A stretch of DNA of 63,247 nt, the filler included, from Sphacelaria rigidula (taxonomy: Eukaryota): assembly GCA_964200075.2 (NCBI GenBank). It is 5 parts of 5 records of this genome, joined end to end, with 100 filler letters (N's around TTAATTAATTAA, not from the genome) between each part and the next. Parts side by side here need not be neighbours in the genome. Positions count along the whole stretch, not along the records: positions 50,681 to 63,247 come from CAXNAA020003619.1; 4 more parts are not named here. One strand, given 5' to 3'. This document shows positions 1-63,247 of the stretch, piece by piece. Every line of letters begins with the position of its first letter. The stretch's first letter is position 1. The notes below the pieces were generated by a model. That model was not told where the DNA came from. It saw nothing but the letters and a program-made list of their open reading frames with translations, and ran no database searches. Made by a program: the position numbers and the translations under genes.

Positions 1-854
1 CGCCCTCTACAGTCACTCTCCTTCACTACCATCAGTTCTCCGTTTTATGAGGAAACTGCGAGTTCTGCTTTTCTTGGCCAAATAAGCGCCCAATCAACCA
101 TTTGTCCCCCTGATTTTATTCTGAAGCTGCGGAAGCAAGTGGTCTAATCAACCACGGTGCAACCTCTGCATACTACTGTTCGCTGAACAGTAGTTGGCCT
201 GTCGTAAGGACAGTGTCACGACCACGAATTATTCCAACACATGTGTTTGCTCTGATTCAAGGTCATACGTTACCGTGATCCAACTTCCCATGTTTCGAGC
301 TCTCTCAGAATCATGGATATAGCGATAGTGCCGCTTCAAGTGCAAAACGAAGAATCCGCTGCCTGGATCATCGTTCCGTGAGGCAATCCATTCCCGGTAG
401 AAGAGGACCTGCCATAATTTCGCCTGATTTCAAATATATACCATGGACAGCATGACATGACACCGGTACACTTTGGAAAGTGAGAAAACACCGGACGGAT
501 CTTGGGGTCAGTTTTCAGGGGATGGCACATTTTTCATGTCCTGCACCAGGCCCAAAACACCTCAATGTGCCCAACGTTGGCGGGGTGAGGGTACTACTCT
601 ATACCCTTGTGACCAGGCTACTCGACTTAGCCAGACCTCAGAAGCTGAAGTCGGTTCACGTGCTAGGGGGGGGGGCTTTTCACGTGCTGGGGGTATATTG
701 CTGGACTCAGAACAAGATGTGAATCGTTTTCGAGGTATTGATATGAGCTGTCCGCGAGTCATTAAGATTAAGCTGTGTGCAGTAGTTATGGAATACAGCG
801 GTGAGGCGGCTGATTTCTCGAGTTACTTGAAGACCACGCCGCATCGTACAGGAG

Positions 855-2950
855 GGTGGGGCGTGCTCATTTGTTACTTGCCCTAGTCGTTCGTCCATTG
901 ACCACGCACCCCTTCCGAGACGGAGCACCGTCACTACTCCCAATAGAGACACCTCCAAGATTCCGGCGATCATTACTTGTCTTACATACATTCCACAAGA
1001 ACCTTTTATATGTCTTATTCCCGTCCTGCTTCGCCGTCTGTGGCCATCATCTATCTCCTAGTATAACCATCGTTTTCTCGCTACTGTCTGACGTATCAAA
1101 CGATTTCATGCCACCTTCGTTCACGTCCCGCATTTTCCCCTCTAGCACATCCCGTTTCTCCTTGTATAGTCCACATCCTGCCACTATACGAGTTATGCTC
1201 TCTATCGCTTTGCCACAGAGGCAGTTCTGTCCATCTACTTCATGCTCTATACGGCTACTGATATATCCCTTCCTTCTTTCTGGCGGGTCCAGGTACCCCA
1301 CCCCAAATCGCAGTTTCAATTGTTTCGCCGCGTTCATGTGACCATGCAGATATGTTTTCATTCCGACGCCTTTCTCAACCCCCCGTACATCTCTGGGTGT
1401 TTCTTCCTCGTCCGCTTCGCATCTGAGAGTTCTTTTTTCCCTTGTTCCCATCACGTCTCTTACTTTTGTCTTGTATCCAGCGCCTTCACCTATGGACAGT
1501 ATTTCGTTTTGGTTTCCTCCTATCTCCTTCCATACTTTATCGACTACATTATCTCACCTTATTCCAGCATGCCCTTTCGTACTTTTCTTCCAAACAGCCC
1601 TATCAACTATAGCTGGCACTCTCTTCCTCTACATGTTCTTTACGCTATTTTGCCATCGCAATTTCCTCATGTCTCTGTTAGTTTGAAGTGAGTACATTCC
1701 CAACTCTGCTCCCGATGCTGTACTACTAATCGTTTTCGAGCATCCAAGCATCTTCTTAGCTACTGCCATCTGTACTGCTTCCAACTTCTTCACCAACTTC
1801 ACGTTCCTTCCCCATACTTCTCCCGCATATCCCAGCTTAGGTACGATCACATCCATTGGGATACATATCTTAATCCTAGTGTCCAGATGCGAGTATCTGA
1901 GGACCACATTCATCCTTCTTATCTGTGCCTTACCCTTTCCTAATATTTTATTCATGCGTGCATCCCAAAAACAGTTCCCAGAGATCTCTACACCAAGGTA
2001 TGTATTCTGGTCTACGATTGGCAGTTCCTCCTCTGCCCACTTCCACTTGAACTCTACTGGAGTTTTCTTATCTTCGTTACAGACGAGTATCACGCCTTTT
2101 GTAACATTCGCTGTCGCTCTCCATTCCCTGGTGTATTCTAGAGCCTTTTCTATTTGCTTTTGCAATCCTTCTGCTGTTCCTTAAATCCCCACAATATCAT
2201 CTGCGAACATCAAACCTGATATCATATCTTCACCCACATTGACTCCTTGATTTGCTGTCTCTATTGCTATTTTCAACTCATTAATGAATACTTTGAATAG
2301 AGTGGGTGATAACGCGCATCCTTGTGAAACTCCTTGTAAGATATAAAAATATGTCGACATTGCCCCGTCTAGCATCATTGCACTTTTGGCACATTTTGTC
2401 ATCTCCTTCACCATTCTCCACATCTTTCCTCTGATCCCAGTTTCCCACCACTTTTTCCACAGCCCATTTCTCCAAACTGTATCATGAGCCTTTTGCACGT
2501 CTAGAAAGAAATAGCACGTTGTCAGCCCGGTGTCTTTCCCACCCTGAATAATCTTGTACACATTCTACGCCACTACGGTTTGGTCTGAATCCTTCTCGTC
2601 CCTCGCTGATGTGATCGTCCTTTTCTAGCATCGTTCCTACTCGGTCATTCAGAACCTTACAGAACGTTTTCCCTACCGTTCTCAGTAGCGCTATCCCTCT
2701 ATAGTTTCCTGTGTCAGCCTCGTCTCCTTTTTTGGAAAGATTGACTATCACTCCTTCTCTTCACCTCTTGAGTGTGTGCTCGTTCCCTCATATCCAATTG
2801 TACAGGATAACCATCATAGCAATCATTCCCTCCCCCCCGTACTTTAGAAATTCATTCACTATCCCGTTTGCCCCTGCTGCTTTTTGCATCGTACAAGGGG
2901 GGATAGAAAACATCAGTTCACCTAACCAGTCGTTTATGTAACATACATCT
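855..2950 (-). mobile_element. Degenerate, 5'-truncated non-LTR retrotransposon (LINE): reverse transcriptase plus C-terminal region and 3' end
   Basis: Frameshifted minus-strand ORFs give RT motifs in order: KAAGANGIVNEFLK (2788-2988), NYRGIALL (2482-2751), FFLDVQKAHDTVWR, QGVSQGCALSPTLF and LMFADD (2181-2561), YLGVEI (1629-2165), then a Cys-containing C-terminus (1047-1454). The 3' terminus near 860-960 recurs elsewhere in the window. Confidence 0.92.
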
Positions 2951-5617
2951 CTCCTACGGCTACTCCATCTGCTTCCCGAGGTCTTCACACTAATTTCTTG
3001 GTGGTTTTCTACCAGTTCCCTAGATGTTTCCGTAAGGATAAGAATGTGAAGCGGGGAGGGGGAAGGGGGGCGGAACTAGGGGATATGCCACCCCTGGCCG
3101 ATTTCGAAAATCGCAGCAACTTTTCCAAGCCAATAATTTCAGATAAAAAGATAGCCGCGACACGTGTTTCCCACGAGGAAGAGCGTTGACGATTCTTTGG
3201 GCGGGTTGACAGCACGGTCCACCGTTCAGACTAGAACTGCAAAATCCGAGGGAGTAGTCATCCGAAAATCAGCCTGGCATCGTCCTTGTCGTCATTCACT
3301 TGCTAAATGCCGTCAGAGAAGGAAGACCCCCTGTTCCACATGTGAACGGTGTTACGTTCGTTTGGGCGAGAATGTGACCTTTCCGTTCCAACAAGGTGAT
3401 TTTTTTTCCCCGCAAACGGTTACTATCCCGCGTGCATTTGCAATACTGTACCCACATACGACTTCCAGACCGGAAAATAGCACGTGAGCAGAATATTTAC
3501 CGAACTACACTAAACGTGGAAACTTCGAAGCGAGGGAAACGTTTCACCGCAGTGTTGACACAACCATCGGGTGATGCATAGCTCATGTAAAATAAACTAG
3601 AACACTCGGACGCGACGAAAACACGTCAGAAATGAATCTCAGTCCAGATGCACCCAAATCACGGCGGATAACCGCCGCCGCACTTTCACCCTTGACCTCC
3701 GCACAACGATACACGGAGGAATTGTCCTCATATCATGGTGTTTGAACATCGCCGGCATCTGCCACCAATCATCACCTTGGCTACCGAGCTATTACCCGTT
3801 CGTGCGCCGGCACCTAGGACGGCGACCGCCATGACGGTCGAGGTGGCATCGAAGTCGCTTCACAGTGCTTCGCCAACTGCACTAGCCGTAGTAGCAGAAG
3901 CAGCGGCAGCGGCAGCCGTAGTTGAATACAGATAAAGAGATATCCCCCGTCATTATTTCGCGGCGCGATCGAGGCGTGCCGTTCCAGCACTCCAACCCTT
4001 GTACTTTTTCATGAGCGGCTGCTGCGTGCGTTGCAGGCAGCTCGCTCCCTTGCCAGGGCTTGGAACAGAAGCGGGAACCGCGTTTCTCAGCAGTTGATAT
4101 CGGGAGAGGCGGTTGCTGCACAAGAAAGACACGGCCTCGCTATCGGTGGCGGCGGCGGCGCTACTTCCGCAGTCGACACCGCCGGGAGCCAACCATCCCG
4201 CGCTAGGCATGTCTTCAGAAACGCGACTCGCCATGCTGCCAATTTCAGCCGCACTTCCCGACCTGTTCGGCGTTCCACGGCGTTTCCTCACCCTGAGGCA
4301 GCAGTACGTCTCACCCAGTGCGCCGTGGAGCCCACAATTCAGATGCGGTGCTTGAACGGCACAGCAAGCGACGACGGAAGAAGAGCAGCTGTGCGGTGTT
4401 CGAGAGTGAACGATGTCTGTCAGAGCTGACAAAATCACGGTAGACGATATTTTATCCGTTCCCTTTACTCCAGATGTTTTGTCCTCATGCAACGCGGGTC
4501 CTCCGCGAGCTTTCTACTTGCTAGCATCGGGAACAATTTTTTCGTGAGATTGAGAGTAGAGGATACGATCGAGAGTGAAAAGCGGTCAATCAGCGAATGA
4601 ATCGTTTCAGTTCCGAAATGCTCCTCCACGTGGCCCATTATTATTTCTGTAGTGGCTTGCCACTGAGGCGCTTGATATCCCTGAGTAGGATATCGACGTG
4701 TAGCTGTAAGCACTCGGCAGTGATAGAGGCAAAGAAGAGCACACACGGAACGAAAGATTGGCTAAGTTGAAGCAACTCTCAATCCGCGCTCTACTCTCAA
4801 TCTCAAGAAAACGTTGTTCAAGACAAGTGTGAATCGGGGCGCCAGCCTGCGCCGGATTTGGACTTGGCGGATGTGCCTGATTGGAGTTTTCTCCTGTATC
4901 CTGTATTTTTTCCGATGTCGAATTGACGAGGCAGTAACGGTGGGGAGTGGTGGTTTCGGTCACGTTGCGTTGATGTTGTGCATGATAATGATGATATGTT
5001 TGTGCGTGCAAGCCCCCACCCAGAAACGCGGGAAACACATTTTTACCCTCATTGACCGCGTGGGTGGGAAATCTGGGTCTCAAATTCATTTCCAAGCGAA
5101 AACGATACTGACTCATCAGAAGACCTACCCTGAAGGTGAACGGATCAGCGCTTTGACGGCATAGTCCACGTGATATTTATTGCAGCCGCATTTGTGCATT
5201 GATATCATGTCACGGATTGAGTTTCTGCACAGATGCAAGATATCGAAAACGGCCTCAGTTCGCAGTCCAAGAGTGACTACGTCCCATGCGCAGCCGGTTG
5301 TTAACTCTACTGGCAAAATCTAACTATAGTTTCAAGGCAATGTTTGGTTTTTGCTTGTTTGAGTGGCGATTGTTTTGGATATTTTTTTCCTTGGGTGTTG
5401 CTCCCTTCAAATATTTCCATATGTTGCGATATTTGCTTCATTCAAACGACGATGTGTCTAGGTCGGCGCCACGAGATAAGGTGGGGACTTCGGTAACCTG
5501 GCTGAAGATGATAGTGTAGCTTACCGAGTATCCCTTTGATCCGATGCACCACTTTTAGTAGCAGGTGTAAGGGAGTGTGACTTTCATTATTTTGCTTTGT
5601 ACAGTTCTGTTTTTCTT

Positions 5618-5620
<3 letters not shown>

Positions 5621-5651
<31 letters not shown>

Positions 5652-5731
5652 ACGCTTTTGAATTTTTGCAAGCTCCTTGGAAAAATTATTTCACTCTCCC
5701 TCCACGCTTCTACGCAATCTCAGCCTCGTGT

Positions 5732-5770
<39 letters not shown>
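5621..5770. repeat. (CTG)n and (TTG)n microsatellites
   Basis: CTG run at about 5621-5651 and TTG run at about 5733-5770, read directly. Confidence 0.95.
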
Positions 5771-7084
5771 GCTATCTTTATTCATATTATTATGGCTGGA
5801 GCTGGTAAAGTCATTTTTGCTGCTGTGATGGTGAATAAGTGGTGGTTATGCAGGTGGCGCACTCCTTGTTGCCAGATAGCGCTGCTATTGCAAGATATTG
5901 TTGTCTTCACTGCGATTGCCTGCCAGGGGATGTCCAGCTCGTTGTCTTCGATATGCCGTGATCGCGAGACGCGTTCCGGCGTCTTCATGTATACCCGTCT
6001 ACTCCCAACGAAACTCCAGATAGTCCACTTCGTGTAGACCTGCTAGCGACTCTCTGGTAGTTTGACCACGTGCACGACACTCATCACGCATGGTGTGGAT
6101 GCAAGTATCGCCACTAAACGAAATAAAATGATGGAGAGTGTGATGCCTGCGGCAAATCACGTTCGTGTGCTACGCTTATCATCTTTTTCACGTTTGAGAT
6201 GTCAACCTCTTGTTTCTCCTTTTGTTTTTCAGCAACTAACCTCCTCCTTGCTTGCCCGTGGCATGTGTCTCCAATCCCATTGAGCTGTGTTGCACGGACA
6301 CGTACACCAAGACGGGGGACCAAGAAAATGAAACAGGAGCACGTCTCGAATCCCGCATAATTCTCTGTGTTGGCCATTTAACACGTTCCCCATTCCATGA
6401 TTTTTTCTTATGTACTTGTTTCCTCGAACAAGTTACTGTCTAGCTGGTATAACTCCACCAGAGCGCAGACAATTTTCCCTCGTGCCATCTTTCTCTGTGT
6501 CAATTTTGACGTCTACTCGCGTTTTTCCTGGTCATTTGTTTGCCGTGCCCCCCTTTTAGTATATCGAAAAGGCAGCCATGGTTACGTCAAAGTCTGATAC
6601 TTCTTGACGAATGCACGTGATGTCTTGAAAAGAGGGCACTGTGCTCTTTGTCGTTACCAATGAGAAAGAACCACCAGCTTTCTGCCGGATCTCCAATCGA
6701 AGCTATTCACAGCGTAAGTGCGCGAGGGGGCAAGATGGATGTGCTACCGTCCCATAGTCTCCTCGGTCACATACGGTCGTATTTTCAGCCCACGAAGCGC
6801 AATATTCGCATCATTTTGAGGTATACAGTCGGTGCCGACGGGGCACTAGGCACACAGCACTACTCCATTTGACCAGCCCCCCGATCCCTTATTGAAATTT
6901 ACTCTTTACTTCGCCCAACTATGCCCTGCTGAAGGAGGAGACGATGCCAGCTGAAGGTGCTTGGCCTGAGATGGCTGAAGTAGCCGACGAGTGACTTGCG
7001 CATGCCAGGTGCACGCTCACCGAACTCGTGAGCATCAGCGCCCTTCTCTTTTCCCACTTACCCCGCTCTTCTTCCGGAGATTCT

Positions 7085-7376
7085 GGTGAGGGAAAAATGT
7101 GAGGGGTAAATGAAGGTGACATGAATTCGTTAGGTACATTGGATAGTAGCGAGAAAACGATCGTTTCACACGGAGGTAGATGGTGGTCACACACGGCGAA
7201 ACAGGAAGGGGATAATGTATATGAAAGGTGCTTATGTAATGTATGGGAGAAATTTTACTAGCGCTCAAATGTTGGAGGTTTCTCCATTAGGACTAGGAAC
7301 GATGCTCCGTCTCGAAAGGAGCACGTGGTCATTGGTCAAACGACTAACGCAAGCAACAAATGAGTACGCCCCTCCC
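7085..7376 (+). mobile_element. 3' fragment of the same LINE family as 855-2950
   Basis: Similar to the reverse complement of about 860-1140; ends TGCTCCGTCTCGAAAGG...GCAAGCAACAAATGAGTACGCCCCTCCC. Confidence 0.85.
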
Positions 7377-7794
7377 TTTTCACCCGATCCATCACTCGCA
7401 CTATGTCATCGAATACTACTCCGTATAACAGAATTTTCTCCACCGCCGTGCTCAGGACGACGGTGGAAAATATGCCAGATAGAAACGGCGCTGTCTCTGT
7501 CCGATATTGAGCTAGCCCGACAACTCTCCGATATTCACACGCACACAACCCCGCATCACATTGTGGACTTTTGCGATTGACTGCGATCGTTGTGGCGAAA
7601 AATTCGGACCTCGCAAGAAAGGTCCAGGGGAGAGTGCGGTCGACTGTGTCATACGCGGTGGCTGGGTCATTGTGTTGCTTGGGAAACTCCGCCATCAGAT
7701 CACTCAATGACTCAACAGTCTTATGGTGAACTTATGGTGAACTTGGTGAACTTTCTGTGACCAACAAAACTAGTTGTACTCTTGAGCCCGAAAG

Positions 7795-8230
7795 CTCTCC
7801 GATGCTTACCCCGAGGGCCATCGCTGCTAGCGCTACTGTCATGTTCCCGGGTCTGAACTCACCAGCGTAATTCAACTCCTTTTGGAATCGTTTTCGGCCA
7901 AGAAATTAACTTTCTTTCCGGACAATCGTTTCGGCCAAGAAGAATAATAATTGAACCGGGAATCGAGTGCCGTTCTTGTTTCTTTTGTTTTTTTACAGGG
8001 AGCCCAGTATTTTTGGGAAATGGTGGAGTTTTTCAGACGAAGATAAGAAACACCGAGGTCGATTCCCGCTTTACCTGTCATCAATCTTGGCCGGAACGAT
8101 TTTCCCGGAAATATTAATATTTCCCGGTCAAAATAACTATACGAGAAATTGAAAGACTTCAGTCTGTTTGAGCCCGATAGCGCCAGTAGCACTGGCGAGG
8201 GGTGATCAGTCTCGGAGTTGCGACCGCATA
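7795..8230. mobile_element. Small MITE-like element with ends related to those of the adjacent 8341-9690 element
   Basis: The left end CTCCGATGCTTACCCC..GCTAGCGCTA is an imperfect inverted match to the right end TAGCGCCAGTAGCACTGGCGAGGGGTGATCAGTCTCGGAG. The A/T-tract-rich interior is non-coding. Confidence 0.5.
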
Positions 8231-8340
8231 GGTGACTTGGATTCGTGAAAATAACTCCAACAGTAGACCAAGCAGTGAGAGTGGTTTTATTGTGGACGTT
8301 CTCGAAGGAACAAAATACATTTTTTCAAGCTCGAATCTTT

Positions 8341-9690
8341 ACCGGTCGCGACTCCGATGCTCATCGCCCCCTCGCCAGCACTACAGGCGTAAGCCCGTGC
8401 CTGACTCACTAACGCTAACGCCTTTCAATTTTTCCCGCTCTTGGCTACGCGAATCAGATAACAAACGAACCGGGAATCAAACTCGGTACTTCGCCTTGTT
8501 CGTTAGAGGAACTCCACCATGGAACCACTCAGCCAGCGTCGAACTCGGCACCTCGTCGTGCTCGTCGGCGAGCAATGCTACGGTAGAGGTGCACATTTTG
8601 CGCAAAATTTTGTCTGGTCCAGGGGCTCCTAACGATTCTAGATACATGTGGAGATCGCCATTTGGGCATGTGCGGAGAGATTTCCTTTTATGACGTGTAA
8701 CCTAGTGAACGGCTGTTACAGGGGTAAGTTCGCAGGAGCCCCAAAACTGCCATATCTGTACAGCCGGATCTGGGACCACAAGGTAACAGAGATCTTCCTA
8801 GCGAACTGCTGGCTATCCCTGGGGATCACTCTTGACCAAGACTCTCAGACTTCGTCATCGGGCTAACTCGCTCGCGCTCGTCGAGCTCTCCTGAGTGATC
8901 CACTTTGCCTCAACCCCAGGACTTACGGTCAATCCTTGACTACATAACCCGAGGGAAATCATTGGCCACCTTCGACGGTTCCTACCGTCACCGGGAGTCT
9001 CACGACTTCCACATTGGCAAACACCAGTTTCAGACAAGTGTGCGAGACCCTCGGATTTTTTCTTTTCTACCCCGTTATACATCATTCATCATGGAGAGGA
9101 ACATCAACAAAAACAGCGGAAGCAGCAGCGGCGGATCGAGCTCTCCTGAGTGATCCACTTTGCCTCAACCTCACGACTTACGGTCAATCCTTGACTACAT
9201 AACCCGAGGGAAATCATTGGCCACCTTCGACGGTTCCTACCGTCACCGGGAGTCTCACGACTTCCACATACACAAGGATATGGGTCAGGGCATCCCCGTT
9301 TTGCAAAATTCGGGATATCCCCAGCACATTGGAATAGTAATCCTGGCGTACTCTCACACATTTTCATGAGTCGCGTATTAGATGACATGAACGGCTCCTG
9401 ACGATTATAACCTCAGAAAATATTTGTGCACCCCTACCGTGGCATCACTCCGGCGGAGTTCCACCATTATTCCTCACAGTCCGCGCTGACTGAGTGGTCT
9501 AATGGGCTGGCTGAGTGGTCGAATGGTGGAGGTCCTCGAACGCACGTGTCGAAGCACGGAGTTTGATTCTTGGTTCGTTCCTCATATTTGTTGGCTAAGA
9601 ATGGGTGAGATTGAGGGGTGATAATGAAATCAGGTCCAGGCACACACGTTAGAAGCACTGGCGAGAGGCGATGAGCCCAAGAGTACGCCC
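8341..9690. mobile_element. Non-autonomous TIR element with long (about 300 bp) imperfect inverted arms and an internal 134-bp direct duplication
   Basis: About 8341-8630 matches the reverse complement of about 9390-9690 (e.g. GGAACTCCACCATGGAACCACTCAGCCAGC vs GCTGAGTGGTCGAATGGTGGAGGTCC). 8881-9014 is nearly identical to 9136-9269. The same family occurs at 58420-58610. Confidence 0.75.
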
Positions 9691-12300
9691 GGGGAGGTTC
9701 GAGCGCAGCAGTGTTTCGGTGTTTGCGTCATCTGGTCTGGACGCCAGTCTTTACCTTTCGATATATGCAGGTGCATCAGCCGGGGTCACAGGGGAGGAAG
9801 GTCAACACAGGAGAAAAACATTATTTATTCTGCTGTAGCAATCTCACTTCCTCCTGCAGTGCTTGCCTTACTTTTTCATCGCGCAGCGAGAAAGGGGTTC
9901 AGCTGTCCTTTTCCTTCTCGTCGACCGTGAAGTCGAACTTTGTGTACCCACGACAATTAAGTCACTCTCCACTGTTGGGGAAGAAGGTGTGGGAAAAATC
10001 CCACATCGTGCGACTTTACCGAGATTCAAGCTCATGTTCCAACCGTCGAAAAGGTTTCGAGGTTACCAATGGGACACGGTATGCTGTGTGATCACCGCGA
10101 TGCTCAGAATTGCCTAGTAGTTCGGGAGAGCCCAGAACACCCCGAAGGTTATGGTGAATGTCGAGCGCCAGGCGGCAGCACCCCCGTTGTTCTTCTGAAG
10201 GAATTTTTCCCGTGACTCAGGTATGGACTAAGCCAGATCACGGCGATATCTTGCGCAGCATATTACTGGTGCGTGCTACTATTGATTTGCCTCGGCATCT
10301 ACTGTCACAAGTTCGCGTTCACTCTGACGTCAACTTGAAGTGCACCATCGAATTGCACCGTGGACAATCACCTGCACTGCAGTTTGCTGCAAATACATGA
10401 CAAACCAGGTACTGTAGAGACGACGCCGCGCGATCAGCTGGAAACATCGTATAATTCTATGAGGCTACGAGCATAAGCTTGGCCTTGAACGATGGCTACT
10501 AGAGGGCCTCACTTGTGTATGCAGTGAAAGTATGCGTCAGGCAAGACAAGGTGATCTCTGTTTGCGTGGTGCGCATGTCGTTTGAGACGCCAGAGTGGAA
10601 AATGACTGTAGAGTTAACATAGTACGTCTATCTTTCGAATCACGTGCTGGATAATATCTTTCGCGAGTTCGTGCCCTATGGTCGGTATAGTTGCACCAGA
10701 CTTCTTGAAGAAAATCTCTGTAAAGTTTACTAGACTTTGTCGCCACTACATATGCGGGTAAATGCTTCTACAAGCCCGTCGAAACCGCCGCAACTTGATT
10801 TGGGAAGGGTGGTAAAATACGTGACGCTATTTTGGGGGGAATCTGCCGATGTTGCATTATTTTAGATTCGTATCAGCACAGGCACAAGATTGTCTTGTCC
10901 CGAATCGACCGGGGTACATGACGTGAGAAAGTAAAGAGCAGCGCCGACTGACGAACGGGAACAAATAGGACACAAAAAACAAAACGCGTTGCGCTTGTGT
11001 CATTTTCGAATACAGAGTAGAAAACGCAGCGAGTAGGTCGCTGGGTTTTTACGGTGTGAATTGATTGTCATCTTGACTACGGTAGTGCACTGCAAACACA
11101 AAGGAAATAAGGGAGCACAAACGCAAGAGAGAAGAGACGCAGCTGGAGCTAAATAACATGGGTAACGCAGCCTCATCTATCTTTGGCGGTGGCGATACTT
11201 CCTCTGAGGCTCCTCAGGTGAACATAATTGTTGCATAGATCTGCGCATCGCTACGGCTACAGTAGTCGATCTGAAGTTGGGAACTCGCCACGAGTAACGG
11301 TGGATAACACCCCTAGGTAGTATGATGTTCAACCTCGACTTTTTCCGAATGTGCTTTACCAGCAGCACTAAAACGTGTATCTCTGCAGAAGAATCACCCT
11401 CATTTATCCCTCAAAATAACTTTTCCCGCGGCGATGCAGCTTCCCCCTGAAGAATACTGATTGCCAAAAACACGGTCAGGGTGGTATATACCGTCGTGCA
11501 ACGTACTCTGTGCTCTGCATCGTGTACAAACGGTACTACCGCCGGCGACCGCCGGCGATGTCTCTGCACTGACATGTATTTAGTGTATCTTGAAGTGTAG
11601 CAGTCAATCTGACGTTGTGATTCGAGCACTACCGTAGCGCACTCTTTTGCGTGTATGTGCGGCGGGCTAAAGAGTTGATTGCTCTCTCTTTCTCGTGCGC
11701 ACTCTGTTTGTCTGGCTATTCTACTTGACTGTTGATAGTTCGTCGACAGTAGTCCACAATCAACAATGCGCTTCCCAAAACTTGCGGGAGGACGAGATGA
11801 TTTCGCAGTAATCAGGAAAACATTGTGCTGTACACCCCCGTTCGCATGTAGCGGTAAGGATAGGGACACTTCTGGGAGGAACCTTGATCATGCGATCGTT
11901 GCTTCAAGGGCTGCAGTACGGAGTATCGTATACGCGACCAGGTGCAGCTTGTATTTTATCGTGGGGAAATCACCTTGAAAAAACCCGTACTGTTGTACTT
12001 TGACAGCAGTCACAGCAGTCAGTTCCTAGTTCCTGCTTTCACTTTATTTCATGGCGTTGGAATATCTGCTCGCAATGCCGGCATTCCTCATTCCGCGGAA
12101 ACATCGAAGAAACGTACCAGTCACAATTCGCCCAATGATGCGAAAGCCTCGGAATGCCCCGTGATTATCCTAGAGACGCTGCGAGAACGGAGGCAGAGAT
12201 CCCAAAGCATCGTGTAAAGCTGTTTGCGGAGCGTTTTCGAGTCCCGAATTTCCGGTACATATCACGCCGCCGGCAATGTGTCTGTTGTCCCTATAACCAG

Positions 12301-12547
12301 GATCACGGGACTAGCAGCTTTCGTAGCAGCCACAGCCGCCGGAGTCAGCACTGTGACTGCTGCTCTCACGCGCGCTTCAGCTCGAGAGGAGAAGGCCAAG
12401 GCAGAGGCCGCCGTTGGTGAGCTGCTTGCCCGCGAGTCGCTCTGCCGAGTGGCGTTGGGGGGCGCAAGTGCCCTGGTCCCCTTGGTGGCGGCGTTAAACC
12501 GCTGGGGGAAGCACAAGAGGTGCAACGAACTGGAGCTCAGCGCTCAG
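12301..12547 (+). CDS. Isolated internal exon of an unidentified host gene (Ala-rich, helical)
   Basis: Acceptor ...ccctataaccAG at 12299-12300 and donor CAG|GTGATT at 12548; open GC-rich frame ITGLAAFVAATAAG...NELELSAQ. Confidence 0.55.
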
Positions 12548-12572
12548 GTGATTTCCGAGAAAATTCCGGGAA

Positions 12573-12672
12573 NNNNNNNNNNNNNNNNNNNNNNNNNNNN
12601 NNNNNNNNNNNNNNNNTTAATTAATTAANNNNNNNNNNNNNNNNNNNNNNNNNNNNNNNNNNNNNNNNNNNN
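12573..12672. other. Artificial contig linker (N44-TTAATTAATTAA-N44)
   Basis: Identical 100-nt spacer with stops in all six frames, repeated four times in the window. Confidence 0.98.
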
Positions 12673-12744
12673 AGGATGTCTGACACACTTCTGAACCTCG
12701 TTTTTCGTGCAACCAAATACCCCCCCCCTATCGTAGGATGACTC

Positions 12745-13527
12745 CACGTTCATCAGGATACATATCTTCTTCTTAGTGTCTAGGTGCGAGTCTCTGAGGA
12801 TCACGTCCATCTTGCCTGTCTGTGCCTTACCCTTTTTTATCACTTTATTTATGTGTCCATCCCAAGAACAGTTTCTTGAGATATCTATGCCAAGGTATGT
12901 ACACTGGTCTAAGATCGGTAATTCCTCTTCTCCCCACTTCCATTTGAACTCTACCGGATTCTTCTTATCTTCGTTACAGACGAGTACCGCGCATTTGGTA
13001 ACGTTCATCACTCTCCATTTCCTAGTGTATTCCAAAGACTTTTCTATTTGCTGCTGCAACTCTTCTATTGTTCCTCAAATCCTCACAAAGTCATCCGCGA
13101 ACATCAATGTTGATACCATATCTTCACCCACCTTGACCCCTTGCTTTGCTGCTTATATTGCTGTTATCAAGTCATTGATAGATACCTTGAACAATGTGTG
13201 TGACAACGTACATCCTTGTGCAACTCCTTGCAGAATATTAAAATATTTCGATATTTTCCCGTCTAGTATCATGGCACTCTTGGCACATTCTGTCATCTTC
13301 TTCACCATTCTCCACATCTTTCCTCTGATCCCAGCTTCCCACAACGGTTTCCCCAGTCCATTCCTCCATACTGTGTCGTGAGCCTTTTGCACGTCCAGGA
13401 AAAAATAGTACCCTGTCAGCCTGGTGTCTTTCCTACCCTGTATAATCTTACGTAGTGTGCTACGTAACTACGGTTTGCTCTAAAACCTGCTTGTCCCTCA
13501 CTGACTTTGCCTTCCTTTTCTAGCATG
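12745..13527 (-). mobile_element. Second degenerate LINE RT fragment, same family as 855-2950
   Basis: QKAHDTVWRNGL, QGVAQGCTLSHTLF and EYTRKWRV..CTYLGIDIS; collinear with about 1850-2630. Confidence 0.92.
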
Positions 13528-14843
13528 AACGGGGGGGGAAGGGAGGGAGGGAGGGAGGGGGCGGGGGGGGGCATTACAAGGAACGAGTTCTGAGGGATTC
13601 AGCCATATTTAGTAATGCTTATATTCAAAAAGCAGTGCGAATTCCCTGCCGCAAGAACCCCACATTACGCTCGAGAATCTCGAATGATTCCCCCGTTCAT
13701 CCCTTTTTCCGGCCGTTTGTAGGGCATACACATATTCCTGAGTGGAGCCCGAGGTCGCCGGTGGCTCGGTGTTCCATTTCTCGCTCGGTTTTGCTGGTCC
13801 CTCCCGGTGTCCAGCCGTTACATATGCCCTACGTTCTCCCTACAACTTACGGTTCGACCGATTGTTAAGGTTCTGTCTGGAAATGACGGGCGAAATGAGA
13901 AAAGAGATGCACACAACAAGTAAATGATCCTGAATCGAGCCCAAGATCACTTGATATCTCTGGATAATTCTTCTTCCAACGGTTGCACCGGTTTTCTCTC
14001 GGCTTCGCCGGAAATGCCCCCCAAGGACATGTGGAATCGAGTGGACTTTACTGTGCTCCATAACTGACAGCCTTGGATTCGCTTTTACGAGCGCGTGTGT
14101 GGAATTCCGTCTCTTCGAAATCTTGAAAACGACGAGAGACGCGTGGACCAGATGTTATATACAGGATCCTCCCCGTGAACCAACGTGCAACACACTCTCG
14201 GAGCAGTTGGACCCTCGCTCCATATACCGTACCCCACGCGGTTTGCACAAAGTAGGAGACTGAATTTTATTCACGTGCAGAGCTTTAGTTTGTGACGAGT
14301 GGTTTGGAGCGCGTGCCGGTGACACGCGTACAGTAGTTCCCGCGCGATCTGCACGAGTATACCGAACTGACGACGGTGTCTTCTAACACGTGGACAAAGG
14401 TCTCTACTAAGAACATCAGCTCTCAGTCGGAAGCTGAAAAAAAAATGCAACTGGGTTGCTGTGCGTTTTCTGTCCGATTTGTCAAGAGAACTGAGGATAC
14501 GAAACACAGCTCGACCCTTCGTCTCCAACTGGTGGTTTTTCTGGCGGGTGGGCCGGTACGGCTGTGCATACCCTCAAGATCATATAAGCGGTTTGATCCG
14601 TCACGTGTACGTTCCCCCTCGTTCCAACAAATGGTAGTACGCAAGTCTAGATGCAGTCTTGCTCATCTCCCTCCCGCACGAGACGTCCCTCTCCGCGTAC
14701 ACACGTGTAGACCAAGGTGGGAACACGTGAGCTGACATCTGCTCTACCCATACCGTCTATCAATTAAGATTATTTTCGCCTGACTCTCGGTCCGTGATAC
14801 TTGTCTGCTACTGGTGGGTTTTGACCTTTGTTCCTAAACACAG

Positions 14844-15027
14844 GCGGAACCAGGTCACTGGCCAGTGGGTCTACGCTACGGACAACGTCGTGCAGCCGCC
14901 GACCGTCCACTACATCGACAACGAGTACGGGGGGGGCATGCCACAACAGGGTTCACACGGCCAGAACTTTATCCCGGGTGTCGTTCCCCCAGATCCGGTC
15001 AATCACGTTGAAGATGATGGCAATTAG
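14844..15027 (+). CDS. Possible terminal coding exon of an unidentified gene
   Basis: Acceptor ttcctaaacacAG at 14842-14843; open frame RNQVTGQWVYATDNVVQPPTVHYIDNEYGGG...DDGN* with coding-like codon use. Confidence 0.45.
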
Positions 15028-16203
15028 GCAAGAAGTACCGGCCATGCATAAAGAGCCTATGTGCAAAATATTTATTCAAAATTTTGATGCGCGAGTTGTG
15101 ACACCTGTCTTCTGGGGAATCAGCGAGGCATCCGTTCCCTTACTGTATCGTCGTTATTCGAAACACGTCGATTATTCCCCTTACTGTATCAGTATTGTAA
15201 TATGAGCGCCAGAACGTTGCCTCTTGTAGATACTGCATTCCAGAGGTAAATTCAGCCCTACCAGCAAACGTATCGCTGCCATTATAGTGTGAGCAAGGTG
15301 CACTGGTGTTCTCCGCGCCACTGCGGAATTGGCGTGGTGATTCTTGTCGTTGATAGCTGCCACAGAAGAAGTACTCGTGAGCGCATGGGCATATATAGAA
15401 GCAAACGCGAAGTAGATCAACCCCAGTAAGTGTGCTTGGGGCGACGTGGAGTGGGGCGGAGTGTACGGTGCAGTGGGGTACTGTCTGTGGGGTGGTGCTG
15501 TGGGAATGGTTACATTGTTACGCTCTAAGCGATGCAGACTCCTGTGTATCTCGAGCGTGTTCTGTGAGTGATGCGGAGTGCGAATATCCTCGCTCAGTCC
15601 GCGCTGGAACGGTGCGCATTCGAGCATGCTAGGGTCGAACAGCGCTGGACGTGCTCCCGTCGCGCGAAGTCATGCGCTTGCTCACGGGTGTCTTTTGATG
15701 TGTGTCATGTGGTGCAATCTGTATACAGTGGACACGGCAAGTGGTAGCCAACTTGTACCCGGCCTACGGCTGCGTGTGTTTCCTGAGTGGCGATGTGTGC
15801 TATTTCCTCCATGTGTCAAATGTCAAGTGATTAGTGATGCACCTCGTCCTCCTTTTGCCGCGATAGACGGGGTCAAGGAGGATGGATGGGGTGAAAGCAG
15901 GCGTGTGCTGTGGTGTACGCCATTTACCACGTGTGTGGGGTGTCAAGTGCTTTAGTGATGCACTTCGTCCTCCGTGTATCGTCATAGTGTATAATCCCGA
16001 CGGGATCGAGGAAGAGGGATGGGGGGGAGGGGACATGTGCTGTGTGGCGCAATGTGCGATTGCTACGGCAGTGTTCCAGGCTCATGGCCAATACTGTGGT
16101 GCCTGTGCCTTGTAGATGCCATGTTTTACAACGTGACTTTTGCACTTTGGATGTACTGCAATAGGACGCAGTCCCAACAGGGGGAAGCAGGATGATGTGT
16201 GTG

Positions 16204-16217
16204 TGAGAGAGAGAGAG

Positions 16218-16279
<62 letters not shown>
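16204..16279. repeat. (GA)n microsatellite
   Basis: Read directly. Confidence 0.95.
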
Positions 16280-16281
<2 letters not shown>

Positions 16282-19249
16282 TGTGGAGTGGTTTGAGGCA
16301 GGTTTTGTTGTGTGTGTGCGAGTGTGAGTGTTTTTGTGCGCCACACAGGCGTAGCGCCCAGTCTTCAATTTGCCCTCCGTATGTTATTTCAGTCAGGCAC
16401 TTAGAAGAAGTAGGCCACGGGGGTCTGTGCAGTGATAACCCACCGAACTGTGTTTTTGTCCGTGCGTTCTTGTGTGTCTCTTTGAGGCTTTCAGCGTCAA
16501 CGCAACTGGAACATTTGGTAATGCTTATAACGCGAGTTATTCAGTACCCGGTTTATTTTTTGTGGTCGGTTCCAGGCTTTTTGCGACACCACAAGAGTGC
16601 GTAGAAGGTCCGAGGCTTGAGTTGATACCGTGTACCACGAGCAAATGTTCGCCGTGCGGGAGGGAATGGTGACATCGCAAACAGGTTACATTGCTGGAAG
16701 TGTCCCACGTCGTTGTCCGACAGATCACATCAAAGGAATCGTACCGTTGTACTGCAAAAGACACCGTCAAATTGGATGCGGGTCTATATCCCGGCCCGGT
16801 TTGCTCACGACTACGAAAATCGAATGCTGAACACGAAACAGATGCCATCTCCAACCAAGACTTCACTCGCTCCTGTCAAGGCAGGAGAGGCCGGGAGTTT
16901 ACTCCGTTCAACTTCCCATGCCCGATTTCCTGTGATGGCATGGCTCGGCGCTGAATATATTTCTCCGTGCACTCCCGAGCTAGACGTTGGGGAGGGTCTC
17001 CTCGTAATGTTTTGCGCATATGTTGTCGATGATGCATCGCTCCAGATCTTTGACCTACCGTAGAGATGACTAAAACAATGAACGCGTGTAAGCTTTCCCG
17101 TCACAACAGGTACAATGATTGACAGCTCTGAACGAACATATGCAGTCGTGACAGCAGCCCGTACGTGCTCAGCAGGAGAACGGACTGATTTATTGATTCA
17201 TCGCCGCATAGTAAGTGACTCGCTGCGGATCCAGCCGTGGTCATGAGATGGGCGTACCCGAGGTAGCATGAACTGAAACACTCGCTGGACTTGACTCGAT
17301 TGATGAAGAGAATTATTATGGGAAAATGAAGGGGAGATAAAACCAAAGTAAATTGCAGACGACGAACACATGGAGGAATGACGGAAAACATTATGAACGG
17401 AAAAGAGAAACACAGAAAGCATGCCAGGCTTAGATCTCGCACCGACCCCGAAAATAGGAATGATGGAAGCAGTGCGGACCCTGCAACCGGGCAGTGTTTC
17501 AGTACCCGGGGACGATCGAAGTTTGTACTAGACAAAGTTGGTCGTGCTCACCACTTCTCTCGGTGAAAACAACTCCTCACTTTCTTGGAAGAATTTCGAA
17601 CAACATACGTGACCAATGTCACAATATGTTGTTTCGCTTAACAAAGGCGTTGCCTGCAACTTCTTACGGCGTAGTATCCGTGGGGACGTGCTCTTCGACC
17701 ATCCTCGAACAATAAAGCATGCAAAAAGAAAGGATGAATTCTATGCTACTGCTCGCTGGCGGGTAGTAATCATTTTGCGGTTAGGCGAGGGGCGGGCTTC
17801 GAGGCGATCTGGTGTAGTAGGGGAGCCGCCTCGGGAAGGGACCCTGAAGCATGGTCTAGTTGCTTTTGCTCTGGATTCCCCACTCCTGCTTCGATATCGA
17901 TCCCATGCACTGTCGTTATGGCACAGCTAAAGTATGTAACTGAACGATTCCGATTTGATTGCTCATCGGGGCTGGAAAACAAAGAATATTTCCTTCCATA
18001 ATTCTCCCCCTTCAGGAAGGTCACTCGGGATCGGGCGTACCAGTATGATCGGGAAGTCGTACTCAATACACGTACTACAGCTCCTGGGCGATCGACGCCG
18101 CACGAACGCACAAGCACCTATCGTTTGTTTGACATTACCAGAGCGAAATTGTTCCAAATGCCTCGAGGAACACTTGACTGGCGCGAGTGAGGAGAGAGAT
18201 TTACGCTCCCATACGGCCTGTTGTCGGCGCGAGCGAATCTGGCGCAATACCAAGTGCGTACTCGTAAGCAGTAAGATACGTACCAAGCATTGCTCAACTT
18301 GACGTACTTGAGATATGCGCGATATTTGCTGAACATGCCCCCCAAAACAGGCGCCAAGCGCCAACTCTAGGGGCGTGGTGTCTTGACTTCCATCTTCGGG
18401 CGCCCTTGGCTGGGTGGGTGACGGACGATGATTGAAAGAGATGTGATGATGCGCGCAATTCCATCTCATCGATCATACTGACGCTCCAGGATCTGCCTGG
18501 ATACAAGGGAAATGGATATCAAGATTGGATCATGACATACAGGGGAAGTACGAATAAGAGACTAGTTCTGTTATTGAGGTATACCCGATGTAGTGCTTGC
18601 TACAGAAGGTACGTGCTACTGGGGAAGACAGACAGCCATTGACCTTCGACAGACACAAGTGGGTATAGCCGCCGACTTTTACGCCAAAATGGAGGTACAG
18701 GTAAACGCGACCGCGTAAGCTTCCGGTGCCAAGCTCAAACCGCTCAAAGCTCAAACGTAACCCAAAGAAAACGCGCCCGCAACCCATGTAGAGCATGCAC
18801 ACCGCCTTTTGCTAACTCTCGGGGGCGATTCAGGGCCACACCGCACCGTGGGCCACTAGGGCTTGACAGCGCACCTACTTCCGTCTGACAATCAGATGGG
18901 TATACCCACCAGCACCCGCTAGCTTTATCCCGTACCCTCTTTGTCCAAAGTGTACCCACTCTTGCTCAATCTGTACCCATCTTCGACCACTCTCGGTCCT
19001 CCAAAGCCATCCCCACGTCACCACGCCTTAGAAAATCGAATGGTCTAATATATTATCTATCGTGCCTTTTCCAGCTTTCTACGGAGTAACTACCAGATGT
19101 GGCGGGTTGGAGCTAGCGGCCGACGCGGACTGGGAAGGTTGCACCCTCCCCGCGAGACCAAAAGGTAAGGCAAGTATCATGACCGACGTACAAAACAAAT
19201 CAGAACAGAAACAAACACTCGGTTGTATACTAAGAAGGAGAGACACAAC

Positions 19250-21890
19250 GAAAATGAGGGCAGAAAGAATAGAGATGCGTGTCAATTTAGAGAAGGCTAG
19301 AGCTCGATCGTGTATAGGGAAGCTCAAAGTGGTGACCTATAACGTCTGTACCCTGTCCCTCGCGAGAAAGAACGGACCTGGCTATACTGAGGTCGTTCTG
19401 CAAGCATGTCAAGCGCTGAGGTGTGACGTCAGCGGACTGCAGGAGACAAGGAGAGCGTGCCGCACAGAGTTTGTTGCGGCAGCATATCGTGTCTTTGGCT
19501 GTGGGGCGAAAGGGGGGGCAAGGGAAGGGCTGGACAACGTGGGGTCGGGTTGGCGGTCAAGGAGTAGATCATGAATAAGGCGACGAAGACTCAGGCACTT
19601 ATCAGTGAACGCCTCACCTCGATGACTTTCAACCTTCAGGGCAAATCAAATGCTGCTGCGTTTGTGGCTACGTGTGCCCCTACAGACACAACGAAGTGAG
19701 TGATATGTCCTGGACTGGGTTGGACAGCATTGTGGACCGAGTCCCCAGCAAACACGACTTGTTTTTGTGAAGGGACGCCGGCGCTAGGACTGGGGTACGA
19801 ACGAGCCAGGAGGAATGCAAAATAGTGGGGGCACACGGCCAGGATTCCCTATCCAACGACAGTAACGATATCTCTTAGCTACAAGCTGTGAGAGATAACA
19901 GGCTTGCCCCGGTCAACACGCTTTTTCCACCCCCAAGGGAAGCACATCGCGTACGTTCAACGGTATTGCGAATCGTCCCGCCGACAAAAAACGCGTTGAC
20001 TACATGCTCACACAGCAAGATCACTGCAGGCTTGTTCGCAATGACATCGTCCTTCTTCAACCACCCTACTCGCCAGACTCTGTCGAAATATCGTGCGCGC
20101 CTCCGTGCGGCTCCTTCGTTGCTTCGCACTCAACAAACCTAGGCGAGTCCCATCTGGGCGCAGACCAATCGACAGGCGGGTAATAGTATATGACACCGAT
20201 AGAAGCGGGCAACCAGCTTATCATTAGCGAGCTCAAACAGGTTAGACCTGGCGGTACAGTGAGTGCACTAGCTGCGAACGTTGCCGACGTATTCGTGAGT
20301 GCCGCTGAGAAGGCGGCGCCGTGTGAGACCCGAAAGCCAGGTTTACCGGGGTGGTTTGAGGATGCCGTCTTCCGAACGGAATCCAAACAGGTCTGGAATG
20401 AGGAGGAAAGGGCGAGATCGACGGTACGACTGAGACCATCGACGTTTGAACCTGCACTGTGCACATCGCGAGCAGCGTGTCGAGTTTCAAAGAGGTGATC
20501 CACGTTGGGATTGACAAGTATCTGAATGTGTGCGCTAGAAATTTGAGGAAGTTTATTCGAGTTGTGGACATGAGAGAACGGTATGGTCATCTCGAAGGGG
20601 GGTGGGGACTGTCAAGACAACCGGTAGGGAGCGAGCAGTACACCCGAGACGAGGACGGGAAGATACTGCGAGGCAAAGGTTCAGTCAGTGATACACGGGA
20701 GCAGTACTTCTCCACATTACTGAACTCCATATCGGCAACCGTCGACCGAACCGACATCGTGCGCATTGCACAACGACCGATAGCACTGTCGCTGGGAAAC
20801 CCACCAAGCCCTCATGGAACTGAGGAGGCTCCGAGAGCTACTGTATGTCAAACAGCAAGGCGAAGGGTCCGGATGGCCTACCTGCCGAACTCCTGAAGCT
20901 TGGACGGATCGGGGAGATTTCGGAAATTCTGTACCATTTCAACGGCATCGTCGCTACGGTCTGGACGTTTTGCGAGGTGCCGCAGGAATGGAAAGACCGA
21001 GTGTGGTAGCTACAGGGACACTTCACTCGTGGCACATGTTGCTACAGTTCTCCTTAAAATCGTAACCAACAAGCTCGGTAGTTTCTGTGAGGAAACTTCC
21101 AGGAAGAGGAGTACGCATTTCGGCGCCAACAATTGACCACCGACATGGTGTTCGTAGGACGCCGACTACAGGAATTGGGACGAGCGAGCAGTGTCCCACT
21201 AAACATATGTTTCATCGATCTGCAGAAAGCCTTCGATTTTGTAGACCGCACGGTCCTGAGGGAAGTGCTTGCCTGGTTTGGAGTCCCGCCGGGGATGATC
21301 ACGATCATTCATATTCCACGATGGCTTGCGAGTCCGACTCCAGCTGGGCAGTGGAGAACTATCAGCTTGGTTCCACGTGTGCCAGGGACTCAGACAAGGT
21401 TGCGTTTCGTCCCCGCCGTTGCTTAACATCTTCGGCGCAGTCTTAGCCGACGTGGTCATACCGCTGTTCGCGGTGGATCCAGTTATCGTCTAAGACTTGG
21501 TTTGCTTACATAATGCGCCAAAAGGTGACGATTGTTAACTTCTGGGAGGGGTGCAGACGGGGAAGGTACCGCGCGGTCTGGGCAATGGTTTATGCGGATG
21601 ACGCTGGCATAGTCTCGAGGACCCCAGCCTTCCTCTCTAGAATTATTTTGCAGTGATAGTGGTGAACCGCCAGGATTCGTATTGACGGTATCGGAGAGCA
21701 AGACAGAGTCCATGGGCCTGCGGTCAGTATCCAGCTCCACAGAGACCGCCCTGCACATCAGCGCGGCCGGTCTACGGTATAAGCAGATGACCAAGTTTGT
21801 TCACTTCGGTGGTGTTGTCAGCGCGGGTGCGAAAATACCCATCGAAATCAATCGCCTCATCAGCGCTCCGTGGGCACGTCCCCAAAATGC
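19250..21890 (+). mobile_element. Degenerate near-complete LINE (RTE-like single ORF): AP endonuclease plus reverse transcriptase
   Basis: APE motifs VVTYNV, CDVSGLQETRR, GVGLAVK, CAPT and VDYML (about 19330-20010). RT motifs DGLPAELLK (about 20872), CFIDLQKAFDFVDR (about 21207), QGLRQGC (about 21383) and MVYADDAG (about 21585). Many frameshifts and stops. Confidence 0.9.
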
Positions 21891-22342
21891 GTGACGGCCA
21901 GTACTGAATCCATTGTTTTAACCAGCCATCGATGATGCGACAATCGCCCGTTGGTGACGAAAGCGCCTAGCTTGACCCTGACACCAGCCCCGAGATCGCA
22001 ACGGTACGACTTTCCACAACCCCCGGGATCACAAAAGACCGACGCGCTGTGAGTTGTGAGTCCAGTCATTGCGTCGATGCGGAGACACGCGGGAATCATT
22101 CCCTGGGAGAAAGGGGCGTGGTCGTTGTGGCGTTCGTGAACGGCAAATGAGCGGGAAAAAAGCCGAATATGTGGGCGCCGTGGTTGGAGTTGGCACGTAG
22201 ACTCCCTTGCGCGCGATGTGCCCCATCAGGTACAGTGTAGAGAGCGATAGCCTAGCACAGGTATGTTCTCGGGCGATCGGTGGCCCAGATAAGGTAGGAT
22301 TGAAAAATAGTTCCTAGATCAGGTACACCTGGCCGAAATTCG

Positions 22343-22587
22343 GCCTAGAAAAGGTGAGCGGTTTCTGGAAGCGGGACGTCCATTTTCACGTGGCCATATC
22401 TCGCGGGAAACATGTGTCAATTTCCCGTTTTTCTTCGAGTTTCAGGCGCCAATGCCCCCCCCTAGTGATGTGCGTAAAAAATACGGAGCGGAAACGGTCA
22501 AAATGGCGTGTTTCGCTGTTTTCGCGTTTCTGGGGATTTTTCGTGCCATTTTTAGGCGAAAAACGAGAAGATATACCTTTTCTAGGC
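22343..22587. mobile_element. MITE-like element bounded by a perfect 13-bp inverted repeat
   Basis: GCCTAGAAAAGGT (22343-22355) and ACCTTTTCTAGGC (22575-22587). The same motif marks the ends of the 32952-35560 element. Confidence 0.55.
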
Positions 22588-22699
22588 AATTGCCCGAATA
22601 TAAACTGTCACCACTCGGTTCCCATCTGAAAAGCAGTCACCGGATCGTCCACCACCGGGTAATAATCTACAAGTGAAGCGCCGTCTTTTCTCGATCCCG

Positions 22700-23800
22700 C
22701 CAAGATGTTTGGCTCATCTAAAATGTATCTATGTGTTGCTCGGCATACGTGCATATGAGCCTTCTGTAGCGTTATAATGAGTCTAGTGCCATACGAAGTC
22801 GTGCGTGCAGCACAGTATTGCAGTAAATTGTATATAGGACGGTGCTTCATGCTGAACGCCCAAAATTTACTCCCTGGCGATTTATCACGCGGGTTTCTCG
22901 ATGTAGACACTGAAATGCCACGCGTGTGCCACGGGACATGCCGAATATTTGAACGGGTATTTTTTGTCTTTTCGGCGTTCACCGGAAATCCGGGGTGCCG
23001 AGGGCTCCGAGGCTAATGCCGCCTCGTGGGAGCTCGGATTTCTGGCAAAAAAAACGAAAATGAAAAACACCCAGAGTAAGTTTCGCAATATTCCATAGCA
23101 CACGTCTGTAAATTTCGTGAAAATCGCGCGCGTGTGCTTAAAAGTGTGCAAATGTATGCGGAAACCCCTATTTACTTTATCATAGTACTCTACCGACATT
23201 TTTCTTGTGCGTTGAAGATTGCATCAATCGCTTGGTGAAATCAGTTCCCCAAGTAACGCGACGAAACTTTGTACAAACGTTTCTTGGATTACCTTGGGAA
23301 GAGAAACACTGAATTTCTTACTTCAAGGCATTCTTTACCGGCTTCTGGACTTTTAGCGCCGGGATCTCCGGAAGCCGGTAGAGAGCGGTTAAACTTTGAA
23401 AAAATCTTCAATGATATTTCTTCATTTGGAGCACCCATATCTACAAAACCGCGAAGCTTGAAGATGATCGGGTTTTCTACGAAACCGTCACGAGGTCTTT
23501 TGGGTCCTTGACTCATGTCATCAGCGGGAATCCGATGACGTCAGACGCCCAAACCACCGAATACCACGGTTACGGGTGTAATTCGATCCCATACAAACCG
23601 TTTTCAAATCTGTTTTGCGTTGGATTCCCCAGCTGATGACGATTGCTAAGATTTGGTTCATGATGAGATCAGGTAAAAAAATTGTCGGGAAGTCGCATTT
23701 TGAGTTTCAGAACGATTTGAAGGCCCCTGATCCGCCGATGACCGCTTTCACTACTAGCGCCACAGCAAACGGCGTGAGAAAATTCTGGCTTTGTCCCACT
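22700..23800. mobile_element. Dispersed non-coding repeat family (probable non-autonomous DNA transposon pieces)
   Basis: About 22780-23350 matches the reverse complement of about 31760-32300 (e.g. GACGAAACTTTGTACAAACGTTTC). About 23690-23790 matches about 34040-34135 and the reverse complement of about 30000-30090. Confidence 0.7.
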
Positions 23801-24399
23801 GACCACTTGCTCGTGGGGTTGTTCACTGTGATACCAAATATATTTCTGGTCACAACCGCAGTTTCCTACAAGAAGATGACGAATAAGGTGCATCCACTCT
23901 TATCAGCGTGTTTTAGAGCGATCTTAAACGTGGACAGCACACCGATGGACTCGGCGGGGGAGACGACGTTGAAAATCCCCCTCCCCCCTTCGAGTACACC
24001 CCCCCCCTTCGCGTGACGGCGTCGGTTGGCATCGACGCTGAAATACACGCTACTCACGGCGTAAGCTAGACAATCAGGTTTCCTGTTTCTTTCCTCGCAT
24101 GCGTTTGTTTGCGGTAACCATGATGGTGTAGAGTAAGATCATACTGTGCGGGGTGGAGGACATCAACTCCGCGCGAAGAGAATGATCATACAACGTTGTG
24201 GTTCAACGGGGAACACCCATGATGAGGCAGTGCAACCGTGACTCTATCCGGAAATAGCAATGCCATGGAAAATGAAGCAACTCGTCAAAAGCTATCACCC
24301 ATATGCAATATATACTAGTACGCTTCGAGCCGAACAATCTCATCAAGATGCATGCTCATCCCTCATGCTACTCGCCGGACTCATCACGGCACTCCACGC

Positions 24400-24710
24400 T
24401 TTGTGCTTGATAGCAAGTCTGGTCCAGCGAAAACCTGACGTGCTCCGCCCGACTTCGTAGGGATGCGAGGTCAACGGTGGACGAGGAAGAACACCTGAAA
24501 ATATACGGCGGGTTGAGAGAGGGGATAGGGATGAAAATATAGCTGCATGACCCAATGATGGATGCGGCGAAGAGGTTGAAACTGCGATTTTGGGTGGGGG
24601 GGCTGCACCTGCAACAAAGAAGAAAAAAATGTATCAGTGGTCGAGTGGAGGAGGTAATAGATGCATATAACTGCCCCTGTGGCACAGCAGTAGAGAGCAG
24701 AAGTCCTACT
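24400..24710 (+). mobile_element. LINE 3'-end motif followed by a LINE C-terminal fragment
   Basis: 24478-24702 is similar to the reverse complement of about 1195-1415. 24400-24476 resembles the terminus seen at 44390-44520 (-) and 25165-25215. Confidence 0.7.
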
Positions 24711-24794
24711 TCCTCTGTCCCATAAGTCAAAAGGTACCTAAATTTTACGGGCCCTTAACGATGTCCGATTCTTTTTCTCTTTAAATGAACTCCA

Positions 24795-25153
24795 GGGTGT
24801 TTTTTGGGTTAAGAAAACATGTTTAAAATTTGCAGCTCGTGCTTGAACCATGCCGCCGAACGGCTGCAAAAAAAGCAGTCGCCCCAAAAATGGCCGTTTT
24901 CTGCACCTTTTCGAGGGGAAAAAAAGTGTCGTTATTTTTCAGTTTTTTTTAATCGCGTGGGACTTCCTGGCAGCAAGCCCCAGTGAAGGCGGCGGGGGTG
25001 AGTAATAAAAAAAAATCGACACTTTTTTCTCCTCGGAAAGGGGCAAAGAACGGCCATTTTTCGGCCGACTACTTTTCTTGCAGCCGTTCGGTGGCATGGT
25101 TCAAGCACGAGCTGCAAATTTTAAACACATTTTCTTGACCCAAAAAACACCCC
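24795..25153. repeat. Foldback/MITE with about 140-bp inverted arms
   Basis: GGGTGTTTTTTGGGTTAAGAAAACATGTTTAAAATTTGCAGCTCGTGCTTGAACCATGCC (24795 onward) pairs with GGCATGGTTCAAGCACGAGCTGCAAATTTTAAACACATTTTCTTGACCCAAAAAACACCCC (ending 25153). Confidence 0.9.
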
Positions 25154-25243
25154 ACCTAGAGCTCATGCCTGGTCCGGCGGGAACCCGGCGTGCTCCGTCC
25201 CGGCTTTGTAGGGGCGGACCCCCGATGGGGCTGGCGTCGCTTG

Positions 25244-25343
25244 NNNNNNNNNNNNNNNNNNNNNNNNNNNNNNNNNNNNNNNNNNNNTTAATTAATTAAN
25301 NNNNNNNNNNNNNNNNNNNNNNNNNNNNNNNNNNNNNNNNNNN
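25244..25343. other. Artificial contig linker
   Basis: N44-TTAATTAATTAA-N44. Confidence 0.98.
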
Positions 25344-25974
25344 CAATCTCACGAAAAAGTTTACAGCCAATGCAGACAATACAGTACTGTTGTGTGTCTC
25401 CTGTCCGTGCTTTCCTTTCAGTCAAGTACTACCGTGCAGTGAAGAGCACAACCGTCACTTGTACCGTCAATTATTAGTCCAGCAAGGCGGTGTTCGTATT
25501 GATCGTCTTCCGTCACGCAGCCCACCATGTATTGCTCAGGCGATGTATCACAACAGTCGTACAGACGGATCGTACACCACGACACGACAGCGGAGTGCTG
25601 CGCCAATCTCGCGCGCCCCAGATTTTGAAATTATGCCTGCACACCTCATAGAAAACGATGAGCACTGCGTTTCCAATTTTGACGGCGCGTCGATCACGTG
25701 AGGAAGGCTACCTTGAAAAATTATATGGAAAATCGCGCTGATGAGAAACGGCTTTTCTGACAACGTGTTTTTCATATATAAGAAGTAGCCTTGAATGTGG
25801 TCGAGGTGATCATAATTTTATGATCGTGACGTGTGGTGGGGGAGAGTGCGAAATTTTTGCAATAGTACCATAACTATACCGACTATACCATGGTCATTCA
25901 AACTCGCTCGTATTCATTGAAGCACCATCTTCCAGGATTTTCGAATTCATTACAAAGTTGGGTTTCACCACTGC

Positions 25975-26290
25975 ATGTGACGCATTAATGACGTTTCATG
26001 CAACGTGTAACGTAACATATACCGTTACGTGAAACGTATAACGTCTAATGTACGTGTAACGTGTAATAGACGTTACACGTTACATGAAACGTCACATTAC
26101 GTGATTTGAACGTTTGGGCAATGAAACGTTCACGTTACGTTACGTATGTCACGTTTAAAAAATTAACGATACGTTAACGTTTCATATGAAATTTTAACGT
26201 TACCTTCATCACGTGAACGTTTTATAACGTTCACGTCACGTTGCGGCGGAAACGTAACGTGTAACACTGTGGCACGTGTAACGTGTAGAC
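25975..26290. repeat. ACGT-rich degenerate short-motif array
   Basis: Dense AACGT/TACGT/CACGT motifs in both orientations. Confidence 0.8.
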
Positions 26291-26295
26291 CCCTG

Positions 26296-26825
26296 GGTAT
26301 TGTGAAATGTCAAACCTACGATACGTACGATACCAGGGTACTTTGAGATTCCAATACCTACCGTACCCGCCTACTCCGGTATTTTGAAATATCATATCTA
26401 CGATACGTACGATACCAGAGTATCTCGAGATTTCAATACCTACCGTACCCACCCAATCCGGTATTTTGAAATGCCATACCTACGATACCTACGATATCAG
26501 GGTATTTCGAAATTTCAAAACCTACCGTACCCGCCCAGTTCGGTATTTTCAAATGTCATACCTACGATACCTGCGATACCAGGGTATTTCGAGCTTTTAA
26601 AACCTACCGTACCCGCCCAATCCGGTATTTTGGAATGTCATACCTACGATACGTTCGATACCACGGTATTTAGAGATTTCAATACCTACGGTAAAATGGC
26701 CCAATCCAGTATTTTGAAATGTCATACCTACGATACCACGGTATTTCGAGATTTCAATACCTACCGTACCCGCCCAATCCGGTATTTTGAAATGCCATAC
26801 CTACGATACCTACGCATACCACGGT
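26296..26825. repeat. Minisatellite, unit about 82 bp, about 6.5 copies
   Basis: GGTATT(T/G)TGAAAT-like unit starts recur at 26296, 26378, 26460, 26542, 26624, about 26708 and about 26781. Each unit contains TACCTACGATAC and TACCTACCGTACCC. Confidence 0.9.
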
Positions 26826-28359
26826 AGAGGATACCCCCGTAAATACTGGGGGTACGTTCGGTACGGTTCCTCACCAACGGTGCCTGTGGAATATTTATAT
26901 AGGCCATGCAAACGAGGATTTGTATTGACGTTTTTTCTTCCCACCGCGAAGAGCGAGGCAGAACACCACGTAATGACACGTTACGCCATCCGTTTGAACA
27001 AGAATATAACATCATGGGCGACACCGAGTTTGCCAGCGGCGAGTGAGGCACATGACGTGGGTGAGCTATGGGCATGTGTTCCCGGGATGAGCTACTGGGC
27101 GCAGCTGATCTGCTCACGCTCTCCCCGGGTGAGCTATAAGAGCTGCGTGAGCTACACGTGTTTTGTCTTGGGTGAGCCATTGAGTGTAGGTCATCCGCAT
27201 ATGTTTCCCCTCGGTGAGCTGCAAGAGATGCGTGAGCTACACATGTTTTTATCTGGGTGAGCTACCAAACCGTAGCTCATCAGCGCACGTTTACCGTGGG
27301 TGAGCCATCGGACGTAGCTCGCATGTACATATTTGTCTACAAGCAAGCTACAGCGTGCAGTCAAGCTAGCTCATGAGCTGCCCGATGTGTGAAAATACTA
27401 TACCGAAACAAGGACTGGCGCTCACGGCGTGTCTTTTCTACTTGCTTTCGATCGAACGAAAAAATTGGGGCGGAATCGATTCGATCGACGTCGTTCGTTT
27501 TGCGCGGTTTGGGCCCTCCCGAATTTGCAAGTTACGATCGACAAAAGTTAGTGAAAACTGCGAAGCGGTACTTGAACTCTTGTAATCCGTACAGTCAGTA
27601 CTGCCTGTACTGTCTGCGTGTCGTAGTGTGTGCGTCTCGTACAGGAAGATGTGAAAACGAAGTCTGCGATTCCCCACCCGACAGGAATCCTCGAAAACAC
27701 CCCATCAGTCTGGCCCCAAATATAAGCAGGATTTGGACATGCGGCACAAAAGCTCTTGCAGTTTCAACTTTTTATTTCGACTATTTTTTCCCATCGTCTT
27801 TTCGTGACGTGATCACGAGACTGTCAAAAGCCGTCATTTTCCCAAATAGGACACTCTGCACAACAGCAGCACCCGAAGCAGGGGCAAACAGATCTCTCGC
27901 ACGGTAAGCGCCGGGGAAAGACCTTCCGATCTTCGGATGGACATGTCCGTTGCAGCAGGCGCTGCTGGGAAGGTGCCGAGACAGAATCTGCCTGAAAATG
28001 AGATACGCCAAGTAGTCTAACCCTAACGCTAACCCTACCCAGGGATGCTATAAAGTCATCCCCCGCGTCACCCAGGGGATTTTTTGCCCCTCCCCCCCTG
28101 CTCCGACTTGAAAGGGATGCGTGGTCAATGGTCACACCACTAAGGCAAGCAACAAATGAGAGCGCCCCCCCCCCCCGCACCCAAAATGCAAACTTGATTA
28201 TTTCAGCGCTGGAACTGCTGCGCAGTCACTCTATCGCGGTCCATCCACATCAGGTTTATTATTGCCGAATAAAAAATTCCGCTCATATTTCGGGCCAGAC
28301 TTGTATAGCACGAAATACACATGACAGTTCACGGAAACTCTGAACGGGTTCACGGGGTT

Positions 28360-28735
28360 GATAGAGAAAGACTACACGAACAATCTCAGCAGAACATGTG
28401 CACGGGATCGTCGACACCTATCGGCTTCACGTACACTCCCAGAGAGTACATGAACGAGCATTCACGGCTGCCCGCTCTCTGGAAGCCCTTCGGCACGCGA
28501 CCAAATCGCCGCCGGCCTTGACGACATTCGGTGACAGCTCGCTCTGTGCTGTACATGCCAGTAACGGCCTGGGGTTTGATGACCAAGACACAACCATCAT
28601 CAACGTCGATGACGTGCGTCTTGCTACTTGATCCCCTGGTGGCGCAGATGAACCGTCCCCGCTTGGGCCACCACTCGAGTCTGAGGGTGATTCATCCTGA
28701 CGGTCTGCAGTACTGCTCATATTTCGTGTTTCCAC
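28360..28735 (-). pseudogene. Possible transposase N-terminal remnant (BED-finger/hAT-like)
   Basis: A low-complexity N-terminus (28427-28735) shifts frame into GRVPKGFQRAGSRECSFMYSLGVYVKP...MFC*DC. Resemblance by eye only. Confidence 0.25.
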
Positions 28736-28924
28736 TCAGCGGTACCTCGTATCTAGTCAGATTCCAGACCAACGAAGTTTTCAATATTGAAACGTTGTTG
28801 GTGTGCAATTTCGAACGAAGGAGCTGGCCAGTTTGATCGATGGGAGGTACATAATCAGGTCATGAGGTTGTTGTTTGAATTGAACTTACATACGTACCTC
28901 CCCAAGGTATATATACCTGTGCTC

Positions 28925-29460
28925 ATACCTGCAATCGGGTATATCTATAACGGTATATCCCAACCCCGGGTAAGGGTATGGAAGGCTTACAGAGCTCACA
29001 GAACTGTCGGGTACCGGTACTGAATGAAATTCTTACAGAAATTACAGAAGTTGTTGGGTGCGGTATGGCAGGCTTACAGAAAACTGTACCGGCAATCGGG
29101 TATTTCATTGAGAGCTTTCCAGCGCTTCGAGTACGGGTAAACATTCTGAACAGAACTGTAGGGTAAGGGTATGGGAGGCTTACAGAACTCTCAGGAGATG
29201 TCGGGTAGGGTATGGAGGTTGCATAGAAAACCGTACCCGCAATCGGGTATCTTATCAAGAGTGCACTCGTGCCCCCCGGTAACGGGATGGGGGTCTTGCA
29301 GAGTTTACAGAACTATCAGGTGAGGGTACGACGGTCTTACAGAGATTACAGAACTATCGGGTACCCGTATGAAAGTCTTACAGGAGTCACAGAACTGTCG
29401 GGTACGGTAAATACCGAGCAAAACACTCGGGTATCCAGGGAACCGTACCCTACAGAACAA
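28925..29460. repeat. Degenerate tandem array (GGGTA.../TTACAGAA motifs)
   Basis: Repeated GGCTTACAGAACT, TGTCGGGTA and GCAATCGGGTAT units. Confidence 0.75.
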
Positions 29461-32370
29461 AACCTTGGAATATTGTAGCTATGCTGTAGAAGACAAGGCC
29501 CTTTTTCTGTAAATAAATTATTCTGGAAGACTCCTGACCGGTTTTGAGGCAATCAGGTGCATGCGCAACAGGCCGTGTGAACATCTTCGCCGACCCGTTT
29601 TCGTCGGGTGCATGCTTTCATGCTTTTTCGCCAATAGGGCACGCCGGCAACCGCTGAAGTACTGCTGCGATGTATGTGTACATACATACCCTCTTCCCAC
29701 TACAGCATGTTTTCGTGGTCCTCGCACTTTTTCGATAAAGTGCTGGCACGCCTCGAGCATGTTCTGTCTTCCACGCATACTACGTCGTCTCAACTGTACG
29801 TCGGTTTTGGGGTTCTAGTCTAGAAAGAGTAAACCTCCTCGCTTTCCGCCCACACAACGTACGGCATGCTGGATCCGGGTGAGTTCCCAACATTTATTCT
29901 TCACTAGACAGACAATGCAAAACTGACCCGATAGCAACACATTTGGTATCACACTGATCCCCACGAGCAAGCGAACAGTGTGACATAGCCAGACTTCTTG
30001 TTGCGTCCGTTGCTGTGGCGCTGGTATCAGTTGTAAAGATATTTCTCGGCCAACCAGGGGGCCTCAAATTGTGCTGAAATAAAAAATGCGAATTCCCGAC
30101 ACAAGCTCTACTCCATCTCAAATGCTTCAAACCCTAGTAACGGCCATCAGCTGTTGTAGATGATCTAGCGCAAAAACATATTTGAAAACGGCTACTTTGA
30201 ATTCGAGTTATACCCCAAACCGTGGTATTTCGGCGATGTGCATTGTTGGCATCGTCGGATTTCCACTGGTAATATGCGTCGAGGAACCACAGAGCCTCCT
30301 CAGGGTTTACTCCACATCTGTGGTATACAAGCTCCGACGATCCTCAAACTTGGTAGTTTGGAAGATATGGGTGCTTCAGGCCGACTCTTCCGGTTCGTTT
30401 TCCCCCCTCGTTTTTTGTAATAAACTATGAGGGAAAAATACCGCTAGGAAAACACGATTAAGAGATGTTGACCCTAGCTCACGGTTGCAGATGTATTTTT
30501 GAGGGGAGTGAGGTGCCAAAAGAGTGGAGAGATACCAAAAGTACGGTCAGCGGAAGTCAAAGGGGTGTGCACGCCAAGGCGAGGTACGAAGACCTCAAGA
30601 CTTCACCATGCTAAGCTTCCTGTGTTAGTGTAAGAAGACGTGAAACGTGGACTCCCCCGATCGCTGCTGGTCCAGCTCGCACTGTGTGCAAACTGACATC
30701 TTCAAACTGTACTGCCATATCCCGTATGCGGCAGTAGAAACAGTGGTGCTGTAATGTCTTGCACTGCATTCCTCCACATAAATTCTAGTGCAGCCGTTGT
30801 ATATTTCTGTCTCCAACCTGACATGTGCGCATGTATACTGCGTATGCGGCAGGCAGAACAGGCAGTACTGTATTGCTTAGTCATGTCTGTACTGCGCGTT
30901 GCCCACACCATATTTAGTGTAGCCGTTGTACTAGTGGCAAAATAACATTTTCATGCTACTGTACTGTTGAATGCGGCAGTACAAGCCATGTACTGCCTGC
31001 ACTGCACGTCGTCCAAATCATTTTCGGCAGCCATTGGGTGCGGCATGGCATGTGGATCCTTATGTTCAATGCGGCAGTGCAGACAGTACCGTACTGCCTG
31101 GTGTTGTCTGTATCGCACGTTGTTAACATATCTCACGTTGTACGCATCATTTTTACTACAGCCGTGCGTACTACTGCTGTGTGCAAACTGACACCTGCAG
31201 CTCACTGCATGAGACAGCACAGTATCCTGTAATCTCTGCGCTGGGCATTGTCTGTGCTGCAGGCTTTCGAGAGCACGGTCGATTCTAATAGATCATCAAC
31301 CCCTGACGACATGTCGCGTGCGCCGCGATGAAGCAAAGTTTGGCCTAGTGTGGAAACGGCGCTGGGGATGTTCGACATCGCGGTTGGGAGAGCCCCGCAA
31401 ATGTCGAAGGGCACAAACGTTTTCAGGGCTGGCGAGCGTTCCTAGTCTCGCCGCGCCGCGAATGGAAAAAACGAGAGAAAATACAAGTCGATCTCGTCTC
31501 GTATTAAAAAAAAAAGAAGCTAGAATGGCCCATCTCGTATGATTCCCATCGTCTTGTATTTTTTGCTCGAGAATCTTGTGAAAAAACGAACCATAAATAG
31601 TCATATTGTATTTTCCCCTCGTTATTTGCGAAAAACGAGGGAAAAGAACAAACCGGAAGAATCGGCCTCAGATAGAAAAACATATCGTCGGAAATGATAC
31701 AAAGTTCATCCGCCCTCCACCGGCCTCTAGGGGTCCTGACGTGAAGACGCTCAGAAGCCGATATGAAATGCCTGGAATTTAGAACACGTGGATTTTATCC
31801 GTCCCAAGGTGGTCCGGAAACGTTTGTACAAAGTTTCGTCACGTAACTTCGCAAACGGTCGATGCAAGCTTGAACGCACAGGGGGAAAAGTCGGCTTGAT
31901 ACTGAAGCGAGTAGTTATCACGCGGGGGTTCTAGAGTTCGACCCTGAAAGTTCGCGCATGTATATGATGGAATCTTGCAAAAATTTGCATGGTCGTGATC
32001 CCCTGATATTGTTTCCTTCGCCGGATATTCGGGTTTCCGCAACACCATGTGGCCCCCAGGACCTCCGGGACCCCCAGATATCTAGTAAGAGAAAAAAATG
32101 CCATTCACCGCCGTTATCGCAGGATCTCGTAGTACACGTGTGCAAAATTTCAGGGTCTAATTCCAAACCCCCCCGTGATAAATCGCGTGGGAGTACATTT
32201 TGGGTGTCCACAGTGAACCAGCCTGTACGTTGGGTACAAAATTGCGGAATCTGCACAACATGCCACGAACACTTTGTTCTCTCGGAATTCTTGAGGTGGA
32301 TCAATTGACGATATGCGTTGCGCCTGTACCTTGAAAAAACAATGTGAATAAGGGCGCGTTCTAGCCTCAG

Positions 32371-32842
32371 GCCGCTCCCTACAACAGACAAGAATAATTA
32401 CCTGGAAAAGGGCCTTTTGGAGCTTTTACGTCGTTTTACGCCCCAAGAGAGAGCTAGGCGCAGTTTGACACCTTGGCATAACCTACTCTCCTAGTTGAGG
32501 CGGTTCCAGGTCATCTTTCCGTTTTCCGGTGGCCGCAGTTTTCATTTTGGCCCAAGAAGAATCTTTGTCGAAAAACGGTAAAAAACAGTCAAGTCCAGAG
32601 AAAATTGGCGATTTTTTCTAGATTTGACTGTTTTTGACCGTTCTTGGACAAATATTCTTGTTTGGCCAAAATAGAAACCGCGGCCACCGGAAAACGGGAA
32701 GATGTTCTGGAAGCGCCTCAACTAGTAGAGCAAGTCATTTCAAGGTGTCAAACTCTGCCTTGCTCCCTTTTGGGGCGTAAAACGACGTAGAAGCTCCAAT
32801 AAGGCACTTTTCCAGATTAATATCTTTGTTGTAAGGAGCGGC
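32371..32842. repeat. About 470-bp imperfect palindrome (foldback element)
   Basis: GCCGCTCCCTACAACA...CTGGAAAAG...TACGTCGTTTTACGCCCCAA...CGTTTTCCGGTGGCCGC is mirrored by GCGGCCACCGGAAAACG...TTGGGGCGTAAAACGACGTA...CTTTTCCAG...TGTTGTAAGGAGCGGC. The centre is at about 32608. Confidence 0.92.
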
Positions 32843-32951
32843 GTCATACGGTACACGTGCAAAAATAAATCTTTTCTGCAAATCTACTCTGTCATCTAGT
32901 TGAACTCGAGTTGCAGCGATACACTGTTGCTAGCACCTCTTTTGCGTGGAT

Positions 32952-35560
32952 ACCTTTTCTAGGCGTGTGTGGGCTACCCGGGGACCTCATATACCCCGTC
33001 CAGTCGGCGCGCGCCGCCATCGCAATATCAACCATGGCACCCGAATGATGGGTTATCTACAAGCTCATTCGACGTTCATCAAACACAACGACCAAATTTG
33101 ATTTTTTTCTCCCACATATAAAAATTGGAAGCTCTGCCCACAAACGATTCCTCGTTCTCGAAACTTCGGAGCCAAGCAAATCGGGATAGTGGGCTAGACT
33201 TCTCTCGGTTGAGCAGTGCAACGGGTCCAAGACGTGTGATGGCGATATTCTGTGTCTGGGGGCCAAAACCCGTGTCAAATATGTCAAAAAACAAAAGTAC
33301 GCCCCCCCAAAATACCAATCGCAAGGAACTGTTCGAGACTCTGAAATGTTGTACACGTGTACCATGGGGCATTGCGAAACTGTCCACACGGGTCGATCAA
33401 TATTGATTTTTTCACTGGTTATTGGGGGTCGCAGGGCCCCAGTGGGTCATGTGCCCCCCGATAACCGGCGAAGATTGTCGAAAGACTCCAATCTTCGAAA
33501 GGGTCGTAATGACCCACTTTACAAGTGTAACAGTTTCAAAGTCTGACTCCGAAAAACGACGTAAGGCTTTCGCTTTGTTGCGATGAAGCGAGCTCGAAAG
33601 GAATAAATTCTTGAGTACTTTATTTCACATTTTTTGTATTTGGTTATGAGGCGTTCTGTACTGGCTTCCGGGGTTCTTCACGCTGGGACTCCCGGAAACC
33701 GGTGAAGAGCGGAGAATCTTCGGAATCTTTCTTCACGGTAAAATGTTTCACTTGAAGCACTAGTACCTACCGAGTTGCCGCGTTTGAGAGCGGTGTGAAG
33801 TTTTTTTACGACAGGTATGATGAGGGAAACCGTTAGAAGGCTTTCTGGGTCTTTGGTACGCTTCATCAGTGGAAATCCGACGACGCGAATACTCCACAGC
33901 ATCGAAATGCCACGGTGTTCGGCATCATTCTATTCCGTATTGACCGTTTTCAAATCGCTATTTATTCTTGTTCCCCGAGCTGATGGAGGTTACTACGACT
34001 TGAATCGTGTGGAGATTGGGTCAAAATTGTGTTAGGCAACCGCTTTTGATTTCAGAACAACTTGAAGGCCGCTGGTTCGTCGACGTACATTTTCGCCCTT
34101 AGCGCCATGGCTATCGTTGTGAGTGAAATTCCAGCTATGCCACCCCGTTCAGTTGCCCATGGTGGTCAGAATGATGGTCGTGTAAGCAACTATTTAGGAC
34201 TTGGAGGTATTGGGAAATGCATTTGCTGATCGGTGAATGTTGGGTAATGAGAATGAATAACCTCGTGGACGTTGGTGAATAAGTGAACTGTCCGGTGTTG
34301 TGTCTGGTATCAAGCAGTACAACGGGCGCAGTTGATGCATGTAGCACAGCAGTAGTATCGACAGGACAGGACAACAGTACAGACAACAGGTGATTGCATG
34401 ATCAAAACGTGCTCGAGGTAAGGCAGCACGGCCACGAAAGTACTACGAAATCACGGGCGGAGTTGTTGTTCCTCACGTCAGCCCTCCTCCGGAAATGTAG
34501 CACTCGCGGTCTCAGGTCCGTTGCACAATAAGACTAAACTACCAGGGAAAAATAATTGTGTGGAGTTGAATCGTTGCAGTGGCGGAAGCGAGCTTGCACC
34601 ACTTGCAAGGCATGGGCCCCGCTGTCTCGTCACATTTGAAACCCTTGTCCTTTCTCGGAACAATCTCGTGTTTTCAAAGGGTCCACCCATATCTCCCCCG
34701 ACACACGCCATACATTTGGTATCACGGATTGGGTTATGAGCATCAGCACTCCCGCACCGTGTCGACCCTCGTCAAACAAACTCAGCCAAACAATCTATCT
34801 TGACTACCACGTCCTCGCGCTCTCAACTTGAGAAATCAAACACTCGACACAAAACTTCCAAAGTAATGGAATCTGGCGAGAGTTGAACCAACTTTTTTTT
34901 CCCGATCTAATGGTGTTGCTTGTACCTGTACCATTGGACCCCGTTGGCGCGGCGGTCAATGAAGTGGTGAAAGAGCGGAAATGTACTCTGGCCGATAAAT
35001 ATGCTACGTGCGCTACCCGGAGGCACCAAGGCTGCGGAAACATGGGCAGAGAGCGTGTTGTTTGGGTGTATCGCAGTGGTGAGAGAGAGCGTGTGCCACT
35101 TGCAATGCATTGGCCCGAGGGCATGGTGAAACACTGGAAATGTACCCGGACCAAATGAACATGCTATATACGCCACCCTTTCTCCAAAGAGGGACTTGGT
35201 GGCCAGAGAGGGGATGGTGGCGTAATGATGTGTGGTGAGCGCGTTTGCCTGTGCGCGTGGGCTGGTGAAACAGGCGGGTCCTCGTGACAAGGCGAAGAGG
35301 CCCGTTAAACGAGAACTAGAACCAGGAGCATGTCATATCTGCGTAGAATACGGATAACTGTATGCATGTATTCGGAATTGCTGCTCGGATTTCGTTTCTG
35401 GATTAGCACGCTGGATTTGGTCGCTGCGTTTGGTGAACGTCAACTAAGCTGATGGAGAATCGATCCTTCGGGTACTATGGTTGCTGTCACCGGTAGCGGC
35501 GCGCGCCGACTTCACGGGGTATATAAGGTCCTCGGATAGCCCACATTGGCCTAGAAAAGG
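32952..35560. mobile_element. About 2.6-kb element bounded by about 150-bp imperfect TIRs, filled with nested repeats
   Basis: 32952-33100 (CCTTTTCTAGGC..GTGGGCTA..TATACCCCGT..AGTCGGCGCGCGCCGC..GACCAAAT) matches the reverse complement of 35410-35560. Confidence 0.8.
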
Positions 35561-36049
35561 CCGGGGACGGACGTCTAGAAAAGGTATTCAGGAGAAGGAG
35601 GTGTCAGATCCAGTGTACCTCTGAAATTCCCGTCCAACCAGGGGACGGGGTATATTTATTTTGCGTATGTTCCGTATGAGGTGAGAGGGCAATTTATTTC
35701 GTTGTTTTCGTTTTACAGTTGCAACAAATATTGCCGAGTGAACTACACTTGAAGAATTCCGAGTAAACGTGGTGTTTGTGGCGTGTTCACATATTCCGCG
35801 ATCCTGTACCAACATGATTTATTTGACATGAATGCGACGCTTATCCTCGTGCTGTGTACCCGGGAGACGAGAAACGTGAAGGTATGCCCTCTCTAGACAA
35901 AAGCCCCAGTTGTCTTGCTGCCTATACTCGAGTGGTGGTGCTTTACCACAGCATTCAAACGTTTTCATCAGCGGCTGAAAATAAGGGTATGAAACAATCA
36001 GCCTGCCATCGCTCTCCACTGCGTGAAAATTACTGCGTCTTATCCGCAG

Positions 36050-37646
36050 TGCCACATATAGTGTGCGGCGATCTTGGCAGTACAAGGAGGGGCAGGCAGG
36101 ACACGTGACGATCACGATGAGCGATGGCGCGCGAACGGACAGGCTGGTGCTTAATCTAACCCCCGAGCAAGTGTGCTGGTTCGTGGACAACACGACCATG
36201 AACGGTGGCTGCGACGATAACGCTATCAATGCGAACAAGAACGGAAAACTCTTCTCGAGAAACACAATCAAGGCGACGGCGGATGCCTTTAGGCCGGGGG
36301 TGATATCAAGGGCATCAACGACTATGATACTATGCCCGGCAAAGCCCGCCACTGGAGAACCCAAGCTGTTTGCAGAGGCCTACCAGAAGGCTGCATCTCA
36401 CGCTGAGGGGGAGAAGCAGGTGAGGGAACGGGTAGGATTTGAATATTGTGCCGCCCGCGATCGATCTGGTTTCACCTGAAAAATACATGTGTGTCATGTG
36501 CTGCGGGTAAACATTTGCAGTCATCAGCGGGGGGAGCGGCATGGCAGCATCGAGTCTTTCTCTCTTTCTCTCTCGCTCTCTCTCTCTCTCTCTCCGTTGT
36601 ATCATGTATTTTCTCTCATTCTTTTTCACACACTTTTACTCCTCTGAAATATTTTTGGTGTGGTCACTCGGTTGTGGCCGCGCTCGATGCGTGAAAAAAA
36701 TAAATGCATACCCGGTACTCCTCACACGCCAAAATCATCACAGGTACGAAGCAACCGGGCTATTCCGTTGACATCAGTGGAAGAAGGGCTTGGTATCGCT
36801 GGGGTTGATGCTTCTTGCGTGGGTGCTCCTCTGCTCTGCTGGTGTTTGTAACTGCTGCTGATCTGCCCTACCGCTGTTTCTTGTGTCCTACAACAAAACA
36901 GATTAAAATGGCGAAGAAGATCAGCGACCGATGCCAAGTACTCCTAAACAGAAGCGAGAAGCCTATGTTGTGGCGTGAAGTGCTCGATGTTTGCTTCTGG
37001 GTGAGTTTCCATCGTTAACTTTCGCGTCTCTTTTAATTGTAGTGGATAAGATGACGCGAGATCAACAAGAGGGGATGAAATTGAGGAGTTGAAACCATTT
37101 AGCCAAATACAAACGTACACTGCGCAGTTGTCGAAAATCATTCTGAGACAAGCATGGGATTTTACGCTGCCCTTGCAGGAAGTTGAAACTGGCGGGGTAC
37201 CCAACAAAGCGTTCGTGAAGGAGCTGCCTGCGTTGATCACGCCGCGAGGCCAAAATCGAGCAGCTGTCATGATCTCCGTTTGCGCGGACAAGTTCGGGCT
37301 CTCCAAGTCCCGAGGAGGGCGATATGGCGGCGTAGATCTGTTCGAAGGTGATGGTAAGTGCCGATCCTTGAAGGATGAATCAACGACGTTCACTTGAGTG
37401 TAGAATGCTGCTGCATGTTACCATCCCCGAGGAAGCCGTGTTGAATGCGATTTCAAGCGGATCTCCATGCGTCATCCTCGATCTTTCCATATTCTCACAA
37501 CAGAAGCTGCAAACAGGTTGGCGGAGCTCACCACTTCGTTGAGCGAAAGTGAGGCCTCATTACCGGCTTCCGTCTTCAACTTCCTGTCGTACAAGAACGC
37601 TGCGTTAAGGAGGCGAGAATCGCACGTCCATATGGCGGGTTCCAGG
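36050..37646 (+). pseudogene. Spliced, damaged gene; possible tyrosine recombinase (Crypton-like). Exons 36050-36419, 36902-37000, about 37051-37353, 37504-37646
   Basis: GT-AG boundaries are phase-compatible for exons 1-2 and 3-4, with a frameshift near 37060. LNLTPEQVCWFV...SRNTIKATADAF resembles a core-binding domain and TRGDEIEELK resembles catalytic box I. Confidence 0.45.
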
Positions 37647-37912
37647 GTGAGGACGTGTAGTTTTTGCTGAGGAAATGTACAACATGTTTGCTTATTTCTT
37701 TTCGACCGCCACCTACGAACTTCAAGGCAGCTTGTCTGGGGTATATCAACACGCGAGTGAGAATCCTGATGAAAGTCCCGCTGTCTCCCCTTCCTTGCAA
37801 ATATTCCCCCCCTTTGCTCCGTCTCGAAAGGGATGCGTGGTCAATGGTCACACGACCAAGGCAAGCAACGAATGAGTACGCCCCCCCCCCTCTGCAAGTA
37901 CAAAAGGCGAGG

Positions 37913-38012
37913 NNNNNNNNNNNNNNNNNNNNNNNNNNNNNNNNNNNNNNNNNNNNTTAATTAATTAANNNNNNNNNNNNNNNNNNNNNNNNNNNNNNNN
38001 NNNNNNNNNNNN
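37913..38012. other. Artificial contig linker
   Basis: N44-TTAATTAATTAA-N44. Confidence 0.98.
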
Positions 38013-40021
38013 CCAGCTTTGTAGGGATGCGAGGTCAATGGTCTTATGACCATGGCATGCATGATCATGAATACACCGCCCCCCTAGGTCGTCGATGCAT
38101 TCGACTCTCTATGTAACGAGTATCTGATTCACGTCGTTCAACACGCGACACTGTGATGGGCAACAAGAGTTTATTTCACGAGATTATACGGGTTGCGGGG
38201 TCGCTGATCCAACCCGCGATACAAAAAACAAGGCGTGTAACGGAGGAGAGATGGGCTAATCCCTTGAGATCACGGGCTCGTCCTGAGAAAGGGGAGGGGT
38301 TGGAAGTATGCCAATGTATCACGCAGGGTTCGTGAGATTGATGATTAATCTGAATTATAGGATTAACAGCGAGTTTCATTATTCGCTTCAGTGTGATCAA
38401 TTCTTCACGTTGTGCTTCTCTTTCGCCTGTACAACCGTCGTAGGCTTACGGCTACACATCCATATAAATCTCAGGCGTATTAGTGGGTTTCATGGCAAGC
38501 TACCACAGAGAGCATATAAGGCCTGGAAGGGCATTTCTGTAGTGAAGAATTTTCAGGGAATTAATAGACTGGATGGAAAAGCTATCACAGAGAGCATGTG
38601 AGGCCTGGGACGGCATTTCGGCAGTGAAACTGTTTCAGGGATGAATAAACAATATGTAGAGATCTCGAGTTGTAGATTTCTGCTGATTGACGAACCCAAT
38701 GCACTCGAGATATATGCTGGACTCGTCTCACGGTTAACAGCTTGAATTCGAGCCGCTGCTCGCCTGGCTCGGCGAAGTATTGTCCAATAAATGGGTTCCA
38801 TTAGCCCATTCACGTGCGAGGATCCCGGTTCCTTCGGGTACTCACTCTCAATCTAATGCTTCGCTCTCAATCTCACAAAAACTGTTACATGGTAGATACA
38901 CTAACATCATCCGCTGAGCGAAAATACACTATTCAACTTTCAACCATCATGCTACCCATCATTTAGTAATGTGGGAGCTGCTGTGCTCGCTCATGGCGTC
39001 ATCAGCGTATTCCGACCTGGAGACTAGAAGCAAGAGCGACAGAGGCAGATGCAACGCTGAATTCGACTATTTTCGTGACATTCCTCAGCGGATGGTCCAT
39101 CCATCAAATTCAGGAACAAATGTTCCGATTTCTGCTACCGTGATGGCCCAGTGCAACTCCAAGAGGGACAAGAAGCAGAGATTGCTTTACGAGAAACCGC
39201 GTGCCGAGCTGTTCGTAAATCGATAAAGTATCTTTCTGTTGCGTATTTTTTCTGGCTCAGTGCACTTTCTCTTCTTCCTTTGGTATGTCGTTTCAGTATG
39301 CTGTTGGGCCTACGACATGTCGGATATTCGGCTCTTAGATTTATGGGTCTCCCGGTAACCGGTGACCATGCGCCCATGGGTCTGAGCAAAAGGTGCGCGG
39401 CAGCGTTGTCGTCAAAGCGCTAGGATTGCGTATTTAAGCGAGAGGGAGTGCCCGAGGAAAAGCTTGCTCACGTTTCATTTCCGAGCGTGCTTGGTGTCGA
39501 GCTTCCAACCACTAAATCTACGATTTCTAAGGCCTGATTGCTCGAAGGAGAGAAGAAAAGTCGGCCGTGTACAGTTTTCTAGGCAAATTCTGTGCTATTC
39601 CACGTACCTGGGGAGCGCGTACCTGGGGTACAACGCTGAAAACGAAGCCCAGGGATTGATTCCCACGGTACGAATAAATCACATGAACATCACGGGATTC
39701 TCAAACGAACAGTATTCGTCCGGCCGTTGCTCGTTTTCTTCTTGCTTCATCGGCAAATTGACCTTCATGCAGATGAGCCACTGTTCTCGAGGGGTGAAAA
39801 ATAGAGATGGAGGCCGAAACGCGTATTCGTTTGCCTCCGGTGGGGGGCCCTAACCAGCCGGGAGGCGTACTCATTTTTTACTTGCCCTTCGGCGTTTAAG
39901 TTTTGACCACGCATCTTTTTCGAGAGCATCAAGCAGGGAGCTGACGGGAGAGCGGGATAGGGCGGGAAGAGGATTGGCTCGGGCTGCACCCACACGCCTT
40001 CGCGTTGCGCCTGCGCCCCCA

Positions 40022-40022
<1 letters not shown>

Positions 40023-40063
<41 letters not shown>
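40023..40063. repeat. (TTG)n microsatellite
   Basis: Read directly. Confidence 0.95.
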
Positions 40064-40064
<1 letters not shown>

Positions 40065-40195
40065 ATAGAATCAATGAAATGCCGGTATATTGGAGACCTA
40101 GGATTTGCCACAACGAAGCATATTTTGCCATGGATTCAGGGCGCCGAGAGGAATGGAACCCCACTCAGTCTGACAAAACATAAACACCTCTTCAC

Positions 40196-43100
40196 CTGCT
40201 TCACACTCGTATTGTTTGCCGCAAGCTGCTTGAGCGCCTGAAGCACCCAAGCCAACGTGGATGGGTCCTCCTTGAATGCTCGTGCTGCCTCTAGCAGCAA
40301 CAACACCACGTCCTCGCTGACCAGGGCTCTGATATTGTCGTATGTTCCTTCAGATATAACAAGAAGAAAAAAAATCAAAATGTGACGGACTAACGATTAC
40401 TACACCAAAAATGGAAACCTTCTCGTCAAGATGTCCTTGGTATATTCAGCGGGGAAAAGACTGAGAAAACACATGTAGGTTGAGATGTAACGAACGTGGG
40501 CGAACAATTCAATTTAAAAAACAAACACATGAGCTTGTTCAACCCTTTTGGAACCCACTGACGATCTTGTTTTCGTGAATCGGCATCATTTTGACTCGAA
40601 AAATGACTGAGAAAGATGCCGATTAAAAAAAAAATCGCCAATGGGTTCCAAAAGCGTTCAAAAGAGCCCATGTATTCGACAGTGCTTTTTACTCCCCCCA
40701 GATTTTTTTATGGGGCTAAGCAAACCCATATCGATAATGAACCCCCTTTGCCATAGGCACAATGGCGTAGACCAGCATGTCTTGCAGTACATTTCAAGAA
40801 CAAGAAAATCGCGCTCCTAGATGTCGGAACGATTTCAGAACATGAATTTCAAACCCTTTTTTCATTTCGAACTAGAGAAATTTTACAGCTCAGATGCAAG
40901 GTCGTTTAATATATTAGTCTTGGGATAATTTTCACAGAATTTGTGTTCTAGTGCCTGCATGGGTAGCGTCAAGGCTAGCGCGGGGCTCGTTCCGTTCTTG
41001 TTTTTTTTGCTCTCAATATGAAATTTGGTGTTGGGGGTCGCGATGGCGATGTTCTTGACCTTACGTATCAATCAAGAGCGTACGACAAATGATGGGAGAC
41101 GAAAATAGAACTACCCCACGTGCACATGACCTCATGGGAACGTAGATACCTGAAAAGTCTTTTCGGCGGTCATCTCCCATGGTGACTGAACGTAACACTC
41201 CGCACGTCTCCTTGGTCACCACGGCGTTTTTCGAGTCCCCCGACCCGAAACGCTCGAGCGCAGTCGTCACAATCAGCGCACCTTGATGTCGCATGAAGTT
41301 TCCTGGTGTAACAGAAAAAAGGTACAGCTGGTGACAATAGTTATAAGGTACAGTCAACGGTGAGCTCCGTGGTCAACCAAGGGACGAAGGATTCCAAACC
41401 ACTCATCGATTGCGGTCTGTGGCTCAACTATATCGCGGACTGGCAAACGTTCTCCTTCTGAAGAAGCGGGAGAATCCTCAGGACGCGCAAGCGTCATTGC
41501 CTGCGGCAAAGATTGAACAAAAACCTTTTTCCATCATGGAAACCAGCGTACAAGGGTGACTTTCAACAAGCATGGGGTAGAGAGCCACCGCCCATGCCAA
41601 GATACCCAAAATTTCGGGGTGACGGTGTCGCCTGATATCATTGTTCGAACTCACTTTTCTCGACAACAGTACTCACGGCGGGGATACCCAATTGCATATT
41701 ATTGGCAATATCTTGTTGAGACCTGCTCCTTCGCCACTGCAGGCTCTCGACGCTTTACGCAACCAAGCTTAGGAAATGATGCACATCAGGGGGTGCAATA
41801 TTCCCAAGCTTCACGGTACATGGCGGGCAGGCACAACAGGATTGAATCACACTTGAGGCTCTTTGGACCGCGAGTTCTCCAACAGCAGGCGAACGATATG
41901 TCAACAAATCTACGACATACAAAAAACTGTAGCTATTCGACGAAGTGAAAGTGTTTGGCGTGACTTGAAAGATTATCGGGTACGCTATTGGGGAATACCC
42001 GACGATGAAGGTAGACTCCCGAACACAAAACGTGAGCAAGAAGGATGTCAGGCTAGATGTAGGTGAAGACGATCACGGTAAGCGCCATTTGGTCAAAGTA
42101 GATCACACAAGGCGGAGCTGTAAGCTCGAAGTGCGATGTCGCATGAACATCCCTTGATTGATTGATCGATTGATTGATTGTCGCACTTCAGGGATCCAGC
42201 CATGGTCTCATGATAGACGTACCCAAGAACACGAGACTGAGACACGCTCTGAAGAAAAGGAGGAACAGAAAGAAAAAAGAAAAAGTCGAACAGAACGACA
42301 TAGCAGACTAAGTCGTAACAAAAAAAAGGAATAGAAAAGTAATATCTCATGCAGCGGTACAATATGGTACACTGCAAGACATGAAAGCTGGGTACCATAG
42401 CCAAGTGTGGAGCCGGAAGAAACACATCAAAGAAACAAAAAAAGGAGTGGCAGACCGAATAGTAGGCTTCCCAGTGCATGTCGACGAGGGTACACCCGAT
42501 ATTCTGGTATTTTGACAACGTGCAGATCCGATTCATGCCCACAGCAGCAGCCAGCCTAGTGCATTTGTTCCCCCCTCGAAAGCCCATACAGGTCATTGTG
42601 ACTGACTTGGGCAGGTAATGTGCGACGTTTCAACATACAGAAATATCGGGTACACTCTACCCGACACGTCTATGGGAGGTTTCTTCTCACATTACATACA
42701 CATGTAAACATATACCGCGAGATATCGCTGTCGTGCCGTCACCTTTGTTGTTCTCAGTTTTTGTGCAGACCACCCTCACCAGCCTCAGCCCTGCTTCTGC
42801 TATCCCCGCACAGTCATTTTCCAGCGCTCGCGCGATCAAGCAGTTTACCTTCGAATATGGTGTCCGGTGTCGCGTGTCAGCGAAAGCGCACATTCAGGTA
42901 TTACTTTGAAGAGCAGTCATCGTGCAAATAACAAGAAGCAATCAAGGGAAAGTGCCGCCCGATATCATATCCCGCGCGTAGCGATGATCCATCAGTCGTA
43001 TTGAAACAACGGTACAGTTACAGCACTTGACGGTTTACAACGTACCGAAGGAAAAAGAGTCATCCAACTCGACATCCCAGAAAAGGGAAAGGTAGACCAT

Positions 43101-46100
43101 ATCTTACGTTGAGAAGCAACACTGGGCATACATGGCCATATGGAGGTACGTTTTTTTTCCTGTCCCGTTCGTTCCTTTCTTCAGATCGTGTTTCAGTGTT
43201 GTTTTTGTTGGGTACGTCTATCATGAGACCACGGCTGAACCCCTGGGGGGTCACTTAAAGTCCGACAATCGATCAAATCAAGTTCATCACGCGAGCGACG
43301 ATGATACCGAAGCATGCAGCTCACGCTTGCTGGGTTGATGAAAATGGGGAAGACCGCCAGTGAATAATCCCTTCTACGAAAATATGATCGCGGACAAGAA
43401 TTATAGCCGTAGGGGCTGTAGCTCGCGAAAAGGACTGCAATTGAAGGGGTACACTATCGCTCGGTATATGTACATTCTCCTTCCGTTCAGCAGCGTCTTC
43501 ATCTCGTACACACCGTGTCCACTTTGTGCGGCACAGAGGCACACCTGTGCCATATTGGTGGAGATGAAGGCATCGCGATTTCGCTCGTGGTTCCGGCAGG
43601 CGTCCTTGAGAGTCGCGAGGGCCGCTACCAAAACGCTAGTCTCCGCAGATCTGTCGGCTTTTCCTACCATCTCTTCTCCACCTACCAACAGCTGGGCAAT
43701 CACGTCTATGCCACCCGTCTGTGGGAAAATAAATCGAGACGGGCAAACCCAGACAAAGCAAAGCAGCACACGAGAGGGCAGCGATTGGTGTGTCGGTTTA
43801 TTTGAGCTTCGTTGACGGGAGGGTCTTCTAGTCGCACGACAAACCGTTCCTGCCCGCAGCAGCTATATATCTCACGTGACACCCAACCCTCGGTGTGCAA
43901 GGCAGTCGCTTCGAAATGTGCGGAATGATGCACGAAACCACGGGCACGAGACGCGTATCTTTGCTTGCCAGCTATTGCCCATGATAACAGTGTGTACTGC
44001 AAACGTGTTACTGTTTGTGTCACGTTGACCGATCTGCTGCGGATCCAGACGTAGGCACAACACATTCCCGAGACAAAACTATCGTAGGCACTCGCTGGCT
44101 CTAATACGGTGTTCGGGTCACAAGAGCCGCAAGATGAGGCTGCTACCGCGAAAACCGTCGGCAAATGATACCGGGGATCGAGAAGAGGGCGGGGGAGTTC
44201 AAGGAGGTGCGGCGACGGGGATATTCTCACAACTGAGACCGACGCCACAAGCTGGAGGCTGTTGCCCGGAGAGCCGCTGAACATAACTCTGACATCGCTG
44301 GCACAGCAACAACAGCGACCCGCCAGAACGTTTAGACGGAAAATGATCGCGAGAGTTGCCCATATGCCTCAGACTAGGGATAAGAAGTCGAGGGCGGAAG
44401 GGTATACTCATGATCTTGCACACCGTGGTCATGAGGCTGTTGACCTCGCATTGACCTCGCATCCCTACAAGGCCGGGACGGAGCACGCCAGGTTTTCGTT
44501 GAACCAGGCTGGCAATCACTAGGCTCGAAGCGCCCTGATATGATCGGCGAGCCGCATGAAAGGTGGGCTCAATCCTGCAAGGGTTGTTCGGCCCGAAGCG
44601 TGCTGATTATCTTGCATGGATGACAGCCTCGAATGATTTGCCTCAGTTTCTGGTATCGTCACTTCCAGATACAGCCGCAGGTTACATACTTCCACAGTGG
44701 CGTCTCATCATAAGATGGGGAGGGGGGGTAACACGTATTTTGTGATGGTGCCTTCGCCTGCTAATTTTATATTCTTGTCACCTGGACCGTAGCTCTAGCG
44801 ATAATCCTTAGCGTTGTTCCCTGATCAGGTATTGCTGTATTACTCGGTGCCTTCTCTTACCTTCCTTCACCATTTTTTGCCATTTCTCTACTTGTTCTCC
44901 CCCCCTTTCACCCTCCTCCTCCTTTGTTTCTTCCAGCCCTCGCCTCTTCTTTCTTATTTCGTGTGACCTTCTCTGGTTTTCGCAGTGATATTGTTCGTGT
45001 CTCGACACAATAAAGCTACAAACTGGGCAGAAGACGATGCGGGGATTCGCCAGTACGGCCAGGTGGAGCTCACGACTTAGAGTTCGGACCTGAAATGTCT
45101 AGAGATGATTCGCAACGAGTTCGTCAAAACATCGTCATCACCTCTAATTTGCTTTGTCGCCAAGATACGACTAACTTGACGTTTCCCATAGGTAATATTC
45201 GGGGAATAAGTTGACGAAAATGGGGCGGGGGAGAAGGGGAGTGACGGATAATGTGTCGGCAAGTTCCTCGCAAACCACGTGTAGAAATTTCAGGTCACGA
45301 CTCTAAGGGATGGGCTGTTCGCCTGGCCATCGTCGCAGATACTTGCACCAAGATCGCTCCGCCCACAGACTGGCATACAAGCTGGGAAACACAGAAGTGT
45401 CGGCTATAGGTTTCGAACGACGAATCACGGAATTAGATCTTCGCCGTTTGTCTTCTCGCCTTGGGATGTACACGCCTAAAAAGGTTCTGAATGTTCGAAA
45501 TATTATCTACGGGGATTTTTTCAAAGGAACTTGTACAAGAACCTGATAGTGTAGTGTGAAATTGATATACAAATACGAAGATACGAGCTTCACGACACCA
45601 ACTTGCCGAGTCTAAAACTGAACGGCTGCGCGCGACCGTCTCAACTAAAATGGCAGGTTACAGTGATGTTCGAAAGATGCGACCATCTGGAACAGGTTTT
45701 CTTGGTCGGCTCAGCTTGTAGCTAGTGAGGATCCCTGCACAATCAATGTCATCCGCAAAAGACTGAGTAGCAACTTCCTCCACAACATTCCTTCTTGTAC
45801 AGCCACCTCACTCCAAGTCCTGCAAGGAGGCTTTCTGTTTTTTCCGGGACCCGTAATCACAGTATGGTGATTTGATGCTCTCATCTTACCTTCTCATTTC
45901 TTCTCACCTTCACTTACTCGCTCTGCTTGTGCCCTCTTTCCTTCTTCATTTTCGCCTACAACGGATCTCCTTCGGAGAGCGTTTCCGTCAACAGTAGGTG
46001 GCCCGATTCAGCAGCAAATAGTGTCAGGAGGAAAAATGCCGCTATTCAGGGCAATACCACTATTCCTCAGTAGCGGTATTCTTGCCACTTTGTTTTTTTT

Positions 46101-48997
46101 CCTCACACTTTAAACCCCTCCCCTTCCTCGGGATGAGTCCGTGGTCTCGAGGGATCAACCCATCTTTCCCCCGGTACGTGCCTTTCATTTTGGTCTCGCG
46201 ACTTGGGTCAGCACTCCCACACCGCGTCAACTCACGTCACACAAATGCAGTCGACTACTGTGTTAACTCACGTTCACACGCTTTCCACCGTGGAAATCAT
46301 ACATTACGAAGAAGGATCGAACCCCCGTTCTCTCCACCCTAATGGCGACAGTCGGACCATTACACCGCCGGGGCGCGGCGGTACTCTATGGGTGCGGTAA
46401 TAGCGGCAATTTTGCCGCTATAGGGAGAATTGGCTGTGTGTTGTCTTCGAGCGACAGCTGTTCCTGGAATCTAGTTCCCTGCGCGCTGTTGCGTAGTGGT
46501 GTGTGTTCTACTTCGGACGCGGTGTGTCGCCTCGTCGCAGTTTGGCATTCCCAAATTTATTTACAGCACTTTTATTGGTGTTCTTGTGTTGTGCATCCAT
46601 ATAGAGACGCTCCGATTTCTGCCCACCACGTTTACTGAGACGAATGTATACGCTGCTCGTCCAAGCCACACGAGAATTTCTATTGTCACAGCGAACCTTC
46701 GGTGTGACGAGAATTGAAACACAAGCATCCACAACGCGCAAGAGTAAAATGACACAGTAAAACGACGTAAAAGGGCCCGATGGTTGGAGAATGCCGCTAT
46801 TGCGGGGACCAAACACCCCCAAAATGCCGCTTCTGAGGGATGTGTCCTCAAAAGCGGCATTCTACCGCAATATCAGGTCGGAGCAGTGCCAAGGGATTTC
46901 GATGCCGCTTAACCGGACGTTCCGCTATTCAGGGCATCGCTATAACGGGCCACCTATTGTACTTGCCTTAGGATCGTCTATCTTGTGACCACGGTTCGAC
47001 TCGAAGCGGATCAGTGCGTGTGCCACAATCAAACGATCAATCGATCAAAGTCACTCAACAAAATTCTTGTAAGATACATGACAAGATGACGCAAAGGAAT
47101 AGTGTAGGGAAAAGGCGGAGGATACAAACAACAAAAAGAGTTCACTTATAGAAACGCGGGGCAAATGATTGCTCAGTCGAGAAAACGAGCCTATGATACC
47201 CTCCTAGAGTGAAGTGAGGACGGTCAAGCATTTTGACCCTCGCGTCCAGCGTCGGAAAAGGTTCACTGGCTGACCGTACAAATACATCCAGAGGCTCCCA
47301 GAGGGCGGAGGGAGCATGAGAGTTTTCTCTACATCACCTCAAGAGCTGACGAAGTCGACCATGCGCGTTCCGAGTCAGGCGACAACCGCGAAGGGAGGGG
47401 TGGTGGCCATTTTGGTTATATTTCCCTACAACACACTAGAACACCCATCTCGAATCCTAGTAATATTTTGTCCACTTTGGGTACCAACCACTCCACGACT
47501 GAAGCAAACAATAAAATCACATGCACTTTTCTCCTTTAAAGCAGGCCCTCATGCATTGGCTTGAGTTGTCACGCAGCTGCGCGTACTACTGTGACGTAGA
47601 ACACTATGCAAGCAGAGGCAGCCACTTATGAACACTGCTGGCTGCAAAAGATAGCGATGACACACAACAAAAATGAACCGTACTGTCTGCGTAATGCCTA
47701 CAGGCATCAAGTACAGCTGCATTGCAGTAGTGCAATACAGCAGCAGCAAGCAGACAGTACCGCGCTGGTGACTCAAAACAACGTCAAATGCAGTGCAACA
47801 TTTCAAGCATGATCAGGGTGTGTCGGCGTGGCCTCGAAGACAAAGACGGCGAAAGGATGGGTAGAGAGCACGTGGTTTGGGTATGTCGCAGCGATGGTGG
47901 GAGCAAGCGTGCACAGCTTTCAATGCATGAGCCAAATGAAATGGCAAAACCCGGGACATTTCCCATGGAGTTGGTTTTTAAAACCGGTCGTAGTTTCTCT
48001 ATATCAAGTATCTCACAATTCTCGACATCCACCAATGGTCCCACAGAAGCTCACCCACTGCCCAAACCTAAAAGTGCCATGGGCGATTTGAGGATATTTG
48101 GGAGGGGAGGGAGGGGGACGTCGCAGCCTCAAACGGTTAACGGAAGGCAACGCGACTCAACGCGGACCCTTCTTCATTTTTCTGGACGAGGCGCTTACAA
48201 CTCCTCGCTTGTCTCCACAAAACGTTGACCCTGATCCTTTCAACATGAAGCGGGCGATCCGTTCCAACACACAACACGTGAACATAGCCGGGAAACGAAC
48301 GACACAGTGTGAAATACCTCGATACTTGGAATTTACCCGTCGGCGCCGGATCCCATCAGATATACCCCAGGCGGACCACAAGAACCACGGAAAGCAGTTG
48401 TCAGTGGTGAACGTATCACGTCCGTCGGGGTTTTAAGAGGGCGCAGAAAACCCCGAATGGCGGTATTTAACGCGGTCTCGCGAACAGAGAGGAGCTGGAC
48501 AGTCGTAGCCCTGGGGTTATCGACGTTAACATCAATGGGTGGTGTTTCGAGAGGAGTGTACGGCGGCCAGCGGGCTGAGCGTGCAATTACCACACTACGA
48601 GCAAGGTATTTACTTTTTTTGCGGTATACAGGCTCCTTATATTTATTCGAATACATGGATATGCACACTACAGTGCCCCACGTCAGTAGTGGGATGCCGG
48701 GCTATATATACAGCGCATACAGACCTGCCCCCCCCCCTCCCCAAACGCGCGGAACTGTCTTTCTAAATATCACCTCTCCGACACAAGACTTGTGTTTGTC
48801 GTCGATGCCCTCATCCCCTCCCTCGTCGCACAGTTTAGAAAGCGCAGACAAGACCACGATACACTTTGCTGCAGCATCGGCACTATTGTGCCACCGAGCG
48901 CCCACTTCACGCAGGGTGTCGAGATGGGCGATGATGGCCGCCCTTGCACCCTTGCGTACGCCGTCCGCTGATGTATCCACTCGCGAAAGATCGGCAC
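40196..48997 (-). CDS. ARMC6: Armadillo repeat-containing protein 6-like, partial. Exons 48997-48774, 43718-43545, 42848-42743, 41302-41150, 40347-40196
   Basis: Five GT-AG exons join in frame (intron phases 0,0,1,1). The product GADLSRVD...ACRNHERNRDAF...VCTKTENNKGNFM...CGVLRSVTMGDDRRKDFSGTYDNIRALV...AFKEDPSTL...LKQLAANN parallels remembered ARMC6 motifs (GVDLSNI, HEQNRQ, LRVMTFDDDIR, LSRLAIRN). The first and last exons were not found on this contig. Confidence 0.8.
46083..46377 (-). mobile_element. tRNA-derived SINE-like element in an ARMC6 intron
   Basis: The minus strand begins GCGCCCCGGCGGTGTAATGGT (A-box-like) ...GGGGGTTCGATCC (B-box-like). The body matches about 38175-38300 (+) and about 34635-34770 (-). 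Possible TSD: GCGGTATTCT (46073-46082) and GCGGTACTCT (46378-46387). Confidence 0.7.
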
Positions 48998-50580
48998 CTG
49001 ATTGATAAATTGACTGAAAGATTGATTGTTTGTCGCACATATTGTGACCTGCTTCAAATCTACCCGTGGTACCAAAATGGGCGCAGGTTTCCTAGGAAAG
49101 TATGAGGGCGAAAAAACACTCGCCGAAGAAAACTCGAGCACAAAAATGGGGTGAAGAAGAACGTGACTTGAACAGAACAAGTAGCAAGAAACGTCAGACA
49201 AGAAAAACGCGTATGGCAGAAACAGGGCAAACGGTGTGAAGTCATATTGAGCCTGTAATAATAGGACGATTGCGACTGCTCCGTAGGGCAAATGTACAAT
49301 ACCAGTACAGCACAGTACAGTCAATACAGTGCAGCACTGCACAGTACGGTCAGTAGTGCCATGACCGGTTTACAGTAGTACAGTACCACTGACGGCATTC
49401 CACAGAATTGTCACCACTTTGGAACTGTCGCTGACCGTGACTTATCATCCATCATGATGCGGGGTGCTGTCAAATCCCAGACGTGGAACAAAAAGCAGAG
49501 CAAACTTCCTCGAAGCTGAGAAGAACAATGCCGGGCAAGGACGCCGCTGAAGCAGCTCTTGATGTTTTGCGGAGAACCAAACGTGCGCGGAAATGAGCAG
49601 GCGCTACTGCCTCGATGACCCTGCGGGGGTTTATCAGTGTCATATTGAACGTTTCAGAGCGAAAAATTGCGAGCGTCGCATTTTTGGGGGGTATGAACGA
49701 CTAGGAGTCAGAATGAGAGGCTTTTGGGATCTTGGCGTTGCGCCTCACAGTCGTCTTTCCAGTGCTATAGTTGTTTTTCAGGTGCTCCAGTAGTCCTCCG
49801 GGTGCTCCAGTAGCTCAACATTAACAGCTCGCGAGGAAGCTACGAAGGACGACAGAGTGGCTAGCTTTGTACCCGATTAGGGATGAGGTAGGGGAGGCGA
49901 GGTTGAGAATTAAAGTCATCTACCCCTTCTTGTCTTTCGGTTGTTGACGTTTTCCTTGGCGTGTGTTCTTGCGCTGTTCTTCGTTGTGCTCTTGTGCATG
50001 TTCTACTTTGTCCCTGCGTTTCATCGATCTTTTTCAGTCGATCAATCTCTCACTCTCTGCCGCTGTTTTGTCGTTCCTCTTCTCAATATTTTTCTCAACG
50101 TTATACAGCAGTTTGGTGTTTTACTCCCGTAGAGCTCGTCGGTGGAAGCTCGTGCCCAAATAGTATTCTTTATCAATCCGTCTTTCTCGCCTCTTTCTTC
50201 CGATGTCGAGTGTTATACAGCGGCGGTGGTATGCTTCCTACGAACTCGTGGGTCAAAGATCGTGCCCAAATAGTATGGAACAGAAAAGCTGGGCCTCAGC
50301 CTACTCCCACGGCTGCCATGTTTTGTTTCGTGTATGGGTGTGCGCCTTGAGTTGCACGGCTTTTCTTGCTTGAAGCCACGTTGCAGGGGCCAGCCATTTA
50401 TTGTGCTTTTGTTTCATTTCATTGCGACTAAGGGTGAACGAGTTTCTTTTTCCTACACGAACGTACCTATGTTTTTTAATTTGGATCTCTCAGGAGGGGT
50501 AGGGGACGAGACCCTCCCTCCCCCCCCGGCGCCCTCAAACGCCAAACAAACTCCCAAAAAACCGATCCCATAATAAATTG

Positions 50581-50680
50581 NNNNNNNNNNNNNNNNNNNN
50601 NNNNNNNNNNNNNNNNNNNNNNNNTTAATTAATTAANNNNNNNNNNNNNNNNNNNNNNNNNNNNNNNNNNNNNNNNNNNN
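50581..50680. other. Artificial contig linker
   Basis: N44-TTAATTAATTAA-N44. Confidence 0.98.
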
Positions 50681-52228
50681 ATAACGGGACTGACGTACGG
50701 CTGGAATACGACCTATCGCCCATATCACGCACATCGAGAACGCCTTCTATATAAGCGACTGATATCCGCCGTCACAGAAGCGGTGGCTTCAATGAAAGCT
50801 GTGACCTACACGATCAATTTGACACAACATCACTTGATCGCAACTACGTAGTCAATCCATTGCAACAAAAGATTCCCTCTATCAGGAAAACCCGATTGGT
50901 GCCTGAAACAGCTTTAGTTCCGAAACGCCCCCCCAGGCGTAAAAGTGCTTTGTGCTGTATCTCACTAACCAGACCGCCGAAATCCTCGAATGGGATACTG
51001 TACGGTAGCTGCATGCACAGCACGTGTGCTCAAGCAAAAAATAGAAAAAGAGTTTCCTGTTAGGAACGCTAGAGCATCCACCCTGAATCTGAAACTACCC
51101 TCTGAATCTCACGAATAGGGTCTTCCGAGCGCGTCACGGCGAGAAACCCAGTTGAGAAATAATATTTTGGCTTTCACCTCCTATCCGCGCCTAAGGCTTC
51201 GCATAATTCCGATTTTTGCGCCTAAATTCTGCGATTTTGAAGACGCATATTTTTGGTGGTGAAACGCATCGTGGGCATATCATGCACATAAATTGCGCAT
51301 ATAGCCTATGCGCCGCCTGCGGCCACTGTGCAGATGCCTTTGGAGGTGTTCCATGTGTCTATGTGGCATGACAAAACCGCATGTAGACTGGGTTGGACCA
51401 TGCCATGTTCGAGATTCAGAATCATTCTTTCGTCATAATACCGCACGCCTTTTTTTACGAACGTGTGAATGTAGGACATATGTATAGACAGCAGTATGAA
51501 AGTCCTTGACCGGTTTTGAGCCCGCAGTCAAGTGCATGCAAAGTCAGTAAAGTATGTAACAGTATGTCTGCGACGAGCACCTTTCAGTTTTCGTAGTTAC
51601 ATGCACGCTGCTGATGTCTCTGTTTCGTGTTTCACAACAACACTACAGACAGTGTGAAGGTATGCTGGCAACGCAAGAAGGGTCAGGTAGACCCGAAAGA
51701 CTGCGAGCAGAGTCTTTAGTTCCGAAAATCAATGGTCCTTGAGCTCTCCGGCTGTTCGTCGAACCCCCCTGCCTTCTGGAAACCCGTGAATGTTCCTGGT
51801 CTGTCAGCCGGTGAAACTGTTCCGAGGCGGATCTCAGCCGCGAAATAATACAACTGGGTACAGTAATCGATTTCAAGATTCAAACTTGTACCGGTTGTTC
51901 CTGGATGCGCCCTCACGAGTTTACACCCGTCCGTAGCCTACTACGGATCAATTCAGTCACACATGTTGAGTATTTTCGCTGGGTACGACGGCAAGAAACA
52001 GTGAGCCGGTATGTGACGGCCGACGCTACAGTAAAGCACAGTCACAGCAGGCTGTGGTAGCACACATTTTCGGTCTATTTTGACGTCGAGCTTACCTAGT
52101 ACAGTACTGCTGTATTTTGTGTGAAATCTACATAATATTATGTTCGCTTTGGTACACGCCAGTGGGAGCTACACATCTACCCAAGCTTGGCCAGCATTTC
52201 ATTTGGCGACGAGATATAAGATACTCAC

Positions 52229-52827
52229 GTGGTATTCGATACCGATGGAGCACCCGGGCTCTTCTTGGCGTTCTCAACGAGGTTCTTCGACACACCAGAC
52301 GCTCGTGTGAAAAACCGATTACACACCACGCCGTCAGAAGCATGCATTGACCCCATGTTTTTACCGGGTTTCTGATACGGCACGTGCTCTCGAACCCAAG
52401 CCAGTCTTGCTTTGCGCGCGACGACACGACTGAGGTCCTCTTGCTCCGACGCCAACCTCTAAGCATCAAGCGTCCCTTCAACGAACCGTTCAACAAACCG
52501 TAGACTGCGGCAGCACTCGAAACCTGATGCAAGCATATCTTGCAGCGCAATAGGCTGTGTGCAGAGAGTTGCACCTGCCACTGGAACGATCGACTCGAGA
52601 GGGGACTGCTCTTGCCTTCTTTTTGGAGTCAAGCCGCCCGTATGCCCACATGATTCGATGCTCCGCTCTGTGGGTTCAACCGAGGTCGCGAAAAGGAGGC
52701 GGCCCGCCTCTGTAATCGGCATAAACGCACGCCCCACACTGATTCCTCTGGTGCATGAGTGTTTGAGAGTAGGTGGTTCCAATACGTTTATGGTAGCATG
52801 GGCGGGGTGGTCATGTTTGGACAGCAA
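52229..52827 (-). pseudogene. Chapaev/CMC-like DNA transposase N-terminal exon with one in-frame TAG
   Basis: ORFs 52459-52827 and 52225-52455 are in the same frame: FECCRSLRFVERF...DA*RLASEQ...RKARLAWV...VVCNRFFTRASGVSKNLV. A Cys cluster followed by VCxxFFxxxxGxS is typical of Chapaev-type transposase N-termini. Donor GTGAGT at 52228. No DDE domain is visible before the contig edge. Confidence 0.5.
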
Positions 52828-53405
52828 CGACGATGTTGGCGTTGTTCCACGTTTAGATCAATCTTTGCGACATCACGTATCAACATGCGCTGACCGTCAG
52901 GATCCCGGGACAAATATTCTGTGGTCCTGTGTACAACTGACCATGTGCACCCGAAGCGTGATCAGAGAATGGGACACATGTCGACAAATATCGGAATCTT
53001 TAGGTCTTTTCACTTGCCTGCCTGGTGAGATTGTGTCAGTGGTATGGCACCTGACACGCGGCAAGTGGGTCACTATTCTACCGGAAGTGGAGCTCGTAAG
53101 AAAGACACCGTCGTACTATCTACTAAGATATTATCGAAGAATATGGCTTATTAGTACTCATGCGAGACTGATATGACCCAGATACGTTGTCGAATTCTGA
53201 GTACAGGTGGCGTTGTCGGTAAAGGTGGGTAACGTGTCCCGATCGTGACCTGCAACTAACCGCGATATTAGAATGTTCTCGCCGTCCCTTGCTCTACCCC
53301 CCTCCCCTCCACACCCCCCCCCCTCCCTAACACAACCCACTGCACTGCCGCGCGCAGGCTGCATACCAAACCAGTCAAGACGCAGGCAACCGTTGTTTCA
53401 GCCTA

Positions 53406-53817
53406 ATGGATTTCCCTGATGTCAGAAGTCAGCCCTCAGGGACAGTAGCGCCAGTACAGCGGAACATGACAACCCTTCTCATCAGCCACTACGTAGGTAT
53501 GTTTCCGATAAAGTTATCTCAAATCGCCGTGACGTCCCTCACCCGCGAGCTGAACCCTCGTGGAGTGGAGAAGGTCATCACTTCGTTGAAGTCAAAGGGG
53601 TGGCTCACGCACAATCCGCCAGCCATAGTGATGCCACATGAAGGTGTCCCGGAGGATGGAGGAATAACGTCGGAGTTTCCCTCTACGTGTCAGTTTCGCG
53701 TCTTGGAAGGAAATCATTGGATCTCCGCGGCCAGATCGATTTTCGAGCAAAATCACTGCGTGCCGTGTCGAGTGTATCATGAATTCGGGCCAGAGGTCAC
53801 GCGAATCCTTGGAGACG
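53406..53817 (+). CDS. Exon 1 of ParB-PHD-MTase-like gene: ParB/Sulfiredoxin-like N-terminal domain
   Basis: TRELNPRGVEKVITSLKSKGW...PPAIV...FRVLEGNHWISAAR...VPCRVY matches the ParB-N pattern (R..n...v..l..S...G...P.iV...dG.HR..A), with GxHR read as GNHW. Donor G|GTGAGT at 53818. Confidence 0.75.
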
Positions 53818-55600
53818 GTGAGTCACGCTATTGACCGATGATATTGTCTGAAGCCACGTGCCTCCGCAATCGTTTCGAGAGCGATGAACTATCTGATGCA
53901 AGATGAAAAGTTGTCGCACGGCCTAGTGTTTAAAAAATGCCAACATAATGATTAGGTCATCCGATTTAAGCATGTAAAACAAAGTGTCGGGGTTGAGCGT
54001 GTAGGCTGTGCATGAGGATGAGGACCCCGTCCTCCGCCTGTCCCGGCCAGGGATGTCACGACTGATCTCATTGGGGGGGGAGGGTTGTTGTGGCTGCACA
54101 CTAGTTTAGCGCCAGAAATTCAGGCCCGGCCTCTAACACGGCTCGTCCGCGGGTCTATGATTCAAACGACGGTTCGCGTGTGCCTGAGGTGTAGACTTTG
54201 GATCCTTGGCTACTTTTCCTCGTGTTTTTCCGGTACGGTTTTCATACTTTTCGCCTTTTTTTTCGTTTTCGCCGCATTTTTGTTCTGTTTTTGCGCCTTT
54301 TGTTTTGTGTACCTTTCTTCTTTTTCAGCCCCTGAAAAAAGAAAATCGGCGCCTCAAATGTTTTTATGCGCCTCTTCTCTTTTTCGGGCTCTAAAAAAAC
54401 ATTATGGCCCTACACTTCGCAGACACGAGCATGCCGGCACATATATCTTTGCTTCGGTGCTTGGGTGCTTCTGGTTGTTGTCTTGCATACATATGTTTGT
54501 TGGCGAGATTTCGTACGTCTCACACGCTCAATGTCGTCCCTGCGGGAAATATCTGCGAGCCTTGCGACAAATCTACGATGTTGTCCCGAAAGTCCTCAAT
54601 TTGTATCCTTTGTTCTGCGATAATGTTTGACGTCCGGTTTTCTCCGACAAAAGGCAGAAATCTGTTTCGTTTCTCGCTTCTTTTGTTAGTCTCGGTGAGG
54701 TGGACCCTTCTCGCATTTTTGTGCATGGCAAGGCTGTGATTGGTCCAAACATTTCGTCATTCATAATCTTCACCTTGTCTCTGGGCCCTTTGCGAAGAAG
54801 TGGCGGCGGGGGGGGGGCAGTGGACGATCGTCATCGACGGGACGTGTTTAAGTGCATTTTTTCAGACCTTTCGTTCAATTCTCAGATTCCAAATGAAAAC
54901 AAAACAAAGCACATTCCAACGCCAGAGTTCTCAAGTAACATGCAGTCGGACTTACATTTTTCCGTTTGTCGCAACAATCGACAGCTCGGCTGTCGACATT
55001 TATCATGCTGATTCTTATGGCAGGCAAGAATAACCTGACACGAGCTGTTAATGTGATCCACATGCGCCGGGTTTCGGCCCAAACGCAGACACCTTCGAAT
55101 GTCGTGCTTCAGCCGTCAAGATTATTGCAGGACACCTTCGCGTTTTTCTGGTAGCCGTTTTTATTTTGGCTGAACGAACAACGTTGTACACGATTGTTGA
55201 CACCTGCGATTGTATTGCTGCACTCGTTGAGACGGTTCAAAAACACCTTAGCGTTTTCCGGTGGCCGCAGGTGATTTTTGCAACAGTTGCATTTTTGCCC
55301 AAGAGCGGTATGTTGGATAAAACACGGGGTGTTTTGTTTCCCGGCTGACCGTGCTCGGACCAATATACGAGTCTGGCAAATGTTAAACCTCTGCCCGCCT
55401 TCGAACGCAGAGTGTCTTGGGATCGTCCGAGCGAATACAGAATGACATATGAAGGACCAAAGAGACGACTTTATAGATTTATATTGTTGTTGCCCAGCAT
55501 CAGCTGCGTCAGAGAGGGAATGTGTTCGAATAAAAAGTCTGGAACATCGGAGAATAATAACCGCGTCAAGCGTCGCTGCTGCCTACATGCCTTCGAACAG

Positions 55601-55743
55601 CTACAAACGATGTCGGCGAGACTCTGTCCCCCCGCAACACGTACGTCAAGCTTTACATGTACATTGGGATCGTTACCTCGGTCCAGGAGAGGACGGGGAG
55701 TGATGCCGTCACGGGGGAACAAATAGCAAAGGAGTTCACGAAC
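55601..55743 (+). CDS. Exon 2: ParB N-motif and first helix of ParB-type HTH
   Basis: Acceptor cttcgaacAG. A phase-1 join to exon 1 gives ILGDATNDVGETLSPRNTYVKL...VTGEQIAKEFTN. Donor GTGAGT at 55744. Absent from the ORF track. Confidence 0.7.
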
Positions 55744-56217
55744 GTGAGTTATGGAATGTGAAAGACGAGGTACTACAAAACCGGGTCTGCATCACACGGG
55801 GACGATAGTGGTCATTGGGTGGAGTTTAAAGTCGCCTTGTATCATGTGTGCGCCGCGGGCCATTTATGCTACATCTCGGAACCGAGTCAAGTCCGCCTAT
55901 ATTGTTGTAAACTAGTTGCCGGAGAGTTTACGACGCGTGTACTGCGTCTCCCACCCGCTCACACGCCGAGAAATAATCCAGTGTGCAGCGAACACGACAG
56001 ACCTCGACCACGTATGTAATGCAGCACGCACGACGGTCGCAGTGAAGTTGCCGCTCTGGAGCGGGGGGGCGACGATTCGAATCGGGGATCGGTACCGATA
56101 TTCTGTTCAGTCGGGAAAAGTTGTGTACGGTAATATGAATCATTTTGAACTTCCACGGACGCTGAAACGGCCGACTCAGATTCACCGCATCTGCTATATG
56201 TTTTTCTCCACGGTCCG

Positions 56218-57426
56218 ATGGTGTCCCCTCGTTACCGAAAACAGCTGGGTTTGAATTCTCTGTCGCTGGTGACGATGCGGCACTGGCGAAAGGCCTGCTT
56301 CGCCACTACACCGGAAGCAATGAAAGCCATTGCCTGGGCGTTCCAGACGTCAGACCCCGGTATCGACGCGAAATGTATTTCGCTGACGTACCTGAAGTGC
56401 AAGGCTTACGGCAATCTACACGCCAAACCCGCAGCGCAATCGATCGCCGTCAATATGCTCGTAAGGCATGCACCGCCGGTACATCCAGTCGCTTGTTGTG
56501 ATAATCTCGAGTTATCTTCCATTAATTCGCCGCACCGAAGGATGACGACAGTGTGTCATGTGGTATGTGTCCTGTTTGATGGACCGTCAGGACCGATTTA
56601 TCCAGAGTATAACTACACATAACCCCCCCCTCCGCTCGAAGCAGTATACTTTCAAAATTGAGGATAGATTTTTTGGTAGAGGACGAAGCTCGGGAACCTT
56701 TATAAACATCGAAAAGGTTTCGAAATTGAAATGAAAAAGCATTCTCCGGCTGTGATGTGTGATCTCACTCATCGTAGCAAACAAAATATAAGATCAACAG
56801 TGTTTTGTACCGGAATCACTGGAGGACGATATCGTTCCGTATAAACACCGGAGGTCACGAATTGCGGATGGCTGTTTTCGAGGATGAGCGAGGCTACACA
56901 TCACAGGTGGAGAATGCAGATGTGTCTTTATTTCGAATTTATCGCGATGCTTATGAAAGATCTCATACCCAACATACCCAAACAACATTCATCCTCGATT
57001 TGCGACCGTACCACGCCAGACACGTTGTCTTGCTTGGACGGGCAGGTTTAAGGAGTGAGTGCCGTTAACCTGTAGCCCGGCCGCCGCCCGAGATAAGGCG
57101 CTAAGGCGCTCTGTCTATATCGAGACCACGTAAGCATGCGCCACCGTGTACGTAAATATCCCTGCATACTAGTCGATCTGTCACAGAATGTGGTGCGACG
57201 TTTGATGTTTTCGATTCCGATTTCTGTGAACAGCGGCGTGCACAAAATGATAGACGGTACGTACGGGTTGGAAGATTTCCAGCTGTTCGTGGGGGACTAT
57301 ACATCGTCCGTGAACAAGACTATATCAGAGACAAGAGAAAGCCTGCCGGCTGAAGAACAGGAAGGCGATATTATGAAGGAATTCGAGGCGGTCTACAAGG
57401 GAAGACTTTCACGGCCATTTGAGCTG
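56218..57426 (+). CDS. Middle exons (about 56218-56460, about 56793-56906 uncertain, 57187-57426): HTH second helix and helical region
   Basis: Donors at 56461 (GTAAGG) and 57427 (GTGCGT); acceptor tcacAG at 57185-57186. The acceptor for 56218 is non-canonical or damaged, and the 56.8-kb exon limits are uncertain. Confidence 0.45.
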
Positions 57427-57697
57427 GTGCGTTACTCCCCGTCGGTAGTTGACTATATCCTAAGAAAGTTGAGGCATATATTCGCTGTCGCGAGCTGATC
57501 GGTGACCGGCCTCGATGCTCAGGCACGGAAGTCAGCTGTATCTTTCCCGATAGTACTGGTTGAGGAGTGTAAAACACCACCGCCCACATACATCTGCACT
57601 CCAGAGACAAAGTGAAGACTTGCTGCCGTTGTCCCTTATTTTGTATCTTAGTTCATACTTGACATTCCAGAGATCTTGCCCTCACCGCCGTTCGCAG

Positions 57698-58318
57698 ATG
57701 ACACAAAGAGGGACCCTCAAGTCTTTCAGCGAAACGTGGAGGAAAAAATGGAACGCGATAAACGACAAGACAGCGCGTTTAAAACTCGTGGGTGGCGGCG
57801 GCGAGGAAGATGTGAACGACGCATCCGTTGGGGAGGCCGACGGCGAGGGTGAGGAGGGCCGGGACCGCCCAGCAGCGGGTAGTCGCGAGGGCAAAGTGTG
57901 CGAGTCGTGCAAACCCACCCTAGACGTCAGGTGAGCGTGAAATTAACGCACACAGAGTATCTAGTCGATGGGCGGACACCGAGAGACGCACACATCGACG
58001 AAGGCATTGCTCGCGAGACTGTCGATCGATTCGCCGCCGACATATATTCCTCTGTCCCCCTTCCCGCAGGTACCGATACACGCACTGCAGGGTTGCACAC
58101 CATACGTTCTGCGACCTGCTCGTCCCTATCTCAGAAGATGCGACTCAGGCCGAGCGAAAAAAGCACCTTGGCATATCGTGCGAGGGCGAGCCAGAGCGCC
58201 GGAAGAGGAACAAATTTCAGGATCCAGCCGAAGACGGCGTTACATCAAATAGCGGGAAGAAAGCGAGGAAGGCAAGAGTTCCCCGACCGCCCACCGGCGC
58301 CACCATGGAAGAGCAAAG
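57698..58318 (+). CDS. Exons 57698-57930 and 58070-58318: acidic linker plus PHD-like zinc finger
   Basis: A phase-2 join gives VCESCKPTLDVRYRYTHCRVAHHTFC...KHLGISC. This is C4HC3 spacing with two Cys positions read as Tyr (TAC) and Gly (GGC). Confidence 0.6.
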
Positions 58319-58419
58319 GTGCGAAGATCGACTGCTGCCGAGATAGCCGCCCCCCCCAAACCGGCCAAAAACGTGCACGGAGACGATGATCACAGTTGCC
58401 GCCAAAGCTGGGTTTGTGC

Positions 58420-58610
58420 TGTACGACGCGACTTATGAAAATTTGCGAGAGTACGCCAGGATTACTATTCCAATGTGCTAGGGATATCCCGAATAAATCT
58501 GCAAACGGGGATGCCCTTGCCCATATTCTTCTGCGTCTAGATAATTTAGGAGCCCCTGAACCAGACAAAATTTCGCGAAAAAAGTGCACCCCTACCGTAG
58601 CATTGCTCTA
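58420..58610. mobile_element. Intronic fragment of the 8341-9690 TIR family
   Basis: Reverse-complement matches to about 9280-9380 and about 8572-8645. Confidence 0.75.
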
Positions 58611-59626
58611 TAGACCTCTGTCACCCAAGATCAGATTGCCATGTGGACTCCTCCCATCACGGGCATATGGACTTCAGCAGCTTCAGTTATTTATGTATTG
58701 ACCCTCAGCATATTACAGGAGAGCAGGACCATAACCTCTCCCCACCAGAGTGGCAAAACCAAGCCTACTCGCCATGGAGGTCGCCATCACAGAGTCCGGC
58801 AACCAGACCCGCAACTCCACCTACAATGTCCCTGACCTTAGGTAACAATGGTGGCTAGGTCTACACACACGGCTCTCATGAGGGCGAAATTGCTGCAAAC
58901 GAGCCCAATAGTGGGATCGTGGCCGGTTCGTTGGGTGGTGCCGGTGCACTTTTTGTGGGGGGGGCTATCTCGGCATTAGTCTATCGCAGATCCAGACGAG
59001 CGTTTCCTCTTGTGAAAACAGTCGCCAGTGAATTTCACCTTTTCAGCACGTGTCTCTCAGCGAGTGTCCTTGATCACATAACCCTTACTTCCCCGCGGAT
59101 ACCCCAACGCAACAAATGACCAATCGGTTGGCAACTATGGCTGTGTAGCGTTCATACTCTCGGAGTACACCGTGAGAGTGTTCCTACGTCAGGGTGGGAG
59201 AGGGGAGGGGTGTGGCGGCGTAAGGCAATACCATAGGTCTTAATCAGACCCCAGCACTCGATACATATTGTCATCTTCTATACTGTGTTTGTTACCACGC
59301 TTATAATACTTGCGGTTTGTTTGTGCCGCGATTCTTCGAATTTGACAAAGTGCCGATGTAGCCCCCCCCCCTCCCCCCCCCCCCAAGAGTTGCGCCCGTT
59401 ACAAAAACACAGCACAGGTGAAGGCAATGAGATCGTACATTAAAGGGAGTAGGTGATAACTGCAGGCTAATAAAAATGAAATCGAAAATACGTAATGATG
59501 CCCCGTCGGGTAGGGTGCGTGTTTCGACGGTGCTTTTGTTGTCTGCCTCAGGATCGCACTTTACCCTCGTTCTTCCATCGGATATCGATATGTACCGTGT
59601 GGAATGGCCTTTGTTTTTTCGCACAG

Positions 59627-61569
59627 GCGCAAGAACTCCACCACGCACGCGGAACACCTACTTCGTAGAGGGTGTGAGCTCATCGATGGAGGCGACTCAC
59701 TAGCTGTGGCACGCCAGCCGAAGCTTATCCTCGTCTCCTTGGATGCCGAGAAAAGCATCCTGACACTAAGAGACGACCACGTCAAGAGATACTTCAAGCG
59801 GTTCGTGGGCAAACTACTGAGCGCCTTGCATCCTTTGGGGACGATCGCATTTGCCGTGCTGCGGCCGTGATTTCCGCATGGGAATCGAATCAGAGGTACC
59901 ACCGCACACGCAATACACAGAGGGGGAAATGCGGGATTTGAATGAAGGTGGTACGGAATCGTTTGGTACTAAGAATTGTAGCGAGAAAACGATCGCTATA
60001 CTCGGAGATAGATGGTGGCCACAGAAGGGGAAGCAGGAAGGGGATAAGATCTGTAAAGATTTTTGTGTCATGTATGGAAGAGACATCATGAGTGCCCAAA
60101 TGTTGGAGGTATTTATTGGGTGTAGGAACGGTTCTCCGGCTGAGTGTCGCGCGGTCAATGGTCAAATGGCGAAGGCAAGCAAAAATGACCATGCCCCCCC
60201 CCCNNNNNNNNNNGGGGGGAGGAAACGAGGCCCTGGCCCCCCCCCCCCCCCCCCTCCCCGCCCGACCGCCCCACCCCGCCCCGGCCCTCGCTGTCGCCGA
60301 CCCGTCTGCACCACGTCACAGACGCCATCACTCAAGACCACACCATGGCGCTCGAAGAAGACCCTGTCCTCATCGAATATTCCAGCAAACACGGGGGCTC
60401 TCGGAAGAGAGAAAAGAAATTCTATTTCTACCCGCATCACGAAGCCATCATGGTGGCCCACAAACGGTTAGAGCAAGAGGAAAAATGTTTCACGGTGAAT
60501 CAAAGGGTCACATTTGCCGACCCCTACGGCAGCACAATCAAGGTAAAAATGCCAGACTGCTGGAAGAAGATTAGCGGCGGGCAAACCGAGATGTTGACGT
60601 ACAAGCAAGGAGCTCCGGCCGGCGGCCCCGAAAATTCTTTCCCCCCGGGATTGTCGCGCACCTTCGTCTGGAGGTGATGGCGCGTCTGGTGGTTAATGGA
60701 AGGCAGCAGCCACCCCTCGTGATGTTGTCAGACGGTTCAGTCATAGTCGATATTTGTATGGATTGGTAGTTTTCAAACCGTGTACACTCGGTCCTGTACC
60801 ACTTTTTACTCCGATATGTTCGATCACCAAACTGTTGGGTCTTGTTTTTTCTCCCTCGTACTAGCGTATGGGAACTCGTCACGCGACAAGCGGGTGGTTG
60901 TATGTACTATTCTACCAGGGTAGCGTGTCACGAAAGGTGCAGATACATTCGTTGAGCGACGAATCTCACAATCGACCACTCTGCGCGGATCGCGAGGTCT
61001 CACTTTTGCGTCGTTAATCCAGCGTCGTTGCCTCTTCATATCCATGAAGGTTCACCAACAAGGGCGACGCTGTCCTTGGTGTTGGGCTCGAGAGTACACA
61101 GCTGCTGGAGATCGCCCTCCAAGGTGGGCGCCCTATCGAGCTCTTTCTCTCAGATGCCAGTCTCTCCGTCGTGGTGCATGATCACATAGAGAAGACGTTC
61201 CAGAAAGCATCCTCCTCTGGGCTCTTCAAGGTACAGAGAGCCACACCACGGCTAGGCGGTATACATGCGAATATAAACGTCGTGTTCCCTGATTGCCGTA
61301 GCGGCGGGTCTTTATGCAGGTGTAACAGGTTTTCGTTTGTGAGAGGTATCATCAACTCTCATCAAACTTTCAAACTGCCGCTGGGCTCGTTTTCACCCTT
61401 TATTTCTCGACAGCACGATATCGGCGGCGCAGTGTATGTGGGCCAAGGGTTGCTCCCGTCGAAGCTGCCGGCCGACACGACCCCGCCGGCATTGCTGACT
61501 CCTGCCGCCCGTACTTCTGCTGAAGAGGTCATGAAGACCGCCGTGCAGCCGTTCGGATACACAGTGGAG
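59627..61569 (+). pseudogene. Exons 59627-59895, 60322-60673, 61050-61230, 61414-61569: beta-class DNA amino-methyltransferase-like fold, one in-frame TGA (59868-59870)
   Basis: All junctions are GT-AG and phase-compatible (2,1,2,0). The motif order ELIDGGDSL / KLILVSLDA / LLSALHPLGTIAF / HHEAIMVAHK / SFPPGLSRTFVWRFTNKGDAVLGVGLESTQLLEIALQGGRPIELFLSD parallels the N6_N4_Mtase consensus lihGD / DLI.tDPPY / LkpgG / hE.ilv..K / FP..L...I...t..GD.VLDPF.GSGTT..aA...gR..iG.E. Confidence 0.72.
59917..60203 (+). mobile_element. LINE 3' fragment inserted in an intron of the MTase-like region
   Basis: Similar to 7085-7376 and ends in a C-run; lies wholly inside intron 59896-60321. Confidence 0.85.
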
Positions 61570-62389
61570 GTGAGAGTGCTTCGGGCGAGACAAACTGTGT
61601 TAATATGGAGTCTTGTTTACTTGCTTCTTGGCCGTTTGAGGGTCGCACAGTGAGGACAAGATGGTGATCAGGCTAGCGGGCACCTACGCACCAGTTTTGT
61701 TCATTTTCATATTTCTTGACGCGTTTGCAAGTGAAATATACTTTCTCTGTACCATACAAGAGGATACCCTAAATTGTACGGGCCCTTCACCTTGCCCGGA
61801 TTTTGGTCCGATCTTTTTATTATATTTTTGGTCAACTTTCGGTTGAAAGCATATTTTGTCTACATTTGGTGCTGCTTCGTACGAATGAAAACAAATAATC
61901 AGGCCCGAAAATGACCGCACACCTTCCTTTCTAAACTCCAGAGAAAAACAACATTCGAAAAAAACAATGAACAATAATCACAGTCGCGAATCAACCACTA
62001 GTTTTACGTATCACCGTGTGCTGACCCCGCTGCCTTCTTAACTGACAAACCTTGCTGGTAAAACCAGCGCTGTTCGGCTCGACAACGGCCAAAACCTTCT
62101 ACTAGTGCTTCGAAATAGTAGAATAAGTGCGATGCTCGGGTATATTTCGGCCCATTTAAAGTAAAGAACTCGTTATTCAAGGGTCTGTAAAAATATATTT
62201 TGGGACACGTAGGCCCCAAAATCGAAAATTCGAGTTATTGGGTGGGGGGAGGTAAGGGGGGAGGGGACACCCAGCCGTGTGTCCCCTGGTTTTTCGCCGT
62301 GGCGTTGGCGGATGTGGTCAGCTGCCGTAGATAGTAGAGATCCTTATACATTATATATAACAGGTTATATTCCATATATTATATATCAT

Positions 62390-63247
62390 ATATTTCATTT
62401 CATATACTATATTAAATATACTATATTGAATATATTACATATCATGTATTATGTTTCATATACTATATGTAATATATTTGTACCATATAATATAGGTCAA
62501 TATTACAGGTCTGCATTACACATATGCTTCTTTTTCTTGATATATGCAATATATTTATATATTATATACAATATATTTATATATTATATAATTATATATA
62601 AATATGAATATTCATCAAGGGGCAGCATATGCTACATTATATAATTAAGGCAAACGTCACAGTAGGGTATACCATGGTGCATTAGCGACAAACCTGGGTA
62701 CCCTCTTTGTTCGGAGGATAAATGAGAGCAGCTGATTGGCCAACGACATTTTCACCCGGCGGCGGCGGTAGACGGCCACGGTGTACCTTGCTGTGACTCC
62801 TTTTCTCCCAATTGTACCCACATGTGACGGGACATCAGTATCTTCCATCGGCCATCTTCGACGCAACAATCGCTTCCCGCCCTCAGCAAAGGGCCCCAAA
62901 ATACAGATCTTACCGCTGCAAACAACCATGCAGCCCGTGCAGAATATCGTGATACATATAATATATTTCATTTCATATACTATATTAAATATACTATATT
63001 GAATATATTACATATCATGTATTATGTTTCATATACTATATGTAATATATTTTGTACCATATAATATAGGTCAATATTACAGGTCTGCATTACACATATG
63101 CTTCTTTTTCTTGATATATGCAATATATTTATATATTATATAATTATATATAAATATGAATATTCATCAAGGGGCAGCATATGCTACATTATATAATTAA
63201 GGCAAACGTCACAGTAGGGTATACCATGGTGCATTAGCGACAAACCT
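62390..63247. repeat. Direct duplication of an AT-rich block at the contig end (period about 570 bp)
   Basis: About 62390-62696 is nearly identical to about 62963-63247, apart from a roughly 20-nt indel. Confidence 0.9.

Follow-up and report, generated by a model that had tools for sequence, protein, structure and literature searches.

A decayed head-to-head gene pair with a ParB/sulfiredoxin-fold exon in a multi-copy, transposon-like repeat of the brown alga Sphacelaria rigidula

Introduction

Does a head-to-head gene pair in the genome of the brown alga Sphacelaria rigidula, one gene of which starts with a ParB-like exon, belong to a DNA transposon that carries its own DNA or chromatin effector? 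The window analyzed here is a stretch of 63,247 nucleotides (assembly GCA_964200075.2) in which five contigs are joined with filler; the pair lies on the fifth of them (12.6 kb, from position 50681 onward). A first-pass annotation, made from the sequence alone, had read this contig as the interior of one large Chapaev/CMC-like element, in which a transposase gene and a ParB-methyltransferase gene point away from each other and share a promoter.

Results

Layout of the Divergent Gene Pair

Two coding exons diverge across a 683-bp spacer, with the minus-strand ATG at 52722 and the plus-strand ATG at 53406, and are read in opposite directions (Table 1). The head-to-head pairing of the ParB-like exon with a second gene thus stands as first described. 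The exon ends that had been drawn at 53817 and 52229 are also real, each being followed by GTGAGT (53818-53823 on the plus strand and 52228-52223 on the minus strand). The spacer, which could hold a shared promoter, contains a C-rich tract at 53297-53338; in or near 52600-53500, TRF and a repeat search revealed no tandem or inverted-repeat array and no parS-like repeats. Database relatives exist for the minus-strand ORF and the plus-strand exon alike, and each gene is broken in the window copy.

Table 1. Features of the gene pair and its surroundings on the fifth contig (positions in the window).
Feature	Position	Strand	Basis or remark
Different, far more abundant repeat	50681..51117		X1 depth; 61 contigs ending at 51117
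Probable phase-2 splice donor GTGAGT	52223..52228	-	overlaps the ORF-ending TGA; exon end then 52229
First coding exon, minus-strand gene	52229..52722	-	HMMER relatives, alignments, AF2 model
Nonsense TAG	52459..52461	-	Gln at the matching place in P0005 and P0006
TTT (Phe) for the third Cys of CC-x4-C	52495..52497	-	Cys in 25/25 aligned relatives
Spacer between the divergent start codons	52723..53405		683 bp
Exon 1, ParB/sulfiredoxin-fold domain (AF2 model)	53406..53817	+	donor GTGAGT at 53818; P0002 88% identity
TGG (Trp) in G-N-H-W	53718..53720	+	Arg of D-G-N-H-R in P0003; Glu in P0002
Exon 2	55601..55743	+	AG acceptor, GTGAGT donor; tblastn of P0002
Exon 3	56245..56472	+	tblastn of P0002 and splice sites; 3' end provisional
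Exon	57235..57426	+	contigs of probable RNA runs X7 and X8; tblastn of P0004; splice sites
Exon	57698..57930	+	carries frame difference and TAG relative to P0004
Nonsense TAG in N-P-P-stop	57921..57923	+	P0004 has Tyr (N-P-P-Y)
Exon	58070..58318	+	GT..AG joints on both sides; tblastn of P0004
Further exon	59627..59895	+	joined to 58318 in one X7 contig; frame provisional

The Plus-Strand Gene and the Fold of Its First Exon

The plus-strand gene has at least seven exons and extends from 53406 to at least 59895. The exons were mapped by tblastn of the proteins P0002 and P0004, and inspection of the DNA gave canonical GT..AG sites; in exon 3, the window carries 8 residues more than P0002. By sequence comparison, the closest relatives of the gene are Sphacelaria rigidula proteins, with P0002 being 88% identical to exon 1 (E 1.4e-74). 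P0003 is 50% identical to the exon. The GT..AG joints 57425/57697, 57928/58068, and 58316/59625 were present in contigs of the sequencing runs X6-X8 and in no contig of run X1. The kinds of the runs are guesses, and X6-X8 are only presumed to be RNA. Paralogues of the gene are spliced and probably transcribed.

In an AF2 model of intermediate confidence (pLDDT 66.3; alignment of three sequences), the N-terminal 137 residues encoded by exon 1 adopt a ParB/sulfiredoxin fold. A Foldseek comparison of this model with the PDB yielded 220 matches at E <= 10 and six at E <= 0.001. At ranks 1-45, every row listed was a sulfiredoxin, ParB, PadC, Noc, KorB, SbnI, or pNOB8 ParB-N structure, with probabilities of 0.99-1.00 and TM scores of 0.42-0.52 (E 5e-4 at probability 1.00 and a TM score of about 0.5). 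The sequence libraries were blind to this domain, as neither Pfam (E <= 10) nor NCBIfam nor the PDB searched by sequence gave a match, and the ParB N-terminal model PF02195 did not match exon 1 at E <= 1 or E <= 10. Neighbours of the plus exon in the ESM Atlas were DUF3723 clusters (0.95; 180 and 175 of 256 features shared) and a cluster (0.93) in which 11% of the members carry ParB_N; the Pfam model PF12520 of DUF3723 did not match the exon at E <= 1 or E <= 10. The nucleotide-binding motif of ParB and sulfiredoxin proteins has the form G-x-x-R / D-G-x-H-R. At this place the window reads G-N-H-W and P0002 G-N-H-E, and D-G-N-H-R is found in P0003 only.

While the ParB part of the postulated ParB-methyltransferase gene is borne out by this fold match, its methyltransferase part is not. 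No methyltransferase was detected with Pfam at E <= 10 in P0002, P0004, or 7-8 window ORFs, three downstream ORFs of the gene gave no match to the PDB by sequence, and an NCBIfam search with five proteins was negative as well. Neither did Pfam reveal a 2OG oxygenase domain in the plus gene or in the reading frames of the fifth contig. The sole methyltransferase trace is the four-residue N-P-P-Y in P0004, the form taken by catalytic motif IV of N6A/N4C methyltransferases; in the window, the equivalent place reads N-P-P-stop.

The Minus-Strand Gene Family

On the minus strand, the ORF 52857..52225 is a single frame with one in-frame TAG at 52459-52461, and both VCNRFFTRASGVS and the CC cluster lie inside it. 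The start methionine at 52722 was placed by alignment with the relatives. The product of the exon begins with the conserved N-terminal peptide MPITEAGRLLFA, followed by a low-confidence linker and a CC-x4-C ... C domain, which was modeled as a beta-hairpin and two short helices (AF2, pLDDT 82.9, with 94 residues at >= 90). HMMER identified 43 relatives at E <= 0.001. For 24 of these the value was <= 1e-10, and the best full-length relative had 5.9e-29; all 43 are short (72-292 aa). The cysteines C135, C136, C141, and C199 were invariant in 25 of the 25 relatives aligned. These four residues may form a Zn site in a domain of about 100 residues, and the beta-hairpin with its two helices is a candidate for DNA binding.

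As far as can be told by sequence and profile searches, the family is undescribed and carries no annotation. Pfam assigned no family to the minus ORF at E <= 1 and none common to 26 family members. The profile of the family had no match in the PDB, the minus ORF gave no hit when longer proteins were searched by word index, and Foldseek found no match to the modeled fold in the PDB or BFVD. With the natural relative P0006, the ESM Atlas returned unnamed clusters only, at low recognition. The label of a Chapaev/CMC-like transposase, which the first-pass annotation had attached to this exon, is therefore unsupported so far, as no homology to a transposase was detected by Pfam, by the PDB profile search, or by Foldseek against PDB and BFVD.

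The minus ORF ends where a GTGAGT overlaps its stop codon, a coincidence with a chance of about 0.01. At a phase-2 donor, AG/G followed by TRA is expected and the ORF would end in arginine. In 26 relatives, the ORF ends 30-42 aa past the VC motif; 15 of these have a terminal arginine, compared to a background of 9.2% (p = 8.6e-10). As the ORF ends at what appears to be a conserved phase-2 donor, the exon probably encodes the beginning of a longer protein, and the reading frame probably runs on into exons beyond the 12.6-kb contig. If, on the other hand, the arginine were a true C-terminus, the protein would be complete at about 165 aa and would not be part of a larger enzyme. To look for a second exon, we compared the non-conserved C-terminal tails of 16 relatives with the window and with one another by tblastn, and no match fell below E = 0.3. 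Downstream of 52229, cover by X6-X8 falls far below that of the exon and X1 cover continues, a pattern that would fit an intron or flanking DNA; this drop was not counted as evidence, as parts without cover are uninformative.

Copy Number, Nested Repeats, and Decay

The pair is multi-copy and not a single-copy host locus. Run X1 provided 14026 contigs on 9.5 kb at >= 90% likeness, with position 52259 being covered by 19 different contigs, and the S. rigidula relatives sit on three separate contigs (8181, 11384, and 8704 nt). Over 50681-51117, the summed X1 depth is about tenfold higher than over the gene pair, and position 51117 is where 61 contigs end; this segment is therefore a different repeat. 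Any sequence that once followed the minus gene is cut off here. A possible further exon that had been suggested at 50805 on the minus strand lies inside this repeat, has no protein relative by tblastn, and is not confirmed. Further repeats are nested in the introns of the plus gene.

The fifth contig was searched for a DDE domain and for terminal inverted repeats (TIRs), and neither was found. All six whole-frame read-throughs of the 12.6 kb matched no Pfam family of any kind at E <= 0.1. The only inverted repeats in 50681-60203 were a 35-nt and a 19-nt pair around 58326-59369, both intronic, and no TIRs bracketing the gene pair were found on the contig, whose ends may fall short of those of the element. 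As neither transposase nor TIRs were found on the contig, we infer mobility from copy number and precedent only. Ten long ORFs of the other four contigs had no Pfam match.

Both genes are decayed, as had been supposed. The minus gene carries a TAG and a Cys to Phe exchange at one of the invariant positions, and the plus gene a TAG and a 1-nt frame difference to P0004 near 57893. The window copy is dead and by itself without function. Lesions are found in several copies: in the window, in the frame-changing models P0004 and P0005, and in the form of the minus gene present in X6-X8, which has 7 nt in place of 120 nt.

Linkage Beyond the Window

Among the Logan proteins, the ParB-like P0003 and the minus-family member P0006 each occur on 2 contigs, the longest of which has 6314 nt. 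As judged by their matching contig record, which is not the same as DNA read, the pairing may recur elsewhere. Profile scans of viral, metagenome, and prokaryote contigs for neighbours of the relatives returned no locus.

A recent viral insertion was considered for the locus and rejected, as at least six canonical introns interrupt the plus gene and the model of the small minus-strand protein has no fold match in BFVD.

Discussion

We consider it fairly probable that the window holds a dead copy of a divergent two-gene module in a multi-copy, transposon-like repeat, and that its plus gene is of a ParB-fold accessory class. The module would belong to a repeat of a Sphacelaria-type brown alga, and the product of the plus gene would fall into one class with the ParB-domain accessory proteins of giant algal DNA transposons. 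The minus gene, 683 bp off on the other strand, would contribute a first exon that consists of the N-terminal peptide, the linker, and the Cys4 domain; the missing remainder of its protein might be the transposase of the element or a second accessory protein. A joint function of the two proteins is conceivable.

Two publications of 2025 describe ParB-domain accessory genes carried by giant algal transposons (PMC12477816; bioRxiv 10.1101/2025.02.11.637652), and the products of these genes are proposed to bind, and perhaps modify, their own element. The early suggestion of a transposon with a ParB-type DNA or chromatin effector matches these elements. Sola1-1_Ec32 of Ectocarpus is described as having an opposite-strand gene of 1104 aa, ParB-like and encoding a DNA methyltransferase, and pseudogenised copies are reported for giant Ectocarpus families (Genome Biol 2025, PMC12477816). 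As far as that description goes, the locus shares with Sola1-1_Ec32 the brown-algal host, a ParB-like N-terminus on the strand opposite to a second gene, and a long multi-copy element with genes that are often pseudogenised. Set beside it by description, however, our locus has no Pfam methyltransferase, and its partner gene lacks transposase homology.

In the red alga Bostrychia moritziana, a Plavaka element (EnSpm/CACTA) is described as carrying a PAG cassette, with PAG1 of unknown function, PAG2 an N6-methylase with SET domain, and PAG3 ParB-like with a 2OG oxygenase (bioRxiv 10.1101/2025.02.11.637652). The shared traits are a ParB-like N-terminus visible to remote methods only, a giant algal DNA transposon, a companion gene of unknown function, and mostly degenerate copies. 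Unlike PAG3, the plus gene here has no 2OG oxygenase domain and is not flanked by a tandem inverted-repeat array, and the host is a stramenopile. A third parallel is DUF3723 (PF12520), described as a conserved accessory gene of the fungal Starship giant transposons and as homologous to bacterial chromosome-segregation genes (bioRxiv 10.1101/2021.12.13.472469). The likeness is that of a cargo-carrying element, and the link consists of the ESM Atlas feature-space neighbourhood only; Starships move by a tyrosine recombinase, whereas none was seen here. With bacterial ParB, Noc, KorB, PadC, and sulfiredoxin, the plus gene shares the predicted fold and, in the relative P0003, the D-G-x-H-R-type motif. 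It differs from them in lacking sequence-level similarity and a recognised ParB HTH or dimerisation domain, in being eukaryotic and spliced, and in having lost the arginine from the window copy.

Other readings turn mainly on what the minus gene encodes. That its exon is the N-terminus of a Chapaev/CMC DDE transposase, with the fifth contig inside one CMC element and a ParB-methyltransferase as cargo, appears very unlikely. The exon is probably spliced onward, and the contig could stop short of a catalytic domain; Cys-rich, DNA-binding N-terminal modules are common in transposases; and the red-algal Plavaka, of the EnSpm superfamily, carries a ParB-domain accessory gene as described above. Yet Pfam gave no match for the contig frames or the 26 family members, CACTA, KDZ transposase, and CxC families included, no fold match was found in PDB or BFVD and no TIRs on the contig, the longest of the 43 relatives has 292 aa, and the partner transposase in the sole brown-algal precedent is, by its description, Sola-1 and not CMC. 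That precedent raises the question whether the pair is the Sphacelaria counterpart of Sola1-1_Ec32, with a Sola-1 transposase exon on the minus strand and a degenerate ParB-methyltransferase on the plus strand. The host, the opposite-strand arrangement, the ParB-like N-terminus, and the pseudogenised state would agree with the published description, as would N-P-P-Y in P0004 and N-P-P-stop at the same place in the window; nevertheless, we regard this as rather doubtful, as a four-residue motif is weak, Pfam shows no methyltransferase in P0002, P0004, or the window ORFs, and the contig has no DDE domain, only the minus exon without a recognisable domain.

A modest chance is left for a minus gene that encodes a complete small protein of about 165-230 aa, the DNA-binding partner of the ParB-like protein in a self-contained module. 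All 43 relatives measure 72-292 aa, the tails past the domain are short and basic, the shared contig record of P0003 and P0006 suggests a conserved pairing, and the conserved N-terminal peptide might serve as a docking motif. However, the terminal arginine and the GTGAGT over the stop codon fit a splice donor better, and most relatives were called as ORFs from short genomic contigs, where a spliced gene would break off at its donor. An ordinary host gene family, not mobile but expanded by tandem or dispersed duplication, with the head-to-head pair as a conserved bidirectional locus, would account for the canonical introns, for genes that are spliced or likely so, for paralogues that are probably transcribed, and for a contig on which no transposition machinery was seen. 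We consider it quite unlikely in view of the very high copy and variant numbers in the single run X1, the lesions in several copies, the other repeats nested in introns, and the algal ParB-domain genes reported on transposons. The two-gene module of a transposon-like repeat is the reading that we retain.

The presence of ParB-domain genes on giant algal transposons came to light as late as 2025. To these genes the locus adds a Sphacelaria-type ParB-like gene without detectable enzyme domain, paired with an unannotated family whose confidently predicted fold (pLDDT 82.9) is unmatched in PDB and BFVD. A bolder idea, which we hold to be unlikely, is that eukaryotic ParB/Srx-fold proteins have a dedicated, conserved partner in the Cys4 and hairpin-helix family. 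The two would form a portable module, tied to no single transposase superfamily, and giant DNA elements in stramenopiles, perhaps also in further eukaryotes, would use it to act on their own DNA by recognising, marking, or tethering it. If true, a ParB protein with a specificity factor would parallel plasmid partition or self-recognition systems in a eukaryotic setting, and its DNA-binding fold would lack a counterpart among solved structures and predicted viral ones. If the minus gene is the 5' exon of a transposase, the Cys4 domain would be the DNA-recognition module of the element. If the pairing is general, it would offer a concrete two-protein system for testing the self-recognition of transposon DNA.

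A Divergent Gene Pair in the Fifth Contig

The window is composed of five contigs of ~12.5 kb each with artificial linkers between them (N44-TTAATTAATTAA-N44), and the gene pair sits in the fifth (50681-63247). The start codons of the two genes diverge, with 683 bp between them. Aligned relatives of the minus-strand gene open with a conserved M-P-[IL]-[TS]-x-A-G motif, and its start was therefore placed at the Met codon 52722-52720. The plus-strand ORF (53331-53834) has a Met at 53406, and its exon ends at 53817, followed by GTGAGT. The first-pass annotation had given 52229 and 53817 as limits, exactly the two putative exon ends. Judged by sequence, neither the minus ORF nor the plus exon is a chance frame. 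A search of 1.84 billion representative proteins gave 43 relatives of the minus ORF at E <= 0.001 (24 at <= 1e-10; best full-length relative P0006, E 5.9e-29), and the plus exon shares 88% identity with its relative P0002 (E 1.4e-74). The nearest matches in the databases come from the brown alga Sphacelaria rigidula, where they are recorded as "unnamed protein products"; the source was accordingly taken to be a brown alga in or close to this genus. The divergent spacer has a C-rich tract of two 21-nt units (53297-53338), 70-110 bp ahead of the plus-gene ATG, that may serve as a promoter or 5' UTR element.

Features of the gene pair and of the repeats in the window
Feature	Position	Strand	Basis or remark
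Minus ORF	52857..52225	-	one frame, single in-frame TAG (52459-52461)
Plus-gene exon	53406-53817	+	tblastn + splice sites
Plus-gene exon	55601-55743	+	tblastn + splice sites
Plus-gene exon	56245 to about 56472	+	tblastn + splice sites
Plus-gene exon	57235-57426	+	tblastn + splice sites
Plus-gene exon	57698-57930	+	tblastn + splice sites
Plus-gene exon	58070-58318	+	tblastn + splice sites
Exon-exon joint	57425/57697		GT..AG ends; contigs of X7, X8
Exon-exon joint	57928/58068		GT..AG ends; contigs of X6, X7, X8
Exon-exon joint	58316/59625		GT..AG ends; contig of X7
MITE-like insert	58326-58985		arms 58326-58360 / 58951-58985
Pieces of MITE-like insert	8570-8632; 9271-9376		contig 1
~290-bp repeat copies	59919-60201; 854-1143; 7088-7377; 28099-28175; 37815-37890		contigs 5, 1, 3
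AT-rich satellite	62365-62605; 62953-63157		periods 14, 28, 42, 56
~315-bp direct repeat	62380-62695; 62953-63247		92% identical
Tandem array	26296-26826		contig 3; ~82-bp unit
Interspersed repeat	1848-2631; 12745-13526		contigs 1 and 2; 786 bp, 81% identity

The Plus Gene Has a Predicted ParB-Like Fold

By sequence, the plus exon matched nothing in Pfam (E <= 1 and E <= 10), NCBIfam or the PDB. An AlphaFold2 model of exon 1 (137 residues, three-sequence alignment, pLDDT 66.3) was compared with the PDB by Foldseek, which returned 220 matches at E <= 10, of which 6 reached E <= 0.001. All matches listed at ranks 1-45 belong to the ParB/sulfiredoxin superfamily (probability 0.99-1.00, TM 0.42-0.52), with chains of sulfiredoxin, PadC, ParB, Noc, KorB, SbnI and pNOB8 ParB-N. 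The more distant relative P0003 contains V-L-D-G-N-H-R-V-S-A-A; the Arg position of its G-N-H-R motif is Trp in the window copy (TGG, 53718-53720) and Glu in P0002. As a lead independent of Foldseek, the ESM Atlas placed the plus exon near fungal DUF3723 clusters (0.95) and near a cluster in which 11% of the members have ParB_N (0.93). Taken together, the Foldseek matches, the P0003 motif and the ESM Atlas support, at fold level, the earlier reading of this exon as ParB.

The exons of the plus gene were mapped by tblastn of the relatives P0002 and P0004 and by reading splice sites from the DNA. Three exon-exon joints were seen in assembled contigs of the sequencing runs X6-X8, whose RNA nature is a guess only, and in no contig of run X1. 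The contigs with joints diverge by ~6-10% from the window and therefore derive from spliced paralogues, not from the window copy. P0003 reads through G-D-G|E-L at the position of the window's exon-1 donor, which fits a conserved intron position.

The window copy of the plus gene is broken in exon 57698-57930. To follow P0004 it requires a frame change of 1 nt near 57893, and the window reads R-A-N-P-P-stop (57909-57923; TAG 57921-57923), whereas P0004 has R-A-N-P-P-Y (residues about 303-316). N-P-P-Y has the form of the catalytic motif (motif IV) of N6A/N4C DNA methyltransferases, and in P0004 it may be what is left of a degenerate domain. The first-pass annotation had proposed a cargo that was half methyltransferase, and this half was undetectable: Pfam gave no such domain in P0002, P0004 or seven downstream ORFs, nor did the PDB by sequence for three ORFs. 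We therefore do not call the plus gene a ParB-methyltransferase.

The P0004 peptide stretch ahead of the 57235 exon (…NLVERLESVVPRLA…) apparently has two copies in the window, at 57178-57234, just upstream of that exon, and at about 56950-57049; the upstream sequence of an X6 contig fits the copy near 57000. This arrangement suggests a small internal duplication or an alternative exon.

The Minus Gene Belongs to an Unannotated Family

The 43 relatives of the minus gene are 72-292 aa long. Twenty-five were aligned; the 18 omitted were 17 short fragments or weaker matches and P0005, an incomplete gene model containing a frame change. All 25 share four invariant Cys (C-C-x4-C and a later V-C) and invariant L, P, G and V positions. 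In the window, the third Cys is replaced by Phe (TTT, 52495-52497), and the TAG stands at a Gln position of P0005 and P0006. In the AlphaFold2 model, which is confident (pLDDT 82.9; 94 of 165 residues at >= 90), a short helix at the N-terminus is joined by a linker of low confidence to four helices, after which come a beta-hairpin and two to three further short helices. The Cys pattern, together with the hairpin-helix-helix unit, leads us to infer that this domain binds zinc and DNA.

The minus exon had been labeled a Chapaev/CMC transposase, and this label failed every test run. The ORF had no match in Pfam, and 26 aligned family members together hit 11 Pfam families with one member each (best E 0.0035). 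The family profile gave a single PDB match (E 2.1). Foldseek of the model reached at best E 3.7 against the PDB (0/51 at <= 0.001) and E 1.1 against BFVD (0/141 at <= 0.001).

In contigs of X6, X7 and X8, 120 nt with the Cys cluster (52495-52614) are replaced by 7 nt, a variant that is apparently transcribed, and the S. rigidula model P0005 lacks 38 residues at this point. A deleted subfamily therefore exists and is probably expressed.

The Minus ORF as a Probable First Coding Exon

The TGA stop of the minus ORF is embedded in GTGAGT (G|TGA|GT), and an identical or almost identical hexamer is present at three plus-gene donors; GT[AG]AGT would lie over a stop by chance with a probability of about 0.01. 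All 43 relatives were checked at their C-terminal ends; three are without the V-C motif, and P0007 was left out of the count because its match to the pattern was at an incorrect position. The ORF ends 30-42 residues past V-C in 26 relatives, 15 of which have a terminal Arg (background 9.2%; p = 8.6e-10). Where a phase-2 intron begins with the donor ...AG|GTRAGT, an ORF caller would read AGG and then TAA or TGA, and so produce exactly this terminal-Arg pattern. Based on this pattern and the GTGAGT over the stop, we consider it fairly likely that the minus ORF is the first coding exon of a longer gene; the short relatives would then be no argument against a larger protein. A second exon was not found; for the tails of 16 relatives there was no match in the window or among the tails themselves. 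About 1.1 kb downstream of the ORF, the contig enters a different, far more abundant repeat (50681-51117), and the further exon proposed earlier at 50805 lies within it and has no support.

The Stretch Is Multi-Copy

On 9.5 kb of contig 5, 14026 contigs of X1 align at >= 90% likeness, 2350 of them at >= 99%, covering 30 of 30 bins. Position 52259 has a different letter in 19 separate X1 contigs, and the S. rigidula relatives of the gene pair lie on three different contigs. The stretch is therefore multi-copy and not a single-copy host locus. Scans of public collections of viral, metagenome and prokaryote contigs for relatives of the gene pair found no locus. The ParB-like P0003 (50% identity) and the minus-gene relative P0006 (39% identity), both Logan proteins, are each on 2 contigs, the longest of 6314 nt; their matching contig records, an indirect sign, indicate that they very probably share the same contigs.

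Repeats in the Window

The contigs of the window have interspersed repeats in common. The 58319-59626 intron contains a MITE-like insert whose 35-nt inverted arms are 83% complementary, and fragments of this insert are found again in contig 1. The summed X1 depth is by far highest in bin 58313-58630 (364,233), and many contigs end abruptly at 58429 and 58608. The ~290-bp repeat is common to contigs 5, 1 and 3 at 73-89% identity, with two inverted copies about 6 kb apart in contig 1. Contig 5 ends in an AT-rich satellite inside a direct repeat. The tandem array in contig 3 (~84% identity between shifted copies) was detected by self-BLAST only. Long ORFs near the repeat common to contigs 1 and 2 had no Pfam match.

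Relation to Known Elements

In a literature search on ParB and transposons in eukaryotes or algae, the relevant matches were only papers on Ectocarpus and Bostrychia. The Ectocarpus survey describes giant KDZ, EnSpm and Sola-1 elements with often pseudogenised transposases and extra transcribed genes, and its authors propose that a ParB-like accessory protein binds the element that encodes it and modifies this element (PMC12477816). Plavaka (EnSpm) elements of Bostrychia are described with three accessory genes: PAG1, of unknown function, PAG2, and PAG3, which has a ParB-like N-terminus (HHpred only) and a 2OG oxygenase; Zisupton elements and elements encoding Fanzor likewise carry PAG2 and PAG3 (bioRxiv 10.1101/2025.02.11.637652). 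While PAG3 adjoins tandem arrays of inverted repeats (bioRxiv 10.1101/2025.02.11.637652), no such array was found in the spacer here. In fungal Starships, DUF3723 is reported as a conserved accessory gene (bioRxiv 10.1101/2021.12.13.472469).

A repeated element with its own ParB-type effector beside a divergent second gene, as first proposed, fits both the evidence and this literature, and is therefore no longer new as a kind. The copy of the gene pair in the window is dead. New are a ParB-like gene without any recognizable enzyme domain and a partner gene from an unannotated family, whose confident predicted fold is without a match in the PDB or BFVD; the pairing of the two genes may be conserved.
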